The notes beneath the pieces are model-generated. The model saw only the letters and a program-made list of their open reading frames with translations. It searched no databases and was not told the DNA's origin. From positions 1,233-65,232 of the forward strand of contig JBNLGQ010000042.1 of assembly GCA_050306135.1 (NCBI GenBank): a DNA stretch of 64,000 nucleotides, read 5' to 3'. The translations under genes were made by a program, and so were the position numbers. The DNA comes from Gammaproteobacteria bacterium. Its GTDB lineage: Bacteria > Pseudomonadota > Gammaproteobacteria > GCA-001735895. This document shows positions 1 to 64,000 of the stretch, piece after piece (within the stretch, counting starts at the first letter, position 1; each line of letters opens with the position of its first letter).

Positions 1-1528
1 TTCGATTCCTATGAATACCAAAAAATATGCCTGGCAGTTTGAAACGATTGCGGAACCCGGTTTAAACAATCGCCGTATGCATTGCCCGCGTGGAAAGGTG
101 CTGGGTGGTTCATCATCCATAAACGGCATGGTGTATGTACGCGGTCATGCGAAAGATTTTGATGAGTGGGCTGATCACGGTGCTGATGAATGGGATTATG
201 CCCACTGCCTGCCCTATTTCAAAAAAGCAGAAAGCTGGAGCTTTGGCGGTGATGACTATCGCGGTGGCGAAGGCCCTCTGGCGACCAATAATGGCAACAA
301 TATGCAGAACCCTCTGTATAAGGTTTTTATAGAGGCTGGAAAACAGGCAGGCTATGATTTTACTGCCGACTATAACGGCAAACAGCAGGAAGGCTTTGGC
401 CCCATGCATATGACCGTTAAAGATGGCATACGCTGGTCAACGGCAAATGCTTATCTGCGCCCTGCCATGCAACGATCAAACTTAACAGTAATGACTCATG
501 CCCAGGTGCATAAGGTGTTGCTGCAAGATAAAAAAGCCAGGGGTGTAAAAGTTCTCCATAAAGGCAAAACACTGGATATCAAGGCCAGGCGTGAAGTCAT
601 CTTATCAGCAGGTTCAGTAGGTTCTCCGCATATTCTTCAGTTATCCGGAATTGGCAATGCAGATGTTCTTAAAAAAGCTGGCATACAAATACAGCATGAA
701 TTGCCCGGTGTGGGCGAAAACCTGCAGGATCATCTGGAATTTTATTTCCAGTTCAAATGTAAAAAGCCTATCACCCTGAATGGAAAGCTTGATCTATGGA
801 GTAAGTTTTTAATCGGCACGCGCTGGATCCTGACGCGAAAAGGCCTGGGCGCAACTAATCATTTCGAATCCTGTGGTTTTATTCGTTCTAAAGCTGGAGT
901 GGGATGGCCTGATCTGCAATATCATTTTTTACCTGCCGCAATGCGCTACGATGGCCAAAGTGCATTCGATGGCCATGGCTTTCAGGTACATATTGGTCAT
1001 AACAAACCCAAAAGTCGTGGCCATGTGCATGTGGTCAGTGCTGACCCTACGCAACAACCCGAAATACTGTTTAATTACCTGCAACATGAAACAGATCGCG
1101 AAGGTTTTCGTGATTGCGTCAGACTGACGCGTGAAATTATCAATCAACCGGCATTTGATGATTACCGTGACGACGAGATTCAGCCAGGACAATCAGTGCA
1201 GACAGATGATGAAATCGATGCTTTTGTACGCAGCAATGTCGAAAGCGCTTATCACCCATCATGCTCATGCAAAATGGGAACCGATGAACTGGCTGTGGTT
1301 GATCCACAGACTCGAGTTATCGGCATAGAGAATTTAAGAGTTGTAGATTCATCTATCTTTCCCACCATTCCTAACGGTAATTTAAATGCACCGACCATTA
1401 TGGTGGCAGAGCGAGCAGCCGATATGATCCGTGGTAAAACGCCCTTGCCTGCAGCAGGTAATGAAGTCGGCATGGACTCACAATGGCAACAACGGCAAAG
1501 AGGTGGAGAGCCACAACGTGTAATTTAG
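1..1528 (+). CDS. betA: Choline dehydrogenase (GMC oxidoreductase), 5'-truncated at window edge
   Basis: The ORF in frame from 11 encodes the middle and C-terminal part of a GMC oxidoreductase ([15 protein letters not shown]-terminal [15 protein letters not shown] active-site region). The N-terminal FAD GxGxxG region is missing, so the gene starts upstream of the window. It is followed by a choline/betaine ABC transporter. Confidence 0.85.
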
Positions 1529-1634
1529 AGCTTTGATCAAACTGTTTGATTCAGGGCCTAATTAATGTAACAAAATTAAGGTATGAACTTTTATAGAAGT
1601 GAATAAACACTAAATAAACCAAGAGGGGTTCCAA

Positions 1635-2561
1635 ATGAAGATGTTAAGAAGTATGTTAATCGCAGGTCTAATGGCTACAACTAGTATGGCAGCCCAGGCT
1701 GCTGATTGTTCTAAAGTACGATTTTCCGATGTAGGTTGGACCGATATCACGGCTACCACAGCTCTGGCTTCGGTGGTGCTGGAAGGTCTGGGATATAAGC
1801 CGAAAACCCAGTTATTGTCTGTACCGGTAACCTACAAATCACTAGAAAATAAGGATATTGACGTATTTCTTGGTAACTGGATGCCAACCATGGAAGCAGA
1901 TATCCGCCCTTACCTGGATCGTGGTAGCGTTGAAACGCTTAAAACCAACCTGACTGGTGCAAAATATACCCTGGCTGTTCCAAAATACGTTTACGATGCA
2001 GGGGTTAAAAACTTCGCTGATATCGCTAAATTTGCGGATAAGTTTGATAACAAGATTTTTGGTATCGAACCCGGTAATGATGGCAATCGTCTGATTCAGG
2101 ACATGATCGATAAAAATGCATTTGGTCTGAAAGGATTTACCGTGGTTGAATCCAGTGAAGCTGGCATGCTGTCACAGGTGAAACGTAAAGTCCGCCGTAA
2201 AGACTGGATTGTTTTCCTGGGCTGGGAACCACATCCAATGAATAGTAATTTTAAACTGGGTTATCTGGAAGGTGGCGATGATTACTTTGGCCCCAATCTT
2301 GGTGGCGCGAATGTAATGACCAACGTGCGTAAAGGGTTTACTAGTGAATGTCCTAATGTCGGTAGCTTCATCAATAATCTCGAATTTACCCTGAGCATGG
2401 AAAATCAAATAATGGGCGCCATCCTGGATGAAGGTAAAAAACCTGAAGCCGCTGCTAAAGCCTGGCTTAAGGCACATCCTGAGGTTCTTAATAACTGGTT
2501 AAAAGGAGTTAAAACCATCGATGGAAAACCTGGCCTAAGTGCTGTAAAAGCATCCCTGTAA
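1635..2561 (+). CDS. Choline/glycine betaine ABC transporter periplasmic substrate-binding protein (ChoX/ProX/OpuAC family)
   Basis: Signal peptide (MKMLRSMLIAGLMATTSMAAQAADCS) and ProX-type fold motifs. Sits immediately downstream of betA and upstream of the permease and ATPase. Confidence 0.8.
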   Translation: MKMLRSMLIAGLMATTSMAAQAADCSKVRFSDVGWTDITATTALASVVLEGLGYKPKTQLLSVPVTYKSLENKDIDVFLGNWMPTMEADIRPYLDRGSVETLKTNLTGAKYTLAVPKYVYDAGVKNFADIAKFADKFDNKIFGIEPGNDGNRLIQDMIDKNAFGLKGFTVVESSEAGMLSQVKRKVRRKDWIVFLGWEPHPMNSNFKLGYLEGGDDYFGPNLGGANVMTNVRKGFTSECPNVGSFINNLEFTLSMENQIMGAILDEGKKPEAAAKAWLKAHPEVLNNWLKGVKTIDGKPGLSAVKASL

Positions 2562-2571
2562 TTAACCGAGG

Positions 2572-2599
2572 GCAGCGTTAAACGTAAGTTTAACGCTGC
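2572..2599 (+). other. Perfect 12-bp stem / 4-nt loop hairpin between the binding-protein and permease genes
   Basis: gcagcgttaaac-gtaa-gtttaacgctgc read directly. No T-tract follows, so it is more likely an mRNA-stabilising or differential-expression element than a terminator. Confidence 0.4.
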
Positions 2600-2607
2600 A
2601 ATTATCT

Positions 2608-3438
2608 ATGGAAAATTATAAATTGCCTCTCGGTGATTATATCGAGATGTTTTTCGACTGGCTGGTTGATCACGCTTCCTGGTTCTTTGATGCCATTGCA
2701 TATGCTCTGGAAAATATCATTAACGAATCAACCGATGCGCTGCTGCTGTTAAACCCTGCTATTTTTATTGTGTTGGTGTGTGTGATTGCATATCGCCTGC
2801 ATCGCTCGATACCACTTGTGATTTATGCTGTGATTGCGCTGTTAACTATCTGGAACCTCGGCTATTGGGAAGAAACCATGCAAACCCTGTCACTGGTTCT
2901 ATATGCCACATTACTTTGCATATTACTTGGCCTTCCGCTCGGTATCTATTCAGCGCATCGCCCCAGGGTATTTTCGGTCATGCGGCCAGTGCTTGATCTT
3001 ATGCAAACGGTACCCTCCTTTGTGTACCTGATTCCTACCTTAACCCTGTTTGGTCTGGGCGTGGTCCCGGGATTAATTTCAACCATAGTCTTTGCCATAG
3101 CAACACCGATACGCCTGACCTATCTGGGTATCTCCGAAGTACCTCATGAGATTGTTGAAGCGGGTCAGTCATTCGGAGCCACTCGCTCGCAGTTATTATG
3201 GCGTATTGAATTACCCGCTGCAGCATCCAGCATAGCTGCGGGTATTACTCAATGCATTATGTTGTCTTTGTCGATGGTGGTTATTTCTGCTCTGGTTGGT
3301 GCTGATGGTCTGGGGAAACCTGTGGTAAGAGCTTTGAATACAGTAGATATCGCGGCTGGTTTTGAAGCGGGTCTGGCAATCGTATTGCTGGCTATCCTGC
3401 TGGATAGAATATTCAAACAACCTGAGGCATCGAGCTAA
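2608..3438 (+). CDS. Choline/glycine betaine ABC transporter permease (ProW/ChoW family)
   Basis: Multi-TM protein with an ABC transmembrane type-1 EAA-like loop. Placed in operon with the SBP and ATPase. Confidence 0.8.
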   Translation: MENYKLPLGDYIEMFFDWLVDHASWFFDAIAYALENIINESTDALLLLNPAIFIVLVCVIAYRLHRSIPLVIYAVIALLTIWNLGYWEETMQTLSLVLYATLLCILLGLPLGIYSAHRPRVFSVMRPVLDLMQTVPSFVYLIPTLTLFGLGVVPGLISTIVFAIATPIRLTYLGISEVPHEIVEAGQSFGATRSQLLWRIELPAAASSIAAGITQCIMLSLSMVVISALVGADGLGKPVVRALNTVDIAAGFEAGLAIVLLAILLDRIFKQPEASS

Positions 3439-3439
3439 C

Positions 3440-4606
3440 ATGATTGAAATTAAAAATCTTGATGTTATTTTTGGCTCTTCTCCTGAAGCTGCTTTTCCTT
3501 TGTTGGATGAAGGTGTTGATCGAGAACAAATCCGTGACAAAACGAACCTCGTTGTTGCTGTTAAGGATGCGACATTAACGGTTAAAAAGGGTGAAATCTG
3601 TGTATTAATGGGTTTGTCCGGTTCAGGTAAGTCCAGTCTGTTACGTTGTGTTAATGGCCTGAATCCGGTTTCTCGTGGACAGGTCAATATTGAACATAAT
3701 GGTGCTATGGTTGACTTTGCCAGCGCCGACAAGGCAACCCAGCGTGATATACGCATGCATAGAGTTTCTATGGTATTCCAAAAGTTTGCATTAATGCCCT
3801 GGCTGTCTGTTGAGCGTAATGTATCTATGCCACTGGAACTTCAGAAACTTGAAAAATCTGAAATTAAACGTCGTGTTGATGAACAGCTAGAGGTAGTAGG
3901 CTTAAGTGAATGGAGGCACCTGAAACCAAGTAAATTATCAGGTGGTATGCAACAGCGAGTAGGTCTTGCCCGCGCATTGACGATGGAAACAGATGTGCTG
4001 TTAATGGATGAACCCTTTTCCGCTCTTGACCCTTTAATACGTTCTCAACTACAGGATGAGCTGTTACAACTGCAGCAGAAACTGAAGAAGACCATTTTAT
4101 TTGTCAGTCATGATCTCGATGAAGCACTGAAGATTGGTAACCATATTGCCATCATGAAAAATGGTGAGATAGTCCAGCATGGTCGTCCTGAAGATATCGT
4201 ACTCAATCCAGCCAATGATTATGTACGAGATTTTGTCGCTCATACTAACCCATTAAATGTATTAAAAGCAGGATCAATCATGCGCCATTTATCAGGAATT
4301 CCGCTGCAAGATAGAGGCTACTGCCTGAGTAAAAGGCATAAATACTGGCTGAGTGCAGATAAACAGGTTGTGATGGTTAAAAAGGAAGAGTTTTCTTTAC
4401 AGCACTGGGAGCCGGGGCAATCTATGGAGGCATTAGAAAATCATCCAGTTTGTATAGATGCCAGTGTACCCATGCGAGAAGTGATGGAGCTTCGCTATAC
4501 AACAGGTCACTCACTGCTGATTACCGAACAGGGTGAAATTACCGGAGTTATAGGTGATCGAGAGCTATATCACTCTTTATTGGGAAAAATGTTATCAGAT
4601 GACTGA
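3440..4606 (+). CDS. Choline/glycine betaine ABC transporter ATP-binding protein with C-terminal tandem CBS domains (ProV/ChoV family)
   Basis: Walker A (GLSGSGKSS), ABC signature (LSGGMQQRVGLARAL) and Walker B (LLMDE). The start was reassigned to the ATG at 3440 (MIEIKNLDVIFG), one base after the permease stop. The track ORF 3362.. is an in-frame upstream extension overlapping choW. Confidence 0.85.
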   Translation: MIEIKNLDVIFGSSPEAAFPLLDEGVDREQIRDKTNLVVAVKDATLTVKKGEICVLMGLSGSGKSSLLRCVNGLNPVSRGQVNIEHNGAMVDFASADKATQRDIRMHRVSMVFQKFALMPWLSVERNVSMPLELQKLEKSEIKRRVDEQLEVVGLSEWRHLKPSKLSGGMQQRVGLARALTMETDVLLMDEPFSALDPLIRSQLQDELLQLQQKLKKTILFVSHDLDEALKIGNHIAIMKNGEIVQHGRPEDIVLNPANDYVRDFVAHTNPLNVLKAGSIMRHLSGIPLQDRGYCLSKRHKYWLSADKQVVMVKKEEFSLQHWEPGQSMEALENHPVCIDASVPMREVMELRYTTGHSLLITEQGEITGVIGDRELYHSLLGKMLSDD

Positions 4607-4634
4607 TACGTTTTAACTGCTATTTATAACCTGG

Positions 4635-4662
4635 CGGCTTGCAATCGTCTGATTGTAAGCCG
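4635..4662 (+). terminator. Possible transcript-end hairpin after the ABC transporter operon
   Basis: 12-bp stem (cggcttgcaatc / gattgtaagccg, one G-U pair) with loop gtct, 29 nt after the ATPase stop. No U-tract follows, so it is not a canonical intrinsic terminator. Confidence 0.3.
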
Positions 4663-4905
4663 ACTACTCCTATCACCTCTTATATCAATAACTTAGAGCC
4701 TGTTCTTAACAATCGACATCAACCTGGCCTTTTTCAAATAATGAGTCTATTACCGTAGTAATAACAAAATCCTGTGTTGCAGGATTGACTCTGCACCATT
4801 CTGGTTAGATGTTATCTCTACTTGCAATATCTATATAAGGATTCTATTATACGCGCCATTCTCGATATATCCCCCATAAAACCACTTTGAGTCCTGTTTC
4901 CATAC

Positions 4906-6507
4906 ATGGCTCTGGCAGATTATTTTCTAATGCTTTTTAAACTTTTCGAAAAGAAAAACGGTAACTATAAAGACGATACTTTATCCGGCTTAACGGTTGC
5001 TCTGGCACTGGTTCCTGAAGCCATCGCTTTTTCCTTTATTGCAGGTGTTGATCCAATCGTTGGCCTTTGGTCGGCGGTTTTCCTTGGATTGATCACTTCT
5101 TCTTTTGGCGGCCGCCCCGGAATGATTTCAGGTGCCACCGGTGCCATAGCGGTTGTTGTTGCCAAGGTCGTAGACATCGGTACGACCACCGGTCTGGAAA
5201 TGGGCGTTGATAATCTCGGCATGCAGTACCTGTTTGCGACTCTACTATTGGCTGGCATCATCCAGGCTGTGGTTGGAGCCTTAAAGCTGGGTAGATTTAT
5301 TCGATTAGTACCTCATCCTGTCATGATGGGGTTTGTTAATGGCCTGGCTATCCTGATCCTGATGGCCCAGTTTGATTCCTTTCGAGATGCGAATGGCAAC
5401 TGGTTAGATAACAATCAGCTGATCGTGATGGGCGGATTAGCCCTGCTCACTATGGCTATCATTCAATTCTTCCCAAAACTGACTCAGGCCGTGCCATCAA
5501 TTCTGGTCGCAATCGTGGGAGTTAGTCTGCTGACATACTTTGATGTGGTCAGTACCAAAACCATTGCCGATGTACTGTATGAAGGTACCGGCAGTGCATC
5601 GCTAGATACAGCACTACCTGCTTTCTCATGGCCCGGTGATATAGTCTGGAATACCAACACCTTACTACTGATAGGTGGAACAGCTGTCACCGTCGCTCTA
5701 GTAGGTCTTATCGAGTCACTGATGACACTTCAGCTTATAGATGACCTGACAGAGACACGCGGTCAGGGCAACCGTGAATGTTTTGCTCAGGGCGGTGCCA
5801 ACTTCATGTCCGGTTTATTCGGAGGCATGGGTGGTTGCGCTATGATCGGTCAGAGTCTGATTAACATCAAATCGGGTGGCCGTGGTCGCTGGTCGGGTTT
5901 TGTTGCTGCAACAACTTTGACCATTCTGATTATGGTGGGTGGCCCTGTTATCAGCCAGATCCCCATCGCTGCACTGGTAGGTGTGATGTTTATGGTCGTA
6001 ATTGGTACCTTTGAATGGGCCAGTTTTATGACCGTGGGCAAGGTACCTTTCGCTGAAGTAATCGTCATTCTGGTCGTTACACTGACAACGGTGATCATGC
6101 ATAACCTGGCACTGGCTGTGTTTGCCGGCGTTATCGTCTCTGCACTGGTCTTCGCCTGGCAGAGTGCTCAGCATGTTCGCCTGAATCCACATAACCTCGA
6201 AGACGGTACTCGAATCTACAATCTACAAGGGGTTCTGTATTTTGGTTCGGTACGTGAATTTGCCGAGCGACTTTCACCTGCTACAGATCCCGATCAGGTC
6301 ATTATTGACTTTAAAGATGCTCGAGTTGCAGATTACTCTAGCATGGAAGCGCTAAATGCCATTACCGAGCGTTATCGTAAGGCTGGTAAAAGACTGCGCT
6401 TGCGTCATCTAAGCCCGGAATGTCAGCATATGATAACCACTGCCGGTAGCCTGATAGAGGTGGAAATGGCTGAAGACGATCCGCATTATCATGTTGCACG
6501 GATATAA
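4906..6507 (+). CDS. SulP family inorganic anion (sulfate) permease with C-terminal STAS domain
   Basis: Multiple TM segments followed by a C-terminal STAS-like region (LQGVLYFGSVREFAERL...IIDFKDARVADYSSMEAL). Confidence 0.8.
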   Translation: MALADYFLMLFKLFEKKNGNYKDDTLSGLTVALALVPEAIAFSFIAGVDPIVGLWSAVFLGLITSSFGGRPGMISGATGAIAVVVAKVVDIGTTTGLEMGVDNLGMQYLFATLLLAGIIQAVVGALKLGRFIRLVPHPVMMGFVNGLAILILMAQFDSFRDANGNWLDNNQLIVMGGLALLTMAIIQFFPKLTQAVPSILVAIVGVSLLTYFDVVSTKTIADVLYEGTGSASLDTALPAFSWPGDIVWNTNTLLLIGGTAVTVALVGLIESLMTLQLIDDLTETRGQGNRECFAQGGANFMSGLFGGMGGCAMIGQSLINIKSGGRGRWSGFVAATTLTILIMVGGPVISQIPIAALVGVMFMVVIGTFEWASFMTVGKVPFAEVIVILVVTLTTVIMHNLALAVFAGVIVSALVFAWQSAQHVRLNPHNLEDGTRIYNLQGVLYFGSVREFAERLSPATDPDQVIIDFKDARVADYSSMEALNAITERYRKAGKRLRLRHLSPECQHMITTAGSLIEVEMAEDDPHYHVARI

Positions 6508-6542
6508 TCTGGTGAATCCCGTCAGCTAAAATTTGATGATAG

Positions 6543-8432
6543 TCAGGCTTTTGAATCATCCAGCACGACTGCATTGCGCCCTGCTTTCTTAGCCTGGTAC
6601 ATCGCTTGATCCGCCCAGGTGATCAGATTGTCTGTAGTAACCTCCCTGTCGAGAAAAAGAACCACTCCGATACTCACTTCGCTCTGGTGTTTTACCTTTT
6701 TCTCCTTAACTGTGTCCTGGGTAGGTATAAGTGTATAGGGCTCAGCCAAAGTGGATCGGATTTTTTCTGCCACATTGCCTGCTTGTAATGCAGATCTGGC
6801 CTTATCCTCATCCAGCTCATTAAGAACAACCACAAATTCATCACCACCATAGCGACCAACCGTATCTACCTGGCGTACACAGCCTTTTAATCTTTTTGCT
6901 ACCTCAACTAATAACAGGTCTCCAACGCTGTGACCATGCAAGTCATTAAGAGGCTTGAAATTATCCAGATCAATAAAGAGCACTGCAGAGTAACTACCAC
7001 TACGTGAACTGGCCTGTATCGCCTGACCCAGTCGATCTATCAACAGTCGACGATTAGGGAGTTGCGTTAAACTGTCAAAAAAGGCGAGATTGTGTATTTG
7101 CTCTTCAACCAGCTTGCGTTGAGTAATATCAACAAACGTAACCACTGCGCCCAGAATAACACCATCATTGATGATCGGCTTTGACCAGTATTCCACTGGT
7201 ATTGCACTTCCATCTTTTTTCCAGAACACTTCATCCGTTACATGATTATCTTCAATTTTATGAAATGCAAAAAAGGATTTACACTCAGATTCTGGATAGT
7301 CACTGCCATCTGGATATGAATGATGAATGAGATTATGAGCATTCTTGCCAATAAGTTCATCGCTCTGATCGTAGCCAAGTATTTCCAGAAATGCGCGGTT
7401 TACAAATTTTAAATTACCATTCTTATCGATGCCGTAGGCACCTTCAGCCATAGAATTAAGTAGTGAGTACATTTGTTGATGGGACTCATGCAGGGTTGTA
7501 ACATCCTGCGCGATACTCACTCCACCTATGATCTTTCCTGCTGTACTTCGCGCAGGTACACAAGTCATAGTGATCCATATAATGGCTTCATCGAATGAGG
7601 TAAAATAATTGCCGTCGTAATAGCCCTGCTCTCCTTGTAGCGCCCTGGTTAAAGCTGGCATAAAAGACTGATCATTGAGCAACCTCAGATCCATCCCGAT
7701 AAGACGCTCAGGAGTGCTGCCTAAGGTCTCTGCGAAACAATCATTGCAGTAGGTGACGATGAGATTAGTATCGTAATACATAATGCCTACGGGTGAATAA
7801 TCCAGCAACAACTGGTAGCGCTTTCTCGCTGTATCCTCACGCTCGGATGCCTCAAGACGCAGAATTATATTATCTCGAATGTTTCTATTCATATAACGCA
7901 AGATCACGAGCATAAAACCAAGATACAACAAGACAGCCATGCCCATAGACGTATACAAACTGTTGCCGGCTGAAAACAGGCGAATAAGAATAGGCGTAGA
8001 AACTAAAACAGAAAAACCTATTGAACTGGCAAGATCGGCAGCATATGAAATCACTCCTCCAGCCGATAGTCCTGCCAGCATGAAAACTATAAACATCTGA
8101 TGATGTGGATCGTTGGGCGGGAACATCACAATCCCTGACATTCCCCACACGAAACCAATAGCCAGCACACCAGCACGAAACTTCTGCATGCGTGCATCAG
8201 ACGAGGTATTTTCATCCAGCGGGAAACGTTTATAGGTATAAACGAGAATAAAGCGAGAGATAGCGACCAGTACGATCAGAGAAAGCCAGATCATAATCAC
8301 ATTTGAAGCGATCAAACCTTGCTGTATATAAGCTAGAAATATCGCAAGCAATGTACTGGTGATAATTGAGGTATAGCTGGAGGCTAGCATCTGCCGCAGC
8401 AGCTCAGCCTTTATCGCTCTCTTTTTATACAT
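6543..8432 (-). CDS. Sensor diguanylate cyclase: N-terminal multi-TM domain, two PAS/PAC domains, C-terminal GGDEF domain
   Basis: Intact GGDEF (RYGGDEFVV) with an RxxD I-site at the canonical spacing (RQVDTVGRYGGDEF). PAS-like segments lie in the middle and about 6 TM helices at the N-terminus. Confidence 0.85.
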   Translation of the reverse strand: MYKKRAIKAELLRQMLASSYTSIITSTLLAIFLAYIQQGLIASNVIMIWLSLIVLVAISRFILVYTYKRFPLDENTSSDARMQKFRAGVLAIGFVWGMSGIVMFPPNDPHHQMFIVFMLAGLSAGGVISYAADLASSIGFSVLVSTPILIRLFSAGNSLYTSMGMAVLLYLGFMLVILRYMNRNIRDNIILRLEASEREDTARKRYQLLLDYSPVGIMYYDTNLIVTYCNDCFAETLGSTPERLIGMDLRLLNDQSFMPALTRALQGEQGYYDGNYFTSFDEAIIWITMTCVPARSTAGKIIGGVSIAQDVTTLHESHQQMYSLLNSMAEGAYGIDKNGNLKFVNRAFLEILGYDQSDELIGKNAHNLIHHSYPDGSDYPESECKSFFAFHKIEDNHVTDEVFWKKDGSAIPVEYWSKPIINDGVILGAVVTFVDITQRKLVEEQIHNLAFFDSLTQLPNRRLLIDRLGQAIQASSRSGSYSAVLFIDLDNFKPLNDLHGHSVGDLLLVEVAKRLKGCVRQVDTVGRYGGDEFVVVLNELDEDKARSALQAGNVAEKIRSTLAEPYTLIPTQDTVKEKKVKHQSEVSIGVVLFLDREVTTDNLITWADQAMYQAKKAGRNAVVLDDSKA

Positions 8433-8895
8433 ATAAGATCTGGGAATATTAGATTAGTTACAACTAGCTATTCGTTAACCCCTCCTCCTGTTATGTAGAT
8501 AAAGCATCCTGACCGTAAAATCTTATTCGAAACAGGTCCTTACACTTCCTGCAATGAAGAAATTCAGCAGGCTACTGCTCCGAAAATAATAGTCTGCTCT
8601 ACTTAGCATAGTTTAGTCATGGATTATTTCCTTATATAGAAGGTGATTTTTTGTTCAGGTAACACGATGTGGTTCCGGTCAGTGGGGTAATTTGTGATGG
8701 GTGTAGAAGGGTTTATCAGATAGTTGAGAATGAGTTTTTCGTTAATATTCAATCTGTTTCACACAGTCCACATAACAGTTTGCAGACTATCATCACTACT
8801 GGTAAAGAGCTGGGGCCCTGTAAACTTTTAATGTAAATCCTGCGATAAAGGGACAGTGTGTTTATCAGGGCTTTAGATTTTATGAGTGATAAATT

Positions 8896-9243
8896 CTATT
8901 TATCAACAATACGTTTTTTATAAGCCGTCGGATTCATGTCCCTGACGTCAATACTAAGACTTGGCAGGTCGGTGAGGTAATCAGCCAAAGCACTCCTAAG
9001 CTGAATTGCCAGGTTTTCCTTTTGTTCATCAGTCCTCCCCTTAAGCAGGCTTACGGTAATATGAATAAATAAATCAGGTTGCCCGGCGAGCAAATAAAGA
9101 TCATAGGGTATGGCTCTAACCTTAATATCGGCGGGATCCATAATCCCACTGTTACCCCCAACCTCAAGTATCGTATTCATCACTCTTGTAAGATCAATGC
9201 TTTGCTCAAGTGGTCTGGCGTATTCGATTTGAAAATGTGGCAT
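8896..9243 (-). CDS. Tautomerase-superfamily protein, 5-carboxymethyl-2-hydroxymuconate isomerase-like
   Basis: 115-aa protein resembling CHMI/HpaF-type isomerases (MPHFQIEY...). It is the last gene of the minus-strand operon, 22 nt downstream of the GS-like gene. Confidence 0.55.
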   Translation of the reverse strand: MPHFQIEYARPLEQSIDLTRVMNTILEVGGNSGIMDPADIKVRAIPYDLYLLAGQPDLFIHITVSLLKGRTDEQKENLAIQLRSALADYLTDLPSLSIDVRDMNPTAYKKRIVDK

Positions 9244-9265
9244 AGTCGATTATCTCTATCTGGAA

Positions 9266-10726
9266 TTAAAATATGGATAGGTATTCATTTTCTTCCCAGT
9301 CAGTAACCGTGGCCATGAACCGATCCCATTCAGCCTGCTTAATGGTTGAATAATAATCGACGAAAGCATCTCCCAGGGTTTCTCGATAGAATTTACTTTC
9401 ACGAAACGCCTGCAGGGCTTCTAGCAAGGTTTTCGGTAGTCTCTCTGCATCACTGTCGTAGGGGTTGTTCACTGCAGGCGGTGACTCTAAACCACGTTTG
9501 ATACCATCCATGCCACTGACAACCTGTGAAAGCATATACAGATAAGGATTGGCTGCTGGCTCACCTACTCTGTTTTCTATACGACTGGCAGGGTCTCCAG
9601 GACCTGATAGAACACGTAGCATCGCACCCCGGTTATCTCGTCCCCACTGTATACGATCGGGCGCCAGAGAGAATTCACGATAGCGTTTGTAACCATTGAT
9701 AGTGGGCGTTGAGAACAGGCAGCTTTCACGCGCATGCTGCAGAAGTCCGGCAATCCATTGATGCCCTAAATCTGAAATAACACCCTCTTCAGGTGTAAAC
9801 AGGTTATCACCTGTTTTGCTATCGATGACTGATTGATGAAGATGCCATCCACTTGCCATTGCCTCCTTAAAACGAGGTCGACACATAAAGGTGGCATGTA
9901 AACCATTGCGACGGCATACCTGTTTAACCATGGAGCGGAATAAAATCATCGTATCCGCCTGCTGCATAGCTTGCTGAGGCTCAAAAGTCACTTCACATTG
10001 GCTTGGGCCAAACTCGACTTCAAAAGAGCGCACAGGTAATCCTAGAGCACGAGCATTTTTGCGAATCAGTGCAAATACGTCTTCCTGCTGATCATAGATA
10101 TCTTCAGTCAGATATTGATAGCCCTGAGAGATTAGACTTACTTTAGGTGGAGCTCCAGGCTGACCGGCGTCTTCAAGATTGAGTGGAACATCCAGTGCTT
10201 TGAAGACATAAAATTCGACTTCAAGCCCGGTAATAAACTGTCGACTGGAACGCTCCAGTTCTGCCAGTGCTTTAGCCAGTAACCCTCGTGTGGAGAACGC
10301 ATTGACTGTGCCATCGGTATTATAGAGATCCGATAGCATCCAGCCGTTACCGGCTGCCCAGGGCAGGATTTTAAAACTTAGAGGGTCTGGTACCATAACA
10401 AGATCTGATGCACCGGTCATAGCGCCATCACCGAATCCTGCATCTGTCTTCCAGATTGGAAAAACGGTACGATGTGACGTGTCTTTTAACAATAATGTGG
10501 ATGTCATAGTGACACCACTCCTGAAACATGACACAAGCGCATCGGCAGCGATTGTCTTGCCACGCAATATCCCGTGCTGATCAACGAAAGAAATCCGCAC
10601 TACTTCAATATTGTTTTCTTCAATTGACTTGATAACTTCACTGGCTGCCGACTTTTGTTGTGGCGTCCATAATCCATATCTGTCGATAAAAGGACGCGAA
10701 TCGAATGATTGAGTAGTATCGTTCAT
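9266..10726 (-). CDS. Glutamine synthetase family protein (probable gamma-glutamyl-amine/amide synthetase)
   Basis: GS catalytic-domain motifs are present: EVEFYVF, GWHLHQS and ENRVGEPAANPYLYM. The likely start is the ATG at 10726 (MNDTTQSF...), 16 nt after the Rieske gene stop. The track ORF start at 10834 would overlap the upstream gene by 92 nt. Confidence 0.75.
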   Translation of the reverse strand: MNDTTQSFDSRPFIDRYGLWTPQQKSAASEVIKSIEENNIEVVRISFVDQHGILRGKTIAADALVSCFRSGVTMTSTLLLKDTSHRTVFPIWKTDAGFGDGAMTGASDLVMVPDPLSFKILPWAAGNGWMLSDLYNTDGTVNAFSTRGLLAKALAELERSSRQFITGLEVEFYVFKALDVPLNLEDAGQPGAPPKVSLISQGYQYLTEDIYDQQEDVFALIRKNARALGLPVRSFEVEFGPSQCEVTFEPQQAMQQADTMILFRSMVKQVCRRNGLHATFMCRPRFKEAMASGWHLHQSVIDSKTGDNLFTPEEGVISDLGHQWIAGLLQHARESCLFSTPTINGYKRYREFSLAPDRIQWGRDNRGAMLRVLSGPGDPASRIENRVGEPAANPYLYMLSQVVSGMDGIKRGLESPPAVNNPYDSDAERLPKTLLEALQAFRESKFYRETLGDAFVDYYSTIKQAEWDRFMATVTDWEENEYLSIF

Positions 10727-10742
10727 AGATATATTTTCGCTG

Positions 10743-12065
10743 TTATTCGCCTTTAGCCCAGCTTGAATCGGCGCGTCGTTTTTTATCATAGTCATGCCAG
10801 GAGTTACTCCAGTTATCGACCGGAGCAATGGCATCTACAGCGATGGGACCATGAATACCTCTTGCCTTAGTTTCGTCGACTATCAGGGGAAGATCCTTCA
10901 CTCCGTCACCATTTTCCAACTGTCTAATCGCGTTACGCAGAATCTTACGGTATTTCTTTATAGCTACATCCGTGCTGCCCAGGTGCTCATCCGTTCTATC
11001 CTGAATCTGCCCCATAGATTCACAGGCCCATTGATCATGCACGTTGATATCCATTCCCATACCGGTATAGGTTTTGTTTTTCTGCTCTTCAGGATCAAAC
11101 AGATAGTTATTCGCCTTGTTTCGGATAGGAGCATAGTCGGGTACGGTTTGCGATTCCAGGCGTTGTGCTCGCATCTTTTCCTTATCTACCGGATCAGTGA
11201 AGCTGGTAAACATCGAATACCAGTAACAGTTATAATCGTCGATGGGAACATGCCACTGGGTTATCGTCATTTCTCGCGACATGGGGATATGAATAGCACA
11301 GGGGAAAACCTGATTGGTAATACGTACATGCATTTGCCCATTGTTTAGATTACGTAGCGTGGTCAGGCGAAGGCCCCAGTCGGTCTCTTCTACTCGAATC
11401 TCGGGGCGGTCAAATTCGCGTAGTACTTTGGTCAGCGGAATACCCGTATCTGCGGCTGAATCACGAAACTGTTTGCCATAGCCCTCTTCAGGCGCTTCAT
11501 CTTCAGCAAAGCGATGCAGGAAGGATGCATGCACAGGATCGATGCCGACTTCCAGAGCCTGTAGCCAGTTACATTCCCAGAGACCTTTGTAAGAGAACAC
11601 GTGAGAGTCAGGCGCAACAAAACAATCAAAATCTGGAAATGCTGGCGCTTCGCCCTCTCCCATGAATGCCCAGATGATGCCATTCTTTTCGATCGCGGGA
11701 TAGGCTTTGATTTTCACATTTTCATGCATACGGGAACCTTCAGGCTCACCCGGTTGCCCTGTACATTGTCCTGTAGCATCAAAATGCCAGCCATGAAAAG
11801 GGCAACGCAGGCCATTGTTCTCAACACGGCCTATACACAGGTCGACTCCACGATGGGCACAGCTACGTTGAACCAGAGCTGGTTTTCCATCCTCGGTACG
11901 GAACAGTGCCAGGTTTTCACCTAACAAACGAACAGGTACTACAGATCTACCGAATTCCAGTTCTTCACTTAACGCTGCTGGCATCCAGTATTGACGCATT
12001 AAAGTGCCTGCAGGAGTACCTGGACCGATACGGGTTATTTCATCATTCTTTTGCTGGCTCATCAT
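10743..12065 (-). CDS. Rieske non-heme iron oxygenase, catalytic (alpha-type) subunit, single-subunit GbcA/CntA/Stc2-like architecture
   Basis: Rieske motif CAHRG...CPFHGWHF and mononuclear iron motif DPVHASFLH. No beta-subunit or reductase gene is adjacent. Confidence 0.8.
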   Translation of the reverse strand: MMSQQKNDEITRIGPGTPAGTLMRQYWMPAALSEELEFGRSVVPVRLLGENLALFRTEDGKPALVQRSCAHRGVDLCIGRVENNGLRCPFHGWHFDATGQCTGQPGEPEGSRMHENVKIKAYPAIEKNGIIWAFMGEGEAPAFPDFDCFVAPDSHVFSYKGLWECNWLQALEVGIDPVHASFLHRFAEDEAPEEGYGKQFRDSAADTGIPLTKVLREFDRPEIRVEETDWGLRLTTLRNLNNGQMHVRITNQVFPCAIHIPMSREMTITQWHVPIDDYNCYWYSMFTSFTDPVDKEKMRAQRLESQTVPDYAPIRNKANNYLFDPEEQKNKTYTGMGMDINVHDQWACESMGQIQDRTDEHLGSTDVAIKKYRKILRNAIRQLENGDGVKDLPLIVDETKARGIHGPIAVDAIAPVDNWSNSWHDYDKKRRADSSWAKGE

Positions 12066-12082
12066 AGCGTGAATTCTCTTTA

Positions 12083-12544
12083 TTATTTAACCGTTGTATC
12101 AACCTTCTTATCAACTGATAACATGGTTCTAATGTCTTCTGGTACCGGCTGCGCCACCATTTTTTCTGGATTATCCGGGTCAGAGTAACCCCAAACTCGA
12201 ACTTCGTTGCCTAGCGCTACTGGATCAGGGTCATCACCCTGCCTGAATTCATGGCTAACCACAAACGAGGTATTACCAAATTTTTCTACTTTTGAGCTTA
12301 GCTCTGTGATATCGCCAAAATATAACGGACGCTTAAATGCCATATTACTGGCAACCAGAGGGAATCCCCTGAAGAGTTTATCTTCACGAATCTTTTGTGG
12401 TAGATCAAAACCGGCAGCCTGAAGCATTGAATGCGATCCACCATCCATCCAGATGTAATAATGGGGGTTAAAGATAATACCTGCAGCATCGCAGTGTGCC
12501 CATTCGACTCTAATTCTTTGAATAGCTGTGAACATTGATAACAA
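12083..12544 (-). CDS. Hotdog-fold acyl-CoA thioesterase (4HBT/YbgC-like)
   Basis: 153-aa protein with the typical 4HBT N-terminal region (HCDAAGIIFNPHYYIWMD). Confidence 0.6.
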   Translation of the reverse strand: MLSMFTAIQRIRVEWAHCDAAGIIFNPHYYIWMDGGSHSMLQAAGFDLPQKIREDKLFRGFPLVASNMAFKRPLYFGDITELSSKVEKFGNTSFVVSHEFRQGDDPDPVALGNEVRVWGYSDPDNPEKMVAQPVPEDIRTMLSVDKKVDTTVK

Positions 12545-12672
12545 TCCTACAATGAGTTAACGCAGTCATGGCGCGTGATAGCGTGGCAATCTTTTACAGC
12601 ATTTCCAATTGTTGATAGATTGCCGCGCTACCGCTCGCAATGACAGAAATGGTTGATGTCAGCTAAGACACC

Positions 12673-13383
12673 TTAAATACCCAGATAACGTGATTTTAAT
12701 TCAGCATCATGAGTCAGCAATTCTGAATTACCTTGCCAGACCACCTTACCTTTTTCAACGATATAGTGTTGGTCGGCGATATCGGCAAATTCATCTATAT
12801 TTTTGTCGATGAGTAATATAGTCAAGCCGGTTTCTTTTAACTGTTCGAGGCGCCGCCAAATTTCCTGACGAATCAATGGTGCTAATCCTTCGGTAGCTTC
12901 ATCTAGAATCAACAGCCGTGGATTAAGCATAAGCGCTCGTCCTATTGCCAGCATTTGCTGTTCTCCACCCGATAACTGGTTGCCCATATTATCCAGTCGC
13001 TCACTCAAACGAGGGAAAAACTCGAGGACTTTTTCCAGAGTCCAGGGATTACTGCTACCACTGTAATTGGCTGCAGTAGCTATCAGATTTTCAAGCACGG
13101 ATAAATTCGGAAAAATCTGTCGGCCTTCAGGTACCAGACCTATTCCGAGTTGTGCGACCTCATAAGCGGGCCTACCCGATATCACTTTGCCCCCAAACTT
13201 TATTTCACCACTACGAATGGACATAATACCCTGTATAGAAGAAACCGTAGTCGTTTTCCCCATGCCGTTACGACCTATCAGGGTAGTCACCTCACCTTCC
13301 TTACACTGCAGAGTCATTCCAAATAGGGCCTGAATCGTGCCATAAAAAGATTCTACATTGTTCAACTCAAGCATGGCTGTCAC
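12673..13383 (-). CDS. Branched-chain-amino-acid-type ABC transporter ATP-binding protein (LivF-like)
   Basis: Walker A GRNGMGKTT, signature LSGGEQQMLAIGRAL, Walker B LILDE. Confidence 0.85.
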   Translation of the reverse strand: MTAMLELNNVESFYGTIQALFGMTLQCKEGEVTTLIGRNGMGKTTTVSSIQGIMSIRSGEIKFGGKVISGRPAYEVAQLGIGLVPEGRQIFPNLSVLENLIATAANYSGSSNPWTLEKVLEFFPRLSERLDNMGNQLSGGEQQMLAIGRALMLNPRLLILDEATEGLAPLIRQEIWRRLEQLKETGLTILLIDKNIDEFADIADQHYIVEKGKVVWQGNSELLTHDAELKSRYLGI

Positions 13384-14119
13384 CTAAGTAGGCCTGTTGC
13401 ACTTCTATATTGTTACGAATGTTTTCTACCGTATCAGTTGCAATCACATGTCCATTCACCAGCACAGAGAGTTTATCAGCCATACGGAATACGGCATCCA
13501 TATCATGCTCTACCAGCAGGATAGTGATATCACCCTTTAGACGATTTAATATTTCCACCATCACTTCGCCCTCTTCCTTACCCATACCAGCCATAGGTTC
13601 GTCAAGTAGCATCATGCGTGGCTTCATCGCCAGCGCCATTGCGAGTTCGAGCTGGCGTTGTTCACCATGGGATACATTAGCCGCAATACTTTGCGCTCTA
13701 TCTTCCAGTCCCAGTTGCGCCAGACATTGCATAGCAGCATCTTTCATCTTTGTATCATTTTTGACGGGTTTCCAGAAGCGGAATGAATGACCGCTGGTAC
13801 CCTGGATAGCTAGCATGACATTTTCCAGTAATGTCATTGGTAGTACTACGCTGGTAATTTGAAAAGATCGAGCCAGACCCTCATGAGCTCGACGTGCCAT
13901 ACTGTAATCGACAATACTATGGCCACCAAAGCGAATATCACCTGAGTCGGGTTTAATCTGCCCGGAAAGCTGAGAAATCAAGGTTGTTTTACCTGCTCCG
14001 TTGGGACCAATAATGGCATGTATTTTTCCTTCTTCGACCATTAAGTTCACATCATCGGTAGCACGTATACCGCCAAAACTTTTGTTAAGCCCGGTAACCT
14101 CAAGCAGATGATTAGCCAT
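13367..14119 (-). CDS. Branched-chain-amino-acid-type ABC transporter ATP-binding protein (LivG-like)
   Basis: Walker A GPNGAGKTT, signature SHGEQRQLELAMAL, Walker B LLDEP. Overlaps the downstream ATPase gene by 17 nt. Confidence 0.85.
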   Translation of the reverse strand: MANHLLEVTGLNKSFGGIRATDDVNLMVEEGKIHAIIGPNGAGKTTLISQLSGQIKPDSGDIRFGGHSIVDYSMARRAHEGLARSFQITSVVLPMTLLENVMLAIQGTSGHSFRFWKPVKNDTKMKDAAMQCLAQLGLEDRAQSIAANVSHGEQRQLELAMALAMKPRMMLLDEPMAGMGKEEGEVMVEILNRLKGDITILLVEHDMDAVFRMADKLSVLVNGHVIATDTVENIRNNIEVQQAYLGDSHA

Positions 14120-15081
14120 TACTTAACTTCTCCTTTTCTATCCAGCAGTGTTAGCCAGCCATGGATACCACCCTTGCCAAACATGACCAGTGCAACCAGT
14201 AACACACCAAATATCAAATGCCAGTAAATAGTGATGGCAGACAGGCCTTCTTCTAACAGTACAAAAATCATGGTGCCAATTAATGGACCCAAAAAAGAAC
14301 TCACGCCACCAATGATAGCCATAAACATCAGTTCACCAGAACGTGCCCAGCTAATCATGTCAGGACTGATAAAGCCTGAAAAATTACCCATTAACACACC
14401 AGCCAGACTACACATCATTGCTGAAATTACATAACAGCTCAGGCGATAACGATAGGTGTTAAAACCCAGTGCCTGCATACGTTCTTCATTATGTTTTGAA
14501 CCTACAATAACGCGACCAAAACGAGCCATCACCAGGCGCCAGGTAAAAAACAGAGACAGTAGCAGGACAGCAAATATCCAGTAATAAAGCTGAGTATTAC
14601 TCTCCATGCTAATCAGTTCTGGGAATTCACTACGTGAGTAAATTACGAGACCATCATCCGCGCCATATTCTTCCAGACTTACAAAGGTGAAATACACCAT
14701 TTGGCTGAAAGCCATGGTGATCATAATAAAATATACGCCTTTGGTGCGTAGGCTGATTGCTCCGGTTATTAAAGCAAAGGTCCCACTTACCGAGAGTGCG
14801 AGTGCCAGGTGTAACCAGCCATTATAATAATCATAATAAGAAGGTATACCGACGCAGTAAGCGCCAATACCAATATAAGCAGCATGCCCCAGACTCACCA
14901 TGCCACCAAAACCCAGAATCAAATTCAAACTAATAACGGCAATACTGAGGATTAACGCTCGACTCAATACATCAAGATAAAAAGGTTTATCAATCCATTC
15001 AAATATAAATGGTGCCAGTGCTAGTAATATCAGCAATATAGCGTAAATACGACCGGAAGTACTTTTTGGGAAAAACACCAT
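14119..15081 (-). CDS. ABC transporter permease (LivM-like)
   Basis: Polytopic membrane protein. Start and stop overlap the neighbouring genes (ATGA junctions). Confidence 0.8.
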   Translation of the reverse strand: MVFFPKSTSGRIYAILLILLALAPFIFEWIDKPFYLDVLSRALILSIAVISLNLILGFGGMVSLGHAAYIGIGAYCVGIPSYYDYYNGWLHLALALSVSGTFALITGAISLRTKGVYFIMITMAFSQMVYFTFVSLEEYGADDGLVIYSRSEFPELISMESNTQLYYWIFAVLLLSLFFTWRLVMARFGRVIVGSKHNEERMQALGFNTYRYRLSCYVISAMMCSLAGVLMGNFSGFISPDMISWARSGELMFMAIIGGVSSFLGPLIGTMIFVLLEEGLSAITIYWHLIFGVLLVALVMFGKGGIHGWLTLLDRKGEVK

Positions 15082-16004
15082 TACTTCTTCCCTGCCGGGG
15101 GAAACAGCCCCTGTGGTCGAAAGGCCAGCACCGCAGCCATTAGTATATAAACCAGCATTGCTGACAATGCAGGTGCGGCAGTTTCAGCGTAGTTATTAGG
15201 CATAGCCAGTTTAAGTAACACATCAAGGTAGGAACGGCTCAAGGTATCAATCAAACCCAGAATCATAGCCGCATAAAATGCCCCTTTAATCGACCCTATG
15301 CCTCCGATAATAACCACCACGAATGCGATAATAATGATATCGTTACCCATGCCTATACTGGCTTCGGTAATTGGAGCAATAAGCATGCCTGCCAGTCCAG
15401 CCATGGCTGCACCCAGTGCAAATACGATGAGGAATAATCGATTAATATTCACGCCCAGAGCTTCAACCATTACTCGATTTGAAGCCCCCGCTCTTATCAG
15501 CATACCCAGACGTGTTTTTGAAACCAGAAAGTAAAGTGCTGCCGCTACCACCAATCCTGCAAATATAATCAACAGTCTGTAGGTAGGTAGCTCGACTCCA
15601 GCTAATGTGATTTGACCATTTAGAGATGCAGGTAGACGTATTGCCATACCAGATGCACCCCAGATTAAATGTACCAGAGTATCGAATATTAATATCAGAC
15701 CAAAAGTAACCAGCACATGGTCAAGATGATCCGCGCGGTATAACTTTCTGACAATTGCCCATTCGACGATGGCACCAATAATAAAAACTCCAATCAGTCC
15801 TAGCACTATACCAAGCAGAAATGAGCCACTATAGGCAACTACACTACCGCAGAAATAGGCACCAATCATATAGAAGGAGCCATGAGACAGGTTGATAAAG
15901 TCCATGATGCCAAAGATCAGGGTCAATCCAGAGGCCAGTAAAAACAATAACAACCCGAGCTGCAGCCCATTCATCAATTGAGAGATGAGAAGATTCCAGT
16001 CCAT
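15081..16004 (-). CDS. ABC transporter permease (LivH-like)
   Basis: Polytopic membrane protein of the HAAT family pattern, in operon. Confidence 0.8.
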   Translation of the reverse strand: MDWNLLISQLMNGLQLGLLLFLLASGLTLIFGIMDFINLSHGSFYMIGAYFCGSVVAYSGSFLLGIVLGLIGVFIIGAIVEWAIVRKLYRADHLDHVLVTFGLILIFDTLVHLIWGASGMAIRLPASLNGQITLAGVELPTYRLLIIFAGLVVAAALYFLVSKTRLGMLIRAGASNRVMVEALGVNINRLFLIVFALGAAMAGLAGMLIAPITEASIGMGNDIIIIAFVVVIIGGIGSIKGAFYAAMILGLIDTLSRSYLDVLLKLAMPNNYAETAAPALSAMLVYILMAAVLAFRPQGLFPPAGKK

Positions 16005-16081
16005 AATGCTTACCAGGATTTTTTTGGAGAAGTTAACCGGTTCCGAACAAGCTTCAGAACCGGGAGAAGAGAGCTAACTTT

Positions 16082-17272
16082 TTATTTCATCTTACATTGA
16101 GAGGCGTAAGGATCCTGATGGTTTGTGTATACTGTACTTACGATTTTTGTGGTCCAGCGACCTTCTGCGTCAGCAACAACTTCACGAAGGTAGAAATTCT
16201 GGATAGGCATATGGTTATTGCCATAGGTATATCTACCTCGAACAGAATCAAAATCAGCTGCTTTTAATGCCTTACGAATAGCATCTTTATCTTTTAAATT
16301 ACCACCAACCGCTTCAACAGCAGACTTAATCAGCATGATTGAATCATAAGATTGTGCACCATAGAACGATGGGTACTTACCATACTTTTTCAGGTAATCA
16401 GATACAAATCGTTTATTGGTTGGGTTATCCATATCGGGGGACCATTCCTGAGTATTCTTGGTACCCAGCACACCTTTTAAACCTGCCTGCTGTAACTTAG
16501 GTAATGCGATTGAATCAACAGTAAAAACGGTATATAGCGGCATCTCATCCTGCAGACCGGCCTGTTGATATTGTTTAATAAAAGCACCACCGGCTTTACC
16601 AGGATAGAATATGAAGATAGCTTCAGCACCAGATGCCTTGGCTTTTGCCAGTTCAGCAGAAAAATCGAGCTGGGCATCTGCACCCCACTTGGTCAGATCC
16701 TTACCCACTACCTTCCCTTTGAAGGTATTTTCTACGCCAGCCGCCATGTCTTTACCCGCAGCATAGTTAGGGACCATGATATAGATCGATTTAACGCCTT
16801 GTTGATTCAGATACTCACCCATTGCCATCGGCGTCTGGTCATTCTGCCAGGAGGTAGAGAAGAAGTTTTTATTACAACGCTTGCCTGCGATTTGGGAAGG
16901 CCCTGCATTTGTACTGATAAGGAATTTGTCTGCTCTTACTACTGAATTCATGGATGCCAGTAATACATGAGACCAGAGATAACCTGCAACAAAATCAACA
17001 TCATCCTGTTTAACCAGCTTATCTGTCTTTTGCTTGCCCACATCAGGTTTAAAGCCATCGTCTTCCATGATTAATTCAACATCCAGGTTGCCCATTTTGT
17101 TACCAATATGGTCGAGCGCAATTTCTACTGAATTTTTTACATCTTCACCAATGACACCTGCTGGCGTGGTGAGTGTGGTAACAAAACCAATTTTAACGCT
17201 ATCGGCCTGAGTAACACCGGTCGTAGCAAGAGCTGCTGCGACAACCGCAGTCTGAATTATTTTAGAAAACAT
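16082..17272 (-). CDS. Periplasmic substrate-binding protein, Liv/amide/urea-type (family 4 SBP)
   Basis: Signal peptide (MFSKIIQTAVVAAALATTGVTQA) on a roughly 370-aa periplasmic binding fold. It is the first gene of the minus-strand operon. Confidence 0.8.
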   Translation of the reverse strand: MFSKIIQTAVVAAALATTGVTQADSVKIGFVTTLTTPAGVIGEDVKNSVEIALDHIGNKMGNLDVELIMEDDGFKPDVGKQKTDKLVKQDDVDFVAGYLWSHVLLASMNSVVRADKFLISTNAGPSQIAGKRCNKNFFSTSWQNDQTPMAMGEYLNQQGVKSIYIMVPNYAAGKDMAAGVENTFKGKVVGKDLTKWGADAQLDFSAELAKAKASGAEAIFIFYPGKAGGAFIKQYQQAGLQDEMPLYTVFTVDSIALPKLQQAGLKGVLGTKNTQEWSPDMDNPTNKRFVSDYLKKYGKYPSFYGAQSYDSIMLIKSAVEAVGGNLKDKDAIRKALKAADFDSVRGRYTYGNNHMPIQNFYLREVVADAEGRWTTKIVSTVYTNHQDPYASQCKMK

Positions 17273-17440
17273 CTCACATCCTCTTTTACAGTTTATTTAT
17301 TAGTTATTGATAAGGGCTATCAATAAGTATTACTTTTTGTTTCTGAGTATCAATACTGCCACCAACCGATTATCTCTACAAACATTGTGTGAGCTTCATG
17401 CTGCCAGAGTCACTACAGGGTTGAGTACCAAAACCGTTAA

Positions 17441-17520
17441 AATGCATTATTATGCATGCGTCTGGATACTAATCTCTGCAATATGCACTGTCAAGAACTA
17501 TACTGCATGCAAATAGGTCA
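17441..17520. promoter_or_regulatory. TGCA-rich operator-like region containing a TGCA-N6-TGCA element (ATGCATTATTATGCAT at 17442-17457)
   Basis: Read directly: about 7 TGCA tetramers in 80 bp, including TGCA-ttatta-TGCA. This motif type is the one recognised by BzdR/BoxR regulators. Confidence 0.4.
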
Positions 17521-17760
17521 ACTGGATTACTGTGAAAATTATTGATCGAATTCTTTGTAACCTATATTAGAGTAAACAGGATATAACTATTAAGCTCATG
17601 AAAAAGAACTGATCAAAGCATTTTTTGCTATCAACATAATATCTCCGAAGAGATTATATTGATAATTACCATGTATTATATTTCTCATTCATATTGTGAA
17701 TGATAGTAATTAATAATGCATGAAAATTTGAAAACATAATGTCCCAAATTCCATCTTACC

Positions 17761-17816
17761 TGCATTATAATTTCGCTCATTGCACCTTCATTGCACCTTC
17801 ATTGCATTAGCTTGCA
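17761..17816. promoter_or_regulatory. Direct repeat array (cattgcacctt x2.7), TTGCA every 10-11 bp, upstream of the MFS gene
   Basis: tcattgcacct tcattgcacct tcattgcatt agcttgcact read directly. Helical-turn phasing suggests a regulator binding array in the 5' leader of the MFS gene. Confidence 0.4.
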
Positions 17817-17917
17817 CTATATTGCTACACTCACTGCCGATATGTGAAGCTGATCTATTTGAAAGAAATCACTATAAACACCCTAAATCTCTCCGCTTTT
17901 CTGGGAATAGCAGTTAT

Positions 17918-19099
17918 ATGAATAAAACCCACTGGACCAACGTCGGGATCGCATTTTTTGCTGGTTGTATAACCGCCTTCCAGATTGGTAAAGCCTTTGC
18001 TTCTCTAGCATTAATTATTGACGAACTCTCCCTTAGCCTGGTTCAGGCGGGCTCTCTGCTATCTTTATTCACCCTGATCGCCGCCCTGGCAGGCTCAGGA
18101 TTTGGACTACTGGCTGATCGCATTGGCCACTTACATATGGCACTTGCTGGACTGGTCATCTCTGCCAGCGGTGCTTTTCTGGGTTCAATGGCAGATGGGC
18201 TGTCATTTCTGATGTTTTCGCGTCTGGTCGAAGGATTCGGTTTTATCATGTCTATTGTTGCCCTGCCCTCGTTAATGAGCCGTTCTGCTAGCGATGAAGA
18301 TAGACCTCTGGTGATGGGCATCTGGGCAGCTTTTATGCCAACAGGAATCGGTCTATCGATGATCATTACACCGCTACTACTGGAGTTACATGGATGGCGT
18401 GGGTTATGGAATGATATAGGATTAATTATGCTTGCCTGGGCAGTGATTATATATTTTGCTTTTCGTAACCATAGAAAAAAACATGCAGTACCCACGAACT
18501 CACTCAACTTCATCAACAGTATTCTTAGGATAGGTCCATTGCTAGTGGTCACCGGGTTTATCTGTTACTCGACTCTGTACCAGTCACTTACTGCTTTTCT
18601 ACCGACTATGCTGGTTCAGAACTATGCGGTAGCTATCGATAAAGCCGCGCATTTTGGTGCCATCGTAGTTGTTGGCAACATCATTGGTAATATTTCCGCA
18701 GGCTGGTTGATAGGTCGAGGTATGGCACCCTGGAAGGTCGTTACTATGGCTTTTAGCGCCATGTTAGTCTGTGCCTCGATGGTATTTGCCAGCATGACAG
18801 ACCCAGTGACAAAGGTCATTGCTGGGTTTCTGTTTTCAGCATTTGGGGGCCTCTTTCCAGGTACGGCTTTTGTGCTCGCATCACGTTTCTCACCCAGTCC
18901 ATCGCATATGGCGCTCATGACAGGCCTGATTTTACAGGGTGCGGGCATTGGGCAAACTTTGGGCCCTATGATGGTTAGCTCGGTAGTTGAATATAATGAT
19001 AACTGGAATTATGCCATCCTGGTCGTCGTCTTAATGGCTACTATAGGTCTTAGCTGTGCCTGGCAGTTGAGCAAAACTAAAGAGGCTTCAAATAGCTGA
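17918..19099 (+). CDS. MFS transporter (12-TM)
   Basis: Polytopic protein with MFS loop motifs. The start was reassigned to the ATG at 17918 (MNKTHWTNVGIAFFAG). The track ORF begins 138 nt upstream inside the repeat array. Confidence 0.75.
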   Translation: MNKTHWTNVGIAFFAGCITAFQIGKAFASLALIIDELSLSLVQAGSLLSLFTLIAALAGSGFGLLADRIGHLHMALAGLVISASGAFLGSMADGLSFLMFSRLVEGFGFIMSIVALPSLMSRSASDEDRPLVMGIWAAFMPTGIGLSMIITPLLLELHGWRGLWNDIGLIMLAWAVIIYFAFRNHRKKHAVPTNSLNFINSILRIGPLLVVTGFICYSTLYQSLTAFLPTMLVQNYAVAIDKAAHFGAIVVVGNIIGNISAGWLIGRGMAPWKVVTMAFSAMLVCASMVFASMTDPVTKVIAGFLFSAFGGLFPGTAFVLASRFSPSPSHMALMTGLILQGAGIGQTLGPMMVSSVVEYNDNWNYAILVVVLMATIGLSCAWQLSKTKEASNS

Positions 19100-19122
19100 C
19101 GAAAGGGTCACATAACACTTAA

Positions 19123-20601
19123 ATGCAAACCTATAAATATTCAGCAAGCATCATACTCACGCGTGGGCCGGATGATAACCCGGAAGTTTATCTTGCTCGT
19201 CGTGCCCCCAAGATTAAAATCTTTGGTGATTTCTGGGTATTCCCGGGCGGTAATGTCAGCGAGATTGATTGTCACAGAGAGGATGATACCTTAGAGCAGG
19301 TTTTTGCACGCTGTGCAATTCGTGAAGCTTTTGAAGAGTGTCAAATTTTGTCAGCTACATTAGGCAAATCTTTTAGTTCTGATGAAAAACAAAAGCTTAA
19401 AAACACGTTGACTCAATCACCTGATAGCTGGAAATCTTTCATCTCTGATTTTGATCAAAACTTCAAACAGTTAATACCGGTATTTCGCATCAGCACTCCA
19501 CCTTTCACACCACTACGGTATGACACACAGTTTATGCATGTACGTGCAGTAGATGATGAAGTGCCTTCGATTGATAATTATGAGCTAGTCGAAGACTGCT
19601 TTATTAAGCCTGCAGCAGCAATCAATGCCTGGCTTAAAGGTAAAATGAAAATTGCACCACCTGTATTACAGATGTTAAAGCTACTGGATGAAAAAAAGTT
19701 ATCCGGTTTCTATGAACTAACGGCTTCAGCAAGCGAAGCATTACAGCAAGGTGATTTGCATCAGATATATTTTTCACCAGGGATATTCATAGCTCCTCTA
19801 TTAACCGATACCATTCCACCTGCTACAACCACCAATACCTTAATTGTTGGCACAGAGAACCTTTATATAGTTGACCCTGCCACGCCAGATGAAAGAGAAC
19901 AGCAACGTTTATTCAAACAGCTGGATCAACTGCTTGGCAATGGCTGCAAACTTAAAGCAATTCTCCTCACACATCACCATCCTGATCATGTGGCTGCGGT
20001 TAATGCACTAAGCCAGCGATATCAATTACCCGTACGAGCTCATGAATTATGCTACCCCAGAATTGCAAAAGGGTTTATTAAAGGGGACGCACTAAAAGAT
20101 GGTGATATTCTTGAACTAGGGACTGCTCCAGATGGGACAAAAGGCTGGCAACTAACTGTATTGCACACACCCGGGCATGCGGTAGATCATTTATGCTTTA
20201 TCGAAAACAGATATCAATCAGCTATTGTTGGCGATATGTTATCAACGGTGTCAACCATTCTGATCAACCCACCTGAAGGTCACATGCAAACCTATCTGAA
20301 TAGTTTACATCGACTACTGGCATGCAATATCAAGGCACTATATCCAGCGCATGGTCCCGCGAAAAGTGATGGTGCCGGTTTGATTAAGTATTACATCAAA
20401 CACCGAGCAGATCGTGAACAGGAAACACTGTCTGCATTGACAAAAACGCCTCAAACCATCGAACAGATATTGCCCAGCGTTTACAATGATGTACCTGAGT
20501 CGGTATACCCAATTGCGAAGCGTTCTCTGCTAGCGGAGCTTATCAAGCTGGAAGAAGAAAACAGGTGCTGCCAGAGTATACAGGGTTGGAAGTTAACGTG
20601 A
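19123..20601 (+). CDS. Two-domain hydrolase: N-terminal NUDIX-like domain fused to C-terminal MBL-fold metallo-hydrolase
   Basis: A NUDIX-box-like segment (GGNVSEIDCHREDDTLEQVFARCAIREAFEECQI) lies in the first 100 aa. The MBL motif THHHPDHVAAV (HxHxDH) plus downstream His/Asp ligands lie in the C-terminal half. The gene starts 23 nt after the MFS stop. Confidence 0.65.
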   Translation: MQTYKYSASIILTRGPDDNPEVYLARRAPKIKIFGDFWVFPGGNVSEIDCHREDDTLEQVFARCAIREAFEECQILSATLGKSFSSDEKQKLKNTLTQSPDSWKSFISDFDQNFKQLIPVFRISTPPFTPLRYDTQFMHVRAVDDEVPSIDNYELVEDCFIKPAAAINAWLKGKMKIAPPVLQMLKLLDEKKLSGFYELTASASEALQQGDLHQIYFSPGIFIAPLLTDTIPPATTTNTLIVGTENLYIVDPATPDEREQQRLFKQLDQLLGNGCKLKAILLTHHHPDHVAAVNALSQRYQLPVRAHELCYPRIAKGFIKGDALKDGDILELGTAPDGTKGWQLTVLHTPGHAVDHLCFIENRYQSAIVGDMLSTVSTILINPPEGHMQTYLNSLHRLLACNIKALYPAHGPAKSDGAGLIKYYIKHRADREQETLSALTKTPQTIEQILPSVYNDVPESVYPIAKRSLLAELIKLEEENRCCQSIQGWKLT

Positions 20602-20648
20602 AACTATTGGCGTTTAGATAGTTGAAAACTTTCTCTGAAATAATTTTA

Positions 20649-21215
20649 TTAGTGCTTTCTCATACGAACAGGTCCCTGATTTTGTGGCAGCCTGCCTTTG
20701 ATGTTTTGATAATAATCAGCAATAATTTCCATATCTGCATCAATATTACCACTAGGGTATAAAACTTGATCAAAGCCCATTCTGCGATTGCCATAATCAA
20801 TATAAGCTAAACAGATGGGCACTTTCGCTGACCTGGAAATATGATAAAAACCACTTTTCCAATACTCTGCTCTTGAACGAGTACCTTCTGGCGCTAAGGA
20901 AAGTACCATGTCATCTGCTTCCTCAAATCTTTTGGTGATCTGCTCAATGAAGCCCTGCGAGGCACTTCGATCAACAGGTATACCACCAAGATAGGTGAAC
21001 AGATAATATAAAGGGCCCCAGAAGATCTCTATTTTCCCCACCCAGGAAATCTTAATATCGAGTGTGCCAAAGGCGAGGAGAGCAAGTGGAAAATCCCAGT
21101 TACTGGTATGCGGAGCGCCTATCAGAACGAATTTCTTTTCTTCAGGTAGAACAATATTAAGTTCCCAGCCGATCAATTTTAAAATTTTATTTGAAAAAAA
21201 CTTAACAATGTTCAT
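20649..21215 (-). CDS. Lysophospholipid/1-acyl-glycerol-3-phosphate acyltransferase family protein
   Basis: HX4D acyltransferase motif (APHTSNWD) in a 188-aa protein. Confidence 0.65.
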   Translation of the reverse strand: MNIVKFFSNKILKLIGWELNIVLPEEKKFVLIGAPHTSNWDFPLALLAFGTLDIKISWVGKIEIFWGPLYYLFTYLGGIPVDRSASQGFIEQITKRFEEADDMVLSLAPEGTRSRAEYWKSGFYHISRSAKVPICLAYIDYGNRRMGFDQVLYPSGNIDADMEIIADYYQNIKGRLPQNQGPVRMRKH

Positions 21216-21402
21216 TGTTGTACTATTTTATAACTATGGTGGGGCAATAGTTAGACATCGCGGATTAATAATCAACATAAAAGAATAACTGATGTATGAA
21301 TTAATCAGAGCCGCCTAAACTCAAAAGCCTCAAAAACTATTAACTGAATAGATACTGGGTTAAAATTAACTTACACAGAATTTCTTTTAGGAAAAGTCAA
21401 CA

Positions 21403-21999
21403 ATGGATACATCACTAATTATTTTCCTCGTCGTTATTGCTCTGATTATCTTTTACATAATCGGTATTTTTAACAAACTGGTTTCTCTCAAAAACCGTTA
21501 TCTGAATGCTTTTTCTCAGATAGAGGTACAACTGAAACGTCGCTACGATCTGATACCCAATCTGGTGGAAACCGCCAAAGGCTACATAAAGCACGAAAGA
21601 GAAACACTGGAAGCAGTAATTCAGGCTCGAAATACTGCGGCCAATAGTCTGCAGAAAATTGCTTCTGACCCAGGCAATGCCAGCGCCATGGGTGAATTGA
21701 TGGGTGCAGAATCAAAATTAGCCGGTGCTCTGGGTAACTTCAATGTATTGATGGAGGCCTACCCTGATCTGAAGGCTAGCGAGAACATGATGCAATTAAG
21801 CGAAGAGCTGGTGACTACTGAAAACCGGGTGGCCTTCGCACGACAGGCATTCAATGATCAGGTGATGGAATATAATGCTTACCGTCAATCCTTTCCACAA
21901 ACGATTTTTGCCGCTACCTTTGGCCACCCCAAAGATGCCACATTACTTAAATTTGAAGATAGTGCTGCAATACAGTCTGCACCAAAGGTTTCATTCTAG
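21403..21999 (+). CDS. LemA family protein
   Basis: N-terminal TM helix followed by conserved LemA region ([36 protein letters not shown]). Confidence 0.8.
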
Positions 22000-22014
22000 T
22001 TTCATCACATTGCT

Positions 22015-23982
22015 ATGAATTTTTTTGCCTCTCAGGCACAGGCTCGCAGGAATACTTTTCAACTGGTTGTTCTGTTTATTCTTGCGGTCTGCTGTTTCAT
22101 TGTGCTGACAAATCTGGTTGTGATGCTGGCAATAGGTTTTTTTAAAAACTCTCAAATCACCGACTTGCAAACCATGATCCAGAACATGGACTGGTGGAGA
22201 TTCGGTATGATCGGGCTGGCGGTATGGATAGTGGTATTAGCAGGCAGTATCTATAAAATCATCGCATTATCAGCGGGTGGTAGAGTGATTGCTGAGGCCC
22301 TTGGGGGCAAACTTGTTTTACATAATTCTACTGATCGAAAACATCGACGTTTACTCAATGTAGTCTCTGAGATGGCGATAGCATCCGGAACCCCTGCACC
22401 ACCTGTTTATATCATGTCACAGGAGCACGGTATTAATGCCTTTGCTGCCGGCTACTCTAGCCGTGATGCCGTGATTAGTGTCACTCAGGGCCTTGTTGAT
22501 CATTTAAACCGTGAACAGTTACAGGGCGTTATAGCGCATGAATTCAGTCATATCTTTAATGGCGATATGCGACTTAACATCCAGTTGATAGGCGCCTTAA
22601 ATGGCATTCTGATCATCGGCATCATCGGTTATGAATTGCTGCGCTTACCATTTCGAGGATCGAGTTTCAGGTTAGGTAGTAGAAGCCGTAGTAGCGGTGG
22701 CGGAGATGCCAGACTAACCTTTGCCCTGATTGCTCTGGGGCTAAGCCTGATGATTATTGGCTACACCGGGACCTTTTTTGGGAATATGATCAAGGCAGCG
22801 GTCAGCCGACAACGTGAATATCTTGCCGATGCCTCTGCCGTACAATTCACCCGCAATCCTAAGGGGCTCGCAGGAGCATTAAAACGAATTGGAGGATTAG
22901 ATACAGGGTCACGTATGCAGGCCTCTGCTGCTGTCGAAATCAGCCATGCCTTTTTTGCTCAGGGGGTTTCCAGCTTTGTTGAATCTCTATTTGCCACACA
23001 CCCTCCGCTGATTAAACGTATAAAGCGAATCGATCCCTACTGGAATGGACATTTCATTACAAAAGATAGAATAGATACGGAAATGGCGAACGAGAGTTAT
23101 AAGGGAGCGGTTTCCTCTTTTGCAACTGATTCCTCGTCAGCACCAACGTCTACTACCCAGGAGTTAAATCAGGCTGTGCTAGCTACAGGCGAGCTAACGC
23201 AACAATCCATCGAACTCGCACGTACCCTGTTATCAGATATCTCCGCCAATATTCGTCAAACAGCTGAAGAGCCATTCGGTGCCAGGGCTGTCATCTATGC
23301 TTTACTCTTAGATAAGGCATATCCCGTTCGTGTTAAACAACTGGAACAGTTGCAGTACCATGCCGAGCGCGAGGTTTACCTGTTAACGCAGAAGATCATG
23401 TCAGAGATGGATGCCCTGGATATTCGTCTGCGCCTGCCCCTGATAGATATCACAATCCCTGTACTGAAGCAGCTTTCTAACCATCAATACCAGGCCTTCC
23501 GAGACAATGTCTCTTCTCTCATGGATGCCGATGGAAAAATTAATCTGATGGAGTGGTCACTACAGAAAATCCTGTTCAATCATCTAGATCAAAATTTTCA
23601 TAACCAGCCTAAGCTCATAGCCAGGTCTGCCGGGTTATCACAGCTCAAGGTAGAGGTTAGCATTGCTTTATCATTGTTAGCTATTGCTGGTCATAGCAAA
23701 ATTGAACAGGCGAGAGCAGCCTTTAAGACTGCGGTAACTCATCTTAAACTGGAGCATATAGACTTCATTGAGAAAAAAAAGTTGAAACTCTCCGTAATAG
23801 ATAATGCTTTGCAGAAATTACAGCACATGTCTTTAATGAATAAGATGGCATTACTTGAGTCCTGCATATTATGCATAGAACATGACCAGGTCAGTTCCAG
23901 CAGAGAGGTTGAAATATTGCGTGCATTTTCATCCGCAATAGACTGCCCTATTCCTGTGGTGGTTAATTCAAATCGGCCATAA
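22015..23982 (+). CDS. M48 family zinc metalloprotease (HtpX-like) with long C-terminal extension
   Basis: HExxH zinc motif (IAHEFSHIFNGD), several TM segments and about 300 extra C-terminal residues. Sits 15 nt downstream of the LemA gene. Confidence 0.75.
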   Translation: MNFFASQAQARRNTFQLVVLFILAVCCFIVLTNLVVMLAIGFFKNSQITDLQTMIQNMDWWRFGMIGLAVWIVVLAGSIYKIIALSAGGRVIAEALGGKLVLHNSTDRKHRRLLNVVSEMAIASGTPAPPVYIMSQEHGINAFAAGYSSRDAVISVTQGLVDHLNREQLQGVIAHEFSHIFNGDMRLNIQLIGALNGILIIGIIGYELLRLPFRGSSFRLGSRSRSSGGGDARLTFALIALGLSLMIIGYTGTFFGNMIKAAVSRQREYLADASAVQFTRNPKGLAGALKRIGGLDTGSRMQASAAVEISHAFFAQGVSSFVESLFATHPPLIKRIKRIDPYWNGHFITKDRIDTEMANESYKGAVSSFATDSSSAPTSTTQELNQAVLATGELTQQSIELARTLLSDISANIRQTAEEPFGARAVIYALLLDKAYPVRVKQLEQLQYHAEREVYLLTQKIMSEMDALDIRLRLPLIDITIPVLKQLSNHQYQAFRDNVSSLMDADGKINLMEWSLQKILFNHLDQNFHNQPKLIARSAGLSQLKVEVSIALSLLAIAGHSKIEQARAAFKTAVTHLKLEHIDFIEKKKLKLSVIDNALQKLQHMSLMNKMALLESCILCIEHDQVSSSREVEILRAFSSAIDCPIPVVVNSNRP

Positions 23983-24164
23983 GTTCATGGCATAGGCATT
24001 AAAGCAATTGGGTAGCGTTTTCAAAATAAGACAAGCTTGCGAACAGTGGCAGAGACAGGGTCAACAGCAAGAAGAGTGCTCAGATCTGCTGAGAATAACT
24101 GGCCAAGACGATTCAATCAGAGCTTCCATAGCCCCCCTGAGTTACTCCAGAATTAAGGCGGCAG

Positions 24165-24914
24165 CTACTCAGGAACAGTAAGCGAATAGCTTTTCATTAT
24201 CCTGGAAAAAACACCATTCGCCTTTATCGCTGCCAGGCCTTTATTAAATGCCTCGATAATTTCCTGGTGACGTGGATTTTTGTATCCGGATGCGATATAT
24301 AAATCACGATGGGAAAGCGAGTTTTCCGAAAACCTTACCTGGTCTAACAACTTGGGATCTTCCTTCGCAATGCGCTGCCTGGCGACAATTTCATCTTCAA
24401 GCGTCAAATCGATTCGCTTTGATATAATCTTTTTCATATTCAGCATAAAGTCGGGAACGCCGAATTGTTTAAACCCTTTCGCGTTGGTAAATTCTTCGCT
24501 GTAAACATATCCCCTGATAACCCCGACCCTTTTCCCACTCAGACTTTTTATTCCATCAAATTCAAACGGATCATTTTTCAAGGCGATAAATTTAATATCA
24601 TTACTGGCGTAAGGCTTGCTATACATGAAATCCTTCGTCCTGGCTTCGGTAAACCAGACGTCCGGGAGAGCATCGTAGATACCAGTTTTAACACCGTCCT
24701 CAGCCCTTGCCCAGGGGATATTTTTATATATCACGTCATAGCCCTGAGTTTTATAGGCAGCCCTGATGATTTCAAGCGACAGCCCCTGCTTTTCGTCTTG
24801 AGGATCCACGTATGGTGGCCATGGATCTGCCGCAACGACGATGGCTTTTTTTTCAGCCCCATTTACCGGTACTGAAAACAATATTGCCATCAGAATAGGT
24901 AAAATCAGTTTCAT
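24165..24914 (-). CDS. Periplasmic solute-binding protein (family 3, amino-acid-binding type), orphan
   Basis: Signal peptide on a 230-aa SBP_bac_3-like fold. No adjacent permease or ATPase. Confidence 0.6.
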   Translation of the reverse strand: MKLILPILMAILFSVPVNGAEKKAIVVAADPWPPYVDPQDEKQGLSLEIIRAAYKTQGYDVIYKNIPWARAEDGVKTGIYDALPDVWFTEARTKDFMYSKPYASNDIKFIALKNDPFEFDGIKSLSGKRVGVIRGYVYSEEFTNAKGFKQFGVPDFMLNMKKIISKRIDLTLEDEIVARQRIAKEDPKLLDQVRFSENSLSHRDLYIASGYKNPRHQEIIEAFNKGLAAIKANGVFSRIMKSYSLTVPE

Positions 24915-25136
24915 CTTTTATTCCTCTTTAGTTTTTTCAAAAGAGCCTTCCAGAAACGCAGCGAAAGACCTCAATACCTAAATTATTCATTAACCTGAGA
25001 TGACATCAGCCCGCCTGGGATCTCCAAAGATACTTTTACCCTGGACAGAAGGTGCTGACAGGGTATTCCCGGCTCTATCTATACCAGCTCGGACTTCTAA
25101 GCATAATCCCGAGAAGGCCTTGACCTTGACAGAATC

Positions 25137-26666
25137 TCACCATTTAAAACCCGCCAAATGGCTTGTCAGCAAATCGGTTTGTTCATTGAGACTACGGTTA
25201 CAGCTCCCAGCCTGAACCAACTGGGAGTTGGACTCCTGGGCCAATACCGACAGGCGTTGTATATTCTGGTCCAGTTCCTGTGTAACCTTCGACTGCTCCT
25301 TAACAGCTGATGCGATGTGTGTGGACATATCGTTTATCTGCCCGATCAAGTCATTTACCGAGCGCAGAGAGCCCAGGGCCTGCGCAACAGTCTCGACTCC
25401 CTCACGACTAGCCTGACTACCGCTGCTAAATAATTTTGCGCCAGCTTCACTGCTGCTGATCAGGCAGTCAATTTTAGCGCTGATCTCCTGCGTTCCCTCT
25501 CGAGTCCTCTCGACCAGTGCATGAACTTCATCTGCTATCGAAGCAACTCCATTTTTGTTCTCCCCTGCCTGGGCAGCTTCAGCAGCTACATTACGCGCCA
25601 ATTGCTCGCCCTGCTCCGCGATCCCCCTCATAATAGTCGTAATTTCAGCTACTGCATCGACATCCGACTTCAGTGTCGTCATCGACTCTAGGGTTTGCTG
25701 AAATGTGCCATCGAGTTCCTGTATGAATTTAGCAGTTGACACCATATAAACCTGAGACTTTTGGATATCTTTATGCGCGTTGTCAGCTGCTGTCGATGTG
25801 GCTTGTGCATTCTCGGCTATATCCAGGGTCGCTGTGGTACTTTCGGTAACAGCTGTAGCAATGGAATCTATTTCAAGAGTCTGCTCAGAAACCAGCTTAC
25901 GACTGATATCGAAAGATGCATCCAGGTCGGTTGCTGTCTGGTGCGCCTGGCTAGCCACCTGGCCTACCGCAGACATGGAGCTTTGCAGCTTATTCATAAA
26001 GCGGTTAAAGTGCTCCACCAGTTGACCGATTTCATTGTTCTGGGTAATTGAAAGTCTTTGGGTAAGATCCCCTTCCCCCTCGGCTATATCCCGCATGGCA
26101 TCACTAAGCTTGAGTATTGGTTTCCTGACCAACCACTTCAACAACAGGTAAGTTGCGACGGCCAGACCAAGACAGAGAACCAACGCCCGGATAATCGAGG
26201 TGCTGACCAAAACGTTCATCTGCTGGGTCACATAGTTTTCGTTAATATCAAAATAGACTGTCGCTATCGGCTCTACGCCGGCATCGTCGAGGTAAATCTT
26301 CAATGTGGTAAGGTTTGTATCTTTCGGCAGGCTGTCTTGCGTTTGAACACCCTCATTATTATGTTTCCAGAAACCTTTCCTGAATTTATCTTTTTCAACA
26401 ACATATATACCATCAATAACCTTGCTGTTTACCGCAGAGATAAGCACTCTGTCCACGGCCTCCATTTCATAGTTCCACAAGGCCGGTGGCAACGACAAAG
26501 AGACAAATTCACCAATCTCCGCCGCCCGTTCTTCAATACTCCAGTACCAGCGATTGGAATTGATCCGATAATCGATAGCGATACTAATGCTCATAAACAA
26601 AACGATGAACAAAGCTGCCCAAAGCGTAATGCGAGCAACCAACGAATAAGATTTTGCTGATTCCAC
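25137..26666 (-). CDS. Methyl-accepting chemotaxis protein (periplasmic sensor, HAMP, MCP signalling domain)
   Basis: Two TM segments, a HAMP region, and a C-terminal highly conserved MCP signalling domain rich in A/Q/S/T coiled coil. Confidence 0.85.
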   Translation of the reverse strand: MESAKSYSLVARITLWAALFIVLFMSISIAIDYRINSNRWYWSIEERAAEIGEFVSLSLPPALWNYEMEAVDRVLISAVNSKVIDGIYVVEKDKFRKGFWKHNNEGVQTQDSLPKDTNLTTLKIYLDDAGVEPIATVYFDINENYVTQQMNVLVSTSIIRALVLCLGLAVATYLLLKWLVRKPILKLSDAMRDIAEGEGDLTQRLSITQNNEIGQLVEHFNRFMNKLQSSMSAVGQVASQAHQTATDLDASFDISRKLVSEQTLEIDSIATAVTESTTATLDIAENAQATSTAADNAHKDIQKSQVYMVSTAKFIQELDGTFQQTLESMTTLKSDVDAVAEITTIMRGIAEQGEQLARNVAAEAAQAGENKNGVASIADEVHALVERTREGTQEISAKIDCLISSSEAGAKLFSSGSQASREGVETVAQALGSLRSVNDLIGQINDMSTHIASAVKEQSKVTQELDQNIQRLSVLAQESNSQLVQAGSCNRSLNEQTDLLTSHLAGFKW

Positions 26667-26903
26667 CTAATCATCCTCTGCTATATTTATTGGCTCCTGT
26701 TACGTAGATTCACCTGAAGTTCAACAGGTCTATAGAGCACCCATATTTAGGTATAGCGCCAGATAAAGCCGACCTTATTCTCTGACAGGTCTGTAACAAA
26801 TGTAATTCTATGTTCTTGAGTCTAGCATCCCAGTAAAAATTTTCTCGGTATCAATTTAAGTTATTTAACAATTGTCAAATTCATTATAAAGGATACTTAC
26901 AGA

Positions 26904-27038
26904 ATGGCTAAAACTGCCACCAAACAAATAAACATGGATAAACATGGACATATATGGATATCTACCAAATGTCATGACAAATGTGTCCATAAACTCAAAG
27001 AATTGAGTTTTTATGATTCTGTTGATGCCATGTTTTAA
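26904..27038 (+). CDS. Candidate small ORF (44 aa) rich in His/Cys: MAKTATKQINMDKHGHIWISTKCHDKCVHKLKELSFYDSVDAMF
   Basis: ATG preceded by AAGGA 11 nt upstream. Below the ORF-track size cutoff. It lies in an otherwise ORF-free 750-bp gap. Purely sequence-derived and may be non-coding. Confidence 0.2.
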   Translation: MAKTATKQINMDKHGHIWISTKCHDKCVHKLKELSFYDSVDAMF

Positions 27039-27420
27039 ATTGACGGAGGTTTAGTAAAAAATGTGCTGACATATATTCGGGCTCATGTTTGAAAGCTTTG
27101 TAGCCTTCCGCCCCTGATGAAACCAGCTCTAACTGGCACTAAAGAATTCTTTTAGTTATGAGCTTAAGTAAGTGCCATTCGGGTTAGATTCACGTTAAAA
27201 CAAAAAGTTAAATTGTTGCCCAGCTCTTTTACGGTCGTGAGTGGTGTGGTGTATTGTACTTAACAAACTAAATAGCGGCTTCCTCGTTACCTGGAATAGT
27301 GTTACGTTTTCCTAAAGTGAATGGCAGCTCGTGTGCACCTTACAACCAATTGTAAAACACAATAAAATATGAGCTATCAAATCAAAATATCTTCTTGTTT
27401 GTGTAAGATTGTATCCAGAT

Positions 27421-27702
27421 TCAAGCTCCTAAACACCCATCAACAACACTTACAATTTCATTTTCTATTTGAGTACTCAGCATGCGTAACATCATACTAA
27501 GATTTACTTTGAGGTGAAAATTACCTTCGTCTATTTCAATGCTTCCGTTGAGTCCCTTGCGGCGAAATAACAGGATCTGGTCACTTTCCCATTCTGATCG
27601 GACTTCGAATCTGTTCTCTATATCTTTTTTAAGTTCATCAATCTTGAGCTTTAATTCATCTATCGAAAATTGATGGGAGCGAGTAATAGTAATTGCTGAC
27701 AT
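27421..27702 (-). CDS. Small PHA-system-family (TIGR02610-like) protein of unknown function
   Basis: 93-aa protein matching the conserved pattern of that family (RSH..., F.V.W..., L.F.R.G..G.I, L.V.L.ML). It is the last gene of the operon, 11 nt after the giant gene. Confidence 0.5.
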   Translation of the reverse strand: MSAITITRSHQFSIDELKLKIDELKKDIENRFEVRSEWESDQILLFRRKGLNGSIEIDEGNFHLKVNLSMMLRMLSTQIENEIVSVVDGCLGA

Positions 27703-27713
27703 TGCCTGTGGTT

Positions 27714-30700
27714 CTATCTTTTCTGTGGAGATCTACTTTGTTGGATCTGGGGTTTTACCTGCTTAGCTATGCTATCTAATTTACGATTTATCTCTGACAT
27801 ATTTTTATGTGTACCCAGATCTAAATCCAGCTTGCCATTCATAATTCGAACTAGAGGTTGCAGCGTATTCTCAAGTACATCAGCCAGTTTATCGGATGAT
27901 GTACTTCCTGAGTCATTAGGACTTTCTTCCTGAATACCCGCATTGATATTATCGACCAGTTGATTGATCGCTTTGGCTATATCCGAAAGTGCCTTCTGAT
28001 TTTGTTTTCTGTTAATAGCGATCTCTCGACTCTTTACTTCATTTTCTTCACTTCGAGATTTTTCAGCGCTGTCACGCCATGCATTGATACCACCAACCAG
28101 ATCATTAAGCTGTACTACAATTTTTGATCCGGTATCGGCATCATCACCACCCATTGCCTTATTGCGCATAAAATCAGCTTTGATTTGAGCCCAGCGCTGC
28201 TGTTGCTCTTCACTCATAGTCTCTCTAATTTCTACCAGTTTGAGTAAATTAGCCTCTGTGCCAGTAGTGAGTAATTGAGCCTCACCCTGATAGTGATCAT
28301 CAACCAGACGTATCAACTCATCGTCACTCATGATGGAAGATATCTTTTCCGCCATCTTATTCATGTTCCGATACGATCCCTGTAACTTGAATATTGGTTC
28401 GGTGCGGTATTTATCATCCTGTGCACTTGCTGCGATGTAGGCCTGGTTTACTTTCCAGACCACATTCTGGATTATTTTCATTTTCTGTAACACATCGACT
28501 ATTTCTTTAGTTTCTGCGGAGCTGTACTGATGTGAAAAATCGGTTGTTGCGACAGCAACCCCATTAGCCATGTCGATGAATTTGTAAACGTCGCTCATTT
28601 CACGCGTTGCAAGCGGTGCTAATACAGGATTAGATGTTAATGAGTTTTCGATATAACTGAGAGCAAACACATCTTCCTTGCCACTTAAGACATCACCCAG
28701 ATTATAAATATCTGCCCGGTTAGCAAGCATATCGGGTATCTCAAAGGCTTCACCCGATTCGGTATAAGGATTACCTGCCATGACGACACAAAACTTCTTG
28801 CCGCGCATGTCATAGGTTTTGGGCTGTTTTTTCCAGACCCCTTCAATACGCCTTGTACCATCAGAGAGTGAAATAAACTTTTGCAGAAATTCACTATTGG
28901 TATGCTGTATGTCATCAAGGTATAACATGACATTGTTGCCCATCTCCAGGGCCAGGTTAAGTTTTTCCAGCTCCTGTCTGGATGCACTGTTATCTGCCTG
29001 TTCTGGATCAACCGAGGTAATTGAGTGGCCGATAACCGGACAATTTATCTTCATAAAGATAAGCCCAAGTCGGTCGGCAACATATTCCATCAAGGTAGTT
29101 TTACCGTAACCTGGTGGAGAAATCATCAATAGCAGGCCCATTAAATCGGAACGCTTTTTATCGCCGACCGTTCCTATCTGTTTGGCCAGGTTATCACCAA
29201 TTAAAGGGAGATATACTTCGTTGATAAGCCGATTTCTGACAAAAGATGACAATGGTTTTGCCTTAAATTCTTCCAGCCTTAATTGTTGTCTCTTTTCAAC
29301 AATTATCTGGTGGCGTTTTTCTAAATAATTCTGATAAGCCGGTATTACCTGCTCGTGGTGAGTGCGATTACTATCCAGAAATTGATCAAGTTGAATGGTC
29401 AGTTGACGATTTTCAATCTTGTCATGCGTGCCGAGTAAGCCTTCGATATTGAATTGAATATCGCTCTCTCTATCCTCGCGATCTATTCTTTGTTCTGCGT
29501 TTAGTATTCCAATAGCTTCAACCACAAAACTTTTGAACTGCGTTTTTTGTTGTGACTGTATAAACGCATTGAGCCAGCTCTCTGCCAGTGCCCAGCGTTT
29601 GCCTACCTGCCCTTTCATATCATCTAATGCTTTTTGATAATCACGCCAGATGTTATGCGTCTTTAAGTGTGTAATAAATTCATCACAAAGTTGTCGTGCA
29701 TATTTCGTGGTTGCAAAGCTGATTCTTTCCTGTGCTAGCTCATCTGTTAAATATTCACTGGCACTAATCAGTAGACGCTGATCTTCAGGCAAGTGATGCT
29801 GAGTGACAAACTGCAACATGTGTTCAGCAATTTCATCTCGCAGAATATTCTGGGCATTGGTATCAGAAAAGATACTGGCCATCTGTGCTGCATTTCTGGC
29901 TCGCTGATGCCATAGTTTTTGCTCGTCTCCATTTTGAGTATTAGCCCAATAGATTGCGCCTAGTCCGCGAGCCGTTGGAGAGTATTTGAAGACTCCGGCG
30001 GTTTGGTACACCGGTACTATTTTAATAAGAATTAAGCTGGCATCATGATCATGTATGCCTTTTTCATATCCTTCCTTATAACGTGCAGAGGCAAAGCTTG
30101 TTACCAGTTTAAGCATATCTTTCTGGTCTGCCGCTGCGATACTTAAGGTCTCCCAGCTAATATTATCGTTATTATTTTCTGCTGCCTTAAGGATGCTATA
30201 GGCGAGATATTCTGCACGGCAAACCTGCTCATTTTCAGAGGGGATTTGCATAGACCAGTAATCTCGCATGCTGTTAAGCTCTGCATTGTCGAGAGCTTCA
30301 TAGAAATCGGTACCCGTTAAGCGGATATATAATTCATCGCCTCTGGGTAAAACGGTTAAATCCAGCTCCTGTGTATTGACCGAAAACTTGTGTCTCGGAC
30401 CCAGTTTGATAACCTGACCATCGGCTTCATACAGATCACTTTTATCTCTCAGTGAGCGAATCGATTGTTGCCTGACTGATTTTAACTGTGAATCCAGATC
30501 TTCGGCTTTTACGCTGTCATCTAATGCCCTTAATTTAGCGATGATATCGTTGATTTTTCCGACCAGACTGTCGGCACTAAAAAAGGTATTTAATTCATCC
30601 TGTGTTGAGAAACGTTTGACTCGACGCTGAACGCTTTGCAATATGCGTTCTCCCGCATCGGCGAGTGATTGTGCCTTGCGTTGCTGAGCATCGATTAAAC

Positions 30701-32993
30701 CCTGCTTATGTTCTTCAAATGTTTCGAATATTTCTTCGCGTTTTTTGACTATATCAGCAATGAAATCATCATAGTCTCCAAACTCAGCTTCGAGTTCTTC
30801 CATCTGTACCAGAAGTCTGGAAAACTGTTCATCACTTTTTGTCGGCGTGGTAGACATGCCGAGTGCGTTGTGAATACTCTGCTCCAACAGTTTGAGTCGT
30901 GCTGAAAACTGCGCAGTGGCTTCTGCGCTGCCCATGGTTTTACGTTGATGCTCAAGTTCTGCGTTTTGCTGATTGAGGCGGCTATATAGCTCAGAAACAG
31001 CATCGACTATTCTGGTTTGAACGGTGGCGTCTTCTACTTTTAATGTCGCCATCATTTCAGAAATCAGATCCAGAGATTGAGCCAGTTTCTGTAGCGTTTC
31101 AATATGAGGTTTTAATTCAGCGTTGGTTTTGCATTTAATACGTTCCGCTGCAACACTATCGAGTACCTTGTAATAACTTTTTAAAGCGCCTTCGGAACCC
31201 AGAAACTCAACCGTATGTGTATTAAGCGTTTGCTCAACTTTGGCAATATCAGTATCTAATTGTTCAATCTTATCAGTGTCGATATAGCGATATGATTTTA
31301 TCGTCATCAAATGACCACGATGCTGTCTTATGCTGAATAATCCATCGACATATTCCTGTGGGGAGTGCCAGCTATCAGGTTCGATATTACGTATTATTTC
31401 GAGTTGAGCTGCTTCTGCTTCTGTCAGTGCCTTGGTCGATTGCGCCCGAATACTTTCAACTTTTTCATATTCGTCTATCACCAGCTCGGCAGTATTTCCT
31501 ATCTGACGCAATAGTTTTGCAATTGCAGCCAGATCGGGCGAATCTAACCAGTAATAATTATCGAAAATTTTATGACAGGATTGACTGATACGATTATAGT
31601 GATCGGCTGATACATCCTCTAACAGCATACTTCTGCTGATGCTATATAGCTCAGAGATGCCTCGAACCAGTTCGGCATTACCAATTTTTCCATAAAAGCT
31701 TTGCGATGGTGGCTGTTTACTGGCATGGCTATCGCTGTAATAAGGCGTTTGCCAGATTTGTAATGGATGTACTCTGCCCGGTTCATCTTCTGCATAAAAG
31801 ATGATCATGCGTCCATCATCATATAAACCATAGCCATGGCCCTTTAACGGGTTCTGTAATGATTTTTCAATCAGATTGTATCCATACAGTACGATGACAT
31901 TGGTTTCCGGCTGGTAAAATACATACAGTACATCCTCACCATTAGGTGAACGCATCGAACGCTTGAAGACCAGATTTTCCAGGTTTTCATCGAATGTTTT
32001 AGTTTCTCCGGTGGTTAAATAATAACCGCCTGGAAAAATGATGCCCTGGTCTTCCGGTAGTTGTAAACAGGCGCCACCAATCGCATCAATTCGTTGTACA
32101 TCCTGTGTGTTTCGATTAAAGACCAGATAACGAAAATTTTCTTCGCGATAGGGTTTTATCTTTAACAGGATGAGCTGGTTAAGATTCGCGTAGAAAAATT
32201 CAGCATCGTCCAGAGACTGGTTTTCCTCTTCAACGGATTCTGAATATATACCGAGTCCGACATCAGTATTGTTTTCTACCTTAATGGTAATATCGCCACG
32301 AGAAGCATCAACAAACAGGGTATCCAGTATATTGATATGCGGATTACGTCCATCTACGACATCATCACGTTGGCACTCTACCCACTCAAAATCGTGACTT
32401 GCCGGTAACTGGATATCGCGCTCGCCACGGTTATCGATATACTCAATCTGTTTACCATCCGCAGAAACTTCCCAGCGGAATACACGAACATCTGTCAGCT
32501 TTTCACCAATCTGAAATGAGGCTAGCAACTTGTTATTTTTGAACACCAGCTGGGATAAAGCCGTATTTTTATAATAGGCATACAGCTCCTGAAATTCGGT
32601 TTGAAAGCGACTGTCGGCCAGAAAAGAATCTTTGACTGCAACCGATGTTAAATCATAGGCACCGTCTTTTTCATCGAGCATGTAGAGTGAAAGTACATCT
32701 TCGATACGCGTTTCTTTTCTCAGACCGATATGAACGTTATACCCAAACAGCACATATTCGCCGACCACAACCAGATCTTTTGCCTGACAGTTATTTTCAG
32801 TACGCAGTCGCAGGCGACCAAGAACTTTCATCTCGGTACTACCGAACTCTTGCTGACGTGCTGTATTGATGTCGCTGACTAACTTATCAAGTGATTGCTG
32901 CTGCTCGGTTAAGCGCTGACGAATAACTTCGTAAGCCCCACCCTCAGCCACTGCCTGTTCGGATATCGATGTCTTTTCAGTTTGATCTGTCAC
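27714..32993 (-). CDS. Giant (1759 aa) coiled-coil protein with MoxR/AAA_5-like AAA+ ATPase module
   Basis: Walker A MISPPGYGKTTLMEY at about aa 1290-1300 (nt about 29094-29120), Walker B VMLYLDD 56 aa later, and sensor-1 VVMAGNPY. A MoxR-like box follows (AGNPYTESGEAFEIPDMLANRAD, compare NP...G..LPEALLDRF). Flanking regions are dominated by heptad-like coiled coil. The roughly 450-aa N-terminal region is aromatic-rich and non-coiled. Confidence 0.7.
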   Translation of the reverse strand: MTDQTEKTSISEQAVAEGGAYEVIRQRLTEQQQSLDKLVSDINTARQQEFGSTEMKVLGRLRLRTENNCQAKDLVVVGEYVLFGYNVHIGLRKETRIEDVLSLYMLDEKDGAYDLTSVAVKDSFLADSRFQTEFQELYAYYKNTALSQLVFKNNKLLASFQIGEKLTDVRVFRWEVSADGKQIEYIDNRGERDIQLPASHDFEWVECQRDDVVDGRNPHINILDTLFVDASRGDITIKVENNTDVGLGIYSESVEEENQSLDDAEFFYANLNQLILLKIKPYREENFRYLVFNRNTQDVQRIDAIGGACLQLPEDQGIIFPGGYYLTTGETKTFDENLENLVFKRSMRSPNGEDVLYVFYQPETNVIVLYGYNLIEKSLQNPLKGHGYGLYDDGRMIIFYAEDEPGRVHPLQIWQTPYYSDSHASKQPPSQSFYGKIGNAELVRGISELYSISRSMLLEDVSADHYNRISQSCHKIFDNYYWLDSPDLAAIAKLLRQIGNTAELVIDEYEKVESIRAQSTKALTEAEAAQLEIIRNIEPDSWHSPQEYVDGLFSIRQHRGHLMTIKSYRYIDTDKIEQLDTDIAKVEQTLNTHTVEFLGSEGALKSYYKVLDSVAAERIKCKTNAELKPHIETLQKLAQSLDLISEMMATLKVEDATVQTRIVDAVSELYSRLNQQNAELEHQRKTMGSAEATAQFSARLKLLEQSIHNALGMSTTPTKSDEQFSRLLVQMEELEAEFGDYDDFIADIVKKREEIFETFEEHKQGLIDAQQRKAQSLADAGERILQSVQRRVKRFSTQDELNTFFSADSLVGKINDIIAKLRALDDSVKAEDLDSQLKSVRQQSIRSLRDKSDLYEADGQVIKLGPRHKFSVNTQELDLTVLPRGDELYIRLTGTDFYEALDNAELNSMRDYWSMQIPSENEQVCRAEYLAYSILKAAENNNDNISWETLSIAAADQKDMLKLVTSFASARYKEGYEKGIHDHDASLILIKIVPVYQTAGVFKYSPTARGLGAIYWANTQNGDEQKLWHQRARNAAQMASIFSDTNAQNILRDEIAEHMLQFVTQHHLPEDQRLLISASEYLTDELAQERISFATTKYARQLCDEFITHLKTHNIWRDYQKALDDMKGQVGKRWALAESWLNAFIQSQQKTQFKSFVVEAIGILNAEQRIDREDRESDIQFNIEGLLGTHDKIENRQLTIQLDQFLDSNRTHHEQVIPAYQNYLEKRHQIIVEKRQQLRLEEFKAKPLSSFVRNRLINEVYLPLIGDNLAKQIGTVGDKKRSDLMGLLLMISPPGYGKTTLMEYVADRLGLIFMKINCPVIGHSITSVDPEQADNSASRQELEKLNLALEMGNNVMLYLDDIQHTNSEFLQKFISLSDGTRRIEGVWKKQPKTYDMRGKKFCVVMAGNPYTESGEAFEIPDMLANRADIYNLGDVLSGKEDVFALSYIENSLTSNPVLAPLATREMSDVYKFIDMANGVAVATTDFSHQYSSAETKEIVDVLQKMKIIQNVVWKVNQAYIAASAQDDKYRTEPIFKLQGSYRNMNKMAEKISSIMSDDELIRLVDDHYQGEAQLLTTGTEANLLKLVEIRETMSEEQQQRWAQIKADFMRNKAMGGDDADTGSKIVVQLNDLVGGINAWRDSAEKSRSEENEVKSREIAINRKQNQKALSDIAKAINQLVDNINAGIQEESPNDSGSTSSDKLADVLENTLQPLVRIMNGKLDLDLGTHKNMSEINRKLDSIAKQVKPQIQQSRSPQKR

Positions 32994-33082
32994 GTGTATT
33001 CCCTGCCATTAGTTACAGTCATTAGCTTGATCTGGGCACTCTTGATATACAGAGTGCCCGGGAAGATTGGCATGTAGATTGA

Positions 33083-35074
33083 TTAAGAATTTAAATCAGC
33101 TTTGGTATCTTCACTATCTGACCCAGGAATGGTTTTGGGTACATTACTGGCACCGCCCATGAGCTTTTCCATCAAAGCCTGAACAATCGGACTTTTCTCG
33201 ATAAAACCGTTCACTGCATTTCCGGCACCCATGCCTTTGGCAAGCTTGTCGAAGTAATCGCCCTGGCCACCGACGATATCGATATTTGCATTTTTAAGCG
33301 CAGCAGCCAGTACATCTGCCTGATCTCCTGCAATTTCTTTATTGGCTTCGATAGAGGCCATAACTTCCTGTAGATGAACATCAAGATTAAGGCGGAATTC
33401 TTCGAACTCACGAGACTCTTTATTCATATTGTTCATTGCGGCAAATTTTTCTACCAGAGCGTCGGCTTCAGCCTTACCTTTTTCGCGTAAAACTTCAGCA
33501 TGACTCATTCCGATTTCCTTATTAGCTACGGCTTCAGCTTTGCCCAGTTCCTCATTACCGCGGGCTTCTGCAGTTAATTTCTCTTCCAGTACTCGGGCTT
33601 CTGCAAGACCTGCTTTTTCGGATGAAATAGCTTTCGCTTCCTGAACATGCGCTTCGGCAATGCCTTCCTTCTCAGTGGCATCCGCTTTCGCTTCCATGAC
33701 TCGAGCTTCTGCCAACCCTTTAGCAGCAGCGGTTGCCTGCGCACCTTCAGCTAATTTCTTCTCAGCTTCAGATTTTTTCGATGCAGCTTCTAATTCGGCC
33801 TGTGCCATTACATTAATTTCACGGGCTTTATGTGTTGCTTTCTTTTCATCCGCTTCTGCTCGCATCACAGTATGTACCAGTTCTTCCTGAGCGGACGCCT
33901 CGGCTGCTAGCACCAGCACCTGTTTATTACGGTCTGCTTCAGAAACTTCTTTAACTTCTTTAATACGCTCTTCTTCTTCGGTTACTTTCTTTTCAACCGC
34001 GATTCTTTCACTGATGGTCTGCGCAATGACTTTCTTTTCTTCTTCAAGTGCCTTGTCTTTTTCAATAATGGCTAATTCAACTTCGCGATGTCGATTAACC
34101 TCTTCCATTTTCTGCGCCCGGATGACCTTTTCCTTTTCGATCACAACGGCACGTTCGCGGTTTTGTTCTGCTATCTCGACCTGACGAAGTTTGACCTGAT
34201 TACGAATTTCGAGTTGCTCATTGGTTTCGATGGTAGCCTGATCCGCTTTAAGACGCTCTTCTTCCTGAACCTTTTTGGTTTCTGCAGCTTCACGCGCCTG
34301 TACAGTTTCTATTTCACGTTTCTGCTTTGACTCAGCATCGACCTGCTGACGCTCTAAAGCCAGCATGGCTTCGCGGGTTTCAACATTCTTTTTGGTAATG
34401 GCGAGGGTTTCATCTTTTTCCAGACGGTTAGTCTGGACATTCTGGATAGCGGTGATTTCAGTGATTCTACGAATACCTTCTGAATCAAGAATATTAGTGG
34501 GATCGAGCTGGGACTTCGGTGTTTGTTCCAGATAATCAATTGCAACGTCTTCTAATACATAGCCATTCAGATCATCACCAATCACCTCGATAATTTTCTC
34601 CCTGAACTTGATTCTGTTTTCAAACAGGTCAAGAAATACCATGTTTTTACCCACGGTCTTTAATGCCTCAGAAAACTTGGCTCCGAATAATTCGTCTACC
34701 GCATCTTTATCTGACGCCCGGTCTACACCAATCGATTTGGCAACTCGAAGCACATCTTCTCTGGTTTCGTTCACTCTCAGGTAAAACGCCACGATAATAT
34801 CTGCACGAAGATTATCCTGACAAATCAGGCCATCTTTCCCTCTACGGTCAATTTCCAGGGTAATGAGAGAAATCTTCATGACTTCCATCTTGTGGATAAC
34901 CGGCCACACAAGACCACCTGTAAAATGCACCTTGGGCTTTGATGACATATCGTTGACGATTAATGCGTATCCCTGAGGTACTTTTTTATAAAAGGCACTG
35001 AAAATCATCGCTAAAGCGACTATAGCGATTAAGATAATGCCGCCGTAAGTTAATATTGGTAATAGTAATTCCAT
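33083..35074 (-). CDS. yqiK: Flotillin-like SPFH/Band-7 protein (YqiK family) with long C-terminal Ala/Glu-rich coiled-coil repeats
   Basis: N-terminal TM anchor followed by an SPFH/PHB domain. The C-terminus has tandem EA repeats (LAEARVMEAKA... GLAEARVLEEK). Sits immediately downstream of an NfeD-like yqiJ homologue, as in the E. coli yqiJK operon. Confidence 0.75.
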   Translation of the reverse strand: MELLLPILTYGGIILIAIVALAMIFSAFYKKVPQGYALIVNDMSSKPKVHFTGGLVWPVIHKMEVMKISLITLEIDRRGKDGLICQDNLRADIIVAFYLRVNETREDVLRVAKSIGVDRASDKDAVDELFGAKFSEALKTVGKNMVFLDLFENRIKFREKIIEVIGDDLNGYVLEDVAIDYLEQTPKSQLDPTNILDSEGIRRITEITAIQNVQTNRLEKDETLAITKKNVETREAMLALERQQVDAESKQKREIETVQAREAAETKKVQEEERLKADQATIETNEQLEIRNQVKLRQVEIAEQNRERAVVIEKEKVIRAQKMEEVNRHREVELAIIEKDKALEEEKKVIAQTISERIAVEKKVTEEEERIKEVKEVSEADRNKQVLVLAAEASAQEELVHTVMRAEADEKKATHKAREINVMAQAELEAASKKSEAEKKLAEGAQATAAAKGLAEARVMEAKADATEKEGIAEAHVQEAKAISSEKAGLAEARVLEEKLTAEARGNEELGKAEAVANKEIGMSHAEVLREKGKAEADALVEKFAAMNNMNKESREFEEFRLNLDVHLQEVMASIEANKEIAGDQADVLAAALKNANIDIVGGQGDYFDKLAKGMGAGNAVNGFIEKSPIVQALMEKLMGGASNVPKTIPGSDSEDTKADLNS

Positions 35075-35141
35075 TGGTAACGCTCCTAAAAATAAGTGTT
35101 CATGTTAAATGTAAATCTGTTAAACCTGTTTGTTTACTGTA

Positions 35142-35810
35142 TTAATCTAAATGTTGTTTAAAATCTGCTTCACTAACCACGTTAAAAACCTGTTTCTCTT
35201 TATTGTGTTCAATCACTACTACCCTGTCTCCGGTGTTAAAGGTCTGATCCCCCACTGCCCTGACTTTCACAATCAGACTCGCTCCTTCAAGCTGACATTC
35301 TGCTTCACCAAAATCTGCATCCGCGCGGCTACTTCTAATACGACAGGTCGCCCCTAACAAAGACTTTGATATAGGCGCCTGGTTTACTTTTCTAAACAAT
35401 CCTTTAAGTGGTTTTATCATGGTTGCTGTAACTGGAATTGAAACCAAAAAACTCACGATGGCTACAGCAATATTTATCGCAACCTGAACCAGTGAAATAA
35501 ACTGCGGAAAAGTCGGGATAAGAAGAATAAGGAAGTAGCAGATAATCCATGCGTTGAGTACTAACAGGCTGATCACGATAGTGATCGGTACACCTGTTAA
35601 ACCCAAAGTGGTCAATAGCCCTGCAATACCACCTATTTCAGAAATATCACCATCCAGCTCCAGATCCATATCGATATCTACACCAACATCAAATGCATCC
35701 ATGTCAAAAGTCCCGGTAAACGCTAGCAGCCAATATCCAACAACTACCACCAGTAAGGTGGTGTAAATCACTGTTGGAAAACTGCTTATATTGACTAGAA
35801 AACCATCCAT
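35142..35810 (-). CDS. yqiJ: NfeD-like inner-membrane protein (YqiJ/DUF1449 family) with C-terminal OB-fold
   Basis: Three TM helices. An acidic loop (DMDAFDVGVDIDMDLELDGD) and a C-terminal beta-rich segment are typical of NfeD partners of SPFH proteins. Confidence 0.65.
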   Translation of the reverse strand: MDGFLVNISSFPTVIYTTLLVVVVGYWLLAFTGTFDMDAFDVGVDIDMDLELDGDISEIGGIAGLLTTLGLTGVPITIVISLLVLNAWIICYFLILLIPTFPQFISLVQVAINIAVAIVSFLVSIPVTATMIKPLKGLFRKVNQAPISKSLLGATCRIRSSRADADFGEAECQLEGASLIVKVRAVGDQTFNTGDRVVVIEHNKEKQVFNVVSEADFKQHLD

Positions 35811-35812
35811 TT

Positions 35813-36385
35813 CTAATTTCCTCGAATTATTTTACGCATTGTTTTATATTTCCTACCTGCCCATAGCCAGGCACAAAAAACACCAGATATGAATCCAAAT
35901 ATATGTCCTTCAAAACTAATCCCTGGGCGAAAGTCAAACAGAGTGAAGACCGCACCGCTATAAATTATCAGGGTGATAACTGCAATCGCAATATTTTTAA
36001 AACTACGATTAAAATACGCATTACTGATCAGATATCCCCAATACCCCATAACTAACCCGGAAGCACCCGCGTGTAACCCATCTCTTGCAAAAATCCACAC
36101 CAGTGACCCGGTGAATAGCATGATTAAAAATGTAACACGAGGCAACTTATTGAGCGAACTGACAAAAAAACCAAGAACCAGCAGCGGTATGGTATTGGAT
36201 AACAAATGCCCAATACTGTTGTGCAGAAAGTGCATGGTGATTATGCCGTATAAACTACCCACTTCTCTAGGGCGTAGTGCATAATGATTTAAGCCATGAC
36301 TTAAAAGCAGATTCACTATTTCTATACCCCATAATAAGACTATATAAATTAGTAATAATTTATAGTCCTTCATTGCCTTTCGCAT
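35813..36385 (-). CDS. Rhomboid family intramembrane serine protease
   Basis: Six TM helices, a catalytic GxSG (HAGASGLVMGY) and a TM6 His motif (HIFGFISG). Lies 2 nt from yqiJ. Confidence 0.75.
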   Translation of the reverse strand: MRKAMKDYKLLLIYIVLLWGIEIVNLLLSHGLNHYALRPREVGSLYGIITMHFLHNSIGHLLSNTIPLLVLGFFVSSLNKLPRVTFLIMLFTGSLVWIFARDGLHAGASGLVMGYWGYLISNAYFNRSFKNIAIAVITLIIYSGAVFTLFDFRPGISFEGHIFGFISGVFCAWLWAGRKYKTMRKIIRGN

Positions 36386-36389
36386 TAGA

Positions 36390-36719
36390 CTATTGCTTTT
36401 CCTCTTTCATTACGTTGGCAATAATCTCTTTTGCTGCCTGCTCTTTAATAGCCAGTTTATCCTCTGGATCGAGTTTATAAATATTAGCTAAAATCTCATA
36501 ATCTTTAGCTGTCAATGATATGGTCAACCTGGGTCGAACCGGCTTTTTCCTCGGCAAACCCAAAATTTCACGCATTTGGTCCGATGGTGACAAACCATTT
36601 TGGCTAGCCATTAACTTTAGCTTTTTTTGCGCTTCGGTTGAAATATCGAAAGCGACCTGGGTTGCCTTGACTGCTTTCTTTTCATTTTCCCAGCGTTCGG
36701 GTTTACCTTTTTTCATCAA
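36390..36719 (-). CDS. Small DNA-binding-like protein with two tandem ribbon-helix-helix (CopG/Arc/MetJ-type) repeats
   Basis: Two repeats follow a beta-strand/helix/helix pattern: VAFDISTEAQKKLKLMASQNGLSPSDQMREILGL and RLTISLTAKDYEILANIYKLDPEDKLAIKEQAAKEII. The family assignment is inferred from pattern only. Confidence 0.45.
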   Translation of the reverse strand: MMKKGKPERWENEKKAVKATQVAFDISTEAQKKLKLMASQNGLSPSDQMREILGLPRKKPVRPRLTISLTAKDYEILANIYKLDPEDKLAIKEQAAKEIIANVMKEEKQ

Positions 36720-36741
36720 CTATCCCCGTACCTGCTCAGGT

Positions 36742-37428
36742 TTAACTTTTCGCTTTTAACCGTGCTAGAACATCTTCCGCCGAATGCTTTTCATTTTTTA
36801 TACCAGCAGCTTTCAGCTTATTATCCAGCTCATCACCACCAAGTTCCTTGCGCAGTTGAATGCCAGCATTGAGCTTATCCTGTTCAGATTGTTGCTTCTG
36901 TTTAATTCTTTCTAACGATTCACGAGCAGAACCGATAGCGCTATCATTGGCTGTGACAGTTTGAGTAACCGATTTAGTAGCCTGTTGAACTGACTCTCTA
37001 GCCTTGGCCATTGCCAGCTCTCTTTCATGCTCGGCGATAATTTTTTCGGCTTCCTGTATCTGAGACTTCAATATCGATACATTCTGATCATAAGTGGCAA
37101 GTTCATTACTCACTTCCTCAGCAGAAGCTTCCAGCTTAGCAATCTTACCAGCAACTTCTAAAGCAAGCGCTTCATCCGATTTTTCCAGGGCTTTAACTGC
37201 ATAGCCTTCATTTTCGGTTATCTTTTCCATGATGTCTGCCAGTTTTCTTTCAGTAGCCATCTTCTTTGCCACTATTTCAGTCAAGCCTTCTTTAGCTTCG
37301 GCAAGACTGGCTTTTGAATCTTCGATTTCCTGTTCAAAAATCCTCATCGCCTGTGTATCGACAATGGCTTCGCCCAGTTCTCTGGCTCCACCGCGTAAAG
37401 ATGTTAATAATTTTTTCATCACGTTCAT
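36742..37428 (-). CDS. PspA/IM30 family protein (YjfJ-like; bacterial ESCRT-III superfamily)
   Basis: 228-aa all-helical protein with the PspA-like N-terminal amphipathic helix and coiled-coil hairpin (LGEAIVDTQAMRIFEQEIEDSKASLAEAKEGLTEIVAKK...). Confidence 0.8.
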   Translation of the reverse strand: MNVMKKLLTSLRGGARELGEAIVDTQAMRIFEQEIEDSKASLAEAKEGLTEIVAKKMATERKLADIMEKITENEGYAVKALEKSDEALALEVAGKIAKLEASAEEVSNELATYDQNVSILKSQIQEAEKIIAEHERELAMAKARESVQQATKSVTQTVTANDSAIGSARESLERIKQKQQSEQDKLNAGIQLRKELGGDELDNKLKAAGIKNEKHSAEDVLARLKAKS

Positions 37429-37468
37429 TTCTTTCTTCCTCTTAATATTAAATCCAGATAAGTATTGA

Positions 37469-37876
37469 TTACTTAATGTAATCTTCTAAGGCCTGCAGTG
37501 TATCTATTGAGTTGGCTGCCAATGTAATCAATTCCTGGCAGATGCTTTCATTATTAGACTCACGATCAAGCGCTCCAAATATGGTGTAATAATCATCCAC
37601 CAGAGCAAACGCACTCAATGGCATGGGTACATTCAGCTCCAGTAGATATTGATTTAATTCAGCCTCCATTTCCGAATGAATCTCCTGTTTGGTGAATAGA
37701 TAAGAAATACATAATATTTGAGTTTCAGTCACGGTAATGAAGATCGGAATTTCCTCAAGCCCACTGACCTCAACCCTTAACACCTCCTGTCCACTATTCA
37801 TCGGTAAACAATTAAACCGATAACCCTTAAATTCACAGTCTGACAAATGTTTAGACAAATCTTGCAATACACTCAT
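37469..37876 (-). CDS. YjfI-like DUF2170 protein
   Basis: 135-aa protein whose C-terminal region (DDYYTIFGALDRESNNESICQELITLAANSIDTLQALEDY) resembles what I recall of E. coli YjfI, the gene upstream of the PspA-like yjfJ. This comparison is from memory and unverified. It is the first gene of the operon, with an AAGGAG RBS at 37881-37886. Confidence 0.55.
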   Translation of the reverse strand: MSVLQDLSKHLSDCEFKGYRFNCLPMNSGQEVLRVEVSGLEEIPIFITVTETQILCISYLFTKQEIHSEMEAELNQYLLELNVPMPLSAFALVDDYYTIFGALDRESNNESICQELITLAANSIDTLQALEDYIK

Positions 37877-37890
37877 GATAACTCCTTGCT

Positions 37891-37935
37891 TGACATATTA
37901 TGTCACTAAAGTAGCGCTCTCGACATAATATGTCA
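37891..37935. promoter_or_regulatory. Two palindromic operator-like sites TGACATA-t-TATGTCA (37891-37905) and GACATA-a-TATGTC (37922-37934), centres 30 bp apart
   Basis: Read directly. Both are perfect 6-7 bp inverted repeats with a 1-nt centre. They lie 5 nt upstream of the RBS of the first operon gene, inside the 300-bp divergent intergenic region. Confidence 0.55.
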
Positions 37936-38175
37936 AGAATAATTTTGTGAATATTCCAGATAATTTCAGGTTTAGTCATTTTCGATAATCTGGTCAAACA
38001 TTAGAGTATAGACAAGCTACCTGAAAGCAGGTATTAAACAATCAACTGATTGATATCAAGAATGCATAAAATCATCATGAAGCACTTTATATGTAACTAT
38101 TGACTACCACGTTATTTGCACCGGTAACATAATCGATTGTAAGCTCAAATCAAATTAACTCGCTCAAATTATCAG

Positions 38176-39084
38176 ATGAAGGAACTAATAGAAAAAAGCA
38201 TAGAGACTGTTCGCTCGGCAAGCGATAAAGCCAGCAATGAAATCTCTGCAGGGTTTATTCTCATAAAGGAAAAGATTAACGGACTACCGATATTTGTATC
38301 ATCTGAGACATCTAATAAATACAAGAACATAAAGTATGATGAAAAACACTATTTCGTGATCCCTTATCACCTTTCAGAGCATAAATTCGCACTGCATACG
38401 ATGAGATGCCTGCCTGAATCAGTCCCTGAAATAAATAATCTCCCCAAAAGAAGAGTGTTTCATTTTGCTAACGAACATTCTGAGGCTATGCTCAAGGAGT
38501 ATATGCGACAAAGCGCAATTGATATTGTGCTTGATGAGAGAAAAGACAATCTAAACAGCCTTCAATCCCTGGCAAACGAAATTGATTCTCTGGACAAAAA
38601 ATTAACCTACGGGATGCTGCTGGTTGGCGGTTTAACCGCTATAGCAAATCCACTGGTAGGTGCAGGTATAGCCGCAAAGGCATTACTTCCAGGTGTAGGA
38701 GGCTTGCTGAATAAATATGGATTACGTCCTACCGGTGAAAAACTTAGCAAATATCAACTCGATAAATCTATCAGGGAAGCAGAAGATTCTGTTAACAAGG
38801 AGTTTGAGAATTCAAATACCCTAAAAGTAGTAAACCCGATATTACAGGAACTAGAGCTAGCGCTGCGTACCACTGAAACCGAGCACGACCCTTTGCTTGA
38901 TCCGAATTTATCGAATGGCAGTATCCCTGAGCTTAGCGACGAAAGATGGCGAACATTAACAGAAGTTGCCATCTGCAATGTATATAAAGACGTTTATGAA
39001 AACCCTGACTTGCATCAGAAAGCAAACCTCGGCCCTGAGGATATACGGTGGTTAAAAGTATTGTTCGAAGTGAACAAGAGCTAA
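38176..39084 (+). CDS. Hypothetical protein with central glycine-zipper hydrophobic segment
   Basis: No recognisable family. Hydrophobic segment GMLLVGGLTAIANPLVGAGIAAKALLPGVGGLL. The gene is AT-rich (roughly mid-30s % GC by eye). Confidence 0.5.
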   Translation: MKELIEKSIETVRSASDKASNEISAGFILIKEKINGLPIFVSSETSNKYKNIKYDEKHYFVIPYHLSEHKFALHTMRCLPESVPEINNLPKRRVFHFANEHSEAMLKEYMRQSAIDIVLDERKDNLNSLQSLANEIDSLDKKLTYGMLLVGGLTAIANPLVGAGIAAKALLPGVGGLLNKYGLRPTGEKLSKYQLDKSIREAEDSVNKEFENSNTLKVVNPILQELELALRTTETEHDPLLDPNLSNGSIPELSDERWRTLTEVAICNVYKDVYENPDLHQKANLGPEDIRWLKVLFEVNKS

Positions 39085-39158
39085 CGAATATACACTAACC
39101 CACAATATTACGCTATTCTACACCTCTGAATTATAAGCTATATTCCAAAGGAAATTTC

Positions 39159-39695
39159 ATGCACTGTCCGAAATGTAAAACGATTATTCTTAAGCCAACC
39201 AAACTAGATGACAGCCTGCCCGTATTTGGCTGCCCTGAGTGTGGTGGATCACTGTTATCTCTTCTCTATTATAGAGATTGGGCGGAAAGAGTTACCCTCG
39301 ATTCTTCTGATTTTGAATCTAGTAGTGAGGTAGTAGAAGATGCTGACACCAAAACTTCTTTGAGCTGTCCTAAGTGCAGCCGAATTATGACAAAGTACTC
39401 CATATCTGGATCGATACATAGTCGTCTAGATCTGTGTGGCAATTGTGACGAGGCCTGGCTTGATGGTGGGGAATGGCAATTGCTTAAATCTCTGGAAATG
39501 GCAAACAGGTTACCAAAAATTTTCACCGAACAGTGGCAGCAAAAGGTTCGAAGCGAAAAAATGGCATTGAGTAAGATCGAACGCCTGAAAAAAGTTATTG
39601 GTGAAATTGATACTGAGAAAGCCGTAGAAATAAAGAAATGGATTAATGAGCACGCTAATAAGGCTAGCATTATTCAATTCATAGGTTCTGATTAG
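39159..39695 (+). CDS. Tandem TFIIB-type zinc-ribbon protein (zf-TFIIB/PF13453-like) with C-terminal coiled coil
   Basis: Two CxxC...CxxC ribbons (CPKC...CPEC; CPKC...CGNC). The second is followed by the family-typical WLDGGEW motif. Confidence 0.55.
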   Translation: MHCPKCKTIILKPTKLDDSLPVFGCPECGGSLLSLLYYRDWAERVTLDSSDFESSSEVVEDADTKTSLSCPKCSRIMTKYSISGSIHSRLDLCGNCDEAWLDGGEWQLLKSLEMANRLPKIFTEQWQQKVRSEKMALSKIERLKKVIGEIDTEKAVEIKKWINEHANKASIIQFIGSD

Positions 39696-39874
39696 ACTCA
39701 GAGTTATTTATCTGTATCGATGCTTGTTGAACAATCCCTCTATTTCTTGCTGTAAACTAAATGTATCCGCACGATTTAAGGCATATTTGAACTTTCAACC
39801 GTAATTCAAAACATTCGGGACGAGTCGGGATATATTTAGCTAATATACAAATTCATGAATTAATAGGAGTCTGC

Positions 39875-40114
39875 TTAAGTAAAAGCATTAAAAGCAATAA
39901 TGGTATGCGTATCCCGAATCCCAGGAATGCTATGTATCTGAGTTTCTACATAACGTCCGATATCTTCGGAGTTATCCAGATAACACTTCGCCATTAAATC
40001 GTACTGACCTGAAATCGAGAAAACTTCTGACACACTGTCTCTTTCGACCAGCTCAGCTGCGACTTCATAAGCCTTGCCCAGTTCACATTTTAATTGTACG
40101 AATATGGCTTGCAT
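39875..40114 (-). CDS. Stand-alone Lrp/AsnC ligand-binding (RAM) domain protein
   Basis: About 79 aa matching the AsnC_trans_reg C-terminal domain. The ATG at 40114 has an AGGAAA RBS. The track ORF begins at a TTG at 40159. Confidence 0.55.
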   Translation of the reverse strand: MQAIFVQLKCELGKAYEVAAELVERDSVSEVFSISGQYDLMAKCYLDNSEDIGRYVETQIHSIPGIRDTHTIIAFNAFT

Positions 40115-40171
40115 GTAACTTTCCTGAGATAGATTTGATTCCAGATGAGTATAAACCAACCGCTATTCTGG

Positions 40172-40486
40172 TCAATCTATAGCTGCGTATACCTGGTCAT
40201 TATCGATCTTGCTAGGGTATGTCTGTACATCGCTCTCCAGCGGTGCACACAGTGCCTTACCCGTTTTGATACAAAACTTGCCCTGGTGCAGAGGGCATTC
40301 AATCTGCCCGTCTTCGACAAAGCCATCACTTAGTCTGGCCAGACCATGGGTGCAGATATTATCCGTCACATACACCTCGCCTTGTATACTGTAGATGGCC
40401 AGATCTTTTCCATCTACTACAACACCGATAACGTCATCATCTATAAGCTCATTGACGCTAACAATTGTTTTCCATTGATCTCCCAT
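40172..40486 (-). CDS. Rieske-type [2Fe-2S] ferredoxin component of the ring-hydroxylating oxygenase system (NagAb-like)
   Basis: 104 aa with CTHG...CPLHQGKF Rieske ligands. Confidence 0.8.
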   Translation of the reverse strand: MGDQWKTIVSVNELIDDDVIGVVVDGKDLAIYSIQGEVYVTDNICTHGLARLSDGFVEDGQIECPLHQGKFCIKTGKALCAPLESDVQTYPSKIDNDQVYAAID

Positions 40487-40494
40487 TACTCACC

Positions 40495-40968
40495 TCACAC
40501 AGGATATATGACAGAATTAGGCACCATTTCGCTATCGTATACGGCTCTACGGCTTTTAAATTTCAAACCCTGTTCTGTCCTTTGAACTTCATCAATATAG
40601 CGACCTGCATTAAATACCGTCGTCATACCATCGTATTTGGTGCGCATAACAGAATAATTGGCTTCAGAATATATGACATCACCTTCCACTTTGATCACAT
40701 GCGGAGCACCGACAATGTGGCGTTGATAATAGGGGTCATAGAAAAGGGTTTCCTTGATACCATACACGCGGTCTACCAGCATTTCCCTGCTTTCAAGATC
40801 CAGCAGGCCCAGCGGCATACCTCGTTCATAGTTCTCACGCGGTTGTAGGCTATACACACAATCCTCAGTGAAAAATTCAGGCCACTCGTCCCAGTTATCT
40901 GAATCCACAACCAGAGAGTATTCGGCATAAAGGTTTAATAGTTCGTAATAGGTTTCGAAATTGATCAT
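40495..40968 (-). CDS. Ring-hydroxylating oxygenase small (beta) subunit (NagH-like)
   Basis: NTF2/SnoaL-like beta-subunit fold. The start is at the ATG at 40968 (MINFETYY) with a GGAGGT RBS, 4 nt after the alpha-subunit stop. Confidence 0.8.
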
Positions 40969-40972
40969 AGTC

Positions 40973-42235
40973 TTATACCTCCATCGTCTTGCGCCAGTAG
41001 TTGTACATGCCACGTATCAGGGTTTCAGTAACCATGTGCTCGCTATCTGCGATATCAGTGCCACCCATCTCAACAAGCGTACGATGTGATGGTTTTGTCT
41101 CAAAACCTTCCTGTGAGAACTCGATGACTTCACCGTCATCGGCCGATACGAATCCTGCAGGACCAAACAGATTGGCCTGTATTAAACGACGTTTCACCAT
41201 CTCTTCATCATCATCTTCATAACAGAAATGCGTCCAGACAAAATCAAAGCTATCTTTACCATTGGGCTGTATGTGTCGGGTAGAGACACTATTCACCTGT
41301 TGCTGGAAAATGACTGAAGGGAAAACCGTTGTCATTACAGCCGTTGGACCGCCCCACCAGGACTCCTGAACGATATCCAGCAGTCGGTTATCGTTAACCT
41401 TCATGTCTTCCTTGAAGCTTTCAATACCATTGACCACCTCGTCTACCTTACCGCCCTTGCCTCTTGTAGAGATCATTGCCGCATGACGAAACTTATCATC
41501 CATACGTAATTGCGATTCATTGTCCGCACGCCACAGGCCAAAGGTTACAAACCAGGTATGTAACAGTCCGGGATGGTAAGGATCTTTGATATTTTCCTGC
41601 ATCAGCTTCCAGTTACCGGGAATACGTTGTTTGCGATAGCCGAGGATCTTTAGCTTTCGACCATCAAAGGTACGATCAAAATACTTTAATATTTCTGGGC
41701 CTAAAAAATCTTCTAAAGACTCTACATTATGATCAAAGGAAGCAAACACCACGCCATTGCGTATAGCAACCTTGAGCTTTGTTAAACCGTGATCCTTTGG
41801 GTGAAAATCCTTTGGCATACCACCATTGACCTTACCGTCTTTCTTGACCCCACGTAAAAATGGTACGCCCTGTAAATCGCCATTATGTGCATAATTCCAC
41901 TGGTGATAAGGACAGACAAAATCCTTGCGATTGCCATGTCTCTCACGGCAAAAGCGCATACCACGATGTGCACAAACGTTTTCTACAACAAAAATTTCAT
42001 CATCCTTTCCACGCGTCATAATAACGGAACGCTCACCCACAAATGTGCGTTTGAAGTCTCCGTGTTCGGGGATCTCGGCTTCTAAGCCGACATAGCACCA
42101 GTGGTTTGAATAAAAAAAACGTTCTAACTCTTTCTGGTAAAGATCTTGCGAGGTATAAGCCCAGAAAGGGATACGACTAGTGCCCTGTTGTTTCCACTTT
42201 TCTTCTACGGGAAAAGCATTTGATGCTTCATTCAT
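40973..42235 (-). CDS. Ring-hydroxylating oxygenase large (alpha) subunit, salicylate-5-hydroxylase/anthranilate-dioxygenase-like (NagG/AndAc family)
   Basis: Rieske CAHRG...CPYHQWNY and catalytic iron motif DPYHPGLLH. 420 aa. Confidence 0.8.
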
Positions 42236-42260
42236 ATTGATTCGTCCTCCAGTTTAATTA

Positions 42261-43247
42261 TTAAATGCCAGAACTGTAAAAAGCATCGGTATATATTCTG
42301 TCGCTATCATGACCCGCCTTTTTCAACATCATATTGGCTGCTTCAACCATCTGTGGTGATCCGGCCAGATAGCTACGCCAACCGGCAAAATCTTTAAAAT
42401 CTTCAAAAACTGCATCTGTGACTAAGCCACTGCGGTATGTACCATTTTCAGGACCGGACATAACGACAATGTGAAAATGAATATTCGGATATTGAGATGA
42501 AAGCTGTAGAAATTCGTCTTCGCCGTAGACATCATTCGATGTCAGTGCGCCAAAATAGACATGTATCGGATTAGTCATACCCCGGCTCACAGCCGAGCGT
42601 ACTATCGATAAAATAGGTGCCAATCCAGTGCCACCAGCAATACAGAGCATTGGCCCCTGATGTAAAGTTCGTAGGTAGGACGTCCCCATTGGGCCGGTCA
42701 CGCGAACATTATCACCAACCTTTAACTGGTCTTTTATGTAACTGGTCACTCGACCATTGGGGACCAGGCGCACATGGAAATCCATCAAGTCATCATCAGC
42801 TAGACAGGCCATTGAATAAGGTCGAATATGATCGGGAGTAAATTGTAAAGTGACATACTGGCCTGCCGAAAAGTCCATCTTTTTGGCGGTTTTTAAGCGG
42901 ATATGCAGAATATCGTGTGTCAGGTATTCAAGCTCAGCCACACTGGCTTTGAGTATTTTTGCTGGGTGAGTAACCGGTTCATCAGGTTCTGGTATCTCTA
43001 TTACGCAATCTTCAGTAACGGTTGACTGACAGGCCAGGATTGTTCCATCATTTTTCTCACCGGGTAAAGCAGCATCGCGTCCTCCTTCAAGCACATGACC
43101 GGAAATCACCTTGCATCTGCACACACCACATTTGCCGGAGATACAGCTATAGGAAACCGGTATATTTTCATTCCTCAGGGTGTCCAACAGGTTCGCACCT
43201 GTTTCAACATCAATGGTCTGGTCTAAAGGCTGAATATTCAGTTTCAT
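42261..43247 (-). CDS. Oxygenase reductase component: plant-type [2Fe-2S] ferredoxin fused to FNR-like FAD/NAD(P)-binding domain (NagAa-like)
   Basis: Ferredoxin motif CISGKCGVCRCKV followed by an FNR-family flavin and NAD-binding region (328 aa). Confidence 0.8.
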   Translation of the reverse strand: MKLNIQPLDQTIDVETGANLLDTLRNENIPVSYSCISGKCGVCRCKVISGHVLEGGRDAALPGEKNDGTILACQSTVTEDCVIEIPEPDEPVTHPAKILKASVAELEYLTHDILHIRLKTAKKMDFSAGQYVTLQFTPDHIRPYSMACLADDDLMDFHVRLVPNGRVTSYIKDQLKVGDNVRVTGPMGTSYLRTLHQGPMLCIAGGTGLAPILSIVRSAVSRGMTNPIHVYFGALTSNDVYGEDEFLQLSSQYPNIHFHIVVMSGPENGTYRSGLVTDAVFEDFKDFAGWRSYLAGSPQMVEAANMMLKKAGHDSDRIYTDAFYSSGI

Positions 43248-43348
43248 ATTGGTAGTGATCCTGGTAACTGATGCTAATGTTAGACCTGAGATGGTTATAT
43301 TGATAATTTATATGTATTATATTTATCATTCACAAACTGAATAACACT

Positions 43349-44254
43349 ATGAAGAATTTAGACCTTAATCTACTGATAGTTTTTAATGAACTATTCAAGC
43401 GCCGTAGCGTTTCTGCCGTTGCCTCTTCGATTAATCTGACACAACCTGCCGTCAGTAATGCTTTGCGACGACTACGTGAGTCCTTAAACGATGAACTTTT
43501 TGTTAAAACCTCTCGCGGTATGGTCCCTACACCATTCGCACTGCAATTTGCTGAACCTATTGCCTATGCATTAAATTCCATACAAAGCACTCTGGATCAA
43601 AATATCAACTTTGACCCATTAAGCAGTTCTCGCACCTTTAACGTAGCAATGTCTGATATTGGTGAGATTTATTTCATCCCCATCCTGATCAAACACTTAA
43701 GCGAGATTGCTCCAAATATCAATATCCGAACCTATCGCACAAGTGGTGAAGATTTAAAAGAGAAAATGGAAGACGGTGAAATAGATCTGGCTGTCGGCCT
43801 GTTACCCGATCTAAAAAGTGGATTTTTTCAACGACGCCTGTTCAACCAGAAATACGTCTGCTTAACCCGTTCAGGTCAGGAGTATGGGAAAAAACTCAGT
43901 TTAAAAAAATTTCTGGAAGCCGATCATGTTGCGATTGATGCCGTTGGTACTGGTCATAGCGAGATTGAAACCATCCTGAATAGAATGGGATACTCTCGAA
44001 ACATCGTTATGCATGTACCGCATTTTGTCGCAGTCGGTCATATTTTATCCGCCTCAAACCTGATTGCGACAGTGCCTGAAAAGTTTGCTGACTGTTGCAC
44101 TGCACCCTTTAATCTGACGGCCTATCCTCACCCGATTGATCTACCCAGCATTATGATCAATATCTTCTGGCATGGTCGCTTTCATAAGGAAGCTGGTAAT
44201 CAATGGCTCAGATCAGTGTTTGCGGATCTATTTGCAGAAAATGAAAAACCATAG
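43349..44254 (+). CDS. LysR family transcriptional regulator (divergent from oxygenase operon)
   Basis: N-terminal wHTH (LNLLIVFNELFKRRSVSAVASSINLTQPAVSNALRRLRE) with a LysR substrate-binding domain. Confidence 0.85.
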   Translation: MKNLDLNLLIVFNELFKRRSVSAVASSINLTQPAVSNALRRLRESLNDELFVKTSRGMVPTPFALQFAEPIAYALNSIQSTLDQNINFDPLSSSRTFNVAMSDIGEIYFIPILIKHLSEIAPNINIRTYRTSGEDLKEKMEDGEIDLAVGLLPDLKSGFFQRRLFNQKYVCLTRSGQEYGKKLSLKKFLEADHVAIDAVGTGHSEIETILNRMGYSRNIVMHVPHFVAVGHILSASNLIATVPEKFADCCTAPFNLTAYPHPIDLPSIMINIFWHGRFHKEAGNQWLRSVFADLFAENEKP

Positions 44255-44297
44255 CAATCTAGTTCAAAACACAATAAACATTCAAACCTGATAAGGA

Positions 44298-46547
44298 TTA
44301 TAAACCCTGGATATATTGTGCATGAGTCGATTTCTTAACCAGTTTGTGCAATTGTGATTGCGCTGGATCATCACCGTTTAACAGCTGTTCAAAGTGTTTA
44401 ATCAATATAGCTTTATCCTGCTCTGCTTCTGAATCGGTGCCAATGTTGGTCAGATCAATAAAAAACTCATCAAATAGATCGGCTAGATCGTTCACTATGT
44501 CGAGATTTAAGAACTGTTCGTGATTATAGATAGCTGGATAGCCACCTTTTTGTTTATCTACAGTAAAAGGAACGCCTTTTATATTGGTAATAGAGGTTGA
44601 TTTTGTACAGGTCAACATACAGCTATCATTGATACTGGGCTTTTTACAACCTACTGTCTGCTGGAAAAAACACTGACGACTCACCATCATTAATATCGGG
44701 TGATAAATACTGTACAGCAGTTTGAAGTTGTCAGGGCGAGCAATATTTTTGATTTGCATACGATTAATCTCGTTTGAAATAAAGGCTCCCGCACAGTTCA
44801 AGTCTTCTTTTAAGGTTAACAGTGCATATGAATTGGTCGTATTTAAGAATGGACCCGCTATCCACTCTATACCCATTTCAAATGCTTTATAGGCTATTCC
44901 AGTATTGTTACTGATAATTCGTGGAGGACGGACGTGTTCGAGTATCCGAACAGATTCCTCATAGTCTTTACCAATCAATACCGCAGGAAACCACGGAATC
45001 AGACGAGGATTACGCAATAAGATATCAATGTGTTTATTGCTGCCTTTTTTGAGACTTTCCGGCAACTTGAAATACACATCTGCATCAGTCAGATCACACA
45101 GATGTAGGTCTTTTTCATCCGCAATTAATATCGACAAGGCAGGTTTAGCTGCAGTTTTGTTGTACTTATCTAGCGGCGGAACATCGACAAAAGGAACATA
45201 TTCTACTGAGTTATCTAATAATGATGCAGCCTGTTTTTTTAATAGCGTAAGTTCCTTAAACGGTACCGTTAAGCCATCATCAAGATCACTGTAATCAAGA
45301 GCAGATACGTTATAACTATTACAGGCAAAGTTTTTAAAATGCTTGTCTAAAGCAATTTGATTGACCGCTTTTCTAGTGGCTGGTTTTAGCAGTGATGACG
45401 TTTCTAATCTGATCACTTTATCATTATCACCAATTGTCATAGTTAAACAAAAGGGTGTATTCAGCTTTCCAGAAAAAGCTAAGGTTAACGATTCTTTAGC
45501 AATGCTCAGATGTTTAATCTTTTCTGCGAGTTCATCTCCGAGTTTATTCTTTTGCGTGTGAAGCTCATCTTTCACATGCTGTATATCTTGTACCAGAACG
45601 GCATGACTTTTCTCAATCGCGTAGGTAACACTATGATCACGAGGATTATCGATAAACATCTCTTTGTTGAGGTTGCCTTTCAAAAAGGAGTTCGTAAAGT
45701 CACGATTAAAAACACGATGTAAATTAGAGTCGTCAGTTAATGGTATTCCTGTTTTATAAAACGCGTCTATCTGCTTTCTCCAGGTGTCGACTACTGTGTA
45801 AACATAGTGTGCATTCTTAATACGACCCTCAATCTTCAATGAATCAACGCCAGCATCGACTAATTCAGGAAGATCAAAATAAGCAGAATTATCTTTCAAA
45901 TTGAGTGGAAAACGATTGCCCGCAGCAGTAATTTCATATTCGTCACGACATGCCTGACTACAGCTGCCACGATTGCCTGAGTTACCCACTCTAACCGAAC
46001 TGGAGTAACACTGCCCGGAAAACGCGATACACAGTGCACCATGTACAAAAACCTCTATTTGAATATCATGTCTGTGGGCTAATTCGGTTAATGATTTTAT
46101 TTCATCAATATTCAATTCACGTGATAGATTGATACGAGAGACAGCAATTTTTTTCAGGAATAATATCTGGCCTTCATTAAGCGTAGTCATCTGAGTAGAA
46201 GCATGAATTTTTATGCGCGGGAAATACTTCTTTACCAGATTAAAAATACCCAGATCCTGTACGATAATGCCATCTATAGCGGTATTGGCCAGCTTGTTCA
46301 GTAGTTTGATCAAGCTGGGAAGTTCGCGTTCGAGAATAACCACGTTTAAGGTCAAAAAGACACTACAATCGTATTTGTGCGCTAAAACGATGATGCCGGT
46401 TAAGTCATCAAAACTTAGATTAGATGCTCGATTTCGAGCATTAAAATTATCCAGGCCACAATAGACCGCATCCGCGCCGGAAACAATAGCTGCTTTAATG
46501 GCTTCTACATCGCCACCGGGGGCTAATAATTCGATATTTGTATTCAT
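44298..46547 (-). CDS. Peptidase U32 family protein (long form, collagenase-like)
   Basis: N-terminal U32 core (LLAPGGDVEAIKAAIVSGADAVYCG...; E..H..Q motif region) with a long C-terminal extension. Confidence 0.75.
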   Translation of the reverse strand: MNTNIELLAPGGDVEAIKAAIVSGADAVYCGLDNFNARNRASNLSFDDLTGIIVLAHKYDCSVFLTLNVVILERELPSLIKLLNKLANTAIDGIIVQDLGIFNLVKKYFPRIKIHASTQMTTLNEGQILFLKKIAVSRINLSRELNIDEIKSLTELAHRHDIQIEVFVHGALCIAFSGQCYSSSVRVGNSGNRGSCSQACRDEYEITAAGNRFPLNLKDNSAYFDLPELVDAGVDSLKIEGRIKNAHYVYTVVDTWRKQIDAFYKTGIPLTDDSNLHRVFNRDFTNSFLKGNLNKEMFIDNPRDHSVTYAIEKSHAVLVQDIQHVKDELHTQKNKLGDELAEKIKHLSIAKESLTLAFSGKLNTPFCLTMTIGDNDKVIRLETSSLLKPATRKAVNQIALDKHFKNFACNSYNVSALDYSDLDDGLTVPFKELTLLKKQAASLLDNSVEYVPFVDVPPLDKYNKTAAKPALSILIADEKDLHLCDLTDADVYFKLPESLKKGSNKHIDILLRNPRLIPWFPAVLIGKDYEESVRILEHVRPPRIISNNTGIAYKAFEMGIEWIAGPFLNTTNSYALLTLKEDLNCAGAFISNEINRMQIKNIARPDNFKLLYSIYHPILMMVSRQCFFQQTVGCKKPSINDSCMLTCTKSTSITNIKGVPFTVDKQKGGYPAIYNHEQFLNLDIVNDLADLFDEFFIDLTNIGTDSEAEQDKAILIKHFEQLLNGDDPAQSQLHKLVKKSTHAQYIQGL

Positions 46548-46887
46548 GTTACTGATAATTCAAAGGTAATACTTTTGGGGTGGATCATTCAGGTAGGGTT
46601 TACAATCTTCAGGCTATCTGGCCTCAGGTTTAATAAGCTTTTGCAGGCCTACATACTATTGAATGAATGAACTAAAATACACTAGCCTGTTGTATAGGGT
46701 ATATTGCCACTTAAGGCTGGGTTATGCCATCGTTGTGTTCTCATCACATCCTTTTAATTGTAACCGGCAGATCAGCACTATGGTACCTGATTCTTGTTTC
46801 TCTGTTACCTAATCCTGTGTTTAAATATTTATAGATGGCAATGTCTTACAAAATATGGGCCAATAGGATATACATGATTTAAGCATA

Positions 46888-47766
46888 ATGATAAAACTAC
46901 ATACCTCCCCCATCCAGAATATCACCTTCCAGAATCAATCTTTTTTAATCAAAAGAGATGACCTACTGGATACTGATTTTTCAGGGAATAAGGCTAGAAA
47001 ATTTCATTACTTTCTGGTCAATGAGTTTCCTAATATAGATACAGTGATCAGCTATGGCTCAAATCAGTCTAATGCCATGTACTCTTTATCGGTGCTTTGT
47101 AAATTTAAAAAGTGGAACTTTATATACTATGTGGACCATATACCAGGTTTTTTAACAGCAAATCCTGACGGCAATTATAAATATGCATTAGAAAATGGCA
47201 TGCGTCTCAGGATATTTGCAAACGATCAAACCATAGCTGATATTGAATATGACTCCTCAACTACTTTATTGATAAACGAAGGCGGCGCCAATATTGAATC
47301 TCAGTATGGTATAGAGATTCTTGCCAATGAAATACGGCAGTATAAAGATGAAAACAATATACGAGATTTAAAGATATTCCTGCCCAGCGGTACCGGTACC
47401 ACAGCCCTTTTTTTACAAAAGTATATTCGTGATGAAGTGTTGACCACTCCCTGTGTTGGCGATGTGGCATATCTAAAAAAACAATTTTTAGATTTAGAAA
47501 GAGATGAATCAATTCATCCAACCATTATCCCTGCTGATAAAAAATATCACTTTGGCAAGCTGTATAAAGAGAATTATCAACTCTGGAAAGCCCTAAAAGA
47601 GACAACCAATATTGAGTTTGATTTACTGTATGACCCGGTTGGCATGAAGGTATTTCTGGAACTTGAAAAAGAGGATAACTTTCAATATCTGTATATCCAT
47701 CAGGGAGGCTTAATAGGTAATGAAACCATGATAAAAAGGTATCAATTCAAGTTTAAAGATATTTAG
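46888..47766 (+). CDS. PLP-dependent ACC deaminase/D-cysteine desulfhydrase family protein
   Basis: IKRDDL...SGNKARKF PLP-lysine region, YGSNQSN, and C-terminal IHQGG. The gene is conspicuously AT-rich compared with its neighbours. Confidence 0.65.
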   Translation: MIKLHTSPIQNITFQNQSFLIKRDDLLDTDFSGNKARKFHYFLVNEFPNIDTVISYGSNQSNAMYSLSVLCKFKKWNFIYYVDHIPGFLTANPDGNYKYALENGMRLRIFANDQTIADIEYDSSTTLLINEGGANIESQYGIEILANEIRQYKDENNIRDLKIFLPSGTGTTALFLQKYIRDEVLTTPCVGDVAYLKKQFLDLERDESIHPTIIPADKKYHFGKLYKENYQLWKALKETTNIEFDLLYDPVGMKVFLELEKEDNFQYLYIHQGGLIGNETMIKRYQFKFKDI

Positions 47767-47936
47767 AAGCTGACACATGAAAGGCTTCTCAATATTCGGA
47801 GTTCAGATCAACTTACCGACACCATTCATTCTTCCTTTTGTCGGAGCTACAGAATGATCAGGTTACCGGCTATACACAACAGCTTTCTTCTACAGTGATT
47901 TACGTGCCCCGTGACCTACTCGCGGAAAGGGAGGCT

Positions 47937-48353
47937 TTACAAAACCTTTTCCAGTGCCTGCTTGATAGGGGCTGGTATTTCTGCAGATTTGCGTGTTTGC
48001 GGGTCAAAGAAGACTTCCGTAGTTTCATAGCTTGCATGCACCTCCCTGCTGTCGACGTGCAACATGCGCTGTTTGAAAGTGCAACTTTTACGCCCAATTC
48101 TATCCAGTAAACTTTCTACGATTATTAAGTCTCCTGCGACCAGTTCCTTCAGGTACTGTATATTCGCCGAAGCTGTTACGGTATGAACAGCAAACTCATC
48201 CTGCATTTTCTGGTGACTGCCCCAGTAAAGAGGCCAGATGTGAAACGCGGCATCATCAAAAAAATGACTGTACCAGCGAACATTCATATGACCGAAGCTA
48301 TCGCAAAACCAGGGGTGTACTACTCCGCGTAGAGTTTCTATGGGTTCAGACAT
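47937..48353 (-). CDS. Hotdog-fold thioesterase family protein
   Basis: 138-aa 4HBT-like protein (VVHPWFCDSFGHMNVRWYSHFFDDAA). Confidence 0.6.
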   Translation of the reverse strand: MSEPIETLRGVVHPWFCDSFGHMNVRWYSHFFDDAAFHIWPLYWGSHQKMQDEFAVHTVTASANIQYLKELVAGDLIIVESLLDRIGRKSCTFKQRMLHVDSREVHASYETTEVFFDPQTRKSAEIPAPIKQALEKVL

Positions 48354-48373
48354 AATTCATCTCAAATGGTTAA

Positions 48374-49291
48374 TTATTCTGCAGTGGTCAGATACTCACC
48401 ACATTGATTAGATATTTCCTGAACACAATCGATCAACGTTCTATTTGAAGTATCCAGTTCATAGTCAGCCTGGCTATACTCAGCTTCTCGTTCCTGCAGA
48501 ATCAATTTTAAATCTTCCATGGCTTCTTCGTTATTAGCCATTGGCCTCAGATCACCCTGAGCCAACACACGATTCATATGCTCCTCCGGTGATGCTTTTA
48601 TCCAAACTGTATAGTAGGAATCAAGCAGAAGCTTAAAAGTGTCAGACATTGCGACTATGCTTCCTCCTGTTTCAAGCACGATATTTTTCTGATTCCTGAT
48701 CACTTCTTCCAGTGCCTGCTTTTCCATCCGTCGATAGGCTTTTTGACCACCTAAGGAGAACAGTTCTCCAGTTGTCATTTGGGCATACTTCTCGATTAAA
48801 TCACTAATCTGAACAAACCTGACGCCATACTTATCAGCAAGCATACGTCCCAGGCTGGATTTACCCGCCCCACGCAGGCCGATTAAAGCCACACCATTGA
48901 TTTGTTGTGTTGACTTACTAAACCGACGTTTAAGTAATGATAGCGCTGTATCCTGTTGTTCATGATCGAGACGCATCAGGTAAGTCATTAATGCTGCATT
49001 TCCCTTGCGGAAATCACAGTCCGGGAATAACTCTGGAATCTTGACCCCCATGCTATTGGCTATTTTCCAAAGCATGTGTACCGATATATTCGCCTTACCG
49101 GTTTCCACCTGTGCAATATAACGTTCAGAGACACCTGACTGGCGTGACAGGTCTTTACGGATCATACCTCGACTGGTGCGTATCGCTCGAATGCGATTAC
49201 CTATGTCTATGATGTACTCCTGAAACAGCGCATCATCCTGATCATTATCGCCCTGCTCCAGGGCTATTGTTTCTTGTTTACTTCCACTCAT
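48374..49291 (-). CDS. boxR: BoxR/BzdR-type regulator: N-terminal XRE-family HTH fused to shikimate-kinase-like P-loop domain
   Basis: HTH (IRKDLSRQSGVSERYIAQVETGKANISVHMLWKIA) plus a shikimate kinase-like GLRGAGKSSLGRMLA domain. Adjacent to the boxABC genes. Confidence 0.75.
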   Translation of the reverse strand: MSGSKQETIALEQGDNDQDDALFQEYIIDIGNRIRAIRTSRGMIRKDLSRQSGVSERYIAQVETGKANISVHMLWKIANSMGVKIPELFPDCDFRKGNAALMTYLMRLDHEQQDTALSLLKRRFSKSTQQINGVALIGLRGAGKSSLGRMLADKYGVRFVQISDLIEKYAQMTTGELFSLGGQKAYRRMEKQALEEVIRNQKNIVLETGGSIVAMSDTFKLLLDSYYTVWIKASPEEHMNRVLAQGDLRPMANNEEAMEDLKLILQEREAEYSQADYELDTSNRTLIDCVQEISNQCGEYLTTAE

Positions 49292-49382
49292 ATGTATTAA
49301 TCTCGTGATTACGAATTCCGTCAGCGACCGGACTGGTATGAATTATAATACATATTCGTTGAAGTATGCTATTTCTCCCTGA

Positions 49383-49961
49383 TCAGCTTCCCAGACCATG
49401 AGGAGCCGGTGCTAGATTAACAATCCGAGTGGCCAGATCACTGAATTCCTCCTTTTGCTTTCGCCCAAATACAGGGTCGTCATGTGCGGTAAAGATGGCA
49501 TCCAGCTCCGTCCAGTCGCTTTCGGTTAATGACTTTTCGGCCAAAGGCAGAACTTCACGTTCTTCTGTCCCCATGTGATGCCATTCAAAATCACGGTACA
49601 CCATCGCTATGTTATAGAAGGACTCAAAAGAAGCTTCATCCTGCCTGGCTTTATAATTGTCCAGATTAGTGCGCAGCTTAACCAGTATATCCTTACCTTC
49701 TACATGCTCACTTTCCAGTCGCTGTATCACTTCAGCACAGTCACTGGCACGCTGTAACAAACGGGGGAATAGATACTCATCTTCCTTTGGATGGTGAAAT
49801 CGATATAGAAACTGTTCAAAGTAAACGACTACCTGTTCAAACATTTCAAGTTCAGGAGCGTGATCACGATCCTTTATTTCCTGCAAAACACCTACAAAAC
49901 AGTTTATAACCGCTGCCAGACGGCGATGCTCTGCACGAATAATTTTTAACGTTTCTGACAT
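49383..49961 (-). CDS. Hemerythrin-like (HHE cation-binding) domain protein
   Basis: Repeated H...E/HH...E ligand pattern (RAEHRRL, FHHPKEDEYLFP, ESEHVEG, WHHMGTEEREVLP). Confidence 0.65.
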   Translation of the reverse strand: MSETLKIIRAEHRRLAAVINCFVGVLQEIKDRDHAPELEMFEQVVVYFEQFLYRFHHPKEDEYLFPRLLQRASDCAEVIQRLESEHVEGKDILVKLRTNLDNYKARQDEASFESFYNIAMVYRDFEWHHMGTEEREVLPLAEKSLTESDWTELDAIFTAHDDPVFGRKQKEEFSDLATRIVNLAPAPHGLGS

Positions 49962-50012
49962 GTAATACCCCTGTTTATTTTTCTCATGAACATCCAGGAC
50001 CTGTTAACAGCC

Positions 50013-51236
50013 CTAATAGGTTTCTATATGTAACCGGCCCTGTTGACGCATTTCCCGGCTTTTCTCGTTCCAGTCTATACCATGACTTCTACAAATGGCA
50101 TGCATGGATTCATTGACTCCGACCTCCATCTGCTTCAAACCACAGACAAAGATATAGGTATTTTCATCTGCCAGGTAGTTTGCAATATCATCAGCACGTT
50201 TCATCATACGATCCTGAACATATTCTTTCGGCTGACCTTCTTCCCTGGAGAATACCAGCTCTTTATCAATCAAATTGTCCGGTAGTTTCTTTAACGGGCC
50301 AAAGTAAGGAAGCTCTCCTTTAGTTCGGGCACCAAAGAACAATAGCATTTTCCCACTATCCCCGGCATTGCGTTTACGACGGCGACGTTCGGTCATTGCT
50401 CGAAACGGTGCAGAACCGGTACCTGTACAGATCATAATAATATTCGCCTCAGGATGGTTCGGCATCAGGAAGGTATTACCAAATGGTCCTGTCACCTTAA
50501 CCTCTGCACCTTTTTCAAGATCGCAAAAATAGTTGGAACAAACACCTGAGAATTTACCATCTTCAGTATCAACAACAACGCGTTTAACAGTTACTGATAG
50601 ATTATTGTGATTTGGACGCTCACCATCTCTAGGGCTGGCAACTGAATACAGCCGTACCAGATGTTCTTTGCCATTCTCATCAACTCCGGATGGAATAATA
50701 CCGATACTCTGACCTTCCAGCACTGGAAATGTTGTACTACCAAAATCAAGCACAATGTGATGAATATCCGACTCTGAATCAACATCAGTAATACGATAAT
50801 TTCCTGCAATTTTTGCTATCGCAGGACGTTCACGAGTATAAATATTGATAAACGGATGTGCTGCAGAAAAAGGTGGCAGGACTTTACCTTCTGTACTATG
50901 TGCAATTTCAAGAATCTGACTGGCTTCTGATTCAATAGCATCCAGAGATTCTGAAGCGGTTGCTTCAATTTCAGAATCATCGACCTCTAATTGCTCTGGC
51001 AACTCTTCCCAGCTGTACTGGTCTTCCAAAGTATAGGGAGTGATCACATTGCGCCAGTTATCGATGGCACCGGTTGGACAGGGTGTGACACAGTTCAAGC
51101 AAAACTCGCACCTATCAACCATGACCACATAGTTTTCATTATTATGCGTAATAGCATCTATAGGACATGTTTCTTCACAGGTATTACAGCGAATACAGAT
51201 TTCTGGATCGATCAGATGCTGTCTTATAGCTGGCAT
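50013..51236 (-). CDS. boxA: Benzoyl-CoA 2,3-epoxidase reductase component BoxA (two [4Fe-4S] plus FNR-like domain)
   Basis: [12 protein letters not shown] and [12 protein letters not shown] cluster motifs followed by an FNR-like FAD/NADPH domain. 407 aa. Confidence 0.85.
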
Positions 51237-51298
51237 TTGAGAACTCCCACTTTCTTTTTTAAAAGGTCAGAGATTAACTCTCTGACCCCGTTATTACC

Positions 51299-52768
51299 TT
51301 AATCGTGAATCTTAACGTACTCATAGTCACCAGGCATTTGGTTAATACCCATTTTTGGAGGCGCTATCCAGGAAGCATACTTACCTGCTTCGGTAACCGG
51401 CTTCATCAAAGAAGAGATAAAGGCGAGATCACCGGCAGATGCCAGGAACTCATCCATTCTGCTTTCCCATTGTGCTTCGTCCACAACTTCACCATCAGGA
51501 GTTACTGATAAGCCACTAAATTCACCGATCTTGCGATTGAATGCCTTATGCGGCAGGGTCAGCTCGAAATCAATACCAGCTTTCTTAATGCTCTTATTCC
51601 AGCGCCCTACTCCACCTTGAGCATCATTGTAGTAATCATCACGCAGACGACAGTTAATGGCATTTAATGCAGGTTCTTCAACATCCTTAAATTCACCATT
51701 TACCAGTTTCAGAACGGGATATACATCGTTATGAAGCTGATGGTCATCATCAATCCTGGTTTCCTGGAAACGCCCCTTTAGACCTGCTTCAAAAGCTGCT
51801 GCACCATTGGTTGAAATTTCGGCACCAAAAAGATCCAGCGTCACAGAAACATGAAAGTTTACTTTTTTCTGTATAGTCGGTAAATCAATCACACCCAGCT
51901 TACGCACCGCTTCAATATCATTCGGATCAGTGATGCCAGCATCGTTCATTGCTTTACAGGTAGCTTCAATCACTCGACCTACACCTGTTTCACCGACAAA
52001 CATATGATGCGCTTCTTCGGTCAACATAAAACGACAGCTGCGAGATAAGGGGTCAAACCCACTTTGAGCCAGTGCCTCCAGCTGCATCTTGCCATCACGA
52101 TCAGTGAAGTAGGTAAACATAAAGAAAGACAGCCAGTCAGGCGTTTCTTCATTAAACGCACCCAGAATACGCGGCTTGTCTTCATCGCCAGAACGACGTT
52201 GTAACAACATTTCTGCTTCTTCACGACCATCGCTGCCGAAATACTTCTGTAGCAGATAAACCATGGCCCATAAGTGACGTCCTTCTTCAACATTTACCTG
52301 GAAAAGGTTACGCATATCATATAGAGAAGGTGCGGTTTTCCCCAGATAGCGTTGTTGCTCAACCGATGCAGGTTCGGTATCACCCTGAACAACAATCAAA
52401 CGACGCAGTAGTGAACGATATTCACCAGGAACTTCCTGCCATACAGGCTCACCCTTGTGCTTGCCACAGGGAATGGTACGACCTTCTACCTGTGGAGCCA
52501 GTAACACACCCCAGCGATATTCAGGCATTTTGACATGGTCAAAAACAGCCCAGCCTTTTGGATCAACACCTACCGCAGTACGTAGATATACTTCAGATTC
52601 ATGAAAGCCATCGGGGCCTGCATCTTTCCACCAGTCAATATATCCGGGGTGCCAGGATTCGAGTGCTTTTTTCAGACGACGGTCATTGGCCAGATCAACA
52701 TTATTGGGAATCAGATCGTCATAGCTGATTTCGACTACTGCATTCTTTGCCACATCTTCTTCAATCAT
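51299..52768 (-). CDS. boxB: Benzoyl-CoA 2,3-epoxidase oxygenase component BoxB (diiron)
   Basis: The N-terminus (ISYDDLIPNNVDLANDRRLKKALESWHPGYIDWWKDAGP) matches BoxB as I remember it. About 489 aa with E/H diiron ligands. Confidence 0.85.
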   Translation of the reverse strand: MIEEDVAKNAVVEISYDDLIPNNVDLANDRRLKKALESWHPGYIDWWKDAGPDGFHESEVYLRTAVGVDPKGWAVFDHVKMPEYRWGVLLAPQVEGRTIPCGKHKGEPVWQEVPGEYRSLLRRLIVVQGDTEPASVEQQRYLGKTAPSLYDMRNLFQVNVEEGRHLWAMVYLLQKYFGSDGREEAEMLLQRRSGDEDKPRILGAFNEETPDWLSFFMFTYFTDRDGKMQLEALAQSGFDPLSRSCRFMLTEEAHHMFVGETGVGRVIEATCKAMNDAGITDPNDIEAVRKLGVIDLPTIQKKVNFHVSVTLDLFGAEISTNGAAAFEAGLKGRFQETRIDDDHQLHNDVYPVLKLVNGEFKDVEEPALNAINCRLRDDYYNDAQGGVGRWNKSIKKAGIDFELTLPHKAFNRKIGEFSGLSVTPDGEVVDEAQWESRMDEFLASAGDLAFISSLMKPVTEAGKYASWIAPPKMGINQMPGDYEYVKIHD

Positions 52769-52770
52769 TG

Positions 52771-54420
52771 TTATACCCTCTCGTAGTTATATTGCGGACG
52801 TGTGCCTGTACCATAGAGCTTTAATGCTCCACCTTCAGCGACGGCATTTGGTCTTTGGAATATCCAGTTTTGCCAGGCTGTTAAACGCCCGAAGATTTTT
52901 GTTTCCATGGTTTCGGGTCCTGCGAAGCGTAGATTTGCTTCCATACCCGTCAGCGCATCAGGAGAAAATGAAGTTCGTTCTTCAAGCATCAATCGAATTT
53001 CTTCATCCCAGTCGATATCGTCATAGGCATAAGTCACCAGCCCCATATCCAGTGCAGTTTTGGCATCGATATCCTGCCCTATTGCTTTTTCTGCTTTACT
53101 TACGCTTTCCGGCTCACCATAAAAACGTGTTTCCAGTCGAGTAATGTCATTACTCATTTTCATGGGGCCAAAGTTATAACTGGACAGACGAATAATAGCT
53201 GCGGGTCGCTCATCACCTTCATACTGACCTTCCAGCATGTAACTGCGATCAGCAGCAAAAACCAGTTCAGCCAGAATGCCGCAGTAGCAACTGCCTGGAC
53301 CAACCAGAGTAATCAAACTGCGCGCAGTTAGATCAACGCGTTTTAATGTGCGTTTCCAGTACAGTGTGATTTCTCGAACCAGCCAGTTATCACTATTAGC
53401 TAGCATGAGCTTTTCATACCCGCTAATACGATCAATATCACCTTCCGTTTTAAATATTACCGTCCCCAGTTCGGCTTCGTTGGTACGCAGGTGCAATAGT
53501 GCATCGTCAAACTCTCGTGCAAGTTTTAGCAGCCAGAAATCAGAACCCTGCTGCTCGATTTCTTCAACACTTGCTGGGGCATCATCTTTTGGTCCCCTGA
53601 GTGTTACAGTAGCGATGCGTTTGGTTTTATCCAGTTCAATCTGAAGGCATTCATAGTTGACGAAATCTTCACCAAACTCTCGCTTTAAGGGCTTTAAATC
53701 GACTCCTTTTGCATTTTTTGGACGATCAGTTTGTGCAGCAAATTCATTCGCTCTTTCAGCCACCGTTGCATCAAACTTTGAACCCTGTACTGATTCATCA
53801 ACCAGACGCCAGTCAACGGCTTTCTGTCCGCGCGCGCCTTCTTCAATCGAGCTAAAAATATCAGCAAGGTCGCGTCGTACTTTTCGTTTATCGACGAGTC
53901 TGGTTAATCCCCCAGTACCTGGTAACACCGCTAATAGTGCGACCTCTGGTAATGAGACTGACGCGCTACCATCGTCGATGAGCATAATATGGTCAGTTGC
54001 CAGCGCCAGTTCATAGCCTCCACCCGCTGCGGTACCATTTACTGCAGAAATATATCTTTGCTGAGAATTTTCACTGGCATCCTCAATAGAGTTTCGTGTT
54101 TCGTTGGTGAATTTACAGAAATTAACCTTGTGTGCATGAGAAGACATCCCCAGCATACGAATGTTTGCACCTGCACAGAATATGCGCGGCTTGGCTGAGC
54201 GTATCACTACACAGCCTGTTTCCGGGTGCGAAAAGCGTAAACGTTGAATGGCATCGTATAACTCAATATCCACACCCAGATCATATGAATTCATTTTCAA
54301 TTCATAACCAGGCTTGAGACCGTGATTTTCGTCAACGTCCATAGTCAGATATGCAACATTACCTTCGAATGTAACTTTCCAGTGGTGATACTTTTCAGGA
54401 CTGGTTTGAAAATCTATCAT
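52771..54420 (-). CDS. boxC: 2,3-epoxybenzoyl-CoA dihydrolase BoxC (crotonase superfamily, two-domain)
   Basis: Crotonase fold (SAKPRIFCAGANI) in a roughly 550-aa protein, 2 nt from boxB. The likely start is the ATG at 54420 (MIDFQTSPEKYHHWK) with a GAGG RBS. The track ORF extends to 54474. Confidence 0.8.
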   Translation of the reverse strand: MIDFQTSPEKYHHWKVTFEGNVAYLTMDVDENHGLKPGYELKMNSYDLGVDIELYDAIQRLRFSHPETGCVVIRSAKPRIFCAGANIRMLGMSSHAHKVNFCKFTNETRNSIEDASENSQQRYISAVNGTAAGGGYELALATDHIMLIDDGSASVSLPEVALLAVLPGTGGLTRLVDKRKVRRDLADIFSSIEEGARGQKAVDWRLVDESVQGSKFDATVAERANEFAAQTDRPKNAKGVDLKPLKREFGEDFVNYECLQIELDKTKRIATVTLRGPKDDAPASVEEIEQQGSDFWLLKLAREFDDALLHLRTNEAELGTVIFKTEGDIDRISGYEKLMLANSDNWLVREITLYWKRTLKRVDLTARSLITLVGPGSCYCGILAELVFAADRSYMLEGQYEGDERPAAIIRLSSYNFGPMKMSNDITRLETRFYGEPESVSKAEKAIGQDIDAKTALDMGLVTYAYDDIDWDEEIRLMLEERTSFSPDALTGMEANLRFAGPETMETKIFGRLTAWQNWIFQRPNAVAEGGALKLYGTGTRPQYNYERV

Positions 54421-54469
54421 TCCGATCGCCTCTTCAATATGGTTTCTTATAATGTGAGGTGAATTATAA

Positions 54470-54545
54470 TGCATTATAGTTCATATGCAAGATATTTTAA
54501 GTATTTAGTTGCATTATTGTGCATTTTGGTGTGTATTAAAATGCA
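54470..54545. promoter_or_regulatory. TGCA-rich operator-like region upstream of boxC, with TGCA-N6-TGCA at 54510-54523 (TGCATTATTGTGCA)
   Basis: Five TGCA tetramers in 76 bp, read directly. This is the motif class bound by BzdR/BoxR repressors. Confidence 0.45.
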
Positions 54546-54798
54546 GCAAACGCTCAAAAAGCTTTTAAACACGCTCAATAACCATCGCAAGACCCTACCT
54601 CACGCTAATACACATTGTGCACAGTGCGTATTGACCACTATTACGCAGCAATTGAGCTGCGTGCTATCCTTTTTCAGCCGCATCCTGCTGAGCATCGAAC
54701 AGAAAACCTGATTACCAGCTGCAACCTGAGCAACGGTACCAGAGTTACCTCTGAAAAATCAGAGCTTGCGAAAATTAACAAATAACAGATGCTCTGAT

Positions 54799-56400
54799 TT
54801 ACGATCCACTCTTTTCAAGCTCTCTTAACTTGAAGCGCTGTATCTTTCCTGTGGCTGTTTTGGGTAATTCATCAACAAATTTGAACCAGCGAGGATATTT
54901 ATAGGGTGCCAGAGTATCTTTTACATGCTGTTTGAGAGCAGCACTCATTTCATCGCTTGCTTCATAGCCCTCTTTAAGCACTACATAGGCGGCAGGCTTG
55001 ATTAAATGATCCGGATCTTCTTTTGCAATGACAGCGACTTCCAGTACCGCTTCATGCGACATCAGTGTGGACTCAACTTCTATAGGTGAAACATAGATAC
55101 CACTCACCTTAAGCATATCGTCATTACGACCTGCATAAACGTAGTAACCATCATCATCCAGATAGTATTTATCACCACTTCGGGTCCATTCACCCAAAAA
55201 TGTAGAACGTGTTTTCTGGCGATTATTCCAGTAACCATTTGCAGCACTTGGTCCACGTACCTGTAACTCACCAGACTCATTAGGCTTATCAATAATATCG
55301 CCCTGATCGTCGATAATCTTCAGATCATAACCGGGAACAGCCTTGCCTGTAGTGCCATAACGTATATCACCAGGACGATTGGAGAGGTAAATATGCAGCA
55401 TTTCGGTGGAGCCAATACCATCAAAAATATCCACACCAAAATGCTCATACCAGCGTTTACTCAGTTCTTCTGGAAGCGCCTCACCTGCTGATGTGCACAG
55501 ACGAATACTCACCTCATCTCTAGCCGGCAATGACTTACTGGCAAGCATGCCTCCATACAGCGTGGGTACGCCATAAAAAATACTCGGCTGATGATCGATT
55601 AAACGCTTACTTACCGATTCAGGTGTTGGACGTTCTGCCATCAGTATGGTGGTTGCTCCCACAGACATAGGGAAACTTAATCCGTTACCCAGGCCATAGG
55701 CAAAAAACAGTTTGGCTGCGGAAAAAACAACATCATTTTCATTGATGTTCAGAATGGGTTTTGCATATAACTCAGCAGTATTGATTAAACTGGAATGAAT
55801 GTGGACAGTTCCTTTCGGAGAGCCGGTTGAGCCTGATGAATACAGCCAGAAACAGGCATCATCAGAGACCGTTTCCACTATTTCAAACTGTTCTGATTGC
55901 CCCTGCATAATGCAAGCTAGAGAATCTTTCTCAGTCTCTGGTTTTCCTGAAACAATGATCTGCTCCAGGGTTGAGACTCGATCAAGCAAAGGGGCGAAGG
56001 TGGCGAGTAAAGGCTCAGAAATAATAGCGATTCGTGCACGGCTATCGTTGAGCATATATTCGTAATCTTTTTCTGATAACAGCGTATTTGCCGCTATAGG
56101 AATAATGCCCGCTTTTATAGTACCAAGGAATACGGTAGGGAAATCGATATTATCGTGCATACACATCATCACACGCTGTTCACGTTGCAGGCCGATTGAT
56201 GTGAGTGCGTTTGCAAGCTGAGAGCTGCGCTTGTCCAGGTCCGCATAGCTGTATTGGCCCTGGTCATCGATAAATGCGATTTTATCACCACGATTCGCCT
56301 GCAGATTTCTTTGTAGCAAGTCATAGGCAGCATTATATTGACGTGGAATTTCAACCTCAGGAGGCGATACATTGTGATTGGCTGAACTTAATTGTGGCAT
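54799..56400 (-). CDS. bclA: Benzoate-CoA ligase (AMP-forming)
   Basis: AMP-binding signature LYSSGSTGSPKG, 533 aa. Immediately upstream of boxCBA in the same orientation. Confidence 0.8.
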   Translation of the reverse strand: MPQLSSANHNVSPPEVEIPRQYNAAYDLLQRNLQANRGDKIAFIDDQGQYSYADLDKRSSQLANALTSIGLQREQRVMMCMHDNIDFPTVFLGTIKAGIIPIAANTLLSEKDYEYMLNDSRARIAIISEPLLATFAPLLDRVSTLEQIIVSGKPETEKDSLACIMQGQSEQFEIVETVSDDACFWLYSSGSTGSPKGTVHIHSSLINTAELYAKPILNINENDVVFSAAKLFFAYGLGNGLSFPMSVGATTILMAERPTPESVSKRLIDHQPSIFYGVPTLYGGMLASKSLPARDEVSIRLCTSAGEALPEELSKRWYEHFGVDIFDGIGSTEMLHIYLSNRPGDIRYGTTGKAVPGYDLKIIDDQGDIIDKPNESGELQVRGPSAANGYWNNRQKTRSTFLGEWTRSGDKYYLDDDGYYVYAGRNDDMLKVSGIYVSPIEVESTLMSHEAVLEVAVIAKEDPDHLIKPAAYVVLKEGYEASDEMSAALKQHVKDTLAPYKYPRWFKFVDELPKTATGKIQRFKLRELEKSGS

Positions 56401-56651
56401 CGACTATTCCTCAGTTATGGTTAATCAATTACCCGGTTTTCTTATTGCTGTGTTGATTATTGCACCGGTTTAATCTTTATGAATTATTATGCAGCCCAGT
56501 AATATTGTCAATGCATTATAATACATTTAAACTTTAACTCGAACTGATCGACAAGGCACTCAGTCGCTGTATTTTTGGTTGAAAATCATCCTTTCCCCTG
56601 CGCGCCAGGTAGCGTGAACTCAGCGTCCAGATAGCGCATGGGTATATATCA

Positions 56652-57443
56652 TTATTCGCCTGTAACCAGGGTATTTATAAAATGCTCCACAGCATTGAGC
56701 ACTGCTTTGGTTTGATCTCTATGTGGTGAATGACGACATTGTGCTAACTTTAATAACTCTGTATCAGGCAGATGTTTCTGTATGCCTTCTATCTGCAGCA
56801 TACTGCCGTATTCATCATCTTCACCCTGAATCGCCAGTACCGGCACCTTTACCGAAGGCAGGAACTCTTCAATGTTCCAGTATAAAAAATCGGGATGTAG
56901 CCAGATATCATTCCAGCCTTTAAATGCTGCTTCGACGTTGTCGTGATACCTGCCTAATTTCTTTTTCAGATCTGTGTTGTACCAGGCCACTTTAGCCTGT
57001 TTAATACTTTCAACAGTGATGGGTTCAACCATAATATGAGGTGCCATAACAATTATGCCGCCAAGTTCGGTATCAGTCCCTCCTCCGCATATCAGTGATA
57101 TAGAACCACCATCACTATGACCCATTAATACAGGCCGAGTTAAACCTAACTCATCGATAAGCTGTGGCAATACCTGCAGGCCTTCATCATGCATATAACG
57201 CACAGTGCGCGGTAAATGCGCAGGCCCCGATTTGCCGTAACCAGCTCGTGAGTAGACAATAATCTCACAGGCTGTTTTCTCAGCCAGTTGTGAAGGAAAG
57301 TCGCGCCACATGGATACAGAACCCAGTCCTTCATGTAAAAGAATCAGTGCCGGTTTAGTGGCATCGTATGAATCGGGTAATACACGAACGAGTTCAAGCT
57401 CCACATCATTGATGATGTGGTTTTCTGGTTTCACGCTAACCAT
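56652..57443 (-). CDS. Alpha/beta-fold hydrolase
   Basis: GxSxG nucleophile elbow (MGHSDGGS) in a 263-aa protein. Confidence 0.65.
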   Translation of the reverse strand: MVSVKPENHIINDVELELVRVLPDSYDATKPALILLHEGLGSVSMWRDFPSQLAEKTACEIIVYSRAGYGKSGPAHLPRTVRYMHDEGLQVLPQLIDELGLTRPVLMGHSDGGSISLICGGGTDTELGGIIVMAPHIMVEPITVESIKQAKVAWYNTDLKKKLGRYHDNVEAAFKGWNDIWLHPDFLYWNIEEFLPSVKVPVLAIQGEDDEYGSMLQIEGIQKHLPDTELLKLAQCRHSPHRDQTKAVLNAVEHFINTLVTGE

Positions 57444-57447
57444 CTGT

Positions 57448-57912
57448 CTATCGAGTAAACTCTATCGCCCCATCTGGTAGCAGATAAAGTACATAGGCAC
57501 TGCCCTCGGTAACTGTAGGTTTATGCGCACTGGCGGGAGGATAAACCAGCCAGCCTTTCTCAGCGCCATCAAAGCGAGCATCACCCTGGATTGGCATAAT
57601 CATGTCGATTTCACCATTAGGGTGAGCGTGATGCGGGCCAACAATATTCTCCATCTGAACCACATCAACACTAAATCCGTGGGTGTCTTGCGAAGGTTTG
57701 ATGACTCTACCAAAGCGAATACCTGCATGCTCCCGTTCACACATCCAGCCATCTTCTGTAGCCTGGTGACAGGCACTTTCAATATATTTGAACAGCTCAC
57801 CCTGTGCCGGGAATTCATCGTTTAGATATTGCTGCAAACTGGTATCTAAGGGTTTATCAGCAATTTTTGACGTGACTTCACTAATCAGACTTTTAAACTT
57901 TTCCAGATCCAT
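57448..57912 (-). CDS. DUF4863-like protein (family that I recall includes 4-hydroxylaminobenzoate lyase PnbB)
   Basis: 154-aa protein. The family assignment is from memory of conserved His cluster regions (HHAHPNGEIDMIMP) and is unverified. Lies 4 nt upstream of the hydrolase gene. Confidence 0.35.
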   Translation of the reverse strand: MDLEKFKSLISEVTSKIADKPLDTSLQQYLNDEFPAQGELFKYIESACHQATEDGWMCEREHAGIRFGRVIKPSQDTHGFSVDVVQMENIVGPHHAHPNGEIDMIMPIQGDARFDGAEKGWLVYPPASAHKPTVTEGSAYVLYLLPDGAIEFTR

Positions 57913-58239
57913 TCTTCAATCCCCCAAATTGATATAAAACTAATGACTTATTCACTTCCCTGTAACGGTTAAGCACGCTAATATGCACTATATTACATTT
58001 AAACATTCTTTAGACAAGCATTTCATTGCATGATTTACTGTAAAACTGCTTTTTACTGCACATAGTGGTGACTCCTGGAACCGTTTCTAATGGAATCACC
58101 TGTGCTAAACAGAGAGGCTTGCTTAATGAATGAGAAAGCAAAAGAAGGCTTTAATACCTTTCTGGAAAATAGACTAGCAAACTGGTTACCCCAAAATGAA
58201 AACAATTAATTCAACAGACAATGCAGGAGTACTACTGTA

Positions 58240-58905
58240 ATGGATGTCCATCACGCATTACGTAATCGTAGATCTATCCGTGCTTACCTCGACAAACCGG
58301 TCAGCGATGAACTCATAGTGAATCTGTTAGAAAGTGCAAAGTGGGCGCCTTCAGGCAGTAACACTCAGCCCTGGAAGGTAGTTGTGTTAAAAGGTGAACG
58401 AAAAAATCTTTTACAGCAACAACTGGAGGATGTTTATTTAAGCGGTGAAAAAGCCAGCACAGATTATACCTATTACCCCGACAGATGGGTTGAGCCCTAT
58501 AAAGAGAGAAGGAAGGCCTGTGGTCTTCAGCTATACAAATCTTTAAATATTGCAGTACAGGATAAACATAGACGTCAGGAGCAATGGATAGCTAATTATC
58601 ATTCATTTAATGCGCCAATTCTGTTGCTGTTTTTTATGGATGATGTGATGCAAACCGGCTCCTATATGGATTACGGTATGTTCTTACAGTCGCTCATGCT
58701 AGCCGCGACTGAACAGGGACTTGCCACCTGTGCTCAGGCTGCTCTATGTGATTACGCCACACATATTAGAAAGTTTCTGGGTTACGATGACAACAAAATC
58801 CTGGTATGCGGTATGGCACTGGGATATGAGGACGTAAAAGCGGAAATAAATAACTATCGTACCTCTAGAGAGCCTGTTGTCAGCTTTACAGAATTTCTCG
58901 ACTAG
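58240..58905 (+). CDS. NAD(P)H nitroreductase family protein
   Basis: Classic N-terminal RRSIRAY...APSGSNTQPW FMN-binding motifs. 221 aa. Confidence 0.85.
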   Translation: MDVHHALRNRRSIRAYLDKPVSDELIVNLLESAKWAPSGSNTQPWKVVVLKGERKNLLQQQLEDVYLSGEKASTDYTYYPDRWVEPYKERRKACGLQLYKSLNIAVQDKHRRQEQWIANYHSFNAPILLLFFMDDVMQTGSYMDYGMFLQSLMLAATEQGLATCAQAALCDYATHIRKFLGYDDNKILVCGMALGYEDVKAEINNYRTSREPVVSFTEFLD

Positions 58906-58930
58906 CCCTCTTTACTGTGCATTTCAGCAG

Positions 58931-59821
58931 CTAATAATCCTCAAGAACCTTACGTATTCGCGTTAGCGCTTCGTCAGAAGCATTGCCTTTCTGCTTAGAT
59001 AGTTGCACAGCGACTTCCCCGAGTCTGGCATACAGGCCGGCTAAATTGGGATCCCACTTAGCAAAGGCTAACAGCTGGTTTTCTACCACAAGGTCATCAC
59101 CGCGCGCTATTGGCCCAGTCAAAGCATCTACCGTACCCATGCGAAAAATGTTGTCCAGCGTTTCACGTACCAGTGGTTGCATAACCTGCACAGCAGTATC
59201 AGTATCTAATCCAGACTTTTGATAGCTTTGTAACCCTGCCTCCATCAATGCGGTTAGATAGTTGCACACCATGACACTTGCGGCATGGTAATAGATTTTA
59301 CCCTCAGCCTTTACGTGAAAAATTCTGGCTCCTATTTCCTGCATTGCTGTTTCAATTATATCCAGTGCCTGCGGATCACCTTCTACACCGCAGTATGTGT
59401 CCTGAAAGTTTTCAACTGCCTTATATGAATCAGCAAAACTTTTAACAGGATGTACGCTACAGGTAAAAACATCATGACTATTCACCATATTAAGGACCTC
59501 TGAAGAGAGTGCCCCGCTACAGTGAAAGACAATATCACCCGGATTAAGCAAGTCTGAATCAAGCAGTGACTGACAGGCATTGAAAATTTCATTATCCGGT
59601 GTCGCGATCAGGTACACCTGAGCGGGAGGCATTTCATTAAGCGTGCTTACTGCTGTGCCCTGACCAATGAAATTAACTGCCTTCAGCGTACTATCCAGTG
59701 ACCGATTAAACACACCTCCGATGTTAAAACATTGATGATCCGACCACAGTTTTGCCAGAGATTTCCCAAGATGACCACATCCGATGATGTTGAGGGTTAG
59801 TTTTTTCATCTGTTTTGCCAA
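58931..59821 (-). CDS. Rossmann-like DUF2520 domain protein (putative NAD(P)-dependent oxidoreductase)
   Basis: N-terminal GxGxxG (IIGCGHLGKSLA) followed by a DUF2520-like C-terminal helical domain. Confidence 0.6.
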   Translation of the reverse strand: MAKQMKKLTLNIIGCGHLGKSLAKLWSDHQCFNIGGVFNRSLDSTLKAVNFIGQGTAVSTLNEMPPAQVYLIATPDNEIFNACQSLLDSDLLNPGDIVFHCSGALSSEVLNMVNSHDVFTCSVHPVKSFADSYKAVENFQDTYCGVEGDPQALDIIETAMQEIGARIFHVKAEGKIYYHAASVMVCNYLTALMEAGLQSYQKSGLDTDTAVQVMQPLVRETLDNIFRMGTVDALTGPIARGDDLVVENQLLAFAKWDPNLAGLYARLGEVAVQLSKQKGNASDEALTRIRKVLEDY

Positions 59822-60112
59822 CTCATTCCTGATTAAATATGTTTAGGGAAATAGGACATTGAATATGTGATCTAAAGTTCTAAAGCAGGCAGTTCCAGAT
59901 CTGCTATTTATCTTGTTTAATCAAAATTATTAAGATTTTTCCCGAAAATGGAAAGTATCCTAAGTTAAGTTAATCTAAATGTAACATATCTATTTGCTAG
60001 TTCCCCGATCTGTACTAAATAAACACTTAATCAGATCATTTCTTTTGTACTAATGTATTGAGAAGCGAGCTACCGAGTTACCTGTAAGTATTATCCACTG
60101 GTTGGTTTTAAA

Positions 60113-62020
60113 ATGTTAAAGAATATCAATATCGGCACCCTGCTTGGGCTCAGCTTTTCTATTGTTTTACTCATAGTCACCTTAGTTAATATTCCTGTCG
60201 TGATATCTAGCGTTAACTCCGTGGCGCAATCTGCTGAACAACGTGAACTTAAGACACTGTTTGAAACAGCGACCATGGAGATCGAAGCGGAAGGTCATCT
60301 GGCCAATGCACTGGCATCGACGATCGCAAATATAGACATTTTTAGCGAAATGTTTGCCAATAAGGACAGAGAGGGTCTGTCCCAAAACCTTGCAAAGGTT
60401 TTCAAGGTTATGAAAAAAGATTTTAATGCACGACAGTTTCAGTATCACCTACCACCAGCAACCTCATTTCTTCGTCTGCATAAACCAGAAAAGTTTGGTG
60501 ATGACCTGTCCTCTTTTCGAAAAACGGTTATTGCGACTAATAAGGACAAAAAAAATATAGTCGGCCTGGAGAAAGGTGTTGCGGGTCTGGGTATCAGAGG
60601 TATCTCTCCTGTTTTTTCCAGCGGCCAACATATCGGCTCAGTCGAATTTGGTATGTCGTTTGGACAACCTTTTTTTGAAAAATTTAAACAGCGTCATGCG
60701 GTCGATATATCGCTTTATTTGAACAATGGCTCTGATTTTAAAAAGTTCGGCTCCACCTTAAAAGGAGCTGCTTTATTAACAACTGATCAACTAAAAACAG
60801 CTATGGATACCCCTGTTATCGAAAATATTTCAGTCGATGGGCAGGATCTAGCCGTCTACGCCTATCGCGTCAATGATTATACGGGGCATGCAGTAGGAGT
60901 ACTGGAAATTGGTATGGATCGAAGTCATTATGTAGACAGCATTGCCAACGCTAGAAACACCGCAATTATTATTGGTGTCACTTCGCTTATAGTGGGTTTA
61001 ATCATCGCTACATTTATCGGACGACTGATCAGTGCTCCATTAAATTCAACCGTTGAAGCAATGAGTGAGATTGCTGAAGGCGGTGGAGACCTCACCCGTC
61101 GCCTTGATGATTCTGGTAATAATGAGATCACTCGCCTGAGTAAAGCCTTTAACCTGTTTGCCGAAAAAATTCGTGATACAGTGAGTAAGGTCAGTCACTC
61201 AACCACACAGCTAGCAGCAGCTTCGGTTCAAATGTCAACAATCACTGAACAAACCACTAAAGGTACTTCACAGCAACAATCTGAAACTGTACAGGTGGTT
61301 ACCGCCATGAATGAAATGACTGCTACGGTTCAGGAGGTTGCTCGTCATGCTAACGATGCTGCCGACGCAGCAAATAACGCCGATCAGGCCTCTGCTGAAG
61401 GAAAACAGCTGGTCGATAAAACGATGCAGGCAATAGAGGCTTTATCCGAAGAAGTTCATACGGCAGTCAATGTGATTGGGCAACTTGAGAAAGATAGTGA
61501 AAATATCGGATCTGTGCTGGATGTAATCAGAGGCATAGCAGAGCAAACAAACTTACTCGCTTTGAATGCCGCAATTGAGGCCGCACGAGCTGGTGAACAA
61601 GGAAGAGGATTCGCGGTAGTAGCCGATGAGGTCCGTAACCTGGCTAGCAAAACCCAGCAATCTACACAGGAAATCCAGCAAATGATCGAAAAGCTACAGT
61701 CTGGCGCTCAAAGCGCAGTCAAAGTAATGGATGAAAGTCGAACCAGAGCAAACGACAGTGTGGCACAGGCGGACAAAGCCAATACCTCTCTTGAGATTAT
61801 CGCTAACTCAGTATCAAAGATTAAGGATATGAATGCTCATATCGCCACCGCAGCTGAGCAACAAAGCACAGTAGCTGAAGAGATTAATAAAAATATTGTA
61901 AATATCAGTGATATTGTTGAAGGTACCGCTGAAGGAGCCACTCAAACGGCTAAGGCTAGTGAAGAACTGTCTCGACTGGCGGTAGATTTACAGCATTTGG
62001 TAAATCAATTTAAGGTTTGA
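60113..62020 (+). CDS. Methyl-accepting chemotaxis protein with periplasmic Cache-type sensor, HAMP and MCP signalling domain
   Basis: TM1, a roughly 250-aa periplasmic Cache-like region, TM2, HAMP ([14 protein letters not shown]) and a conserved MCP domain. Confidence 0.85.
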
Positions 62021-62192
62021 AGAGTTTTTATTATTAACGCAGTCCTGATTTAGAGGCAATATATTAGCGTCTAAATCAGGTCAATGATTTATCGGTTTGC
62101 TGCTGCATAAAAACGGTGTCATAACTTTGAACACAAACCTCATCATCGAATGCCTGTAGACTGAGCTAAAAGCACCTTTGTAGGAAGTCCGG

Positions 62193-63947
62193 TCAAATGA
62201 TTCTTTTACCCGCTTTAATTACCTGTTTAGCTAAGTCCTTGAAATCTCCTGTTTTGCATATGACAAAAAAATCACCTGGCAAATCGAGATTTTGCATAAC
62301 CCTGGTTTCATATTTATCAGATGAAAACAGAAACCCTTTTACAGCAAATACGATGATATAAACAGGCTTGTCTGGAAAGTATTCAAGTTGTTTTTGTGCC
62401 AACCAGACCTTACCCACTTTTTTATTTCGCTTAAGATTTTTAATAAGTTGTTGAAGCAGTTCCTGATCGATCTCGGGAGGAAAAAAATGATCATCCGTTG
62501 TCACTCTTTCACGTTCTGCGCTAGCGGCCTGGAATACCTCATTTTGCTCGATAGACTCCTGCCACCAGGCCTCTGCCTCGGCATCCTTACCCTGCTGTTT
62601 AAGAAAATCATAACCCGCATTTGCTGCATCCTTTATAAGACTTGCACTTTTGCGTGCCAGACGCAGCTGGTTTAGACCAGCCACATCGCCCTGCTCTATC
62701 AGAATCAAGCCTATAAAATAGGCTGGATCCGGATCTTGCGGATGTCGTTCCTGATAAGCCTGAAAAAGAGGCATAGCCGAACTGGCTGATTCAAACTCAT
62801 GACTCCAGTATGCATAGCTCCACAGATCTTCGTCACTCAGATCCGACACATCGCTAAGGGCGAATTCCTGTAGCCCCTTGCGAGCTTTGCTGACGTAGTC
62901 AAAGCGCTGCTTCCATGATTCCTCATGGTCATTCATCCATTGTTGATCAAACTCTAGCATAATCTGCTGGTTGAGTTCACCCAGCCAGGCCTCAGCAGCA
63001 CTCGTTTCAGGTATTTGAGGGAGCTGCGGTGCAGCCCTCAGTGCACGCACTCTATCCTTAAGGCTTGGATGAGTATCAGCGTAATGAGTTTCTACTCCCA
63101 TCGCTTTACGGATGCTCTCCAGCATCTCATCTCTAGCCATGGGATTGTCACCCAGAAATCGAGCAAGTCCCTCGAATGGGGCATAGGGCGGTTGTTCCTG
63201 CATGTCAGCATACTTGAAATAGCTATCCCAATATCTCTCATCCACATAGGGAGCTGTAGCGTGTACATTGACCAGTGCTCGAGTCGCTATCTCAGGTGAG
63301 GTCAATTCGGCGGCAATAGCATCCGCTTCGAATTCATTGCTACGTGCTAGCGCAAACGAATACGCCTCAAATTGTGGAGAGTACCAGTCAAAGAACTTAC
63401 GCATTAGCCTGCCACCCCAGGAGTCTGTATTATCAAAAGCTGAAAGCACGCGCATCCAGGTAATCCTTACCCGGTAAATCCAGGCGCTAAAACGGCTGTG
63501 ATTACCTGACAAATGGCCAAACTCATGGGCCAGCACAGAGCGCATCTCATCAGGAGATAATGTCAGCAACAATTGATAACCGAGGATGAGATAGTTCTTA
63601 TGCCATCCGAGAATACCCAGCCGGGGATGCTGTACAACGGAAGCATTTAGATTTTGATCCAGAATCACTTCATGGATCTTAAGCGAGTTTAACTGCTTGC
63701 TAAGTTGATCCACTTCAGCAAACAATTGAGGAAACTGCTTACGTTTCAAAGAATAACCTTCTGGTGGCGTAAACCTCACCCAAAGAGCACGCAGCAACAC
63801 CCAGATGCCAGCCCCCACCATGATGATCAGTTTCTTTTTAAGCAAAAGAATAAAAAGCCCAGTACTGAAAAATGCTGAAGCGACAAGGCCACCAGCCAAC
63901 CCGATCAGGGCGAACAGAACCAGAAAAATAACCACATACCCAAGCAA
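62193..63947 (-). CDS. M48 family metallopeptidase, membrane-anchored
   Basis: HExxH (LAHEFGHLSGNH) with N-terminal TM helices and a TPR-like C-terminal region. Confidence 0.75.
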   Translation of the reverse strand: MLGYVVIFLVLFALIGLAGGLVASAFFSTGLFILLLKKKLIIMVGAGIWVLLRALWVRFTPPEGYSLKRKQFPQLFAEVDQLSKQLNSLKIHEVILDQNLNASVVQHPRLGILGWHKNYLILGYQLLLTLSPDEMRSVLAHEFGHLSGNHSRFSAWIYRVRITWMRVLSAFDNTDSWGGRLMRKFFDWYSPQFEAYSFALARSNEFEADAIAAELTSPEIATRALVNVHATAPYVDERYWDSYFKYADMQEQPPYAPFEGLARFLGDNPMARDEMLESIRKAMGVETHYADTHPSLKDRVRALRAAPQLPQIPETSAAEAWLGELNQQIMLEFDQQWMNDHEESWKQRFDYVSKARKGLQEFALSDVSDLSDEDLWSYAYWSHEFESASSAMPLFQAYQERHPQDPDPAYFIGLILIEQGDVAGLNQLRLARKSASLIKDAANAGYDFLKQQGKDAEAEAWWQESIEQNEVFQAASAERERVTTDDHFFPPEIDQELLQQLIKNLKRNKKVGKVWLAQKQLEYFPDKPVYIIVFAVKGFLFSSDKYETRVMQNLDLPGDFFVICKTGDFKDLAKQVIKAGKRII

Positions 63948-64000
63948 AGCGAAAAGAGCGAGCTTGGTAGTATAAAATCTGGGGTTTGACTCAGCATCGT

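Follow-up and report, generated by a model that had tools for sequence, protein, structure and literature searches.

What reads the two palindromes that lie just 5′ of the first gene of a PspA/flotillin operon, and is the reader encoded by the operon itself? In the window (the whole 64-kb stretch of DNA that was analysed) two exact GACATAWTATGTC palindromes occupy this position, 30 bp apart: a proximal copy, TGACATA-t-TATGTCA, at 37891-37905 (centre 37898), and a distal copy, GACATA-a-TATGTC, at 37922-37934 (centre 37928). An earlier note on this DNA had described the pair, with the same distance between centres, and had placed it 5′ of an AAGGAG ribosome-binding site; the sequence bears out both points, the two palindromes being upstream of the ribosome-binding site of the first gene (37882..37887, minus strand) and of its ATG at 37876. 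The search for further occurrences suggested at the time, run here on the 64-kb window, gives no exact match to GACATANTATGTC beyond these two; allowing up to two mismatches adds a single match, at 17633. Base composition predicts 0.0033 exact copies per 64 kb, and an additional copy no more than 40 bp from an existing one would turn up with a probability of ~4e-6. Since two exact 13-mers are found 30 bp apart where 0.003 are expected per 64 kb, a chance origin of the pair is excluded.

The operon is transcribed from the minus strand, and its gene content (PF09938, PF04012 and PF01145) and conserved synteny place it in the CesT/Tir-PspA dyad class that Ravi et al. 2024 described, in which a DUF2170 gene is followed by a PspA_IM30 gene, with a Band-7/flotillin gene and a small TM partner (PMC11237479). 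Gene 1 (37469..37876) encodes a 135-aa protein of the DUF2170/YjfI family (Pfam PF09938, E 7e-33), to which the same paper assigns a CesT/Tir-like chaperone fold (PMC11237479). Gene 2 (36742..37428) encodes a 228-aa, YjfJ-like member of the PspA/IM30 family (PF04012, E 2e-36). Gene 3 (36390..36719) encodes the proposed repressor, of 108-109 aa with two RHH-like repeats as judged from AlphaFold2, Foldseek and a sub-threshold Pfam match. Gene 4 (35813..36385) encodes a 190-aa rhomboid-family intramembrane protease (PF01694, E 3e-18), and gene 6 (33083..35074) a 663-aa flotillin-like membrane protein of the SPFH/Band-7 type that has a long coiled coil, its residues 1-220 matching Pfam Band_7 at E 3e-10. 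Between the last two is gene 5 (35142..35810), for a 222-aa membrane protein that gave no match in Pfam and NCBIfam searches. Gene 5 is co-conserved with the flotillin-like gene and, by its place before the SPFH gene, corresponds to the YqiJ/YuaF-type partner of an operon class described in PMC11237479. In six genome loci this membrane-protein/flotillin gene pair is transcribed divergently and has an operator pair of its own.

The palindromes are placed on the promoter of the operon. The distal operator, O1 (37922..37936, minus strand), reads TTGACATATTATGTC on the coding (minus) strand and includes a consensus −35 hexamer, TTGACA (37931-37936); TTGACAT is found at the distal site in every genome locus whose upstream sequence was inspected. 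A candidate −10 hexamer, TACTTT (37908..37913, minus strand), follows 17 nt downstream of TTGACA, and is a weak, 3/6 match to TATAAT that a promoter scan did not report. The proximal operator, O2 (37891..37905, minus strand), reads TGACATAATATGTCA, begins 2 nt past the −10 candidate and spans the transcription start that is predicted from it. The putative operators overlap, with the start site as predicted, the core promoter of the very operon that encodes the putative regulator. Among 214 distinct related promoters, 192 have a −10-like hexamer (A at position 2, T at position 6) 16-18 nt past TTGACA, most commonly TAAATT, and O2 starts 0-13 nt past the −10 hexamer in the relatives. The positions of the sites on the −35 box and the predicted start indicate repression, one of the two modes (repression or attenuation) that the earlier note had supposed; the geometry is that of a repressor.

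The gene for the small protein and the operator co-occur across genomes. Relatives of the protein were found in 452 genome species. In the 420 nt upstream of the operon, each of the 79 loci with both RHH and DUF2170 genes carries one site or more, and 71 of them carry at least two, with RHH identity to the window protein falling to 41%. The carriers include Kangiellaceae, Colwellia, Thalassotalea, Shewanella, Pseudoalteromonas, Oceanimonas, Gallaecimonas, Reinekea, Cellvibrionaceae and some Betaproteobacteria. The earlier note would have taken a lack of conservation in orthologous loci as a refutation; the palindromes are conserved, with a site at the operon promoter in 79/79, and behave as operators of a dedicated regulator. 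Twelve of the 13 palindrome positions, all of them non-central, are near-invariant across related sites and drift is confined to the central triplet; the sequence recognised would be the inverted repeat GACAT-AWT-ATGTC. The metagenomes give a similar picture: a DUF2170 gene lies <400 bp downstream of 101 of the 120 matches to the O1-N-O2 pattern and, where at least 2.7 kb of downstream sequence is available (n = 60), an RHH gene is found there in 53, while none of the remaining seven precedes a DUF2170 gene. Two metagenome matches (L180 and L195) were tandem-repeat false positives.

The motif is specific: in a scan of 893 kb of these loci, allowing at most one mismatch, every match fell into one of three classes. 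It was within 300 nt upstream of the DUF2170 gene, or belonged to a pair 318/354 nt upstream of this gene in one locus, or was a single site ~3.7-4.1 kb upstream, which in the only such locus looked at more closely was at a promoter. One extra site is found at the promoter of lipoprotein, DUF350 and spermine-synthase-like genes where these stand before the operon, and where the membrane-protein/flotillin genes are divergent there is a second site pair; judged by this distribution, the sites follow their presumed target genes. At one locus (L092) a motif pair directly precedes an RHH-rhomboid pair, with neither a DUF2170 nor a PspA gene. The yjfIJKLMC operons of E. coli, Citrobacter and Enterobacter have neither the RHH gene nor the motif, and as controls they represent one clade, the Enterobacteriaceae. 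Six further genera, sought as DUF2170-PspA controls lacking an RHH gene, all carry both RHH gene and motif, and a search seeded with E. coli YjfI returned enterics only, with no independent RHH-less DUF2170-PspA operons. Among the proteins encoded in these neighbourhoods, the RHH-like one alone is a DNA-binding candidate that accompanies the palindromes; no other conserved DNA-binding protein was found there. Covariation of strand and operator is unusable as proof of their pairing because both protein and operator are nearly invariant.

Is the small protein of a kind that could bind these sites? The 109-aa ORF of the earlier note is present (36719..36390, minus strand), but translation probably begins at the ATG at 36716 and yields 108 aa, as the homologues begin MK and GGGGA lies 6 nt upstream of that ATG. 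The two β-strand/helix/helix repeats proposed at the time are seen in AlphaFold2 model 1 (pTM 0.68, core pLDDT 86-93) as E20-23 H28-40 H45-53 and E66-69 H71-81 H88-104, a linker of about 10 residues (54-63) joining the units; each unit has the β-strand-then-two-α-helices order of an RHH. DSSP assigns two strands only to this model, which resembles a TraY-like single-chain pseudo-dimer. Model 2 (pTM 0.50) reproduces the four helices with no strands assigned and leaves the RHH-like halves unpaired, so that intramolecular strand pairing appears in one of the two models. The best PDB matches of model 1 (Foldseek) are chains E, F and G of the F relaxosome (~105-120 residues), which from the paper on that structure (PMC12117103) we take to be its three TraY molecules; AvtR and single-chain Arc come next. 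Each half of model 2 can be superposed on solved RHH proteins, namely the FitA, Arc, NikA and MazE-mt10 protomers, at 1.3-2.2 Å. The Foldseek E-values are weak (0.3-3) and the TM-score to TraY is only about 0.5.

At the sequence level the best Pfam match is FitA-like_RHH (E 0.006; 16.9 bits, under the cut-off of 27), found in 6/32 members; there was no NCBIfam match, no Pfam TraY match and no significant match to an RHH family model. An hhalign comparison of the N-half with the C-half gave no significant internal repeat, and a PDB sequence search with the profile and both halves gave no relevant relative, the best match being a spurious homeodomain arm. The RHH fold is thus a prediction from structural modelling: the predicted structures are RHH-like, as the earlier note had it, whereas the sequence-level match stays under threshold. 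The two β-strands differ from one another (TQVAFD and RLTISL), and the putative DNA-reading strands (Q-x-A-F-D and R-P-R-L-T/S-x-S-L) are, like the half-sites, invariant across relatives.

Taking these observations together, we infer with a probability of roughly 0.78 that the 108/109-aa protein is a sequence-specific RHH repressor dedicated to a membrane-maintenance regulon. It very probably switches off its own PspA/flotillin operon via the two near-invariant 13-bp palindromes, and comparison across genomes gives strong support to a dedicated repressor with its operators. With O1 on the −35 TTGACA and O2 over the transcription start, the bound protein would exclude σ70 RNA polymerase. Since its gene lies inside the operon under its control, as the third gene of the repressed operon, the circuit would be a negative autoregulatory loop; the autoregulation first proposed from the sequence is consistent with a regulator gene inside the operon and operators at that operon's promoter. 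Some membrane-linked signal would then take the repressor off the DNA, and may pass via the co-encoded DUF2170 chaperone and PspA.

How many chains read each palindrome was also considered. The solved F relaxosome contains single-chain TraY molecules that each insert a single ribbon into one major groove and span ~10 bp (PMC12117103). We favour two chains per palindrome as more likely than one, given a strict two-fold site, differing strands and a footprint of this size: each palindrome would be read by two chains about its two-fold axis, with one asymmetric N-strand/C-strand ribbon per half-site and four chains on the promoter in total. The earlier note had instead proposed that one single-chain molecule occupies each palindrome, and that two of them, three helical turns apart on one face of the DNA, cooperate. 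The 30-bp spacing in the window, the 30-32 bp in most of its Kangiellaceae relatives and the intramolecular pseudo-dimer of model 1 would suit this arrangement, which we nevertheless consider unlikely. Over the 214 related promoters the centres of the two sites are 27-39 bp apart. Distances of 31-32 and of 34-36 bp are the commonest, and the latter, the most populated class at ~3.4 turns, puts the sites on different faces; the proposed phasing does not survive this comparison, and promoter geometry is the conserved feature rather than helical phase. Moreover, an asymmetric ribbon made of unlike strands gives no reason to keep a strict palindrome, and the one-ribbon TraY chain argues against a single molecule per palindrome.

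It is less probable still that the palindromes serve another, unlinked transcription factor and that the 109-aa protein is, for example, a partner of PspA or DUF2170. The evidence that ties the protein to the DNA is indirect and the sequence-level RHH match is weak, which would leave room for such a factor, but gene and motif occur together in all 79 loci, across two proteobacterial classes, and are both absent from the enteric operons, the motif pair at L092 stays with the RHH-rhomboid pair where DUF2170 and PspA are gone, and the neighbourhoods hold no other conserved DNA-binding protein. The most improbable reading, by some way, is that the repeats act as RNA (a leader hairpin or attenuator) or as plain promoter elements that serve no regulator of their own. 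The transcript would include O2, which can fold into a 6-bp hairpin, and the −35 box is inside O1; yet the hairpin does not exceed shuffled sequence in stability (z −0.63), O1 is upstream of the predicted start site and an Rfam search was without match, and the RNA element was rejected on the hairpin and Rfam results. Nor can a promoter role explain the invariant arms of both palindromes or the identical O2 sequence downstream of the −10.

The proposed repressor has partial counterparts among known systems. CopG of pMV158, the prototype RHH autorepressor, is a plasmid-borne 45-aa homodimer that controls copy number and places two RHH dimers on each 13-bp pseudo-symmetric element, which overlaps the −35 box of its own operon. 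The window protein differs in fusing two RHH-like units in one chain and in its chromosomal gene, and the window system in having at least two operators per regulon and membrane-maintenance targets; CopG and the small protein have no detectable sequence similarity. F-plasmid TraY likewise carries two RHH(-like) units in one chain of about 110-130 aa, and is described as a monomer with the fold of an RHH dimer (PMC12117103). Unlike the window protein, TraY is a relaxosome accessory protein with imperfect direct and inverted sites at oriT, and the two have no sequence similarity.

PspA operon types have local regulators, PspF in E. coli, ClgR in actinobacteria and LiaRS in Firmicutes, and are induced by envelope stress (PMC11237479). 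PspF is a sigma-54 enhancer-binding activator, ClgR an HTH activator and LiaRS a two-component system, whereas the window is proposed to have an RHH repressor at a sigma-70 promoter. The PspA operon SO_3765 of S. oneidensis is listed in the order lipoprotein, YjfL-TM, spermine-synthase-like, DUF2170, PspA, DUF4178, RHH (PMC11237479). This architecture matches that of an annotated Thalassotalea locus, and the order DUF2170-PspA-(one gene)-RHH is retained in L048 and L207, two partly annotated loci from Shewanella; the RHH gene of the SO_3765 operon very probably belongs to the same family as the window protein. Ravi et al. 2024 record an RHH transcription factor 'in some cases' (PMC11237479), but their paper is without an operator, a promoter architecture, the tandem-repeat nature, a regulon or the flotillin/rhomboid operon type of the window. 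Our literature search gave no bacterial context for the operator sequence and no paper on an RHH protein that regulates PspA. The RHH gene was already on record (Ravi et al. 2024); its operator, the architecture of the promoter and the regulon seem to be undescribed.

A broader and more speculative reading, which we hold only tentatively, is that the small protein is the master switch of an unrecognised envelope-maintenance regulon of marine Gamma- and Betaproteobacteria, with a near-invariant operator and induction by partner switching. Its members would be DUF2170-PspA, the membrane-protein/flotillin pair, the rhomboid, the lipoprotein/DUF350/spermine-synthase-like genes and, in some genomes, a short YidC-like insertase. 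On damage, PspA would move to the membrane and release the CesT-like DUF2170 chaperone, which might then bind the repressor by its conserved N-terminal W-x-x-E segment and so remove it from the DNA. Such switching would mirror the PspA-PspF logic, a repressor replacing the activator.

PspA operons of the YjfI/YjfJ type and their flotillin partners are widespread, and the literature gives them neither a regulator nor an inducing signal. A putative repressor gene, a 13-bp operator that is near-invariant over two proteobacterial classes and a set of predicted targets make this a testable system. A scan for the operator could pick out regulon members in any genome, and the promoter could act as a reporter in screens for the inducing stress. 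To our knowledge, the two-repeat RHH architecture has so far come mainly from plasmid TraY and one viral regulator; if the proposed circuit is true, the window protein would show this architecture in a transcription factor encoded on a chromosome, and deletion of its one gene should derepress the whole regulon.

In the window, six genes form a cluster on the minus strand with intergenic gaps of only 2-67 nt, and so look like one operon. They encode a DUF2170/YjfI protein (gene 1, 37876..37469, Pfam E 7e-33), PspA/IM30 (gene 2, 37428..36742, E 2e-36), the 109-aa proposed repressor (gene 3, 36719..36390), a rhomboid protease (gene 4, 36385..35813), a 222-aa membrane protein without a family match (gene 5, 35810..35142) and a 663-aa SPFH/Band-7 flotillin-like protein (gene 6, 35074..33083). 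The ORF finder placed the start of gene 3, the ribbon-helix-helix (RHH) gene, at TTG 36719; ATG 36716, giving 108 aa, is more likely, because homologues start with MK and GGGGA lies 6 nt upstream. The leader on the coding strand reads TTGACATATTATGTC - GAGAGCGC - TACTTT - AG - TGACATAATATGTCA - AGC - AAGGAG - TTATC - ATG.

The 299-bp intergenic region that holds the operon promoter is bounded on its other side by a divergent 302-aa ORF (38176-39084, plus strand), which had no match in Pfam or NCBIfam and is kept in just two relatives, the closest ones (L002 and L003). Beyond it lies a 178-aa double zinc-ribbon protein (39159-39695, plus strand; Pfam Zn_ribbon_TFIIB) with 36% identity (E 9e-36) to an Agaribacterium gene (L206, 8543-9091) flanked by the RHH and rhomboid genes inside the operon. 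The zinc-ribbon protein, encoded in the window on the opposite strand at a distance of 1.3 kb, probably works as a partner of the system. Three neighbouring ORFs at 40172-42235 (minus strand), whose translations resemble a Rieske ferredoxin and both subunits, small and large, of a ring-hydroxylating oxygenase, are unrelated to the palindromes.

Re-reading the sequence upheld the positions of the two palindromes reported in the earlier note, a distal operator (O1, 37922..37936, minus strand) and a proximal operator (O2, 37891..37905, minus strand), whose centres are separated by 30 bp. No other exact copy of GACATANTATGTC occurs in 64 kb, where base composition predicts 0.003; the pair is real and not a chance occurrence. 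Homologues of the 109-aa protein were found in 452 species of the genome collection, the closest on a near-identical contig (L002, 99-100% protein identity) from an uncultured gammaproteobacterial MAG, followed by Kangiellaceae. Across the best 80 loci the gene order DUF2170, PspA, sometimes one extra gene, then RHH is almost universal. The earlier note had tied its autoregulatory circuit to conservation of the palindromes at orthologous loci, and they are kept: of the 79 loci that carry both genes and whose upstream DNA could be read, all had at least one GACAT-N3-ATGTC site (at most one mismatch, at most 420 nt upstream of the DUF2170 gene) and 71 had at least two. By our estimate from a uniform base-composition model (~0.012 per 420-nt region), chance would give about one locus in all 79. 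Over these loci, identity falls to 41% for the RHH protein and ~35% for DUF2170, and the DNA between and flanking the sites is not conserved; despite the protein divergence, 12 of 12 non-central positions are near-invariant in both sites. All motif matches with at most one mismatch in 893 kb of related loci fall into three classes: those no more than 300 nt ahead of the DUF2170 gene, one pair (L067) at 318/354 nt upstream, and lone sites ~3.7-4.1 kb upstream.

The placement of the sites points to repression. TTGACAT, which includes a consensus -35 hexamer, is present at the distal site in every genome locus with upstream sequence displayed, and a hexamer whose second base is A and whose sixth is T follows 16-18 nt downstream in 192 of 214 distinct related promoters (most commonly TAAATT; TACTTT in the window). 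The proximal site starts 0-13 nt past this -10-like hexamer and thus covers the predicted start site; in promoters with one site, that site stays on the -35 box. Because this arrangement would shut out RNA polymerase, the protein most likely acts by repressing and not by activating transcription. The spacing between operator centres varies from 27 to 39 bp across relatives, with modes at 31-32 and 34-36, so the phasing by three helical turns that the earlier note had singled out is a local value of the window and not a conserved design feature.

The reverse search, from motif to gene, used the pattern TTGACATAWTATGTC-N(10-26)-GACATAWTATGTC on metagenome contigs and returned at least 120 loci. 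A DUF2170 gene lies <400 bp downstream in 101 of the 120 matches listed. Downstream sequence extends for 2.7 kb or more in 60 of the listed matches; the RHH protein is encoded there in 53 of these, and none of the remaining seven precedes a DUF2170 gene. Hence, within this set, every motif-bearing DUF2170 operon has the RHH gene. Two of the seven (L180, 3442-3486; L195, 5605-5721) were discarded as false positives, the motif lying inside unrelated tandem repeats (periods of ~22 and 34 bp) on contigs without related genes. The other five, together with some shorter matches among those listed, have the site pair before other genes. Four loci (L084, L110, L139 and L144) encode YidC/Oxa1-like insertases of ~216-223 aa downstream of the operator pair, confirmed by Pfam in the last three (60KD_IMP, E 1e-24 to 1e-26); the L084 gene is cut off by the contig end and was outside the Pfam scan. 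These loci suggest that, in some genomes, a membrane-protein insertase belongs to the regulon. Operator pairs also precede small unannotated membrane proteins of 126-144 aa (L106, 3176-3681; L121, 480-950; L107, 410-900) and a serine carboxypeptidase S10-like protein (L100, 4346-6036), all possible further regulon members. At one locus (L092, 4341-4922) an RHH gene and a rhomboid gene immediately follow the operator pair, with DUF2170 and PspA absent nearby, a layout from which it appears that regulator and rhomboid can form a separate autoregulated unit.

The sites also track the target genes. Where membrane-protein/flotillin genes are divergent from DUF2170-PspA-RHH (L017, L019-L022, L027 and L206), four sites lie in the intergenic region, two at each promoter. 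One extra site 2.4-4.1 kb upstream of DUF2170 occurs in Colwellia/Thalassotalea-type loci, Shewanella (L048, L207) and Moraxellaceae (L208). A single extra operator at ~3.7-4.1 kb upstream was seen in ~29 loci, mostly Colwellia, Thalassotalea and Shewanella; in the sole locus annotated in detail (L026, position 400-412) it overlaps the -35 region of a promoter for lipoprotein, DUF350 (8TM) and 7TM-spermine-synthase-like genes, and the gene calls of L207 and L208 are consistent with this layout. Retrieval via DUF2170 proteins gave six further genera (Pseudoalteromonas, Oceanimonas, Gallaecimonas, Agaribacterium, Shewanella and a Moraxellaceae MAG), and all six had both the RHH gene and the site(s). 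The Pseudoalteromonas locus has, 5 kb from the operon, an additional exact operator (L203, 1977-1989) with a DUF1353 gene ~440 bp downstream of it. In the yjfIJKLMC operons of E. coli, Citrobacter and Enterobacter, no RHH homologue was found and the closest resemblance to the motif had 2-3 mismatches; these controls, from one clade, agree with the repressor-operator model.

Sequence comparison hints only weakly at an RHH fold. The sole Pfam match was a sub-threshold hit of FitA-like_RHH to the first repeat (E 0.006), which 6 of the 32 family members show; no NCBIfam model or relative among PDB sequences was found, and the two halves of the protein have no recognisable similarity to each other. 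The RHH case rests instead on predicted structure. An AlphaFold2 model of the window protein (model 1; 32-sequence alignment, pLDDT 79.9, core 86-93) has strand-helix-helix twice, and its two strands presumably pair with each other since it has no others. Its best PDB matches (TM ~0.5, E 0.6-3) are F relaxosome chains E, F and G (~105-120 residues), then AvtR and single-chain Arc, all single-chain tandem RHH proteins. From their number and length we infer that the relaxosome chains are three molecules of TraY, a monomer that holds a whole RHH-dimer fold (PMC12117103). The model of a 44%-identical family member (model 2; 86-sequence alignment, pLDDT 84.8, pTM 0.50) has the same four helices and lacks the paired strands. 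Its matches at low rmsd (1.3-2.2 Å over 36-38 residues) are the RHH protomers FitA, Arc, NikA-N and MazE-mt10/Rv0298, with CopG lower in the list. Of the two-repeat RHH protein proposed earlier, we therefore retain that each half is RHH-like in the models; the halves may pair within one chain, as in TraY, or between two chains. The conserved KATQVAFD and RPRL(T/S)(I/V)SL occupy the position of the DNA-reading strands, and the latter presumably resembles the CopG N-terminus.

An RHH pseudo-dimer inserts one ribbon into one major groove, and three TraY molecules together span about 30 bp (PMC12117103). A ribbon made of two different strands would be asymmetric, whereas the DNA site is a strict two-fold palindrome, which makes occupancy of each palindrome by one chain, as first envisaged, unlikely. 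The simplest reading is two dyad-related chains per palindrome, one per GACATA half-site, and this holds whether the halves pair within or between chains. It would be analogous to Arc, CopG, MetJ and omega, which bind as dimers of dimers.

Other PspA systems make membrane stress, by analogy, a reasonable guess for what relieves repression. A conserved segment (W10, E13, A16) precedes the first strand of the RHH protein, with low confidence in model 1 and helical in model 2; speculatively, its contact might be DNA or else a partner, for instance the CesT-like DUF2170 chaperone.

The CesT/Tir(DUF2170)-PspA operon classes were defined by Ravi et al. 2024 (PMC11237479), whose example, S. oneidensis SO_3765, has the same architecture as the annotated Thalassotalea locus. 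A sigma-54 promoter was proposed in a paper on the P. aeruginosa bac operon, in whose term-matched passages no RHH protein is mentioned and 'ribbon' does not occur. Within an incomplete coverage of the literature, we found no paper on the operator sequence in a bacterial context or on an RHH regulator of PspA. The RHH gene itself had been noticed earlier; what appears to be new is the operator, the architecture of the promoter, the protein's tandem repeats and the regulon. As modelled, the mechanism is of an ordinary type, autorepression by an RHH protein at a sigma-70 promoter. On the comparative evidence, the predicted repressor and its operators are a real and strongly conserved pair, and one that belongs to a poorly understood membrane system.
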